In this document: piece after piece, positions 1-42,985 of the stretch
Position numbering within the stretch: position 1 is the first letter of the stretch
How the letters are laid out: each line of letters starts with the position of its first letter
Source: Candidatus Bipolaricaulia bacterium
GTDB lineage: Bacteria; Bipolaricaulota; Bipolaricaulia; JBHIAT01
Direction of reading: 5' to 3'
Assembly: GCA_046758705.1 (NCBI GenBank)
Contig: JBHIAT010000010.1
Span: 1 to 42,985, forward strand
Length of the DNA: 42,985 nt
Made by a program: the position numbers and the translations under genes
Notes under the pieces: model-generated
What the model was told of the DNA's origin: nothing
Database searches by the model: none
The model's input: only the letters and a program-made list of their open reading frames with translations

Positions 1-175
1 CGCTGCAAGATTCACTTCATGTTACGGGCTGCTGTTTTGCTCCCCTTCCACAGGGAGATACATCACTTCAGCACATCCGGTCACCCCGATGCACTGGATG
101 CCTGCTACATGGCCGTCTGGCAGTTACCACGACCGGACTCCCACCGGTTAGCAGACGACAGCTTTCAGGGCACAC
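1..175 (-). mobile_element. 5' end (domain I) of a group II intron, continuing beyond the window start
   Basis: Minus strand begins GTGTGCCCTGAAAGCTG at 175 (GUGYG 5' consensus), followed by non-coding, hairpin-rich sequence (AACCGGTGGGAGTCCGGT; GCATCCAGTGCATCGGGGTGACCGGATGTGC; AAGTGAATC) resembling domain I. CAGCG at 5..1 is complementary to the last 5 exon bases CGCTG. RT ORF and domain V are not in the window. Confidence 0.7.
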
Positions 176-197
176 CAGCGAGCGGTTAGCAGGCATC
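176..197 (-). other. left part of attC site (R'' box and start of L''), interrupted by the intron
   Basis: Minus strand GATGCCTGCTAAC-cgctcgctg just after the higA stop; 11/13 inverted match to the other cassette end GTTAGTGGGCATC (866..854). Confidence 0.65.
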
Positions 198-204
198 GCC
201 CCCA

Positions 205-510
205 TCATTGGAGCTTAGTATAGACCTTGACTTCCCGCTCAAGGCGATCCCCGAACTTATCCTCCTCGACGTCCAGGTCATACTGCGCCTGTAGCCCCAA
301 CCAAAACTCAGGTGAAGTGTCGAAATACCGCGCTAGACGGAGCGCCGTGTTCGCTGTTACACTCCGCTTCCCCAAGACGATCTCGTTGATCCGGCGCGGA
401 TCGACGCCAATGTCCAACGCCAACCGATGCTGGCTCAGGCCGAGAGGCTTCAAAAACTCCTCCTGCAACACCTCTCCCGGATGCACTGGTGCCATTCTCT
501 TCTCAGTCAT
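205..510 (-). CDS. higA: HigA/VapI family antitoxin (HTH XRE)
   Basis: PVHPGEVLQEEFLKPLG...RRINEIVLGKRSVTANTALRLARYFDTSPEFWLGLQ; RBS GGAGGT; follows higB. Confidence 0.95.
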   Translation of the reverse strand: MTEKRMAPVHPGEVLQEEFLKPLGLSQHRLALDIGVDPRRINEIVLGKRSVTANTALRLARYFDTSPEFWLGLQAQYDLDVEEDKFGDRLEREVKVYTKLQ

Positions 511-522
511 TTCAACTACCTC

Positions 523-804
523 CTAGTGATAATCCGTAATCTCTACTTCGTAAGCGTCGTTCTCGTGCCACACGAAGCAAATCCGCCACTGATTGTTGAT
601 GCGAATCGAATGTTGCCCTTCGCGATCCTCCTTCAACTTCTCCAATCGATTCCCTGGCGGGGAGCGTAGATCTTGGAGCGATTTAGCGTTGTTCACCATC
701 CTAAGCTTCCGAAGCGCGATCCGCTGGATCTCTTGCGGACGCCTCTTCGAGTAAACGCGACGATAGACTTTCTCGGTCTCTTTGTCCTTGAAGGACTTAA
801 TCAC
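523..804 (-). CDS. higB: HigB (RelE/ParE superfamily, plasmid-maintenance killer type) toxin
   Basis: MIKSFKDKETE...LRSPPGNRLEKL..DREGQHSIRINNQWRICF.W...AYEVEITDYH; start placed at GTG 804 rather than 825. Confidence 0.95.
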   Translation of the reverse strand: MIKSFKDKETEKVYRRVYSKRRPQEIQRIALRKLRMVNNAKSLQDLRSPPGNRLEKLKEDREGQHSIRINNQWRICFVWHENDAYEVEITDYH

Positions 805-810
805 ATCGAA

Positions 811-839
811 AGCATATCGTGCCACGCGCTAAGCGTCAA
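811..839 (-). promoter_or_regulatory. sigma70-type promoter of higBA, probably leaderless
   Basis: TTGACG-17 bp-TATGCT, 6 nt upstream of the GTG start; no RBS. Confidence 0.65.
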
Positions 840-853
840 ACACTAAGGAGCAA

Positions 854-890
854 GATGCCCACTAACGGCACACCGCTTCACCTGCGGCGG
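854..890 (-). other. right half of an attC site (L' and R' boxes) marking the start of the higBA cassette
   Basis: Minus strand ccgccgCAGGTGAAgcggtgtgccGTTAGTGggcatc; crossover G/TT at 866. The left arm is not visible. Confidence 0.55.
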
Positions 891-1055
891 AAGTCTTCCA
901 GCAATTCCTTCTTCGCTTCTGTGACAGCTGTGTAGAACCATTCGTAGAACTCGGTGATCGCCTCCTGGTACCTATGAACAGCAAGTGACACGTCAACCTT
1001 CTCTCGATCCGCAGCTTCCCGAATGTACACGCGTGCTCGGGGTGACCAGTCGTAC
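878..1055 (-). pseudogene. 3' remnant of an unknown cassette gene
   Basis: Frame YDWSPRARVYIREAADREKVDVSLAVHRYQEAITEFYEWFY... ends in the attC half-site; its 5' end abuts the intI start with no credible start codon. Confidence 0.45.
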
Positions 1056-1226
1056 GTGGCACAACGCCCGAAGAAACTCCTGAACCAGGTGCGCGATGCC
1101 ATCCGGCTTAAGCACTATTCTATCCGCACCGAACAGGCCTATGTCACCGTGCGGGTGTGGATCGGCGGCGGGCTGATGCTGGCCGGAAGCGTGCTGATCG
1201 TCCTGTCCCAGGCCGATCTGATCTAA
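1056..1226 (+). pseudogene. intI: truncated integron integrase N-terminus fused to an unrelated hydrophobic C-terminal fragment (EamA/DMT-like)
   Basis: PKKLLNQVRDAIRLKHYSIRTEQAYV is the typical IntI N-terminal SAM-like motif; similarity stops near 1146 and switches to VRVWIGGGLMLAGSVLIVLSQ. Divergent from the cassette array, as in canonical integrons. Confidence 0.85.
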
Positions 1227-1253
1227 CACTCACTGTCGCTGTTCTCAGGGCCA

Positions 1254-1289
1254 CACCACTTGCCCGCTGTAACGGAGATATTGTATATT
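1254..1289 (+). promoter_or_regulatory. promoter/regulatory element, copy 1 (copy 2 at 6601..6636)
   Basis: caccacTTGCCCgctgtaacggagatattgTATATT; 32/36 identical to 6601..6636; -35/-10-like hexamers 18 bp apart. Confidence 0.6.
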
Positions 1290-1324
1290 GATTCTAAATT
1301 ACAATTACTCAAGGGGGATATACG

Positions 1325-2521
1325 ATGCGCCATGTCAAGTTGCTCATTTTGTTTGGGTTGGTTGCAGCCTTTGGACTGTTTCCGGTTGGAGGGAGCGGTC
1401 AAGGGGAGTTGATCCCCATCGTGTTCCAGTCGAAGTGGTTTCCGCAATCGCAGTTTGCAGGGTATTGGGTCGCAGGCGGCCACCTGCCCGGAGAAAGTCC
1501 GTCTGACAATGTTCCCTTGGAAAACGGGCTGAACTTCTACGCACAGGAAGGCCTGGACGTCACCATCTTGGACGGCGGCAGCGTGAACCCATCCGTCAAC
1601 GTGGCGGTGGGCAACGCCGATTTCGGCACGGACTGGATCGCAAACATGCTGGTCCAGCGGAAGGCTGGGTTGGACTTGAAGCACATCGCTCAGATCTTCC
1701 AGCGACCGGGCTATCTGTTCGTGGCACTCAAGAGTTCAGGGATCGAAACCGTTGAGGATTTCGCTGGCAAAAACGTGGGTGTGTGGGCGTTCGGCAACGA
1801 GTTCCCCGCTCAGGCTTGTTTCCGTGCGCATGGTCTAACCAGCGATCTAGACCCCACCGTGAGCAATCCCGATCTCAGTGCGACGGTCTACGCTTTTGAC
1901 CCAGCGCTCGTGTTCCCCGACCAGGTAGATGTGGCCAGTGCCATGATCTACAACGAGCTAGACCAGATTCGGGGGCTGGGCTTCCCTCTGAATGAGCTGA
2001 GCTTCATTTCCGTAGCGGAAAGCGGCTGCGGGTTGCTGGAAGACTTCATCTTTGCCACGAGCGAGTTGCTGTCCTCCAGCAACTGGACGACGGCCGCCGG
2101 CGTTGAAAGCGGCTTAAGCGGACAGGAGCTGGCCGAGCGCTTCGTGCGGGCTACGCTCAAGGGCTGGCAGTGGGCCATCGATAATCAAGCGGCCTCAGTG
2201 CAGATCGTGCTCGACTTCTGTGGTGACACGTGCCAGGGGTCCGGTGAGACTCAATCCCCGTTGCTCCACCAAAGCTGGCAGATGATCCGCATTGCGGAGA
2301 TGGTTCAGCCTGCACTGCTCACGGATCCGGTCGCGTTGAGGTTGCTCGGCTTGACTCAGACCCCACCTGCAGCCACGCTCGGCTGTCTCAATATAGATGA
2401 TTACAATCATACCGTCAGCTTGCTTGAAGACATCGGACTCATCTCCGAGGGCGTAGGCAATATCAGCCAAGTGGTGACTTCCCAGGTTTTGGATGGAATT
2501 GGCATCGATTGTTCGGACTAA
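1325..2521 (+). CDS. ABC transporter substrate-binding protein, NMT1/THI5-like (SsuA/TauA class)
   Basis: Signal peptide; KWFPQSQFAGYWVA, FYAQEGLDVTILDGG, SAMIYNE, ERFVRATLKGWQWA motifs. Confidence 0.88.
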   Translation: MRHVKLLILFGLVAAFGLFPVGGSGQGELIPIVFQSKWFPQSQFAGYWVAGGHLPGESPSDNVPLENGLNFYAQEGLDVTILDGGSVNPSVNVAVGNADFGTDWIANMLVQRKAGLDLKHIAQIFQRPGYLFVALKSSGIETVEDFAGKNVGVWAFGNEFPAQACFRAHGLTSDLDPTVSNPDLSATVYAFDPALVFPDQVDVASAMIYNELDQIRGLGFPLNELSFISVAESGCGLLEDFIFATSELLSSSNWTTAAGVESGLSGQELAERFVRATLKGWQWAIDNQAASVQIVLDFCGDTCQGSGETQSPLLHQSWQMIRIAEMVQPALLTDPVALRLLGLTQTPPAATLGCLNIDDYNHTVSLLEDIGLISEGVGNISQVVTSQVLDGIGIDCSD

Positions 2522-2541
2522 ACCGTCCATCGTAAACAGAA

Positions 2542-2589
2542 GCGGCGGGGGAGGGGGGGAGGCACGTTCCCTCGCCGTTTTCCTTTTCC
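2542..2589 (+). terminator. probable intrinsic terminator between convergent genes
   Basis: GC-rich imperfect stem gcggcggggga...tccctcgccgt followed by tttccttttcc. Confidence 0.5.
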
Positions 2590-2610
2590 TGTCACAGTTT
2601 GTAATGTTCG

Positions 2611-3762
2611 TTATTGTTTTTCTCGGAAGGAACTGTGCCAACCGGTGAAAAACCGCTCCAGCAAGGCGATGGTATTATAAAACAAGATGCCAAGGAGGCT
2701 GGCAAAGGCAATCGCGGCAAACGTCACGTCATAGCGGCCACTGCGGGCTGAGAGGCTGATGCGTTGTCCAAGCCCTTCCGGCGGGCCCGGGATCAAGAAC
2801 TCGGCGACAATCACGCTGATCAGGCCGATGATGCTGGCGATCTTCAGCGCGTTGAACATGTAGGGCAACGCGTTGGGGAAGCGCAGCTTGCGCAAGATCT
2901 GGCCGCGACGAGCCGCATACGAGCGCATGAGATCCATCTCGAGCGGGTCCACTGTGGTCAACCCCTGAACCACGTTGATCACCATGGGAAAGAAGCTGAC
3001 GATTACAACCACAGCCGCCTTGGATTCCCAGTCCACTCCAAACGCGCGTCCCAGCACGGGGGCCAGCCCCACGATGGGGATGGCGCTGAACGCCGTAGCG
3101 AACGGCAGCAAACCTCGTTGCAAAAACGGGCTGAATGCGACCAACAAGCCCACTACAAGGCCTGTCGAGACACCCAAGGCATACCCCAACAACACCTGGC
3201 GCACGAAGGTGTGGATGCTGTCTTCGATGAGCACACCTTGAGCAGAGGTAAGCACCTGAACCACATCAGTGACTCGCGGGAAAAAAGCCATGGGCACGCG
3301 CAACCCTTCCACAACGCCTTCCCAAAATAAGAACAAAAAAACAGGGATGGATATGAGCGGGACGAAGTCACGCAAGACGTGGGCGATGCGATCCGCACCG
3401 GACAAGGTGCCCAAGTAGCTCACCGCGCCGGCAGCCACCAGCAACTTTCCGAAAAAAACCAACCAGAAGTCGAGCAAAGCGGGATCGTTATACCCAGCGG
3501 CTAGTGAACTTTTGAACGCCAACAAGGTCAGCAACGCTCCGCCGAGACCCATGACGAGCAAGGTCACCGTCACCACGCGAGTCCGCAACAACGATCCGAG
3601 GGTCGCGAGCACGGTGAGGACCAACAGCGGGGTCCAGGCCCACGCCGCAGCATCGACCTGCCCGAGACTTAAGCCGATTTGCCCCTGCACCCATGGCAGG
3701 AACAAGCCAGCCAACGCGATCATCGCGCCCAGCAACGATCCAGGATTGACCTTGATCTTCAT
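2611..3762 (-). CDS. ABC transporter permease (TauC/SsuC type) with extra N-terminal TM helices
   Basis: AIPIVGLAP, SFFPMVINVVQGL..VDPLEMDLMRSYAA, KLRFPNALPYMFNALK, IVAEF. Confidence 0.9.
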   Translation of the reverse strand: MKIKVNPGSLLGAMIALAGLFLPWVQGQIGLSLGQVDAAAWAWTPLLVLTVLATLGSLLRTRVVTVTLLVMGLGGALLTLLAFKSSLAAGYNDPALLDFWLVFFGKLLVAAGAVSYLGTLSGADRIAHVLRDFVPLISIPVFLFLFWEGVVEGLRVPMAFFPRVTDVVQVLTSAQGVLIEDSIHTFVRQVLLGYALGVSTGLVVGLLVAFSPFLQRGLLPFATAFSAIPIVGLAPVLGRAFGVDWESKAAVVVIVSFFPMVINVVQGLTTVDPLEMDLMRSYAARRGQILRKLRFPNALPYMFNALKIASIIGLISVIVAEFLIPGPPEGLGQRISLSARSGRYDVTFAAIAFASLLGILFYNTIALLERFFTGWHSSFREKQ

Positions 3763-5648
3763 ACTTTACACACCCATGGGGCGATCAATTTTTCTAGCCA
3801 ACCCACCGCGGAGACGAACAAGATCCCCATGATCGAAGAAATCAAAAACAAGATCCACAGGTCGGCCACGTTGCCTGCCTGGACCTGCCCGAGAATGGTA
3901 AAGCCGAGCCCCTTCGCGTTGGAGGTCTCGGTTTCGGAGATGAGCGCTCCCACCAGCGAGGCCGCTGCGCCCACCTTGAAACTGGCGGACAAGAACGGCA
4001 ACGCCGCGAAGATGCGCACCTTGAGAAACACCTGTCGACGTGTGGCGGCATAGGATCGCATCAAGTCCAACGCCAACGGGTCCACCGAGCGCAGGCCCTT
4101 GGTTGCGCCCACCGTGATCGGGAAGAAACTCAAATAGCCGCCGATCAAGGCGGACGGCAACAGGCTGGTCTGGATGGGGATCCCGAAGTTCGCCAAGATG
4201 AGCACAAGCACAGGCACCAACGCGATGATGGGCACGGTCTGTGAGGCGATCACCCAGGGGAGCAGCGCTCGCTCCAGCGGCCGGATGAGCACGAACAGCA
4301 CCGCGAGGGCCAGTCCCACCCCGCCCCCCAGCAGCAAGGCCACCAAGGTCCCTTGCGCCGAGTAGAGCGCTGCGCGCAGGGCGTTGCGTTCGCTTTGGAA
4401 CTCGTAGCGCGTCAGGAACGAAGGGACACGCGTGATGATCCAGTGCGGTAACGGCATGGGGTGCTGCGGCAACGACAGAAAGCACTCGAACACGGTGGTT
4501 CCGCACTTGGGCCGGTCATAGACGGTATAACGTGCTGCCCATACGACGCTGCCTGGATCAGGTGTTTTGGCCAACAGGACGGTTCCCTGTGCCGAGTTGG
4601 TGACCACATAATCGTACTGTCGCAACTGACTGAGACGCGCGGGGACCTGCTTGAGCGTGACGACCTCGCCTTCTTGGTCGTATTCTTTGTCGGGCGTGAG
4701 CACGCGACCGCCTAGGGTGATGAGCCCCCCGGGTTCCGGGAAGGTAAATTGTACCCGTTTTCCATCGACGGGCTCACGTGGAGGTCGGCCTTGTGCGTTC
4801 AAAGGCCGATCGTCCACGAAGAGCCGCCGGGTAGGGTCGCCCGGGACGACGTTGCTGTGTGCCAGCGTGAACGTGCGATTTACCCCATCGACCGATCCTT
4901 GCAGTCGCTCAGCCCAGCGAACTGCCTCTTCAGCCAACTCGATCTCGCTGCCAGGTGGCGGGGGATCTTTAAGCACGATCGTGTGATCGTCCGCCCAGGC
5001 GTAATCCCCGGTGACGCGAAACGGTCGAGCCCAATACGGTTCCGCCCGCAAGCTGAGCCAGAGCGGCGCCGGCTTGGTGAGGTGTAGCGTGTTGTCCTCA
5101 AGCGTGTAATCCTTGCCCGATTGCAGCAGTTCGCCGCGGAGTGCAAACACACCCTCGGTGTCCGTGAACGTGAAGGTGAAGGTGAAGGTGAGTCGCTGAC
5201 CATCGGGCTTTTCCGGTGGCTTTTCGTAGGCGGGTGACAGGAGGTGGCCGTTCAGATAAAGCGGCTTGCCCTGGCCTGGTTCGGCGGACTTGAAGACGCG
5301 GTTGTTCCCATCGCTGACACCCTCGACCTCGGCCAACGTGATAAACCGGGTGGTCTCGGGAAGCTTGACCTGACCCTGTTCGAGGCGATACTCCGTCGCA
5401 AGGGGCACCTGATCACGCACGAGCAGTCCGCTGTTTGGGTCCACCGACTCGCTGAAACGAAGCGTGGTGGGATCGCTCAGGTCTAAGGGAGGGGCGGCCT
5501 CGATGATGCGCTGTGACCAGCGGTTGCGGTCCTCCAGGTTGGCTTTGGCCCGTGGGTACCCCATCAAGAACGCGATCGGATAGGCCAACGCGAACGACAC
5601 GGCCATCACGACGAGGAGCGGGATGATGCCTCGAACGCGTTTCATCAA
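3759..5648 (-). CDS. ABC transporter permease (TauC/SsuC type) with a large extracytoplasmic repeat domain
   Basis: C-terminal ~200 aa is the permease (SQTVPIIALVP, FFPITV..TKGLRSVDP..LDLMRSYAA); N-terminal TM plus ~400 aa soluble region with four DGxxxxF motifs. Confidence 0.88.
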   Translation of the reverse strand: MMKRVRGIIPLLVVMAVSFALAYPIAFLMGYPRAKANLEDRNRWSQRIIEAAPPLDLSDPTTLRFSESVDPNSGLLVRDQVPLATEYRLEQGQVKLPETTRFITLAEVEGVSDGNNRVFKSAEPGQGKPLYLNGHLLSPAYEKPPEKPDGQRLTFTFTFTFTDTEGVFALRGELLQSGKDYTLEDNTLHLTKPAPLWLSLRAEPYWARPFRVTGDYAWADDHTIVLKDPPPPGSEIELAEEAVRWAERLQGSVDGVNRTFTLAHSNVVPGDPTRRLFVDDRPLNAQGRPPREPVDGKRVQFTFPEPGGLITLGGRVLTPDKEYDQEGEVVTLKQVPARLSQLRQYDYVVTNSAQGTVLLAKTPDPGSVVWAARYTVYDRPKCGTTVFECFLSLPQHPMPLPHWIITRVPSFLTRYEFQSERNALRAALYSAQGTLVALLLGGGVGLALAVLFVLIRPLERALLPWVIASQTVPIIALVPVLVLILANFGIPIQTSLLPSALIGGYLSFFPITVGATKGLRSVDPLALDLMRSYAATRRQVFLKVRIFAALPFLSASFKVGAAASLVGALISETETSNAKGLGFTILGQVQAGNVADLWILFLISSIMGILFVSAVGWLEKLIAPWVCKV

Positions 5649-6469
5649 GCAGCTCCGTTCTCTACCTGTCGTAACGACTCCCGAACGGTGGTCATCAGCT
5701 CGAAAAAGCGCTCGGACTCGCGCGTGTCCACCGTGCGCGGTTGGGGTAGGTCGACCTCGATGACCTCGTGAACCCGTCCCGGGCGCGCGCTCATCACCAC
5801 GGCACGTGTGGACAGGAATACGGCCTCTGGGATCGAGTGGGTGACGAACAGGGTGGTGGTCTTCATATCACGCCAGATGCGAAGCAGCTCAAGCTGCATC
5901 TGCTCGCGAGTGATCTCATCTAATGCGCCGAAGGGTTCGTCCATGAGCAGGATACTAGGGGAAAATGATAGCGCACGGGCGATCGAGACGCGTTGCTGCA
6001 TTCCGCCCGACAGTTGCCAGGGGTAGCTGCGTTCGAAATCGCTCAAGCCTACCATGTCCAACAGGCGCTTGGCGCGGTCTTCACGTTCTGAATTAGAAAC
6101 GCCCATGATCTCTAAGGGCAGTTGCACGTTGCGCTTCACCGTGCGCCATTGGTAAAGCACCGGAGCTTGAAACACAAAACCGTAGTCGCGGTCCAGCCGG
6201 GCTTGCTCTGGCGGCTTCCCCTTGATGGTGATCGTGCCGGCAGTGGGCTGCTCCAGGTCGGCCACCAAACGCAACAGCGTCGTCTTGCCGCACCCGGATG
6301 AGCCGATGAGCGAGACGAACTCCCGTGGCGCGACCTCCAAGCTCACGTTGCTTAGAGCGACCACATCGCCGCCTTCCCCCGGAAACACCATCTCCACATC
6401 TCGAAGGGCGATGATGGGCGCGTCCGTGGTCTTGGGAGCAGCTTGATCCCGAATAGCTTCATGCGGCAT
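5645..6469 (-). CDS. ABC transporter ATP-binding protein (TauB/SsuB type)
   Basis: GSSGCGKTT, LSGGMQQR, LLMDEPFGALD; start reassigned to ATG 6469 behind RBS AAGGGAG. Confidence 0.93.
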   Translation of the reverse strand: MPHEAIRDQAAPKTTDAPIIALRDVEMVFPGEGGDVVALSNVSLEVAPREFVSLIGSSGCGKTTLLRLVADLEQPTAGTITIKGKPPEQARLDRDYGFVFQAPVLYQWRTVKRNVQLPLEIMGVSNSEREDRAKRLLDMVGLSDFERSYPWQLSGGMQQRVSIARALSFSPSILLMDEPFGALDEITREQMQLELLRIWRDMKTTTLFVTHSIPEAVFLSTRAVVMSARPGRVHEVIEVDLPQPRTVDTRESERFFELMTTVRESLRQVENGAA

Positions 6470-6600
6470 ACGAAACTCCCTTATTAAATAAGCATAAATC
6501 CTCTGTGGTACGGTGTCAACATGGCAATACATCCTCGCGTTGTAGATGGTTCGCCGCCTGGGGCTCAAATCCCGAACCTCCACCGCCGCTCTCAAGGTCA

Positions 6601-6636
6601 CACTACTTGCCCGTTGCAACGGAAATATTGTATATT
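6601..6636 (+). promoter_or_regulatory. promoter/regulatory element, copy 2
   Basis: cactacTTGCCCgttgcaacggaaatattgTATATT; 32/36 identical to 1254..1289; upstream of the frhB-like gene. Confidence 0.6.
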
Positions 6637-6688
6637 AAATTGATTATAATTATCACCAAGAGATAGCTTCGGACCCGGAGGGTCGAAC

Positions 6689-7960
6689 ATGGATAACGAA
6701 TCCCCTGAGGGTATCATCGACGACCAAGGTAAAGACCTTTCGAAGGTCGTACAGGCGAGATATCGGGCGATGGTTGATGGAGACGCCAATCCACACGAAT
6801 GGGCCCACGCCTGGCGCTCCGAGGTCAACCGGGGCGGCTTCAAGGCGGTCGATTTCCTGATGGACGAGATCGTCGATACGGGCAAATGTGTGGGATGCGC
6901 TGCCTGCGTCGTGATCTGCCCGGTTGACGTCTTTGATTACGAAGATGAACGCCCCGTCGATGCCAGGCACGATGCCTGCGTCTACTGCGAGCTTTGCGTC
7001 GATGTCTGCCCGGTGCTCAGACCCACGGATACCGATCTCGAAACCCTGTTAGATTACCGAGAGCCGGTCGTGGATGAGGGGTTCGGCCCCTACAGCTACG
7101 CCCTGCTGGCGAGCAGCAATGACGCCAAGATCAGAGACAAGGGACAGGACGGAGGTGTGGTCACCAGCCTGCTCATCTACGCGCTGGAGAAGGGGATCAT
7201 CCAGGGCACCATCGTCGGCGATGTCCGAGAAGACAACCCCCATATTCCCGTGCAAAAGCTCGCGACGACGCCCGAGGAGATCCTGAACTGTATCGGGTCT
7301 CGGTACACCTACTCCCCGAACACCGTCGCCCTGGCCGAGGCGGTCAGAAAAGAGATACGGCCCATCGCCGTCGTCGGCGTGCCCTGCCAGATCGATGGTG
7401 TCAGACAGGCCCAGTACAGCGGGATCTATCTGGACCTCGCCGAGTGGTATCGCAAGAACATCGCGTTTACCATCGGTCTGTTCTGCTCAGAGGCGTTCAC
7501 CCATGAGAGTATCGACGTGCTCTGCAAGGAATTCGATCTCCTCCCGACGGACATCGAAAATATCAACGTAAAAGGCAAAGTCATACTCACACTCAAGGAC
7601 GGACGGGAGCTTATCTTCTCTCTCAAGGAGTATCAAAAGTACGCCAGGCCTGCCTGCCTCTATTGCCTCGACTACGCGGCCGATCACGCCGATATCGGCG
7701 TCGGGGGCATCGGCCTGACCGGGTGGACCTTCTCGGCGATCCGAACCGAGGCTGGACATGCGATCTTCCAGGCAGCGATCGACGACGGGTGGCTTGAGAC
7801 GAGGCCCGTGGACGAAGAGCCCAGGTCGAAGAGCTTGCTGATCAAGCTCTCCGAGAAAAAGCGCAACCGTCCGCTTCCCGCTCAAATGCCCACACTCCAA
7901 GAAAGAATCGCCATGGGTAAGCTCGATCCCAAAACGTTCTACGAGTCCAAAGAGGGATGA
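6689..7960 (+). CDS. FrhB/FdhB family (F420 hydrogenase/dehydrogenase beta-like) Fe-S flavoprotein with N-terminal 2x[4Fe-4S] ferredoxin
   Basis: CVGCAACVVICP and CVYCELCVDVCP; GQDGGVVTSLL, GSRYT, VVGVPCQ, IGLFCSE, CLYCLDY..DHADIGVG. Confidence 0.88.
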   Translation: MDNESPEGIIDDQGKDLSKVVQARYRAMVDGDANPHEWAHAWRSEVNRGGFKAVDFLMDEIVDTGKCVGCAACVVICPVDVFDYEDERPVDARHDACVYCELCVDVCPVLRPTDTDLETLLDYREPVVDEGFGPYSYALLASSNDAKIRDKGQDGGVVTSLLIYALEKGIIQGTIVGDVREDNPHIPVQKLATTPEEILNCIGSRYTYSPNTVALAEAVRKEIRPIAVVGVPCQIDGVRQAQYSGIYLDLAEWYRKNIAFTIGLFCSEAFTHESIDVLCKEFDLLPTDIENINVKGKVILTLKDGRELIFSLKEYQKYARPACLYCLDYAADHADIGVGGIGLTGWTFSAIRTEAGHAIFQAAIDDGWLETRPVDEEPRSKSLLIKLSEKKRNRPLPAQMPTLQERIAMGKLDPKTFYESKEG

Positions 7961-7962
7961 TT

Positions 7963-9789
7963 ATGTCGGACCAGGTGAAGACCCAAGAAGCGGCTGAGAA
8001 GAAAACAGGGAAAGGGATCGCTCTCGATGATGTCAACTTGATGACAGCGGGTCAGGGTGGGGATGGGACGATCACCGTCGTCACCCTGTTCGCCGAGATC
8101 TTCCGGTCGATGGGGCTCAACGTCTACACCTCAAGAAACGTCCTGTCGAGGATCAAGGGCGGTCATGCGAGCGGGGTCGTCCGTGCAAATCCTGAAGTTC
8201 GGTATGCCATCGGCGACCTCCAAGTCCTCGTCGCCTTCGATGAGGAGGCCGTGATCACGGCCCGTGATGATTTTGACCCCGAGGGCGTTGTCATCTATGA
8301 CAGCTCGGCAGGGGAGCTGAATCCCGAGCGGGTCCCGCCCGAGGTCAAGATCTATAACGCGCCATTTAGCAAGCTCAGCATGCGCCATCTGCGCAGGGAT
8401 CTTTTTAAGAATACCATCGCCTTTGCCGTCGCCGGCCGGCTGCTCAGCATCTCCGATGACGTGATGAAGGAGGTTCTCCAGACTCGCTTTGCACGCAAGG
8501 GAAGCCTCGTGCTCGACTACAACCTCAACGCCCTTGAAGTCGGCCTCGAAGTCGCCGACGACCTCGGACTTGAAGCCGGCCTGGGACACTACCGGATCAA
8601 GCAAGCTCCCCTCCAGGAACGGCTCCTGCTCACCGGCAATGAGGCGTTGGCCTTCGGCTTCCTCGTGGCGGGGGGGAGGTTCTTCTCCGGCTATCCGATC
8701 ACCCCTTCCACCGAAATCATGGAGTGGCTGGCAAAGTGGCTGCCTCAGTTCGGTGGTGTCGTCAAGCAGACGGAAGACGAGCTCTCGGGAGTCAACATGG
8801 CCATTGGGGCGGCGCTGGCCGGCGCGCGCGCCATGGTCGCCTCCTCCGGCCCCGGTCTGTCACTGATCCAGGAAGGCATCGGTCAATCGGGAGCGGCGGA
8901 GATCCCTTTGGTCATCGTCGACTCCCAGCGGGCGGGGCCAAGCACCGGCATGCCGACCAAAGTGGAGCAGAGCGATCTGCAACTGATGGTCTTCGGCGGG
9001 CATGGGGAGTTTCCCCGAATCGTGCTTACGCCTGGCCACCCATGCGACTGTTTCTATTTAACGATCCGCGCCTGCAATCTGGCAGAGAAATACCAATTGC
9101 CGGTATTCATCGCCATGGACCAGGCACTCTCCCAAAACCTGGCGACCGTTGAGGTCGACGCGTTCGACCTGGAGAACGTCGAGATTGACCGGGGCAAGCG
9201 GCTGACTCCAGAAGCATTGGAGAAGATATCCGTTTACAGGCGTTATGCCTTGACCCCGGACGGTGTCTCGCCTTACACCGTGCCGTCCACGGCCGATGGG
9301 ATGTCCCTGGTGACCGGAAACGAGCACAACGAATTCGGGCAGGTTGTGACCGATCGAGCCAACCGCAAGCGCATGATGGACAAGCGCATGAGAAAGCTCG
9401 AGGTTGCGAAGGAAGACCTTCCCCAACCGAAGCTGTGGGGCGAGCCCGAAGCGCGCATCGGCTTCATCGGGATCGGTTGCGCCTTCGGGCCGATCCGGGA
9501 AGCGATGGAGCTGCTCAAAACAGACGGCGTTCAAACCAAGTACTTCCAGCCGTTGAGCATCTGGCCTCCACAACAGGACGAGATCGACGCGTTCCTGGAG
9601 GATTGCGACCGGGTCTATGTCGTCGAGCACAACTACAGCGGTCAACTGGCGAATCTGATCAAGCTCTCCAGCCGCCATGACCCTTCCGCCAAGATCACCT
9701 CGATTCTAAAGTATGACGGCGCCATGTTTAAGCCCTACCAGATCGCCCAACGGGTCTTGGAAACGATTGAAGAGGAAGAGGAAGGATAG
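7963..9789 (+). CDS. korA: 2-oxoacid:ferredoxin oxidoreductase alpha subunit (gamma-alpha fusion)
   Basis: AGQGGDG, GNEALAFG, GYPITP, QTEDE, SSGPG, QRAGPSTGMPT, VVEHNYSGQL; substrate specificity not determinable. Confidence 0.92.
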   Translation: MSDQVKTQEAAEKKTGKGIALDDVNLMTAGQGGDGTITVVTLFAEIFRSMGLNVYTSRNVLSRIKGGHASGVVRANPEVRYAIGDLQVLVAFDEEAVITARDDFDPEGVVIYDSSAGELNPERVPPEVKIYNAPFSKLSMRHLRRDLFKNTIAFAVAGRLLSISDDVMKEVLQTRFARKGSLVLDYNLNALEVGLEVADDLGLEAGLGHYRIKQAPLQERLLLTGNEALAFGFLVAGGRFFSGYPITPSTEIMEWLAKWLPQFGGVVKQTEDELSGVNMAIGAALAGARAMVASSGPGLSLIQEGIGQSGAAEIPLVIVDSQRAGPSTGMPTKVEQSDLQLMVFGGHGEFPRIVLTPGHPCDCFYLTIRACNLAEKYQLPVFIAMDQALSQNLATVEVDAFDLENVEIDRGKRLTPEALEKISVYRRYALTPDGVSPYTVPSTADGMSLVTGNEHNEFGQVVTDRANRKRMMDKRMRKLEVAKEDLPQPKLWGEPEARIGFIGIGCAFGPIREAMELLKTDGVQTKYFQPLSIWPPQQDEIDAFLEDCDRVYVVEHNYSGQLANLIKLSSRHDPSAKITSILKYDGAMFKPYQIAQRVLETIEEEEEG

Positions 9790-9794
9790 AGATC

Positions 9795-10658
9795 ATGACT
9801 CACACCTATGAACCGGAGAGGCCCATCTGGTGCGCCGGGTGTGGGGACTTCGGCGTTCAGGCGGCCCTCACCAAGGCGCTGACTCAGCTGAGCGTCCCCC
9901 CGGAGGATGTCGTAACGATCGCGGGGATCGGCTGCTCCGGGACGATTCAGAATAACATAAGCTTCTACGGTTATCATGCCCTCCATGGGCGAACGCTGCC
10001 CACCGCCATTGGTGTCAAACTGGCCAACCCCCAACTGACCGTCATCGTCGCCGGCGGGGACGGGGATGGCTACGCCATCGGCATGGGTCACCTGATGCAC
10101 GCGTTCAAGCGCAACCCGAGCATCGTCTACATCGTCATGAACAACGGGACCTACGGTCTGACCAAAGGACAGTTCTCACCCACCAGTGACGCTGATTTCC
10201 GAGGAAACGTGGAGGAAAGTATCGATGCCATTTGGATCGGCTTGAGCGTTGGGACGACCACGTTTATCGCGAGGGGATTCGCGGGCTACCCTGACCAGCT
10301 GACGAGGCTCATGGCCGAAGCGATCGAACATACACACACCAATAAGGGGTTCGCCTTCCTGGAAGTCCTCTCGCCGTGCGTAACCTACAACGACACCTAC
10401 CGACTGTGGAAGTCCGCTATGGTCGACCTTGACGCAGATCCGTCCCATAGCCCTGATGATCGCGTAGCCGCTTATACGAAGGTCAACGAGCTTCGAGAAT
10501 CAGGGTGCATCCCCATTGGGATGGTCTACCGGGGAGAGCATCCCTCGTTTGAAACGGTCTCGCTCAGCTCCTTGGAGCACCCCATGGCGACCCAGGACAT
10601 CTCGGTTTCAGTCCACGCCACAGCCTATAAGACCGTTATGGACTCGTTCAAGGGATAG
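9795..10658 (+). CDS. korB: 2-oxoacid:ferredoxin oxidoreductase beta subunit (TPP-binding)
   Basis: WCAGCGDFG, GIGCS, HGR, GGDGDGYAIG, MNNGTYGLTKGQFSPT, SPCVTYN. Confidence 0.93.
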   Translation: MTHTYEPERPIWCAGCGDFGVQAALTKALTQLSVPPEDVVTIAGIGCSGTIQNNISFYGYHALHGRTLPTAIGVKLANPQLTVIVAGGDGDGYAIGMGHLMHAFKRNPSIVYIVMNNGTYGLTKGQFSPTSDADFRGNVEESIDAIWIGLSVGTTTFIARGFAGYPDQLTRLMAEAIEHTHTNKGFAFLEVLSPCVTYNDTYRLWKSAMVDLDADPSHSPDDRVAAYTKVNELRESGCIPIGMVYRGEHPSFETVSLSSLEHPMATQDISVSVHATAYKTVMDSFKG

Positions 10659-10744
10659 CCGAAGCGCATGGAGTCAACCCTCAAAATCGGATCACGTTGC
10701 GGGTAGCGACATTTTGCTTAACGACTGGAAGGGAGGTAACAAAA

Positions 10745-10861
10745 ATGAACATTGAGGACGTGAAGAGAAAATACGAGGAGCAACTGATGCAGTTGCCCAA
10801 TGTGACGGGCATCGGCATCGGGGAGAAGGCGGGGAAGGAGGTGAAGAGAAGGAGTAAATAA
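10745..10861 (+). pseudogene. 38-aa truncated ORF resembling the N-terminal NVxGxGIG domain found alone or ahead of trypsin-like serine proteases
   Basis: RBS GGGAGGT, then MNIEDVKRKYEEQLMQLPNVTGIGIGEKAGKEVKRRSK*; not in the ORF track. Confidence 0.5.
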
Positions 10862-10979
10862 AGAGCGCTGATCGTCCTGTCCAGGCCGGGTTGATCCAAG
10901 GGGGCACAGCCCGGACCGCCCTTAAATCCGACCTCGTATAAATCATGCTTGACACACAAATATTTCAGGGAGAAAAATC

Positions 10980-11333
10980 ATGAGCACTACCCTAAGCAAA
11001 TTTTATCGGGTTCGCAATGAAAAACCTGTTACTTTGACCATCAAAATCGGTCATGGTCAGCGTGGCACCACTTCAGTAAATCTCAATGATGAGCAGCTCG
11101 TTAACAACCATCGGAATACACTGAAACAGCGTATTGGCACAGGGGAAGAGCTGAATGGCAAAACACTGTATTGTTCGACCATCGTCGCTGACATCCGAAC
11201 GGAAACGAACGAAACAAGTATCACTTACGAGTTGAGAGGCGGCGTCAGCCAGTTCAAGCAAACATTGCAAGAAAGTGTCGAGAGTGAAGGAGATGTCGTC
11301 TTCTACCTGGCAACATTTCGGTTCTATGGTTGA
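10980..11333 (+). CDS. hypothetical protein, beta-strand rich, 117 aa
   Basis: RBS GGGAG; clean ORF in a lower-GC segment; no recognised motif. Confidence 0.75.
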   Translation: MSTTLSKFYRVRNEKPVTLTIKIGHGQRGTTSVNLNDEQLVNNHRNTLKQRIGTGEELNGKTLYCSTIVADIRTETNETSITYELRGGVSQFKQTLQESVESEGDVVFYLATFRFYG

Positions 11334-11363
11334 CCATGTCCCTTAATGGAGGTTAAGGTTAAC

Positions 11364-12602
11364 ATGTGTACCAAACCCAATAGATATTTTTACCATGTAC
11401 GCAATTGCTGGAGATGGTTTGCCAGCTTTATTCTCCTCCTCATCCTTTTCTTCCCAATAATCGCTTGGGCGCAGGATGATGCTTCTACACCACAATCTCC
11501 TCCCGTTGATTCCACTATGTCGTTCGATCTGTCACTAGCCCCTCCTGTCCCTGGTTTCGTTGTTCTCGGAATCGAACCCACTTCAGTCGAACGACCTGGT
11601 ACGGTGACAGACTTAGCGGTTACCATCCTTAATGAAACAGAGAATTTGACCGTCTTGCCCGAGAATTTCGCTCTTGAATTCGCTCCATATTGGTTGTTTT
11701 TTGGGGAAAACATCAGTTATGAAGATTATGCGAGTTCCAAAATCGGCTCGGCATTGCTCCAAACACTTTCTCTCTCAGTGGCCACCTCTTCAAGATCCCA
11801 AACACCCTCTAACTCCCTCACGACATCTCTGGCACTAGGGATTCGATCCTCAATACTGCGAGGGAACATAGATGAGACGTTTAACAATAGGATAGAGGCC
11901 CTTAATTCACTGTTTGAGGAATTAGGCAAGCTGAACGACAGAGTACTGGCGGAAGCTAAGCGCCGTATCGAACAGGATTCAACGATTCAGTCTCTCATTG
12001 AGATATTTCCAGGGGCTGATGAAGCGGCCAGATCTCTGATCGAAGTGCAAATTAGCCAGCGGGAAGCACAAATCAAACAGCAAGTTGAAGCGGAAATTCG
12101 AGAACAACATGCACACGACTTGAAAAATATTAAAGAGATCATTTCTGGACTGCGCTTACGTCGCATTGGTTGGAAACTTGATGTTGCCGGAGGTGCAGTA
12201 TACGACTTTCCGCAACGTGTATTCGACAACGGGCAGTTAAGCCGATGGGGAGCATGGCTCACCGGTGGCTACGAAGGGAGAAAATTGAGTGTTCTGGCTG
12301 TTCTTCGCTATTTAAGCAGCTCTATTGATTCAGACCAGTCAAGTGTTGACGTTGGAGGTCGGGTGATTTTCGATGACTTCGAACAGTTTTCTTTATCGGC
12401 TGAAGCGGTATATCGCGGGTTTCCAGGAAGTAGCACGACTGATGATCAACGGCGTTTCGCTATTCTAATCGATTACGCTATTGCTAAAAATACATCGATT
12501 TCCGTTACATTGGGTCGCGACTTCTCGGGAAGTCTAATTACGTCTGTTAGTTTTTTACAGGGATTTGGTTCTAACCGACCAGTCCTAAGCATCGGTGATT
12601 AA
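11364..12602 (+). CDS. hypothetical exported protein with central coiled coil and possible C-terminal beta-barrel
   Basis: Signal peptide ending IAWA-Q; amphipathic beta strands in the C-terminal third; start ATG 11364 behind GGAGGT (alternative 11346). Confidence 0.75.
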   Translation: MCTKPNRYFYHVRNCWRWFASFILLLILFFPIIAWAQDDASTPQSPPVDSTMSFDLSLAPPVPGFVVLGIEPTSVERPGTVTDLAVTILNETENLTVLPENFALEFAPYWLFFGENISYEDYASSKIGSALLQTLSLSVATSSRSQTPSNSLTTSLALGIRSSILRGNIDETFNNRIEALNSLFEELGKLNDRVLAEAKRRIEQDSTIQSLIEIFPGADEAARSLIEVQISQREAQIKQQVEAEIREQHAHDLKNIKEIISGLRLRRIGWKLDVAGGAVYDFPQRVFDNGQLSRWGAWLTGGYEGRKLSVLAVLRYLSSSIDSDQSSVDVGGRVIFDDFEQFSLSAEAVYRGFPGSSTTDDQRRFAILIDYAIAKNTSISVTLGRDFSGSLITSVSFLQGFGSNRPVLSIGD

Positions 12603-12836
12603 GAGTTGCAACAGACTCTTGATAGCTTCGTGAGGCAGCTGTTCAACCTGGCCCTAATTCAGTGTGCATAGTTCACACAGACCTGCCTTGGGGCAGGCAA
12701 AGGAGGTATATGAACACCTCCAACCGCCTTCGTAAAATTATACGCTGTTTAGGCCGTATCATCAAGTTTACCCTGATCAGCTCTGATGAGATGAAGACTC
12801 CCTCTGTCGAGATAGAGATGGAGTAGGTGAGGACAT

Positions 12837-13010
12837 GTGATCGTCGAACCCCAATACGAGGCCACTGCCGAGGCCGATCGCAAGTGGCGAAACGGCGAAC
12901 TCGTACTGGTTGCTGTCGATCCCGTCTCGAATGAAATCCGGTTCTTCAAGCGACAGGTGGAAAACCAGTTGCTGACGTTTGAACGAAACGGGAACTCGTT
13001 CACTGAAGGA
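12837..13010 (+). pseudogene. gene fragment, possibly DUF3179-like C-terminal piece
   Basis: FFKRQVENQLLTFERNGNSFTE resembles the F.R.V.G..LTF motif; runs into the peptidase RBS. Confidence 0.3.
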
Positions 13011-13023
13011 GGGAGTGGACCCG

Positions 13024-14886
13024 TTGAGCAGACGCAACATCACCGACGAAGATCTTCTGCGCTTCAAGTTCGTAGATGACCCACAGATGAGCCCGGACGG
13101 GAACCGGGTGATCTTCACCGTCAAGACGGTCGATCCCGAGAAAAACCGTTATCTCTCCCATCTCTGGATTGCGGATTTGGAAACGGATGAGGTACGACAG
13201 TTCACCCACGGTGAGGCGAATGATAGCCTGCCGCGCTGGTCCCCAGATGGCCGACGAATTGCCTTCCTGCGCACCCGAGACAAACGCACCCAGATCTGGA
13301 AGATCCCCGCGGACGGCGGGGAAGCCGGTCCGCTCACCCAATCAGACGAGGGCAAAATCGGCGCTCCCGTGTGGTCACCCGACGGGAATCGGATCGCGTT
13401 TACATTTCGTCCCACCCATTCCGACTGGACCCAGCTGGCCCTCAAAGAGCGAAAAGAGAGCGGCAAATCCAATCCACCTCGCATCATCACCCGTCTCCAC
13501 TACCGACTTGACGGAACCGGCTTCCTCGATCTGCGCCAGCATATCTGGATCTGCGATGCCCAGACCGGCGAAGCAGAGCAGATCACCGACGGGGATTACG
13601 ACGACTATGATCCGGTCTGGTCACCGGGCGGCAAACAGATCGCTTACATCGGCCGTGAAATCGAGGATGACCCCTGGGTACCCCGCAACGATCGCCTCTG
13701 GGCGATCCCCCTCCAGGACGGTTCGGCAAACTGTCTCACCCACGCTCTGGACCGCCCCGTCACCAACGTAACGATCAGCGACACCCGAGAAGTTTCCTCC
13801 GGCGGGCAAAGCCCGATCTGGTCAACTGATGGCACACGGCTGTTCTTCCTCGCCAGCGACCAGGGGAGCTGCCATCTCTATACGGTCGCACTCGACGAGG
13901 GAGAGCCGGAACCCCTTACCGAGGGTGCTCTCGAGGTGGCCGGTTTCACCATCGATCGAGAAGGTGAACGGTTTGCCGTGCTTATCGGCCGGCCCACCCA
14001 ACCTCCGGAGGTGTTCGTCGGAAGCCGGCAGGAAAACTCCGGGCTGGAGTTTCGCCCCCTCAGTCGGTTGAACACCCCTTGGCTTGAGGAGGTCCGGTTG
14101 AGTGAGCCTGAGGAACAGTGGTTCGACAGTTTCGATGGCACCAAGATCCAGGGTTGGTTGCTCAAGCCGGCCGAGTTCGATCCGAACCACCGGTATCCGT
14201 TCCTGCTCTATATCCATGGCGGTCCTCATGCCCAGTATGGGAACACGTTTTTCCATGAGTTTCAGGTGCATGTGGCGCGGGGCTATATGGTGTTCTACAT
14301 CAATCCCCGAGGCAGTATGGGGTATGAAGAAAACTTTGCTGCCTGTATTCGGGGGAATTGGGGTGATGTGGATTTCAAGGACATCATGGCGGCTGCGGAC
14401 TTCGCCGAGTCGTTGCCCTATGTGGATTCCAACCGCATGGCTGTCGCAGGAGGCAGTTATGGCGGCTATATGACCAATTGGATCGTTGGGCATACCGACC
14501 GCTTCCACTGTGCGATTACCGATCGCAGTGTGGTCAATCTCCACGACTTTTTCGGTACCTGCGACTTCCCCGGAACGGTGGATGGCTACTGGCCAGGAGA
14601 GGCCTGGGATCGTCCGGAAAACCGATGGGAGCAGTCGCCGCTGCGCTATGCAGCCAATATCCAGACCCCCCTGCTCATCATTCACAGCGAAGGCGACCTG
14701 CGCTGTCCCATCGAACAGGCAGACCATCTGTTTGTGGCACTCAAGCGGCTCAAGCGCGACGTGGTGTTCGTTCGCTATCCGCAGGAGACCAGCCACGGCC
14801 TGTCGCGCAGCGGTCCACCCGATCTGAGGGTAGACCGGCTTCAGCGCATTGCAGACTGGCTGGACCGGCACCTCAAGCCTTCGTAA
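13024..14886 (+). CDS. S9 family (acylaminoacyl/dipeptidyl) peptidase with PD40 beta-propeller
   Basis: WSPDG repeats, IHGGPH, NPRGS, catalytic GGSYGG, HSEGDLRCP, SHGLSR; start TTG 13024 behind GGAGGGAG. Confidence 0.93.
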   Translation: MSRRNITDEDLLRFKFVDDPQMSPDGNRVIFTVKTVDPEKNRYLSHLWIADLETDEVRQFTHGEANDSLPRWSPDGRRIAFLRTRDKRTQIWKIPADGGEAGPLTQSDEGKIGAPVWSPDGNRIAFTFRPTHSDWTQLALKERKESGKSNPPRIITRLHYRLDGTGFLDLRQHIWICDAQTGEAEQITDGDYDDYDPVWSPGGKQIAYIGREIEDDPWVPRNDRLWAIPLQDGSANCLTHALDRPVTNVTISDTREVSSGGQSPIWSTDGTRLFFLASDQGSCHLYTVALDEGEPEPLTEGALEVAGFTIDREGERFAVLIGRPTQPPEVFVGSRQENSGLEFRPLSRLNTPWLEEVRLSEPEEQWFDSFDGTKIQGWLLKPAEFDPNHRYPFLLYIHGGPHAQYGNTFFHEFQVHVARGYMVFYINPRGSMGYEENFAACIRGNWGDVDFKDIMAAADFAESLPYVDSNRMAVAGGSYGGYMTNWIVGHTDRFHCAITDRSVVNLHDFFGTCDFPGTVDGYWPGEAWDRPENRWEQSPLRYAANIQTPLLIIHSEGDLRCPIEQADHLFVALKRLKRDVVFVRYPQETSHGLSRSGPPDLRVDRLQRIADWLDRHLKPS

Positions 14887-14903
14887 TGGTTTAGTCAGTT
14901 TGG

Positions 14904-15677
14904 TTAGTGCTGCAAAATCTGAGAAAGAAAGAGCTTGGTGCGCTCGTGCTGGGGGTTGTTGAAGAACGTCTCCGGCTCAGCTTCCTCTACGATCTGGCCC
15001 TCGTCGAAGAAGATGAGGCGATCGGCGACCTCACGGGCGAAGCCCATCTCATGCGTAACCACGAGCATGGTCATGCCAGACTGGGCCAGCTCGCGCATCA
15101 CATCCAGGACCTCCTTGATCATCTCCGGATCCAGAGCACTGGTCGGCTCATCGAACAGCATGATCTTGGGCTGCATCGCCAACGCTCTGGCGATGGCCAC
15201 CCGCTGCTGCTGACCTCCGGAGAGCTGGCCGGGGTACTTGTGAGCCTGCTCCGGGATACCCACCCGCTCCAACAGCTCCTGGGCGAGCGCCTCCGCCTTC
15301 TCTTTGGTCATCTTCTTGACCCAGGTGGGGCCCAACGTGACGTTCTGAAGGGCCGTCAGGTGGGGAAACAGGTTGAACTGCTGGAACACCATGCCGACCT
15401 CCTGGCGGATCTTTTCGATGTTGCGTAGATCCTTGCTCAGCTCGATACCGTCTACGACGATCCGGCCCCGCTGATGCTCCTCCAAGTGGTTGATAGTGCG
15501 GATGAACGTGGATTTTCCTGATCCCGAAGGGCCGCTGATGACCACCTTCTCTCCTCGCTTGAATTGGGCGGTGATGCCCCGCAGGACGTGGAAGTCGCCG
15601 AACCACTTGTGGACGTCCTCACAGATGATGATGGAATCGTTGGATCCATCCTGGGTTTCGGTCATTGGCCCGTTCAA
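14904..15677 (-). CDS. aapP: general L-amino acid ABC transporter ATP-binding protein
   Basis: [29 protein letters not shown]; alternative start 15665. Confidence 0.92.
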
Positions 15678-15679
15678 GT

Positions 15680-16879
15680 TTATCGTCTGCCGACGCCTAA
15701 GGCAACCTCAAGCTTACGGCTGGCATAGGACATCGAGTAGCTGAAGATGAAGTAGGTGACCGCGGCAAACAGAAACACCTCGGCCTGGAGTCCCAACCAA
15801 TCGGGGTTGGCGATGACGCTGCGCGCGATGCCCAACAGGTCGAGTAGGCCGATGATCGCCACCAATGAGGTGTCCTTGAACAGGCTGATGAACTGTCCCA
15901 CGATCGATGGGATGACGGAACGGAGCGCCTGAGGCAGGATGATCAACAGCATGGAGAGCGGGTAGTTGAGCCCCACGGCCTGGGCCGCGTCGTACTGACC
16001 TTGGGGGACCCCTTGCAGACCGCCGCGGACGTTCTCGGCCATGTAGGCCGCTGAGAACAGGGTCAGGCCGATCATTGCCCGGAAGATCTTGTCGATGCGA
16101 AAGTCGGGCAGGAAGATCGGCACCATGATCTGAGCCATGAACAGGATGGTCACCAGCGGGACGCCCCGGACCACCTCGATGTACAGAGTGGAGATCCAGC
16201 TCACCGCTGGCAGGCTGCTGCGACGTCCCAAGGCCAACAGCACCCCCAACGGGAACGAGGCAGCGATGCCGACCGCCGCCAGCACCAGCGTCAACAGCAG
16301 CCCGCCCCACTGGGAGGTCAGCACCGAAGGCAGGACCGTGTTCTCCCCGAAGCCGCGCAGCACGATCATGGTCCAGGGGAACGACAGCAACCAACCTCCC
16401 AGGACCCAACCACGCCATCGCCTCCGGCCCCGTCCCAACAGGACAGCGACCGCCAACACGGCCACGGCCCCCAGCAGCCACCCTCGGGTGGCCAGTGTGA
16501 CAGGCATGGCAGCTAAGACCAATCCGGCGGTTCCGAGAGAGAGGGCGAACCGTAGTGGCAGACCGCCCCAGATCCCGGCACTCACACCGGACAGGGCCGC
16601 CAGCGTATAGACGACAGTCCACACCCGCCACAGCTCCGCCCGCGGATACGTCCCAATCATGAGCAACTGCAGGTTGGCCGGGATGACCCCCCATTCAGCT
16701 GAGCCGAACACCCACGTCAACACCCCCGTCAAGATCACATACAGGAACCCGAGCGCCACGAGGGTCAACAGGGCGTTGTACCAGGTGTTGAACAGGTTCT
16801 CTTTAATCCAGCGAACTGGACCTACCGACTCACGGGGACGTTCGATCTCTACCTCTTGCGTACGTTCCACCTGTGCCAT
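15680..16879 (-). CDS. aapM: general L-amino acid ABC transporter permease
   Basis: [49 protein letters not shown]. Confidence 0.92.
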
Positions 16880-16923
16880 AGGTTCCTACCCTTAACTTTT
16901 AAACTTTCAACTTTTTAACTGCT

Positions 16924-18099
16924 TTATCGCTCGACGAGCCTGACTCGACGGTTGTACCAGTTCATGAACGTCGACGTGGTCAAGCTCATGATCAGATAAC
17001 TGGTCATGATCATCGCGAACACCGGGATCGATTGACCGGTCTGGTTCATCATCGTGTTGCCTATATTGAACAGATCCGGGAAGCCGATGGCGATCGCCAG
17101 GCTGGAGTTCTTGGCCAGGTTGAGATACTGGCTGGTCAGCGGCGGCACGATGATGCGCAACGCCTGGGGCAGGACGACCAACCGCAGGACCTGGATCTCT
17201 CTCAAACCGACGGCCCTGGCCGCCTCGCGCTGCCCTGTTTCGACGGACTGGATCCCGCCGCGCACCACCTCGGCGATGAACGCGCCGGTGTAGACCGCCA
17301 GCGCGATCAGCAGCGCCGAGAACTCCGGTGTGAGCTGCACGCCCCCGGTGAAGTTAAACCGCTGCAGGACCGGGATATCCAGGGTGAGCGGCGTCTGAGG
17401 CGTCAGGAACCATCCGAAAACGGCGAACGCCGCAAACGCCGGCACGGCCCACAGGAAGGGAAAACCGGGCCGTCCGGCTCGATGCAACTGCCACCGCCGG
17501 ACCACATAGAGAACGACGGCCACGACGAGCCCTGCGGCCAGATACGCTCCCCATATCTTCAACCCCGGTGTCGGATGGGGCCAGGACAGGTGGACTCCCC
17601 GCTGGTTGATGAAGATCCGTTCGAATAGCGAGATGCTCTGGCGCACCGGGGGCAGCTGCAGGATCACCGCGATGTACCAAAACAGGATCTGCAGCAGAAG
17701 TGGGATATTGCGGAATCCCTCGACGTAGGCGCTGGCGATAGTACGCACCAGCCAGTTGCTCGACAGCCGGGCCACGCCGAAGACCAGCCCCAGAGTCGTG
17801 GCCAACACGATACCTATGAGGCTGACCTTCAGGGTGTTGACCACGCCGACCCAAAACGCGCGCAGATAAGGATCTGAGGGCTGGAAAGCGATCCCCTCGG
17901 CGATCCCAAAACCCGCTTCCAGACGCAAAAAGCTGAAGTTGATGCTGAGATCGAGCCGATCCAACCCTCTCAGCATGTTGGTGTAGAGCAGGCCGGCCAG
18001 CAGAGCCACCCCGATCAAGAACAGGACCTGCAGCAGGATGCGCAACACCCGAACGTCGCGCCAGAAAGGGATCTTCTCTGAGATCGTCATCTGAGCCAT
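16924..18099 (-). CDS. aapQ: general L-amino acid ABC transporter permease
   Basis: FWRDVR, GVVNTL, RNIPLLLQI, AFIAEVVRGGI, QYLNLAKNSSLA. Confidence 0.92.
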   Translation of the reverse strand: MAQMTISEKIPFWRDVRVLRILLQVLFLIGVALLAGLLYTNMLRGLDRLDLSINFSFLRLEAGFGIAEGIAFQPSDPYLRAFWVGVVNTLKVSLIGIVLATTLGLVFGVARLSSNWLVRTIASAYVEGFRNIPLLLQILFWYIAVILQLPPVRQSISLFERIFINQRGVHLSWPHPTPGLKIWGAYLAAGLVVAVVLYVVRRWQLHRAGRPGFPFLWAVPAFAAFAVFGWFLTPQTPLTLDIPVLQRFNFTGGVQLTPEFSALLIALAVYTGAFIAEVVRGGIQSVETGQREAARAVGLREIQVLRLVVLPQALRIIVPPLTSQYLNLAKNSSLAIAIGFPDLFNIGNTMMNQTGQSIPVFAMIMTSYLIMSLTTSTFMNWYNRRVRLVER

Positions 18100-18121
18100 C
18101 GTCTATTCCGATTTTATCAAT

Positions 18122-18152
18122 AAAAAGGCAGCCCGGCGAGGCACCGGGCTGC
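18122..18152 (-). terminator. intrinsic terminator/attenuator between aapJ and aapQ
   Basis: Minus strand GCAGCCCGG-tgcctcg-CCGGGCTGC-cTTTTT. Confidence 0.75.
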
Positions 18153-18208
18153 TCTCTACTCATCTATCCTAATCCTACCGGGTCAATTGACCCGATCCCA
18201 ACCGCTGA

Positions 18209-19219
18209 TTAACGGAACGGCATGGCGTATAGAAGCCCGCCCTGGGTCCACAGCTGGTTCACACCGCGCGGCAGGCCGATGGGCGTGAGGTTCCGTGTGA
18301 AGATCTCGGCATAGTTGCCGACGGCAGCAATGATGTTCCGGGCCCAGTCGTCCGACAGACCGAGCTTCTCTCCCATATCACCCGACACTCCCAGGAACCG
18401 CTGAACCTCCGGGTTAAAGGTGGTGAAGGTGTTGACGTTCGCTTGGGTAATACCATGCTCCTCGGCGAAGAACGTGGCATAGACCACCCAGCTTACCACA
18501 TCGTTCCACGGGTTGTCGCCGTGGATCGTCAACGGGCCCAACGGCTCCTTGGAGATGGTGGGAGCCAGGATCTCGTGAGCATCCGGATTACTGAAGACGG
18601 TCCGCCGGGCAGCCAGCTGGGACTTGTCGCTGGTGACGGCGTCGCATCGTCCCTGCTCGTAGCCGTTGTAAACGGTGTCAATCTCTTCGAACACCACCGG
18701 GGTGAACGGGACGCCCAGCGCCCGCATCGTGTCGGCCAGGTTCAGCTCGGTGGTCGTCCCCGAGGTCACGCAGATACTCGCTCCGGCCAGATCCTCCAGT
18801 GCTTTGATGCCGAGGGCCTTGGGTACCATGAAGCCCTGGCCGTCGTAGAAGGTCGTCGGGGCGAAGTCGGCCCCCACCCGGGAATCTCGGGTCAGGGTCC
18901 AGGTGGTGTTCCGGATCAACACGTCGATCTCACCAGTCTGCAAGGCGGTAAACCGCTCCGCAGCCGTCAACGGGACGAACTCCACCTTGCTGGGATCCCC
19001 CAACACAGCGGCGGCGATAGCTCGGCAGTAGTCGGCATCAAAGCCGTTCCAGCTGCCGTCCGGGCTGAGGAAGCTGAACCCCGGCAACCCGCCGTTCACC
19101 CCGCAGATCAGCCGACCCCGGGCCTTCACCCGGTCCATTACCTGTGCGCTGCTCGCCAGCGCAACGACCAACACCAGCACCAACGCCAGCAGCGAAGCTT
19201 TGACCCAAATTCTACGCAT
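18209..19219 (-). CDS. aapJ: general L-amino acid ABC transporter substrate-binding protein
   Basis: RGRLICGVNGGLPGFS, RNTTWTLTRD, FYDGQGF, GTTTELN, ISKEPLGP, GGLLYAMPFR; start ATG 19219 behind AGGAGG. Confidence 0.93.
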   Translation of the reverse strand: MRRIWVKASLLALVLVLVVALASSAQVMDRVKARGRLICGVNGGLPGFSFLSPDGSWNGFDADYCRAIAAAVLGDPSKVEFVPLTAAERFTALQTGEIDVLIRNTTWTLTRDSRVGADFAPTTFYDGQGFMVPKALGIKALEDLAGASICVTSGTTTELNLADTMRALGVPFTPVVFEEIDTVYNGYEQGRCDAVTSDKSQLAARRTVFSNPDAHEILAPTISKEPLGPLTIHGDNPWNDVVSWVVYATFFAEEHGITQANVNTFTTFNPEVQRFLGVSGDMGEKLGLSDDWARNIIAAVGNYAEIFTRNLTPIGLPRGVNQLWTQGGLLYAMPFR

Positions 19220-19387
19220 GAAAGACCTCCTTATGATAGGTTTTTTATCGGAAGACGGCGCTTCCAAGGAAATCGAGCCATCACCTCCCTCGTCTGCACT
19301 GTGAGTAAGCTAAGTATAGCATGGACAGAGGAGGCGTTCAAATTGCTTTGTTTTCCCTGCGATCAGCATGTTAGAATCTTTGACGAA

Positions 19388-20329
19388 ATGATCCACCGAT
19401 TGATCATCGACACGGACACCGCCACGGATGATGCGCTGGCGCTGCTGATGGCGCTCAGCTGGCCCGATACCCAGGTGGAGGCGGTCACGATTGTGGCCGG
19501 CAACGTCAACTTCGATCAGCAGGTCGAGAATGCGCTGTACACGATCGAACTCGCCGGAATGGGGGGAGAGGTTCCCGTCTACCCCGGCAGCCGGCAACCG
19601 TTGATGCGCCCGCTGGTCAGCGTGCCAGAGGTCCACGGAGAGGATGGGATGGGGAACTCCTCCTATCCCCAGGCGAAGCAGCGTCCCGAATCTCAACATG
19701 CCGTCGACGCCCTCATCGAACGGATCACCGCCGCCCCGGGTGAGATCACGTTGGTGGCGATCGGCCCGCTGACCAACATCGCGATGGCGCTGCACCGTGA
19801 GCCGGCGATCGCCAAACAGGTTCGCGAGGTCTATATCATGGGCGGAACCAATCAGGCACTGGGGAACATCACCCCGGCGACCGAGTACAACATCTGGGTC
19901 GACCCGGAAGCAGCCAAGATCGTCTTCCACTCCGGGATGTCGATGACTATGGTCGGTTGGGAGATCTGCACCCGGCATGCGTTCTTCGATGAGGCAGAGC
20001 AGACGCGCATCCGAGAGATGGACACGCCCAAAGCCCGGTTCTTCACCGAGATCAACCGGGTGATCGTCGAGTTCAACCGCGTGCGTCACGGGATCGGGGG
20101 GACGACCCATCCCGACTCGATCACTGTGGTCATCGCCCTCGATCCGACGGTGGCGACCGACGTCCGGGAACGACACGTCGATGTGGAGACGAAGGGTGAG
20201 CTGACCCAGGGGATGACCGTCGTCGATGACCTCGGTGTCCTGGGCAAAGCGCCGAACCTCAAGGTCTGCTACGCGGCCGACGGCGACCGGTTCCGTGAGC
20301 ACTTCTTCCGGATGTTGGCCTCGGTTTGA
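19388..20329 (+). CDS. inosine/uridine-preferring nucleoside hydrolase family protein
   Basis: IIDTDTATDDA, VHGEDGMG, IGPLTNIA, IMGG..GNITPATEYNIWVDPEAA; true start 19388, not 18443. Confidence 0.93.
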   Translation: MIHRLIIDTDTATDDALALLMALSWPDTQVEAVTIVAGNVNFDQQVENALYTIELAGMGGEVPVYPGSRQPLMRPLVSVPEVHGEDGMGNSSYPQAKQRPESQHAVDALIERITAAPGEITLVAIGPLTNIAMALHREPAIAKQVREVYIMGGTNQALGNITPATEYNIWVDPEAAKIVFHSGMSMTMVGWEICTRHAFFDEAEQTRIREMDTPKARFFTEINRVIVEFNRVRHGIGGTTHPDSITVVIALDPTVATDVRERHVDVETKGELTQGMTVVDDLGVLGKAPNLKVCYAADGDRFREHFFRMLASV

Positions 20330-20403
20330 CACCGAAGCGCTATACCGAGTAGAATGGCGTTCGGTGGCAGGTTACCACCCAAAAAATATTCAGGGGGAGG
20401 TCT

Positions 20404-21588
20404 ATGATGAGCAAGGTTTTCACAACCTTAGGGGTAGCGCTTGTGGCCGTTATGGCCGGGATCTGGCTGGGAGGTGGGGTGGCCCATGCCCAGAATCAGA
20501 TGTGCATCGTTTTCGACATCGGCGGGCGGGGCGACCTGAGCTTCAACGACATGGCCGCCCTGGGCGGCGATCTGGCTGTACAGGAGATCGGTATGTTTCA
20601 GCGGCTGGTCGAGGTTCAGAGCAACACCCAGGCGGACTACCTGCCGAACCTTAGGACGCTCTCTCGACGCCGGAGTTGTGGGCTGATCGTCGGTGTCGGG
20701 TTCCTGTTGACCGATGCAATGATCACCGTCGCTGATGAGTTCCCGAACCAGAAGTTCGCGATCATCGACGGGTTTGTCCCCGACAAACCTAACGTGCTCA
20801 GCGTTCTGTACAAGGAGAACGAGGGAAGCGCGCTCGTCGGGGTGCTCGCGGCGCTGATCGCGGCCGAATACGACGCTGACTCAGTCGGGGTGGTTCTGGG
20901 GATCGAGATCCCGATCCTGTGGAAGTTCGAGGTCGGCTACAAGTGGGGTGTCGCATGGGCGGAGACCTGGTTTAAGCACCGATTCAATCGAGATCTCGAT
21001 GTCAACGTCCAGTGGGTTTACACCGGCTCGTTCAGCGATCCGGCTCTCGGGCTGTCCGCCGCTGAAGTTCAACTGAGACAGGGTGCGATCGTCCTCTACA
21101 ACGTGGCCGGCCAAGTCGGTCTGGGGATGTTCGAGGCGGTGGCGGCCGAGGGGCGTGCCCAAGGCCGGACGATGGGGCCGCCGTTCGCGATCGGTGTGGA
21201 CGCTGATCAGGACTATATCGAACCGGGCTTCATCGTCGCCAGCATGATGAAGCGGGTGGACATGGGCGTGCTCACCGCCGCCCGACTGGTGGCGAGCGGT
21301 GAGTTCGAAGGAGGCATTCTGGAGCTCGGTCTGAACGAAGGCGGCATCGCCGTCAGCAAAGTCGAGGATATCGAAACCTTCCTGCGCCTCGGTGTCCAAG
21401 CAGGAACGGTCGAGGCGGAGGATAGTGCCCAGATCATCGAGACCGTTCTGCAGATGCGTCTGGCGCTGCCCCCGTTTATCTTCGACGCGGTTGCCGAACT
21501 GGAGGACTTCATCCGGTCGGGCTTGATCGAGGTTCCTCTGGTCGTCACCCCTGACGAGATCGAGCGATACAGGAACATTTTCGGTTAA
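20404..21588 (+). CDS. BMP family ABC substrate-binding protein (nucleoside)
   Basis: GGRGDLSFNDMA, IVGVGF, ENEGSALVG, IGVDADQ, SMMKRVD. Confidence 0.92.
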   Translation: MMSKVFTTLGVALVAVMAGIWLGGGVAHAQNQMCIVFDIGGRGDLSFNDMAALGGDLAVQEIGMFQRLVEVQSNTQADYLPNLRTLSRRRSCGLIVGVGFLLTDAMITVADEFPNQKFAIIDGFVPDKPNVLSVLYKENEGSALVGVLAALIAAEYDADSVGVVLGIEIPILWKFEVGYKWGVAWAETWFKHRFNRDLDVNVQWVYTGSFSDPALGLSAAEVQLRQGAIVLYNVAGQVGLGMFEAVAAEGRAQGRTMGPPFAIGVDADQDYIEPGFIVASMMKRVDMGVLTAARLVASGEFEGGILELGLNEGGIAVSKVEDIETFLRLGVQAGTVEAEDSAQIIETVLQMRLALPPFIFDAVAELEDFIRSGLIEVPLVVTPDEIERYRNIFG

Positions 21589-21643
21589 TATATAATATAG
21601 TAGCAGCACAGATTCGAAGACTTCGATCTGACTGTGGTCGTAG

Positions 21644-23266
21644 ATGACAACACAACAGGTAGATGACCGCATCTCCCCCAATCGTGTCTCTGTGGGGAAG
21701 ATGCGGTCTATCACCAAGGTCTATCCCGATGGCACCGTCGCGCTTCGCGGTGCCAACTTCGACTTCGTCGCCAGTGAGATTCACGGTCTGTTGGGTGAGA
21801 ACGGCGCCGGCAAGACGACGTTGATGAAGATCCTCTCCGGGTTGCTGCGTCCAACCGAGGGGGAGATCTATCTGCGCGGACAACCGGTCCGATTCAAGAG
21901 CCCGCTGGACGCGCTTAGGGCAGGCATCGGGATCATTCACCAACACTTTGCCCTCGTCCCCACGTTTACGGCACTGGAGAACATCGTTCTCGGTCAGGAA
22001 AACGGTGGATCCTTCTCACTCCTTGACGAAAAACAGGCGAAAGACCGACTGATGGCGGTGATGGAGGAGGGCGGCCTGCGCGCCCCCCTGGACGTTCCGG
22101 TCGAGCTCCTGCCGGTCGGCGTCCAGCAACGCGTCGAGATCTTGAAACAGCTCTATCGCGACGTCGACATCCTGATCCTCGACGAGCCCACCTCGGTGTT
22201 GACGCCGATCGAGGTAGAGGAGCTGTTCCAAATGCTGAAAAAATTTAAACGCACCGGCAAAACGGTGATCTTCATCACCCACAAGCTCAAAGAGGTGTTA
22301 GAGATCACCGATCGGATCACCGTCCTGAGGGGAGGCCAAGTCGTGGGAAACGTGCCCACCGTCGAGACCACACCCCAGAAGTTGGCCACGATGATGGTCG
22401 GGCGTGAGGTGCTGCCGTCGGTCAAAAAGGAGGAGGCTACCCCTGGGGAGCCGGTGCTGACCGTGGAAAACCTCCAGGTGGTGGACGACCTTGACAGTTT
22501 GGCGGTCAACGACATCTCCTTCGAGGTACGAGCTGGGGAGATCTTCGGGATCGCCGGTGTTGAAGGAAACGGTCAGACCGAACTCGTCGAGGCGCTCACC
22601 GGACTGCGCGCTCCGTTAAACGGCCGGGTGTCCATCGACGACACCGACATCTCTGGCAAGGGTCCCAGAGATCTCTATCGCCTGGGGCTCGCCCACATCC
22701 CTGAAGATCGCAGGAAGCTCGGGCTGATCCTCGATTTCAGCGTCGCGGAGGACAGCATCCTCGGGACACACCGGGATATGCGGTTTCGAAGCAGCCTGAG
22801 GAATCTTCTTTGGAATCGAATCTACGACTATGCGCGCAGGTTGATTCGAAGATTTGCGATCATCGCTCCCTCGGTGAGAACTCAGGTGAAATCGTTGAGC
22901 GGAGGGAATCAGCAGAAGCTCGTCGTCGGCCGAGAGCTCGACAAACGGCCGAAGCTGGTGGTCGCTGCGCAACCGACCCGAGGATTGGACGTCGCTGCCA
23001 CCCAATACATTCGCGATCTGCTCGTCAACATACGGGATGAGAGGAAGGCCATCCTGCTGGTGTCTGCTGATCTGGACGAGGTCATGCAGTTGAGCGATCG
23101 GATCGCGGTGATCTACGAAGGCGAGTTCCTGAACATCCTGGAGGCTGAAGTGTTCGATCGGGAGCAGATCGGGATGATGATGGGAGGGGTGAAAGGGGTC
23201 GGGGAAGAGATCGGTGAAACTGAAACCGCAGGCCAAGTGGATGTGGATAAGGAGCGGGCCCGATGA
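21644..23266 (+). CDS. nucleoside/sugar ABC transporter ATP-binding protein (two ATPase domains)
   Basis: GENGAGKTT, ILDEPT, GVEGNGQ, LSGGNQQK, QPTRGLD. Confidence 0.93.
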   Translation: MTTQQVDDRISPNRVSVGKMRSITKVYPDGTVALRGANFDFVASEIHGLLGENGAGKTTLMKILSGLLRPTEGEIYLRGQPVRFKSPLDALRAGIGIIHQHFALVPTFTALENIVLGQENGGSFSLLDEKQAKDRLMAVMEEGGLRAPLDVPVELLPVGVQQRVEILKQLYRDVDILILDEPTSVLTPIEVEELFQMLKKFKRTGKTVIFITHKLKEVLEITDRITVLRGGQVVGNVPTVETTPQKLATMMVGREVLPSVKKEEATPGEPVLTVENLQVVDDLDSLAVNDISFEVRAGEIFGIAGVEGNGQTELVEALTGLRAPLNGRVSIDDTDISGKGPRDLYRLGLAHIPEDRRKLGLILDFSVAEDSILGTHRDMRFRSSLRNLLWNRIYDYARRLIRRFAIIAPSVRTQVKSLSGGNQQKLVVGRELDKRPKLVVAAQPTRGLDVAATQYIRDLLVNIRDERKAILLVSADLDEVMQLSDRIAVIYEGEFLNILEAEVFDREQIGMMMGGVKGVGEEIGETETAGQVDVDKERAR

Positions 23267-24393
23267 GCTCCAGCTCTAACCGTTTGTTAACCTTGTGGAG
23301 GGGCTCCAGGCCGATGGCTGAGGTGGCTGTCGCCTCTCTGCTTGGGTTGATCATCGGTGCGATATTGATGGCCATCTGGGGCTTCAATCCGTTCGAAGCC
23401 TATCTCGCCCTGTTCCAGGGCGCGTTTGGAGATCGATATGCGATCACCACAACGTTGGCCGATGCGACTCCACTCATCCTCACCGGTCTCACGTTTGCCA
23501 TCGGCGTACGAGCCGGGCTGTTCAACATCGGGGCCCAGGGCCAGATGCTCGTGGGCGCCGCCGCCGCTGTCTCTGCGAGCCTGTTTACACTGCCGCCCGG
23601 CATCCACATTCTGGTTGCCCTGGCGTTCGGCATGATCGCCGGTGCGGTCTGGAGCCTGCCGGCTTCGATTCTCAAGATCACTCGGGGTGTCCATGAGGTC
23701 ATCTCGACGATTATGCTCAACTGGGTGGCGTGGTTCTTTGCCCTGTACGCGATCTCGAACCTGTTGGTCGACCCCAGCCGGGCGGAGAAGTCGATCAGCA
23801 TCGTCCCCAGCTCACGGTTTCCCCTGTTGATGCAGGGGTCGGATCTGAGCGCCGCCATATTTGCGAGCGTGGTCTTTGCTATCATCATCTACTTTATCCT
23901 GTGGCATCTGCCTCGGGGATACGAGATCAGAGGGGTCGGCCTCAACCCGGATGCGTCGCGTTATGCGGGCGTCAGTCAGTGGACTACCACCAACCTCGCG
24001 TTCGTGCTCGGCGGGTTCGCCGCCGGCTTGGCCGGGGCCACCCAGGTGCTGGGCAGACCCCCCACATTCGCCCTCTTCGGAGACCTTTCGAACCTGGCCA
24101 ACCTGGGGTTCGACGGGATCGCGGTCGCGCTCATCGGGAGAAACCACCCGATCGGGATCCTGTTTTCTGCGGTATTCTTCGGCGCGCTGACAACGGGCGC
24201 CCGGCTGATGCAGATTCAGGCGGGGGTGCCACTGGAGATGGTCCGGGCGGTTCAAGGGGCGATCATCATCGCGGTGGCCATCCCCGAGCTGCTGGGTCTG
24301 TTCAACCGGCTTCGGCGTCGGAGCAGGAGGGGGACGGAAGGTGCTGAGGCTAAAGCTGAAGCGACCGAAGAAGCTGAAACCATTCGCGGGTGA
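23263..24393 (+). CDS. nucleoside ABC transporter permease 1
   Basis: TPLILTGL, GLFNIGAQGQ, HEVISTIMLN, GFDGIAVALIGRNHP. Confidence 0.92.
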   Translation: MSSSSNRLLTLWRGSRPMAEVAVASLLGLIIGAILMAIWGFNPFEAYLALFQGAFGDRYAITTTLADATPLILTGLTFAIGVRAGLFNIGAQGQMLVGAAAAVSASLFTLPPGIHILVALAFGMIAGAVWSLPASILKITRGVHEVISTIMLNWVAWFFALYAISNLLVDPSRAEKSISIVPSSRFPLLMQGSDLSAAIFASVVFAIIIYFILWHLPRGYEIRGVGLNPDASRYAGVSQWTTTNLAFVLGGFAAGLAGATQVLGRPPTFALFGDLSNLANLGFDGIAVALIGRNHPIGILFSAVFFGALTTGARLMQIQAGVPLEMVRAVQGAIIIAVAIPELLGLFNRLRRRSRRGTEGAEAKAEATEEAETIRG

Positions 24394-24403
24394 GGTGAGC
24401 TAA

Positions 24404-25306
24404 ATGGGCACGGACATTATCAATCTCATCTTCTTGGCGCTCCCTGCGATGGTCCCGATCACCTTGACGGCTGTCGGGGAGATCTTTGGGGAGCGGGCCG
24501 GCATGGTCAACATCGGTCTGGAAGGGATCATGTTGATCAGCGCCTTTACCGGGGTGATTGGAGCGGATTTCTCCGGAAGTCCGATTGTCGGTCTGCTCGC
24601 TGGCCTGGGCACCGGTGCTGTCATCGGCCTGTTACACGGCGTGATCGGCATCTATCTGAAGGGTGACCAGATCATCAGCGGGGTGGGAATCAACATCTTC
24701 GCTCTGGGCTTTGTCGCGTTCGGTCTCATCGCCGTCTGGAAGGTCGCCGGCTATCACCAAGTCCCCAAAGACGCCCGGGTGCCGGCGTTGTTCCATAATA
24801 CCCGGTTTGGAGACTTAAGCCCGATGGTCATCGTGACCCTGGTGATTGCTGTTGCCGTCTACTTTATACTCAATCGGACGGTGATCGGGCTGCGGGTGAA
24901 GGCAGTGGGAGAAAACCCGGAGGCCGCCGATGTCGCCGGGATCAAGGTCGAACGGGTGAGGCTGATGGCCACGGTCTTCGGCGCCGCGCTCGCCGGCCTC
25001 GCCGGCGCTTACCTGAGCGTCGACTGGATCGGCTCAATCACCAGGCAACTGCCGGCCGGGCGCGGGTTTATCGCCCTGGCGACCGTCGTCTTCAGCCGGT
25101 TGAATCCGCTGCTCGCCGTGGCCGGTGGGTTTATCTTCGGCTTCTTTTGGGCATTAGGACTCTGGGTCCAGAACCTGCCTGATATCATCGTCCCGTACCA
25201 ATTCGTCCAGATGCTCCCGTACGTAGCCACCCTGGTGGTCGTCGCCGGGGTGATCGGCCGGGCGCGGTTCCCCAGTGCGATTGCCCAACCCTACCGCCGC
25301 GAGTAG
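24404..25306 (+). CDS. nucleoside ABC transporter permease 2
   Basis: ERAGMVNIGLEG, AVGENPEAADVAGI, AGRGFIALA, MLPYVATL. Confidence 0.92.
   Translation: MGTDIINLIFLALPAMVPITLTAVGEIFGERAGMVNIGLEGIMLISAFTGVIGADFSGSPIVGLLAGLGTGAVIGLLHGVIGIYLKGDQIISGVGINIFALGFVAFGLIAVWKVAGYHQVPKDARVPALFHNTRFGDLSPMVIVTLVIAVAVYFILNRTVIGLRVKAVGENPEAADVAGIKVERVRLMATVFGAALAGLAGAYLSVDWIGSITRQLPAGRGFIALATVVFSRLNPLLAVAGGFIFGFFWALGLWVQNLPDIIVPYQFVQMLPYVATLVVVAGVIGRARFPSAIAQPYRRE
25198..25305 (+). repeat. 108-bp direct repeat, copy 1 (3' end of permease gene)
   Basis: 106/108 identical to 26196..26303. Confidence 0.95.
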
Positions 25307-25386
25307 GAAGTATTGACACTCTTCCCGCTGAAGCGAGGATAGCTTGACATTGAACTTCCCTCTTAACTGCTTTATTCTGATTTCAC

Positions 25387-25962
25387 ATGCAAAAGCTCTA
25401 CTGCTATGTTGATGAAACTGGCCAAGATACCAAAGGTGCCTTTTTCCTTGTGGTTGTGTTGATTATTTCAAAAGGCACCATCTATCATCTTGAAAAGCAG
25501 CTTGAGCAGATTGAGCAAAATAGCGGCAAGCGAGCTTTGAAATGGAAAGCCACTAGTTTCCCTCGTCGTCAGGCTTACCTCAGATACATCCTTGAACTTG
25601 AAGATCTCAAAGAGAGCATTTTTTACAGTACCTTTACTGATACTGAAACCAAGGACTACACCACCTTAACAGCTCGGGTAATTATCCAGGGAATCCGAGC
25701 TAAAGCTACACCTCCATACCAAGCTAACGTTTTTATTGACGGCCTCAATGATGCTGAGCGGGTTAAGGTCCGACGCCTCCTGAAACAAGCTCAAGTCAGC
25801 TATCGGACAGTCCGAGGTTTAAGAGACGAGAGCAGTGCTCTGATCCGCCTGTGTGATACTTTAGCTGGTCTACTTCGAGACTACGAAGAGGGCAATCCCT
25901 ACACCAAGCCCCTGATAGCCAAGCTTAGGAGAAGGAAGATGATTATGAAAGTTAAAGTGTAG
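25387..25962 (+). CDS. DUF3800 domain protein (predicted RNase H-like fold)
   Basis: N-terminal YCYVDETG, central FIDG and C-terminal DESSALIRLCDTLAG; lower GC than the flanks; TTGAAC-17-TATTCT 8 nt upstream of ATG. Confidence 0.8.
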   Translation: MQKLYCYVDETGQDTKGAFFLVVVLIISKGTIYHLEKQLEQIEQNSGKRALKWKATSFPRRQAYLRYILELEDLKESIFYSTFTDTETKDYTTLTARVIIQGIRAKATPPYQANVFIDGLNDAERVKVRRLLKQAQVSYRTVRGLRDESSALIRLCDTLAGLLRDYEEGNPYTKPLIAKLRRRKMIMKVKV

Positions 25963-25964
25963 GT

Positions 25965-26097
25965 AAAAAGCAAACGGCCCAGCTGTCTTGGCTGGGCCAC
26001 CCATCATAGGCTTGGTGAATACCAGAGGCCATAGATGGCTGCTCCTATCTCCGACATTACATCGGAGCACCCGCCATACGGTCGGTATTCGGAGATC
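25965..26097 (-). ncRNA. structured ~130-nt ncRNA convergent with the DUF3800 gene
   Basis: Own promoter (26104..26132); hairpins at 26001..26038 and 26040..26069; potential GAATACC/GGTATTC pairing; terminator stem 25976..25998 plus T tract. Confidence 0.7.
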
Positions 26098-26103
26098 ACT
26101 ATT

Positions 26104-26132
26104 ATTCTATATCTATCATCTGGCTCTGTCAA
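26104..26132 (-). promoter_or_regulatory. sigma70-type promoter of the ncRNA
   Basis: TTGACA-17 bp-TAGAAT. Confidence 0.75.
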
Positions 26133-26195
26133 GAACTGGGGATAAAACGCTGACATCGTAACTTAATCAGCAGAACCAGAACGATATCATCTCGC

Positions 26196-26303
26196 CCAAT
26201 TCGTTCAGATGCTCCCGTACGTAGCCACCCTGGTGGTCGTCGCCGGGGTGATCGGCCGGGCGCGGTTCCCCAGTACGATTGCCCAACCCTACCGCCGCGA
26301 GTA
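26196..26303 (+). repeat. 108-bp direct repeat, copy 2 (displaced permease 3' end)
   Basis: 106/108 identical to 25198..25305; ends in TAA rather than TAG. Confidence 0.95.
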
Positions 26304-26317
26304 AGACGCCCCATGGC

Positions 26318-26465
26318 AGTCATAACGCCCGTCGCGAAGCATGTAGAAGTCCACCCGCTTCTCCTCCGGATCAAGGAGCCAGTACTCCTGGACACCGCCC
26401 ATCTCGTACTCGGCGAACTTTTCGCCGCGATCGCGCAGCCGGCTCTCCGGAGAGATGATCTCGAT
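26318..26465 (-). pseudogene. Uma2 (DUF820) family endonuclease fragment
   Basis: Manual translation IEIISPESRLRDRGEKFAEYEMGGVQEYWLLDPEEKRVDFYMLRDGRYD; not in the ORF track; truncated at both ends. Confidence 0.8.
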
Positions 26466-26766
26466 AAAGAATCGGCCAAGGGGACCGTCCCCGTTCAGGG
26501 GGGCGGGGGAATTGGCCGCAGAAAATAGCGCTTTTGCCCTTCCCTTGACCTTCGCCTCCCTTTCGTTGTATACTCAACTTGGCGCAGAGGCTCGAAACCT
26601 GGCGCGGACTGGTCAAGCCCAGTCCGCTCTTTGACATAGAGTTGGTCGGGGGTTCTTGGGTAAAACCAACGGGGTGTCTGCGGTAGAGCACACACTTTGG
26701 GTTGGGAACCAGCCCGCAGCTTCGAGCTGCTTGAAGCTGTCTTCCTTCAGGGGGACAGTAGTTCAC
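26466..26766 (+). mobile_element. non-autonomous IS200/IS605-family miniature element with internal promoter and omegaRNA-like 3' region
   Basis: Left-end hairpin GGCCAAGGGGACCGTCCCCGTTCAGGGGGGCGGGGGAATTGGCC following TCGAT; right end GAAGCTGTCTTCCTTCAGGGGGACAGTAGTTCAC; TTGACC-18-TATACT inside; no transposase or tnpB ORF. Confidence 0.62.
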
Positions 26767-26876
26767 CATCTTACCTCTTCGCTAAAGGATCACTTCTATC
26801 ATACCAAAGCAAGGACAAGGTCACTAATGATTTTTCCCACCTTCTAAGGCAGATCCCAGAGCCAGACACCGGGACG

Positions 26877-28758
26877 TCAATCTTCATCACTACGCTCATC
26901 GACTTCTGCACCGAGCTGTCGTAGCGTTTCCTTCACCTGTTGCTCGATCACTCGTTGGGAGTCCAGAAGCTCGAAAGGCTACGTGCTTAACGCGTTCTTC
27001 ACCTGGTGGTCTAGGCTCGGGTCCAGGTCTGATAGGTGGCGGCTCAGGTTCAGGTCCGGAAGGCGGTGGCTCCTCGCCTTTCATCTTTGCTTTAAGGGTT
27101 CGCGCTTGGCCATCCGTTAGGAGAAAAACGTCCTCGTTGAAGCTCACGGCGTCGGACACGATTGCTTCCTCAAATCGCACCGACGCGGGCACCGCGAGGG
27201 TCCGGTAGAGCTCACGCATCCTCTGCGGAAAAGCCTCGTCCAGGTCACGGATACGCCGCTCGACCCAGTGCTTCAGTTCAGACAGATCTGGTGATGACTC
27301 CGGATCCAAAACGGCCAGTTTCAGCTCCCGATTATCCGGCAGTGCGTCGGATGCCTGCGGCCAAAGGTAGCAACGGAGCTTCGTGCCCAATTCCCGTTTG
27401 ACCCGTCGTTCCAGTTCGGACCGCACGCTGGCAGCGCTGACCAGCTGCTTCTTGTCTATCACCATGCGGTTGAGGTTCGGGACGCTGGAAAGGTAGTAGC
27501 GGTCGCCCTTCGTGTTCAAGTACCAGAGCTCGTTGGCCTGCTTTTGGAGAACCTCCGTTACCAGCGAGGGGATCGTCTCCGGACGGAGCACGGCCAGCTT
27601 GATGTAAGGCAGACTGGTCCCTTCCTCAGCCTCGTCGGCAGCAAAGGAATGAACGAATACCGCGGTGGCGATCCGTTCCGCGAGATGCTTCCATCCCCGG
27701 TTCTCCCGGTCGAGTGCCTGAGATTTGGCCTCGACGCCAGCGATGTCCGAGCCGATGATGCTTTCATACTCGGGGCCGATGTGGTTGATGAACTCCTGTC
27801 GGATCGAGGGCCGGCCGAGGTTGAGGTCGCCCGGCAGGATTAGGTCGAGATTCTGCTCCCGTTGGTAGAGATCCTCGATGACGTTGGCGAGAAATCGCAG
27901 AACGCCACGGGTGCGCTGAAAGGAAGAGAATGTTCCCCACTTTTCGTAAAGGATGTCGATCACATCTGAGTGAAACGGATATGCCAACTCAAGCTTACGT
28001 CGATAGTCCGCTTCCCGGGCCTTCGGGGGAAGTTCATCCTTGTGTTGTTGATATTTCTGGATATAGGCGTCCACGACCTCCCGCATGGCGGTCTCATCGA
28101 CGATCGGCTCGAACAACCTGCGTCTGATGATCGAGTAGACTTCCTCACCCTGCACCGGCGTCTCGATGCTCTCCAGTCGGCCGAATATCTTCTCAAGTTG
28201 GGCGAGGTTCCTCTGTTGGGTATCGCCGAAGTCTTCCAGTTCGCTTGATGGCAACGTGACAATCATGAGACCGCGCTCCAGGCTGGCTACCGCTTCGGTC
28301 AGTTCCTGAAAGAATGCCAGCGTTTGGGATGCCAGGCTCGAATCGCCGACGGAAATGCCATGAGACCGAACGACATACTCAAGGATCTCGTCGAAGAGGA
28401 GTACGAAGGGTTGATGCTCCTCCAGCAGCGCGCGCAGGTTCTCCTTACCGGGCGCGATTCGATTCTGATCGTTCTGCTCGATGGTCTGATACGCTTCCTT
28501 GCCGCCTCCGAATGGGGTTTGAAGCTCGACCACCGAAGGACCTCTGCTGGACGTCAGCTTCTCGTGAACTTGGCGCAGGAGGCTCTGAAGCCCGTAAGTC
28601 AGGTAGGTCTTCTTGAAGAAGGTGTATGGATCATTATAGTCCGGCGCGGCACGGCCTGCCACTACATCGCCGAGGTCGGCGGCGAAGACGGCCTCATCGA
28701 AGCCGCCGCTCCGGATGTCCTCATGAGGAATCGCGATATCAAACCAATTCTTCATCAT
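26877..28758 (-). pseudogene. DUF499 family ATPase with internal deletions and a C-terminal frameshift
   Basis: W..IAIPHEDI...FDEAVFAADLGDV, FFKKTYLT, Walker A cut at QTPFGGGK, LLFDEILEY, AYPFH, FQRTRGVLRFLA; the likely true C-terminus QQVKETLRQLGAEV lies in another frame ending at 26877. Confidence 0.85.
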
Positions 28759-28778
28759 GTTCACCCCCGTCCCCTCGC

Positions 28779-30594
28779 TTAGTGATTTGCAAACCACATC
28801 GCGTAATCTTTGACAACCTGATGGTTAGGTGACTTTTCGTCGATGACTTCCAGATCGCAAAGCGGCATGGCATATTTTCTGCGTCCCCGCTTCACATCGA
28901 CGATGATTCCATACAGGTCATCAACCAGAGCGAACCCCGTGACCCGCAGGCGATCACCCCGCTCCTCGACCCAAAGCCATTCGAGGTTTACTCCCTCGGC
29001 ACTGGCGATCTTGCGGGCATCGTCAAACAGTACCATGTTATCCAGGTAAGTCCAGCGGTAGGTCAGGTAGAACGGAGCTTCCTTGTCGATGGACTCGCTC
29101 GAGGCGTCCTTGAGCAGTCGATGGACCAGGAACTCGGTCGCCACGCTACGGATGTACTGGAGCAGTTCAAGCACACCCACCGGCTTGCCATCGTAAGTCT
29201 CGACTCGTTCATAGCGCGAGAATGCCTCCATGCCCGGACCAATGGCACTGATGAAGAAGTCGCCTCCAGCAATTCCTGCTTTCCAGAACTGATCGAGCTT
29301 TTCCTCGACCCGAGCTTTGACCTGCGACTGAATGTCGTTCCAGAAGCCCACTGGTTCACGATTAGTCTTTCGACAAACCATGTAGATGGAAGAGGCCAAC
29401 GCCACTGACTGTGCCGCACGTAGCCGGGTCTTCATCTCGGTATGCACCGGCCAGGAGCCTGTTACCACGAATCCCGCATTAACGAGGCCATTGAGCATTG
29501 TCTCCCATCCCTCAGTGGTCTTATGTGCATAAACAACCACAGCAATGCCACCAGGTTTCAGTATCCGATGCATCTCTTGGAAAGATTTGCCGAGCATCTG
29601 TTCAAAGAACACTTTCGCGTCGTCGGTGGATTCATGACGCGTCGGTTCCATGATGATCTCTTCCCTCTTGGGCACTACTGGAGTAGAAAAGAGTTCTGGA
29701 AACTGGTTGCCTACGGCCCGTTTTAGCCAAACATAGAAGAAATCCGAGAGCGCGGCGTAGGGAACGTTGTCATAGTAAGGAGGATCGGTGATAACGGCAT
29801 CGAGTGAGTTGTCTGCGTGTGGGAGTGCTGTAGCCGAACTGTGTTGTGCCTGCAATGGGGTGATCATCCTCCAGTCATTGACTTTGGTGTAGCGGAGGAT
29901 CCAAGCAAGATGAGAAAGCCAGTCACCAGAAGATCGGCTGAAGACGCTAGTTTCGCAATAATCCCATTTCATTGGAAGTGCTTGTCTACTGAAAACGTGA
30001 TCGATGCCTTCACGAGTGTTCTCCCAGCCTCCCAGACTCGTGTTGTAGTCGGCAGTACGACTGAGCATGACGCTTAAGTACCCTACCACCACTCTCGCCA
30101 GCTCGTTTGGATCAACCGTGTTCGCCAGACCACCGTCTCCGTTTACGACCGCCTGACACTCCTTGGTAATCCGCTCGTAACTCCCCTTGATCTTCTCCAG
30201 AAATGTCACCAATGCGAGTCCATCGCTTGCTTAAATGCTTGGCCTTCGAGTCCCGCTTCAAGTAGGGGCGACCAGCCGGTCGCCCCTACATCTTCATCGG
30301 CTTCCGGCAGCCTGATCTCGACTCCGAACCTCTCAGGTGAATTGCCGTTCTTGACCGCCTCCCAGGGGATTATCTCCTCAATCAGTTTGCGGATCTCGGC
30401 ACGCTCCCCAGAATTCTCCGGCCCTGGATCGTCGATCAACGCTGCGAACGCCGTCGCCCGCGACGATGCCAACGGCCACGGGCCCACCAGATATGAAGGG
30501 TGGACGGATGCCCGTGCCGGATGTTCTTCTCACGGGCCGATTGCACGGAGATTTCCGCCAGGGGCAGGTCGTATTCGATGAACTTTCTGTTCAT
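28779..30594 (-). pseudogene. DUF1156 adenine DNA methyltransferase, frameshifted and deleted, fused at its 3' end to a CcbP-like (calcium-binding family) C-terminus
   Basis: ATG 30594 [39 protein letters not shown], frameshift near 30477 into PLASSRA; second part has ITDPPYYDNVPY, YAHKTTEGWE, SWPVHTE; tail PLCDLEVIDEKSPNHQVVKDYAMWF appears to belong to a different family. Confidence 0.85.
30262..30289. repeat. GTAG-type REP palindrome inside the methylase remnant
   Basis: GTAGGGGCGACCAGCCGGTCGCCCCTAC; 27/28 identical to 30872..30899. Confidence 0.85.
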
Positions 30595-30599
30595 TTCAA

Positions 30600-31199
30600 C
30601 TACGCTGGATCTTCTTCATTGCGTTTCCCAGCCCTGTCAGGGTTTTCTGCATCCATAGCCCATCGATGGGGGTTTTTCATGATGTATTCGCGAATACGGT
30701 GCAATTCATCGTCGTTTCGGATAATGTGATCGTAATAATTGCGTTGCCAGACCGGAACTCCGGGCGCACCACGCCAGGTATTGATACGTCGGGTGGCGGC
30801 CGATTTGAAGCCGGCGATGAACGATCCCAACGATTTAGATCTGGGTCCACAGGGTTCCGTATTCCGGGGTTGTAGGGGCGACCGGCCGGTCGCCCCTACG
30901 GAACCAAATTTCACGTTCGTTCCATCCCGGACAATGAACACGATTCCATGTAGGTGGTTGGGCATCACAACGAATTCATCCAATTCGATTTCGTTGCGGA
31001 TTTCCGCTGAACGCGCCCATTCTCGGTGCACGATTCCCCCATATTCGTTAAGAACCATTCTCTCCTGAACCACCTCCCCAAACAGGCATTCCCAATTCCG
31101 AGCGCAGATCGTCACGAAATACGCTCCGGTTCGGGCGTAATCGTAGTCCTCCAGGCGGAGCGAGCGTCGACGGCGGTGGCGTTGGGGATCAAAACGCAT
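30600..31199 (-). CDS. REP-associated tyrosine transposase (RAYT/TnpA-REP, Y1 HUH)
   Basis: [11 protein letters not shown]...[18 protein letters not shown] (HUH), [17 protein letters not shown]; start ATG 31199 behind GAGG. Confidence 0.92.
30872..30899. repeat. GTAG-type REP palindrome within the RAYT coding sequence
   Basis: Perfect palindrome GTAGGGGCGACCGGCCGGTCGCCCCTAC, translated as VGATGRSPL. Confidence 0.85.
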
Positions 31200-31200
31200 G

Positions 31201-33950
31201 TTAAACCTCACCATGTTCACACCAGCGATCTTCAGGGATGATAAATCCCGTTGCAAAGATATCCTCGTCCATCCGAAAGTGCTCTGCCGGATTGTGCATT
31301 CGGTGCAATTGTGGGACCTCGGTAGCGGCATCCGTCACCACGTAGATCCAGTAGTTCTCCCCGAAGTGGCGCGCCTTTTTCCATTCGTTGGCCGTGAGTC
31401 AGATCGCTCGTCGATCTCGGACGGCTTGACAGAAAGCGGGTGAGCAAGCACTGCCGCGACTCCGATGATCTTAGGCTCGTCGATCGTCAGATTCCGTTCA
31501 AGTCGGATCTCGGTCTTGAGATCTTTTCTACGCTGTTCGAGTTGTTCAAGGTTTCGTCGCTCGTTGCGAATAGCGATTTCCATGCTTTCACCGGCCTCTG
31601 CACGTGCCTGATAATCGAGTAGCTTCTGGTTCGATTCCTGGATCAGGTAATCAAGTGACCGTAGTCCATAGCGCTCCTTGATCTGTGCGTCACGCTCACG
31701 ACGCTCGGCTATATTATCACGATAAGGGAGAAGCACTTGCGCGACAATATGGTCCTCGATCACATCTCGGTCGGACATCCGCTCGGCGATTGAGTCTGGG
31801 ACATCCATGTCGGAGACCGGTTCCAAATCCCACAACACTGCCGGACTCAGTTCGTGGATCTCATCTTCTGTATCTTGAAGCAGGCAGAACACCCGCTTCC
31901 CTGCCGCTGCACCTGTTCCGTCCTGAACAATGCCTTCAACAAACCAGAGAGCACCCTCGCGCTTGCCTTCTGGGTCGGTAAACACGGCGTAGTGCGTGCT
32001 GTCCTGTCGGAATTCCCTTAGGATCGTCTCGTTCAGGGCTTCGAGCAGCGGGTGCCCGGGTGCGACGAACTCATATTCTTGGTTGTGGCGCGCTACCTCC
32101 TTGTTAAAGGTCACGTACTGGTACTCACGGTGGACCTTCCCGTAGTTCGTCTTGAAGTTGTAATCTTCGTTCAGTCAGCGCAGCTCGAAAGGGACGGATT
32201 CGATCCGATAGCCGGCTTCAAGTGGTACGACCTTACCTCCAAGCTTACGGAACCCGCGTAGGAAAAAATCTTCGACATACTCCGGAACCAACCGGTGCTC
32301 CTCCGCCTCAAGCGTTTCCTGCAGTAGTCCCGAGTAATCGATATGACGGGTGGCCAGGCTGCTCACAAATACACGTTCTAGCGTCTGCTGCACATATGCT
32401 TTGTCTACCTGGTCGATCTGCTTCTCGATCTCTTCCATGCGCTGCTGGTGGAAGATAGCGTCCTTGAGCAAGTCATTGAGGTTGGTGCCCGGGATGACGT
32501 CACTGATGATGTCGAAGACCCGATCGGTGCCGAGCGCCTTACGTATCAGGTCCAGCTTCTCGAAGAGCCGATCCAGAATCTGCCCTTCACGGGTATCCTT
32601 GCTAACCAGGTTCCAGATGAAGACCTCGTAGTTCTGCCCATACCGATGGATGCGGCCCATTCGCTGCTCCAGTCGGTTGGGGTTCCACGGGATGTCGTAG
32701 TTCACCATCAGCGAGCAGAACTGCAGATTGATTCCTTCACCAGCCGCCTCGGTCGCTACCAGGATCTGGGTGTCGTGCTTGAAGATGTGCTCGGCTTCGA
32801 TGCGGGCGTCCATATCCATGCCACCGTGGATAACGTTCACTCGGTAGCCCCACTGTCGGAGCTTCTCCTCCAGGTACCACAGCGTATCCTTATGTTCGGT
32901 GAAGATGAGGAGTTTTCGGCCATCCAGGTTAGCCAGGATCTCGTCGCGAAGTTTGACCAGCTTGCTCTCGATCTCCTGGGCACGGACCGCCTTCGCCTGC
33001 TCGATGAGGCCGTCGAGTTGCTCGATTTCTGCTTTTACTTCATCGATGTTTTTCGCAATGGTAAGTTGTTCTAGTCGACTCTCAATCTCCCATCGCTCGT
33101 CTTCCGGTAGATCCTCTAGCTCTTCCTCTGTGATCTCACGTACCCTCTCGTAGCGTTCGTCACCGCGTATCTTCTCAGGCAGGTGCAGCAACTCCTTCAG
33201 ACGACCACGGTGACGTTTCAGGGAGCTGAGAATCGCGTGGACGCTTGAGGTCAACCGACGTTGGAGGATCATCATAGCGAAGGCGATGTGGCGGTTCTCC
33301 TTCGCCTGATCGAAGTAGTTCCTCACGTACGAGGTGACCGCGTTGTAGAGATTGATCTCCGGCTCTGTCATCCGAAAGGAGATCGTTTTGACGGTGCGCG
33401 GCGGGAAGATCGGGCTGCCGTCGAACTTCTTCATGTCCTCTTTTAAGCGACGGACAAAGAGACGGTTCTCTTTGCGCTCGACTGATTCCTTGAGGAATTC
33501 CGTCTTGGTGAAGAATCCCGGCCGCAACAGATCCAAAAACAATCGGAAATTCTCCTCATCGCCGCGGTGAGGCGTGGCGGTCAGAAACAACATACGTTCC
33601 GACTGCCGGGAGAGCACTTCGCCCACCTGGTAGCGTTTCGTCTTGTCGATCTTCACGCCATCCTTAGTCATGTAGGCATAGGCGCTCATCTTGTGCGCCT
33701 CGTCCACGATGACCAGATCCCATCGGGTACCTGTCAGTGTTGCCTTTACATTGTCCTGTTTGATGAAATCAATCGATGTAATCGCCTGAGGGTATTCCTC
33801 CCAGACGTTCGCACCCCAGGCCGCTCGGATCGTGCTCCGGTCGATAAGGAGGTAGAACGCCCGTCGTTCCTCGAACTTCTTGACGCGGGCAGGACCTGGG
33901 AGGAACTCCGCCCGGATGATCTGGCCTTCAGACAGGTCCAATTCTCTCAC
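31201..33950 (-). pseudogene. SNF2-family helicase with C-terminal DUF3883 domain, inactivated
   Basis: DEAHKM, LTATPHRG, LIFTEH, ATEAAGEGINLQ, PWNPNRLEQRMGRIHRYGQ present but Walker A absent; in-frame TGA at 32175..32177; DUF3883 tail LTANEWKKARHFGENYWIYVV...HNPA out of frame, ending at 31201. Confidence 0.88.
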
Positions 33951-34036
33951 CCCGAGTCGCGTAACTTAAGTGGATTGCAAACATGTTAACCGTTCTTGAA
34001 AGGCATCATTATAGCCTACCGAGAAACGCCTTGAAT

Positions 34037-36595
34037 TCACAACTGATCTTTGAGTCGGGCGAGCAGGTTGAGCGCTTCGATCGGAGTCAGATCCTCCAGA
34101 TCCAGCTTCTCCAGCTCCTCTAGGACCGGATGCGTGTTTTCTTCAAACAGCGACAGCTGGTCGAACCCGTCGCGCACCTCGCCCATCGCATCGAGCGGAT
34201 TGTTCTTCAGGATCTGCTCCAAGATCTGTTGAGCTGTTTGGGTGACCTCTTTGGGCAACCCGGCGAGCCGGGCGACATGAACGCCGTAGCTCCCTTCGGC
34301 CTTCCCCCGTGCCACCCGATGCAGGAAGACCACCTCGTTGCCATATTCCTTCACCCGCACGTTCATGTTGAACACCCCGTCGATCCGCTCCTCGAGCTTG
34401 GTGAGCTCATGGTAGTGGGTGGCGAACAACGTTCTGGCCCGGACCTGGGAGGTGAGGTGCTCGGCGACCGCCCAGGCGATCGAGACACCGTCGAACGTGC
34501 TCGTCCCCCGGCCCATCTCATCGAGGATGATCAGGCTCGCCTCGGTGGCGTTGTTCAGGATGTTGGCCGTCTCGAGCATCTCGACCATGAACGTGCTGTA
34601 GCCGGCGCTCAGCATGTCAGACGCCCCGACCCGAGCGAAGATCTTGTCGACGATCGGCAGCGTCGCCGACGTCGCCGGCACATATGAACCCATCTGGGCC
34701 ATGAGAATAATTAAGGCATTTTGGCGCGTATATACCGATTTCCCGCTCATATTAGGGCCAGTTAGGATGATAACTCGCTCATCTTCCCCCATTTCAAGAT
34801 CATTCGGAACAAATTCTAACGAACCCTCCTGAGATCGCTCCACAATCGGATGGCGCCCTCCTGTGATGTGAATCTCGCGCTGGTCGGTGAACGTCGGCCG
34901 ACAGTAGCCGTTCTTGCGGGCGACCTCGGCAAGCGCGGTGTAAATGTCCAGCCGGGCCAGGATGTCGGCAAGCGACTGGAGCTCGGCGGTTCGCTCGACG
35001 ACCCGTTCGCGAAGCTTGATGAACCGCTCATACTCCAGTTCCTTGGCTCGCTCCTGAACGGCGAAGATCCGATCCTCGTACCCTTTGAGCTTCGGGGTGA
35101 CAAATCGCTCGGCGTTGGCCAGCGTCTGCTTGCGATGGTAATCGGAGGGTACCCGATCCAGGTTCCGCTTAGTGACCTCGATGTAGTAACCGAAGACCTT
35201 GTTATAGCCGACCTTGAGTGAATTGATCCCGGTCCGCTCGCGCTCGGTCCGTTCGAGATCGGTGATCCGACGTCGCGCGTCCCGCTCCTCGGCTTTGAGG
35301 CTGTCGAGCTCCACATCGAAGCCGGGCCGGATGATACCACCCTCCTTCAGTGTCAGCGGGGCGTCCTCCCGAATCGCCCGGCGCAGCAGGTCGGACAGGT
35401 CCTCCAATTGGAGCTGGTTGAGCATAGCGTTCAAGTCGTCGAGCTCGTTTGATTCGCCTCCTTCGGCCAACTCGCCGAGCTTAGCGCGCAACTCGGGCAG
35501 CCCCTGGAGCGATCCCCCGAGGCCAAGCAGATCCCGTGGGGTCGCCCGGCCCGAGCCGATCCGGCCCACCAGACGCTCGATGTCGTGAACCTCGGCGAGT
35601 AACTTCCGCAACTCGGCACGGAGCAACCCCTCGTCGAAACAGACGGTCACCGCATCCAACCGTCGCTCGATCGCGGCCCGATCGACGAGTGGGCTCAGCA
35701 GCCACTGTCGTAGCCGGCGTTCGCCCATCCCGGTGACCGTCTCGTTCAGGACAGCGAGCAGCGTCCGGCGGGTCCCACCACCGATCTCCCGGATCAGCTC
35801 CAGGTTTCTCTGGGTAAATGGGTCGAGCTGCATATGATCCGAGATCGAGTAAGCGGACGGCCGTTTCAGATGTTTGAGTGTCTCCTTCTGGGTCTCTAGA
35901 AGGTAGCTCAGCAGTCCACCGGCACTCCTGCAGGCGAGTGGATCGAGCCCCAGCCCGGCGAGCGAACCCAGTTCGAAGTAACGCGCCAGGTGGTCGGCCT
36001 TAAACTCTTGGGCCCGCAGTTCGGTCACCGCCACCCGCTGCTCCACATCCTCGATCCACTTCGCTATGGAGACGCCCTCGGGGATCACCAGTTCGGCGGG
36101 CGGCAGCCGGGTCAGCTCGGTGCGGAGTGCCTCCTGGGTGTCCAGTCGGGTCGCCCCGAACTCCCCCGTCGAGACGTCGACGAACGCCAGGCCGATGCCC
36201 CCGTCTTTCCCTTCGGGCAGTAGGGCGACGAGGTAATTGTTGAGGCCCCGTTCCAGAACCCCATCTTCCAGGATGGTGCCCGGGGTGATGACCCGTACCA
36301 CATCCCGTTGCACCAGGCCCTGAGCTTCACTGGGATCCTCAAGCTGATCGGCGAGTGCGACCTTGTATCCTCGCTTCAGCAGCTTGTTGATGTATTTTTC
36401 GGCGCGCTTGATCGGCACCCCGGCCATCGGCACATCGCCGCGGGCGGTGAGGACAATGTCCAGCTCTTTGGAGACAAGCTCGGCGTCCTCGTAGAACGTC
36501 TCATAGAAGTCACCGAGATGGAAGAACAGGATCTCATTCGGATACCGATCCTTCAGATCGAGGTACTGCCGCATCATTGGGGTGATTTCAGTCAT
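34037..36595 (-). CDS. mutS: DNA mismatch repair protein MutS
   Basis: TPMMRQY, GDFYE, TGPNMSGKS, STFMVEM, DEMGRGTST, FATHYHEL, SYGVHVARLAGLP. Confidence 0.97.
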   Translation of the reverse strand: MTEITPMMRQYLDLKDRYPNEILFFHLGDFYETFYEDAELVSKELDIVLTARGDVPMAGVPIKRAEKYINKLLKRGYKVALADQLEDPSEAQGLVQRDVVRVITPGTILEDGVLERGLNNYLVALLPEGKDGGIGLAFVDVSTGEFGATRLDTQEALRTELTRLPPAELVIPEGVSIAKWIEDVEQRVAVTELRAQEFKADHLARYFELGSLAGLGLDPLACRSAGGLLSYLLETQKETLKHLKRPSAYSISDHMQLDPFTQRNLELIREIGGGTRRTLLAVLNETVTGMGERRLRQWLLSPLVDRAAIERRLDAVTVCFDEGLLRAELRKLLAEVHDIERLVGRIGSGRATPRDLLGLGGSLQGLPELRAKLGELAEGGESNELDDLNAMLNQLQLEDLSDLLRRAIREDAPLTLKEGGIIRPGFDVELDSLKAEERDARRRITDLERTERERTGINSLKVGYNKVFGYYIEVTKRNLDRVPSDYHRKQTLANAERFVTPKLKGYEDRIFAVQERAKELEYERFIKLRERVVERTAELQSLADILARLDIYTALAEVARKNGYCRPTFTDQREIHITGGRHPIVERSQEGSLEFVPNDLEMGEDERVIILTGPNMSGKSVYTRQNALIILMAQMGSYVPATSATLPIVDKIFARVGASDMLSAGYSTFMVEMLETANILNNATEASLIILDEMGRGTSTFDGVSIAWAVAEHLTSQVRARTLFATHYHELTKLEERIDGVFNMNVRVKEYGNEVVFLHRVARGKAEGSYGVHVARLAGLPKEVTQTAQQILEQILKNNPLDAMGEVRDGFDQLSLFEENTHPVLEELEKLDLEDLTPIEALNLLARLKDQL

Positions 36596-36659
36596 CCTGA
36601 TTCACCGACCTCATGATAGTCGATCCCGGCGAGGCGATCAAATCTCAAAATGGCTCTTT

Positions 36660-36688
36660 TTGCCATCCAGTCGGAAATATGGTATAAT
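36660..36688 (+). promoter_or_regulatory. sigma70-type promoter of gyrB
   Basis: TTGCCA-17 bp-TATAAT with extended -10 (TGg). Confidence 0.65.
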
Positions 36689-36743
36689 TTCATAGCCTTT
36701 ATTAGGTGGTTGTGGGGACAATCGGGGAAAAACATAACATTGA

Positions 36744-39131
<2,388 letters not shown>

Positions 39132-40919
39132 ATGAAGCCCCAAAACCGCTGGGCAAACGCCTTAGGTGGCTTGGACCGGCTCAAGCAGATCGAGAACGTC
39201 TATACGCGGAGCGCGATTGAGATCGGAGGATTGAGCGGCACCGTCGAGGAGTGGCAGACCGCTCAAGGCCAATACAAGCAAAGTGTTGATCTCGGCGGGG
39301 TCTACCGGTTTCTGACGGTCTTTGACGGAGAGAAGGGATGGATTCTCGATCAAAACGGCAAGGTCCGGGAACTGGCAGGCACGGACTTGGAAAACGAAGT
39401 CACCTCGACCTACCTGGGCAGTTTTTCGCATTTGATCCCCGGCCGGATGTCCGGACGCGCCGAGAACCTGGGAGAAGATGAAGCCCAGCAGCATGATATT
39501 GTGAAGCTCCTGCCACAGGGTGGGCGACCGGTCACCTGTTATCTGGATAAAGCGACCTATCTACCCGTCAAGCAGGAGCAGCCGGAGGCCGATCGCACGC
39601 GTACCGTGCATTTGAGTGACTGGCGCGACGTGGACGGCGTCAAGATCCCGTTCCAAATGCGCCAGACGACCGGCGATCCCAAGTACGATACGGTCGTGAC
39701 TGTTCAGGAGGTGCGCTTCAACGTCCCACTTGACGAGACGGCGTTTCAGAAGCCTCAAGAAGCCGCGCCAGATTTCCGCTTCGCCGCCGGGCAGAGCGCG
39801 CCGGGAATCCCGCTCGAACTCAACAACAACCATATCTACCTACAGGTTCAGATCAACAACTCCGAGCCACTGGGCTTCATCTTAGATACCGGGGCAGCGG
39901 CTTCGGTCATCGACACGAGGCGGGCCGAGGCGTTGGACTTAGAGCTTCAGGGAGAGCTTGAGGGGCGCGGAGCCGGCGAAGGTTCCACCAACGTCGCCAT
40001 CGCCAAAGGTGTTTCTTTCCAGCTCCCTGGTGTGGAGCTCTTCGATCAGACGATTGCGGTGATCTCTCTCGAATCCTTCGAATCCCACGAAGGTCGGACC
40101 ATCGACGGCATCCTCGGCTACGACTTCATCAGTCGCTTCGTTGTCGAGATCGACTACGCGGCCGAGCTTATCCATCTCTATGATCCACAAGGCTATGAGT
40201 ACGCCGGCTCTGGAGAGAGCCTCCCGATCACGCTCGAGGGGAATGTGCCTCTGTTGTACGCTAAGGTCGTACAGTCGGAGCGTGACCCCATTGACGGAAA
40301 ATTCCTCATCGATACGGGAGCCGGGGGGACGCTCGGTTTGAACAAACCTTTCATCGAAACTCATGAGCTGTTAAAGTCCTCCCAGAAGACAATCCAAGCG
40401 CTCTTCGGCATGGGTGTGGGGGGGGAGACGAAGCACCACGTCGGCCGGCTGAACAACCTGCAGTTGGGACAGTTCGTGATCGAAGACCCGGTCATCGGTT
40501 TTTCTCAAGATGCAAAAGGCGCACTGGCCAACCCCGACCTTGCCGGACTCCTCGGTGGCGAGATCTTACGGCGGTTTAGAGTCATCTTCGACTATGCACG
40601 CCAGCAGATGATCTTGGAACCCAACGCAACCTTCGCCGAACCCTACGAATACGACATGAGCGGCACCTACCTGATCGCCGAGGGCCCAGCTTTCAAGGCC
40701 TTCAAGGTGTACCGCACCCTTGAGAATGCTCCGGCGTCCGAGGCCGGGTTGCAACAGGGGGACGTGATCACGGCAATCGACGACCGGCCCGCCACGGAAT
40801 TCACCCTGAACCAGGTGCGGCAGTTGTTAAAGCAGGAGGAGGGGCGGGAGTATCTGTTAAGCATCGAACGGGACGAGGAGCCGCTGCAGATTCAGATCAG
40901 GCTGAGAAGATTAATCTAG
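39132..40919 (+). CDS. aspartyl protease family protein: N-terminal beta domain, two retropepsin-like domains and a PDZ domain; possibly 5'-truncated
   Basis: FILDTGA...GILGYDF and FLIDTGA...GLLGGEIL; PASEAGLQQGDVITAID (PDZ). ATG directly follows the gyrB stop; no signal peptide. Confidence 0.85.
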   Translation: MKPQNRWANALGGLDRLKQIENVYTRSAIEIGGLSGTVEEWQTAQGQYKQSVDLGGVYRFLTVFDGEKGWILDQNGKVRELAGTDLENEVTSTYLGSFSHLIPGRMSGRAENLGEDEAQQHDIVKLLPQGGRPVTCYLDKATYLPVKQEQPEADRTRTVHLSDWRDVDGVKIPFQMRQTTGDPKYDTVVTVQEVRFNVPLDETAFQKPQEAAPDFRFAAGQSAPGIPLELNNNHIYLQVQINNSEPLGFILDTGAAASVIDTRRAEALDLELQGELEGRGAGEGSTNVAIAKGVSFQLPGVELFDQTIAVISLESFESHEGRTIDGILGYDFISRFVVEIDYAAELIHLYDPQGYEYAGSGESLPITLEGNVPLLYAKVVQSERDPIDGKFLIDTGAGGTLGLNKPFIETHELLKSSQKTIQALFGMGVGGETKHHVGRLNNLQLGQFVIEDPVIGFSQDAKGALANPDLAGLLGGEILRRFRVIFDYARQQMILEPNATFAEPYEYDMSGTYLIAEGPAFKAFKVYRTLENAPASEAGLQQGDVITAIDDRPATEFTLNQVRQLLKQEEGREYLLSIERDEEPLQIQIRLRRLI

Positions 40920-40944
40920 GCGCTTACATCTGAATTATTGGCTT

Positions 40945-41010
40945 CTAGTTCAATAGTTGACAAACGAGACAATCTATGCTATCATGTTCAAAATAACTAG
41001 TTCTATAGTT
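40945..41010 (+). promoter_or_regulatory. promoter with two putative BlaI-family operators
   Basis: TTGACA(40957)-17-TATCAT(40980); CTAGTTCAATAGTT (40945..40958) and CTAGTTCTATAGTT (40997..41010). Confidence 0.65.
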
Positions 41011-41030
41011 TCAAAATAGAGGGATCCAGT

Positions 41031-41426
41031 ATGACAAGACCGAGATCACCCATATTGACCGAGGGCGAACTCCGGCTCATGAACATCCTCTGGGACAAAG
41101 GCGCGGCCACCGTTAGGGAGGTCGCTAACGCCTTGCCCGAAGATCAATCGTTGGCCTATACCACCGTCTTGACCACCCTGCAAACCCTTGAGAAAAAAGG
41201 CTTTCTCCGCCACGAGAAGCAAGATCAGGATCGTGCTTTCATCTATCATCCGGTGGTCGATCGCAACGAAGCCCGCCGTAGTGCGGTCAGATACATCGTA
41301 AGCCGTTTCTTTAACGGTTCTCCAGAGTTGTTGGTGCTCAACATCCTGGAACATGAGGAGCTCGATTCCCAAGAGTTGCAGTACCTGAAGCAGCTGCTTG
41401 AAGAGGAAGAGGAGGTAAAGAGGTAA
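41031..41426 (+). CDS. BlaI/MecI/CopY family transcriptional repressor
   Basis: LTEGELRLMNILW..GAATVREV, LAYTTVLTTLQTLEKKG, RAFIYHP, FFNGS. Confidence 0.93.
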   Translation: MTRPRSPILTEGELRLMNILWDKGAATVREVANALPEDQSLAYTTVLTTLQTLEKKGFLRHEKQDQDRAFIYHPVVDRNEARRSAVRYIVSRFFNGSPELLVLNILEHEELDSQELQYLKQLLEEEEEVKR

Positions 41427-41445
41427 AGTAATAGGGGGGAGTGCC

Positions 41446-42985
41446 ATGTCATTCCTGGATCTGATCGGTCCAATGGCCCGGGGTACGGTGGAGGTTCTCT
41501 TCAACAGCTTGTTGGCAGGGATGGCATTGACCGCACTGATCTGGGGACTGTTACGACTGGTCCGAAGGATCAATGCGACAACCAGGTATGTAGTCTGGTA
41601 TGTCACGTTGCTCGCGGTGATCTGCCTACCGTTGTTCATCTTCATCAGTCAGGTTCCCTCTGAAACAGGTCGGACGCCGTTGAACGCACCTGTTTCCGTT
41701 GAGGTTCCCTCTGCTCCAATACCTAGAGCTCAAGAAACGCTTCCTCCTCGATTACAAGAGGCAAGCGATCTTACCGGAGACACAACCCTGAGCACTCCCG
41801 TTGCAACTGAAGCTCAGGATGCACCTCAGCCAGCCAGGCTGAGATGGAGATCTCCCGTTTGGCGCTTCCCAGAGCAGGGGGTGCTGTTTGTCTTCGGCGC
41901 TTGGCTCTTTGGAGCGGTGAGTCTGATGGCTCGACTCCTTTGGAGCTATGCTCACCTGGGACGGCTCAAGCAAACTAGCTCCCCCCTGTTACGAACGGAT
42001 CAACTCCAGTTGCAGCAATGGATGACAGCTTTCGGTGTTCGTCGCCGGGTACATTTGCATAGCTCTCCAGAGATTGCGGTGCCCATGACCGTGGGCTTGA
42101 TCAATCCGGTGATCCTCCTTCCTGAATCCTTCCTAACTCAGTTGACCGAAACCGAACTGGATCAGGTGGTGTTGCACGAGTTAGCACACCTGCAGCGCTG
42201 GGATGATTGGTCGAACATGGTTCAGAAACTGATTCAAGTGGCCTTCTTTTTCCACCCAGCGATCATGTGGATAGGGAGGCGGTTGCATCTGGAGCGCGAG
42301 GTCGCCTGCGATGACTGGGTCACCGCGAAGCTAGGGGGGGATAGCCGGTCATACGCGACCTGTTTGATCAAGTTGGTGGAACTAGCCCTCCACCAACAGC
42401 AGCCGCTGTTAGAGATAGAGAGCGGGACCATGATGGCAAAGACTCAGATCCAAAGAAGGATCACCCGGTTACTCGATAAGCAGCGAACCATCACCGCTCG
42501 CGTTTCAAAGGTGAGACTCTTGACCACACTCGGCGGGCTTATTGCCGGGGTTGTCCTATTTGCTCAGGTGACGCCCGTCATAGCCGTGTTCGTGTCCCCC
42601 CCTGAGCCCCCTGATACAACCGTGTCCCAGGTGAATCAGACGGGCGAGGACACGGGCAAGATCCAAGAGATCAATGAATTCATCGAGGCTCTGCAAGATG
42701 AGGACTGGCGTGTACGCTTGTCAGCCGCCCGGACGCTGAGAGAGATGGGCCCTAAGGCTAAGGATGCCGTCCCCGCCCTGATCGAGGCGCTGGGGGATGC
42801 GAGAGCGCCGGTGCGCTCGCTCGCCGTCACTGCGCTCAGGGCGATCGGTTCTGACGCGGTCCCCGCCCTGGTCGAAGCGTTGCAGGATAAGGAGGTACGT
42901 GAGTTCGCTGTCGAGGCCCTAGGGAGGATCAGCCCTGCTGACACCCAGGAGGTGATCCCTGTCCTGGTCAAGGTGTTGCACAATG
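41446..42985 (+). CDS. BlaR1-like M56 metallopeptidase with C-terminal HEAT repeats (partial, runs off the window)
   Basis: Manual translation from ATG 41446: NATTRYVVW, VPMTVGLINPVILLP, HELAHLQRWD, FFHPAIMW...EREVACDDWV, then ALQDEDWRVRLSAARTL..MGPKAKDAVPALIEAL; absent from the ORF track because it has no stop. Confidence 0.92.
   Translation, partial: MSFLDLIGPMARGTVEVLFNSLLAGMALTALIWGLLRLVRRINATTRYVVWYVTLLAVICLPLFIFISQVPSETGRTPLNAPVSVEVPSAPIPRAQETLPPRLQEASDLTGDTTLSTPVATEAQDAPQPARLRWRSPVWRFPEQGVLFVFGAWLFGAVSLMARLLWSYAHLGRLKQTSSPLLRTDQLQLQQWMTAFGVRRRVHLHSSPEIAVPMTVGLINPVILLPESFLTQLTETELDQVVLHELAHLQRWDDWSNMVQKLIQVAFFFHPAIMWIGRRLHLEREVACDDWVTAKLGGDSRSYATCLIKLVELALHQQQPLLEIESGTMMAKTQIQRRITRLLDKQRTITARVSKVRLLTTLGGLIAGVVLFAQVTPVIAVFVSPPEPPDTTVSQVNQTGEDTGKIQEINEFIEALQDEDWRVRLSAARTLREMGPKAKDAVPALIEALGDARAPVRSLAVTALRAIGSDAVPALVEALQDKEVREFAVEALGRISPADTQEVIPVLVKVLHN

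Follow-up and report, generated by a model that had tools for sequence, protein, structure and literature searches.

Group II introns of a Chloroflexota-associated lineage inserted in the top strand of integron attC sites, with probable targeting by EBS2 pairing to the R'' box

With reference to published work, attC sites are known as targets of one group II intron lineage, the IIC-attC introns, which read the folded bottom strand, lie antisense and block cassette transcription. They are described as inserting in the bottom strand and pointing against the genes next to them (PMC3001079), and as sitting at R'' of the folded bottom strand with the target TTGT/T (PMC7923331). The order of EBS2 before EBS1 in IIA and IIB introns and their exon registers are summarised in PMC7923331, where IIC introns are given without EBS2. 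Integron arrays of halophiles harbor IIB introns in cassette orientation, namely UHB.I2 of class CL1 and H.ha.F1/F2 of class E, and the idea of Leon and Roy, as summarised in the same paper, is that introns help to form cassettes (PMC7923331). ORF-less bacterial introns are reported to be rare and to live beside related protein-coding copies (PMC4424553).

Insertion in the sense strand of an attC is not unprecedented. An intron of Enterobacter cloacae is reportedly the one printed precedent for the top strand; it is a single case from a clinical class 1 integron and is classed as IIC, whereas the lineage examined in this study occupies many environmental sites. The first-pass annotation, made from the sequence alone, had suggested that this intron lineage may target attC in a manner of its own, in the sense strand. 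This precedent weakens the claim to novelty; the literature searched contained no recurrent lineage in which R'' is read through EBS2. Judged by titles and abstract openings, no paper reported EBS2 pairing with attC, none joined group II introns, integrons and Chloroflexi, and PMC7923331 alone was relevant to same-orientation introns in integrons.

The present lineage resembles IIC-attC introns, e.g., S.ma.I2 of Serratia marcescens, in its attC specialism, insertion at the R'' end, separation of the gene from its attC and endonuclease-less protein (as these introns are portrayed in PMC3001079 and PMC7923331). IIC-attC introns use the bottom strand, TTGT/T, a folded attC stem-loop plus an IBS1 of 3-4 bp and no EBS2, whereas our copies lie in sense, 8-9 nt after R'', at NCGYTG/C, with EBS2 probably placed on R''. 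The halophile introns share with our lineage the IIB-type EBS1 and EBS2, the cassette orientation and arrays rich in toxin-antitoxin cassettes (PMC7923331). UHB.I2 lies directly after an attC, its flanking exons are poorly conserved among homologues, and pairing with R'' is not described in the portion of PMC7923331 consulted; the H.ha copies are given there as 5'-truncated, with undefined sites.

The window, i.e., the whole stretch of DNA analysed, comprises 42,985 nt at the start of contig C10 (G000:C10:1-42985) of a MAG of 319 contigs that is 93.9% complete. Its relevant features are as follows:

1..10, minus strand: conserved motif UUGCAGCG containing CAGCG (5..1), kept with small changes in the related introns L045, L046 and L082
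1..175, minus strand: 5' end of a group II intron, 175 nt covering the beginning of domain I, with GUGUG at position 175 and truncation at 1 by the end of the contig
176..181, minus strand: putative IBS1, TCGCTG (exon -6..-1), pairing with CAACGA of the lineage with one C.A mismatch
190..185, minus strand: putative IBS2, GCTAAC (exon -15..-10), complementary to GUUAGCC of the complete relatives
185..191, minus strand: R''-type box TGCTAAC of the higBA cassette attC, an imperfect box in the same register as in the relatives
182..197, minus strand: 3' arm (GATGCCTGCTAACCGC) of the inverted repeat around the cassette; its 16 nt show 81% complementarity to 854-869
205..510, minus strand: higA antitoxin gene (TIGR02607, 109 bits; cut-off 47.7)
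523..825, minus strand: higB toxin gene (PF05015, 65.6 bits)
854..869, minus strand: 5' boundary of the cassette, GCC-GTTAGTG-GGCATC, an R'/attI-type G/TT junction complementary to the R'' region
1065..1163, plus strand: remnant of an integron-integrase N-terminus, about 33 codons, divergent from higBA (NF011946, TIGR02249, PF13495)

Direct reading of the minus strand gives the higA stop TGA (207..205), TGCTAAC (191..185), CGCTCGCTG (184..176) and GTGTGCCCTGAAAGC from 175, so that 29 nt ending in TGCTAAC-CGCTCGCTG lead from the stop to the intron, and the order after higA is TGCTAAC, 9 nt and then GTGTGCCC. The Rfam model RF02003 (group-II-D1D4-4) matches the minus strand at 150..17; its score of 75 bits (gathering score 49; E 9e-15) is far beyond chance, and a 5' GUGYG together with a domain I matching a curated covariance model is present in the window. 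The group II intron called here by the first-pass annotation is therefore real, its description being exact to the base. The 175 nt share 90% identity with L025, a complete copy lacking an ORF, in an alignment of 176 nt, and this 5' part is intact, scoring 75 bits compared with 75.3 bits for the best relatives.

The rest of the intron is absent from the 319-contig MAG, where BLAST with window positions 1-260 and with the complete relatives returned the self-match only. Likewise, no domain V/VI with a 3' AY end belonging to this intron was detected in the window or the MAG, so that the search with Rfam models proposed in the first-pass annotation delivered domain I but not domain V, and RVT_1 or GIIM matches were lacking throughout the 93.9%-complete MAG. 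Contigs from four runs gave no letters past position 1 and no joint, hence no intron-less allele. Across four runs from hydrothermal-vent metagenomes that contain the window, positions 73-192 had a summed contig depth 3-10 times that of 193-700; the contig ends at position 1 because the intron is a repeat, as this several-fold rise in summed depth indicates, and because the end falls inside the intron, only its first 175 nt can be checked in this genome. Repeated introns of this kind explain the breaks of metagenome assemblies in such arrays.

The integron setting of the window is real, being indicated by an intI remnant, a boundary inverted repeat and a replicate locus. Within the ORF at 1023-1226 of the plus strand, residues 15-47 match NF011946 (E 3.9e-6), with further matches to TIGR02249 (E 9e-4) and PF13495; the scores lie far under the full-length cut-offs and the homology stops, so this intI is only a fragment. 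The segments 182-197 and 854-869, complementary at 13 of 16 positions, form the best inverted repeat of the first 1400 nt, and the G/TT-type junction within 854-869 is located on the integrase side of higB, on the cassette strand. TGCTAAC is an imperfect R'' box, and any 3' half of this site would lie beyond the contig end. A higBA homologue in G051 (86% identity) comes without flanks, hence without an intron-less allele.

The replicate, L022, is an independent metagenome locus with the same layout and a near-complete intI, which runs in two frames (TIGR02249 positions 4-141, 190 bits, and 141-246, 130 bits) and is cut by the contig end. Its order is intI, a spacer with GTTGGGC, one ORF, GCCCAAC, 9 nt and the intron; the integrase-side GTTGGGC is the exact complement of the R'' box GCCCAAC (7/7), and the ORF, which has an F5/8 type C domain, shares its strand with the intron. 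An integrase adjoining the array and divergent from the cassettes was thus found in both the window (as a remnant) and L022. The first-pass statements that the intron is in sense to the cassette, stands 9 nt after an R''-type box and belongs to an integron hold in view of the intI remnant, the inverted repeat and L022.

With a 22-nt intron word, ten metagenome loci were retrieved, representing eight distinct sites since L017, L018 and L019 are one, plus L026, a locus in a Chloroflexota MAG. This makes eleven related copies at nine sites besides the window, to which about eight read-level 5' flanks can be added. Every copy aligns from GTGTG onwards, and divergence begins right upstream of it. 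When the insertion sites of these homologues were tabulated, as the first-pass annotation had suggested, a box ending 8-9 nt before GTGTG was observed at nine of ten sites, the window counted, with L016 as the exception; the boxes at the assembled sites are of the type GCCTAAC, GCCCAAC, GGCTAAC or GGCTAAG (YYAAC/YTAAG). The exon ends follow the consensus NCGYTG, with G at -1 and T at -2 in all ten, Y at -3 in nine, G at -4 in seven and C at -5 in eight. Loose ends at 164, 177, 182 and 189 in the four vent runs supplied about eight more 5' flanks, each with the box in the same register. As to their state, the nine sites besides the window comprise five fragments 3'-truncated at intron position 53-431, two ORF-less copies and two copies cut by contig ends.

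It is important to note that an attC is an imperfect palindrome, in which a box of the RYYYAAC type opens the hairpin whichever strand is read. The box by itself therefore does not distinguish the strands, and the assignment to the top strand was made from the polarity of genes and integrases and from the side where the G/TT junction is found. Upstream sequence was long enough at eight sites, and at every one of them the longest ORF in it lies on the strand of the intron and stops 29-340 nt short of it. In the two loci with intI, the polarity of the integrase matches the orientation of the intron. Pfam or NCBIfam families support four of these eight ORFs (higA and the ORFs of L022, L024 and L025). 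The remaining four gave no family match, as is common for cassette ORFs. Insertion in the bottom strand against the cassettes was therefore not what we observed, as all eight sites are in sense, nor was TTGT/T at R'', since the exons end in NCGYTG and the 3' exon starts with C in both complete copies. The first-pass background on IIC-attC introns, i.e., bottom-strand insertion opposite to the cassette genes, agrees with what PMC3001079 reports.

The two complete copies, L020 (569 nt) and L025 (838 nt), extend from GUGUG to ...CUGACCCUAC with 3' ends in ...CUAC, and contain domains V and VI but no protein gene. They resemble ORF-less bacterial introns in keeping domains I-VI after the protein gene has gone; unlike the described ones, which are rare according to PMC4424553, both of the complete copies here (2/2) are ORF-less. 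On removal of the L020 intron in silico, the site runs from GCCCAAC to GTTGGGC, about 88 nt apart, the boxes pair exactly, and an 11-bp inner helix crosses the insertion point. The intron-less site of L025 runs from GGCTAAC to GTTAGAG, about 130 nt apart, with a 12-bp inner helix from the first base of the 3' exon. An attC is bounded by R'' (RYYYAAC) and R' (GTTRRRY) boxes around an imperfect hairpin of about 57-141 nt behind the gene, and in both copies the last bases of the 3' exon form a box of the GTTRRRY type. Both layouts suggest that insertion took place in the 5' arm, between R'' and the inner helix. Compared with dinucleotide shuffles, the fold energies of the intron-less sites were not significant (L020, z=-1.64, 20/300 as low; L025, z=+0.10, 160/300), and a regex and fold attC scan of nine loci with 2-kb flanks on both strands gave one match, which contained intron sequence, the scan being too strict for evidence either way. 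The attC reading thus draws on boxes, boundaries and integrases rather than on thermodynamics, and stays a probable one. Domain V of these copies scored 34.7 bits (L020) and 39.9 bits (L025) with RF00029, whose gathering score is 40, and reads CGC, the class IIC form of the catalytic triad that is otherwise AGC, with the first C unpaired and facing U, which is non-standard, whereas the related L046 and a G065 piece read AGC by eye. Given the sub-threshold domain V, L020 and L025 may be inactive.

Concerning the recognition of exons, the first-pass annotation had noticed that CAGCG (5..1) complements the exon end CGCTG and had proposed it as a candidate EBS1. The complementarity is correct as sequence, but it covers 5 bp only, and a match of at least 6 bp occurred somewhere in 330 nt for 657-1295 of 2000 shuffled exons. 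CAGCG lies within the motif UGCNGCNUCG / UGCAGCGUCG, and three related introns found through their proteins (L045 in G241, L046 in G227 and L082 in G706, with 55%, 51% and 55% identity to the protein P0002) keep this motif as UGCCGCGUCG or UGCCGCAUCG, while their exons end in CUCGUC, CCGCCG and GUUGGC; no match to these exons was found at the position of the motif. Since a true EBS1 would change with its exon, the motif is probably structural, and we rejected CAGCG as a general EBS1, though it may serve copies with the exon end CGCTG. Two other candidates were also put aside. Exon 197..187 and intron 107..97 are perfectly complementary over 11 nt, and the 10-nt sequence CTGCTAACCG occurs in exon and intron alike; in both cases the intron side is kept in all copies while the exons differ, so that these matches are probably due to chance or a side effect of R'' likeness.

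Directly 3' of the motif there is a segment that does change with the exon, i.e., GUUAGCC in the lineage, UUUAUU in L045, GUGUGU in L046 and AUCUUA in L082, and the facing exons read GGCUAAC at -16..-10 in L025 (CUAAC in L024) and AAUAAA, ACACAC and UAAGAU at -14..-9 in L045, L046 and L082. The columns of this segment, taken as EBS2, are unpaired in the consensus fold of the four lineages, which is too shallow to fix the EBS1 loop. About 40 nt beyond EBS2, between the conserved CCGAG and CGAAGG, the EBS1 loops CAACGA (twice), GGCGAG, CGGCGG and GCCGAC face exon positions -6..-1 reading UCGUUG, CUCGUC, CCGCCG and GUUGGC. With random exons as the null and the intron windows fixed beforehand, the 6-bp Watson-Crick EBS2 pairings gave p 0.0035 in L045 and 0.0029 in L046, the EBS1 pairings with exon -6..-1 gave p 0.025 and 0.0044 in the same introns, and the perfect pairing of CAACGA with the TCGTTG exon of L024, a copy of the lineage itself, gave p 0.004; the covariation in L082 was read by eye and carries no p-value. 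Projected on the window, this covariation would place EBS2 about 7 nt and EBS1 about 47 nt past the contig end.

The order of EBS2 before EBS1 in domain I, the registers -14..-9 (to -16..-10 in L025) and -6..-1, where such introns are expected to pair at about -13..-8 and -6..-1, and the covariation together make the exon recognition IIA/IIB-like. The features of a class IIC ribozyme, which has no EBS2/IBS2, an IBS1 of 3-4 bp and a 5' stem-loop, are not those seen here, as EBS1/IBS1 amounts to 6 bp and no consistent 5'-exon hairpin was seen by eye in the aligned 5' exons of the lineage. The IIC framing implied by the first-pass annotation is therefore dropped on the grounds of EBS2/IBS2 covariation and the 6-bp EBS1/IBS1. 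The core of its proposal, an intron in the sense strand of an attC, stands, with insertion in the R''-L'' arm, and the longer EBS1 pairing that it suggested gives way to a pair of EBS2 and EBS1. The fit is uneven within the lineage. The TCGCTG exons (window, L025 and L021) form a C.A mismatch when paired to CAACGA, and CAGCG is the better partner for them (5 bp), the L022 exon pairs with EBS1 over 3 nt only and that of L020 has a mismatch, both fitting IBS1 poorly, and the EBS segments are identical in all copies, so that covariation is found between lineages and not within this one.

The protein attributed to the lineage was traced through N-terminal remnants of the gene in L022 and L025. The 60-aa remnant of L022 is 91% identical to the start of P0002, a protein of 431 aa with RVT_1 and GIIM and no further listed domain, which was one of 950 proteins with E <= 0.001 among 960 candidates; the link between the lineage and P0002 covers about 57 aligned residues. 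Against solved structures, P0002 scored 231 bits with 7uim, 213 with 6ar1 and 205 with 5hhj, all IIC proteins, and LtrA (195) and 6me0 (186) follow close behind, so that these scores do not settle the class. A DNA search of 184 class relatives recovered no intact protein gene with this ribozyme but domain V/VI matches only. Searches with P0002 reached at most 56% identity in 184 + 301 + 401 genomes and 60-64% among plasmids, the best being in Leptospira, and found nothing in viral contigs or in the genome of L026. The G065:C135 match is a nested ORF-less piece behind another intron.

Taking these findings together, we consider it likely that group II introns of a Chloroflexota-associated lineage home into the top strand of attC by pairing EBS2 with R''. 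The minus-strand segment 175..1 of the window would then be the 5' end of a mobile intron that interrupts the attC of higBA, the first cassette beside a decayed intI, 9 nt after the R'' box and within the R''-L'' arm. Targeting would proceed by RNA-DNA base pairing of the IIA/IIB type, in which the single-stranded, R'-box-like GUUAGCC acts as EBS2 on the conserved R'' (exon -16/-15..-10) and the CAACGA loop about 40 nt on acts as EBS1 on exon -6..-1 (NCGYTG); in the window copy, both would sit just past the contig end. Since the conserved portion of an attC is R'', a single EBS2 could serve many cassettes, which fits the many independent insertions. EBS2 could in principle pair with the box of the bottom strand too, in which case IBS1, replication or transcription must be the source of the strand bias. 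If the 3' flank of the window completes the attC, as we expect, its 3' exon should begin with C and contain an L'-R' arm ending in GTTAG..., complementary to GATGCCTGCTAAC. The sense orientation would allow cassette transcripts to carry the intron and to splice it out, and the protein of about 430 aa (RT and maturase, no endonuclease domain listed), lost from many copies, would presumably be supplied in trans.

A different explanation of the same sites is that an ordinary IIC-attC intron sits in the bottom strand, the neighbouring cassettes happen to be inverted, and the near-palindromic attC only makes the intron look as if it lay in sense. The box that starts a hairpin on either strand, the own promoters of toxin-antitoxin cassettes, the IIC proteins as closest solved relatives of P0002 (7uim 231 and 6ar1 213 bits against 195 for LtrA and 186 for 6me0) and the CGC in domain V of L020 and L025 would all be compatible with it. 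We nevertheless regard it as hardly credible, as the upstream ORF follows the orientation of the intron at 8/8 sites, intI polarity agrees in both loci with intI, the G/TT junction is on the integrase side and on the strand of the intron, insertion occurs at NCGYTG/C 8-9 nt after the box and not at TTGT/T at R'' after a folded stem (the IIC-attC arrangement in PMC7923331), and an EBS2/IBS2 pairing, absent from IIC introns, is present. It could also be argued that the target is no attC at all, and that the introns home to a 15-nt YTAAC-N3-CGYTG downstream of genes, the likeness to R'' being coincidental. The site fold energy, which is no better than that of shuffles for L025 and marginal for L020, the attC scan without any extra attC, the sites of L045, L046 and L082, which are unlike attC, and the lack of an integrase within 2 kb of L026 point in this direction. 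Against them stand the integron integrases adjoining the interrupted site in two loci, the integrase-side boundary complementary to the box (13/16 in the window, 7/7 in L022), the 3' exon of L020, which ends in the exact complement of the box 88 nt off and has the 11-bp inner helix, and flanking genes that are short, unrelated, co-oriented and cassette-like, so that a coincidental likeness appears decidedly improbable.

The window copy might be a relic without present activity, either a dead piece of the 5' end or a derivative that has lost its ORF; this concerns the state of the copy and not its manner of arrival. Such a state is quite possible, though we would put it somewhat below an even chance. 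The condition of the other nine sites (five fragments cut at 53-431, two ORF-less copies, two contig-end cuts), the lack of an RVT_1/GIIM match in the 93.9%-complete MAG and the decayed intI beside the cassette itself all suggest decay; on the other hand, the first 175 nt are intact (75 bits against 75.3 for the best relatives), the break of the contig at a several-fold rise in depth is what a repeat, and not a deletion, would give, and a protein gene within a repeated intron is often lost from a MAG. The copy may still be active. Going further than targeting by EBS2, one may imagine that a IIB-like lineage evolved an R'-box mimic as its EBS2 and thereby homes into the sense strand of whatever attC it meets. 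Since the intron would be transcribed and spliced together with the cassette mRNA, a copy in an attC could recombine with an ectopic copy located downstream of an ordinary gene; once the product had been spliced and reverse-transcribed, this gene would be linked to an attC in the correct orientation. We find this quite unlikely, but if true, introns would be a direct route to new integron cassettes, and the scheme of Leon and Roy (as summarised in PMC7923331) would operate without the antisense problem.

Targeting by EBS2-R'' pairing would give a second and mechanistically different way into attC, in which R'' is read by base pairing and on the sense strand, and many independent insertions with ORF-less derivatives are found in environmental Chloroflexota-type genomes. 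If the pairing is confirmed, it would provide a simple and reprogrammable rule for attC targeting, the intron would immobilise a cassette in the DNA by splitting its attC yet be spliceable from the cassette transcript, and the old idea that introns build cassettes would become testable in the sense orientation. The MAG contains further intron pieces, on C122 (ORF-less), at the end of C34 and on C28, which are unrelated to the one described here; the piece at the end of C34 is an RT fragment interrupted by an insertion sequence.

At five of the nine related sites, intron fragments that kept the 5' end and lost the 3' part were observed, with cut points at intron positions 53, 89, 129, about 243 and 431 (sites L016, L017-19, L021, L023 and L026). 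Copies expected from incomplete reverse transcription are 5'-truncated, the opposite of these fragments. Across the five fragment sites we saw neither a shared breakpoint nor, at the cut points, a GTTRRRY box.

We also observed that the window's intron itself carries an R''-like box, CTGCTAACCG, in its 5' part (intron positions 23-32, window 152..143), which is found in relatives as well. Since EBS2, the segment inferred to pair with R'', is R'-like in this lineage, domain I contains an attC-like box pair with a separation of about 155 nt. This likeness is absent from the related introns L045, L046 and L082.

Further group II intron pieces were found in the same MAG. An ORF-less intron of about 870 nt lies on the minus strand of contig C122 (G000:C122:1640-2512), scoring 77.8 bits with RF02003 and 37 bits for domain V; by eye, it contains an apparent N-terminal remnant of the intron protein, and its sequence is not similar to that of the window's intron. 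On contig C34 (G000:C34:24620-25833), the contig end begins within a group II RT motif (PLGIPTIKDRVVQMAA), which is broken off at once by an opposite-strand transposase gene flanked by TATATA and named IS630-like by eye only.

Tandem and nested arrangements were noticed among relatives. The related intron L070 (G119:C184:1-2123), whose protein is 56% identical to the lineage-linked RT protein P0002, ends in ...GGTCTAC, followed by CAATG and immediately by GTGTGTCC of a second copy; this 2.1-kb contig is a tandem or circular arrangement. Nested intron pieces occur in L042 (G065:C135:1-2903), where the first intron has an intact RT gene with the motif FADD instead of YADD, and an ORF-less piece, with domains V-VI 78% identical to those of the complete ORF-less copy L025, follows within about 100 nt. 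After this piece come a GNAT-like ORF and then an attC-like site, GTTCAAC...GTTAACC.

With reference to the cassette, a class relative (L007, G051:C49:11540-12165) was found to carry a higBA pair that shares 86% identity with that of the window; this pair lacks the cassette boundaries and the intron, and its neighbour is an oxidoreductase-like gene.

In the presumed attI region, a 74-codon ORF (window 878-1102, minus strand) overlaps the integrase remnant of the opposite strand and is a putative gene only. A second N-terminal remnant of an integron integrase occurs in the same genome (G000:C28:26530-26830), showing 83% DNA identity to window 1057-1145, and both stop at nearly the same codon. 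Adjoining it is a tandem array of four units, every one about 45 nt long and built as an inverted repeat of the form TTAGACGG-N8-CTGTCTAA. Toxin-antitoxin-like ORFs, named by eye as AbrB/PIN types, are present on either side.
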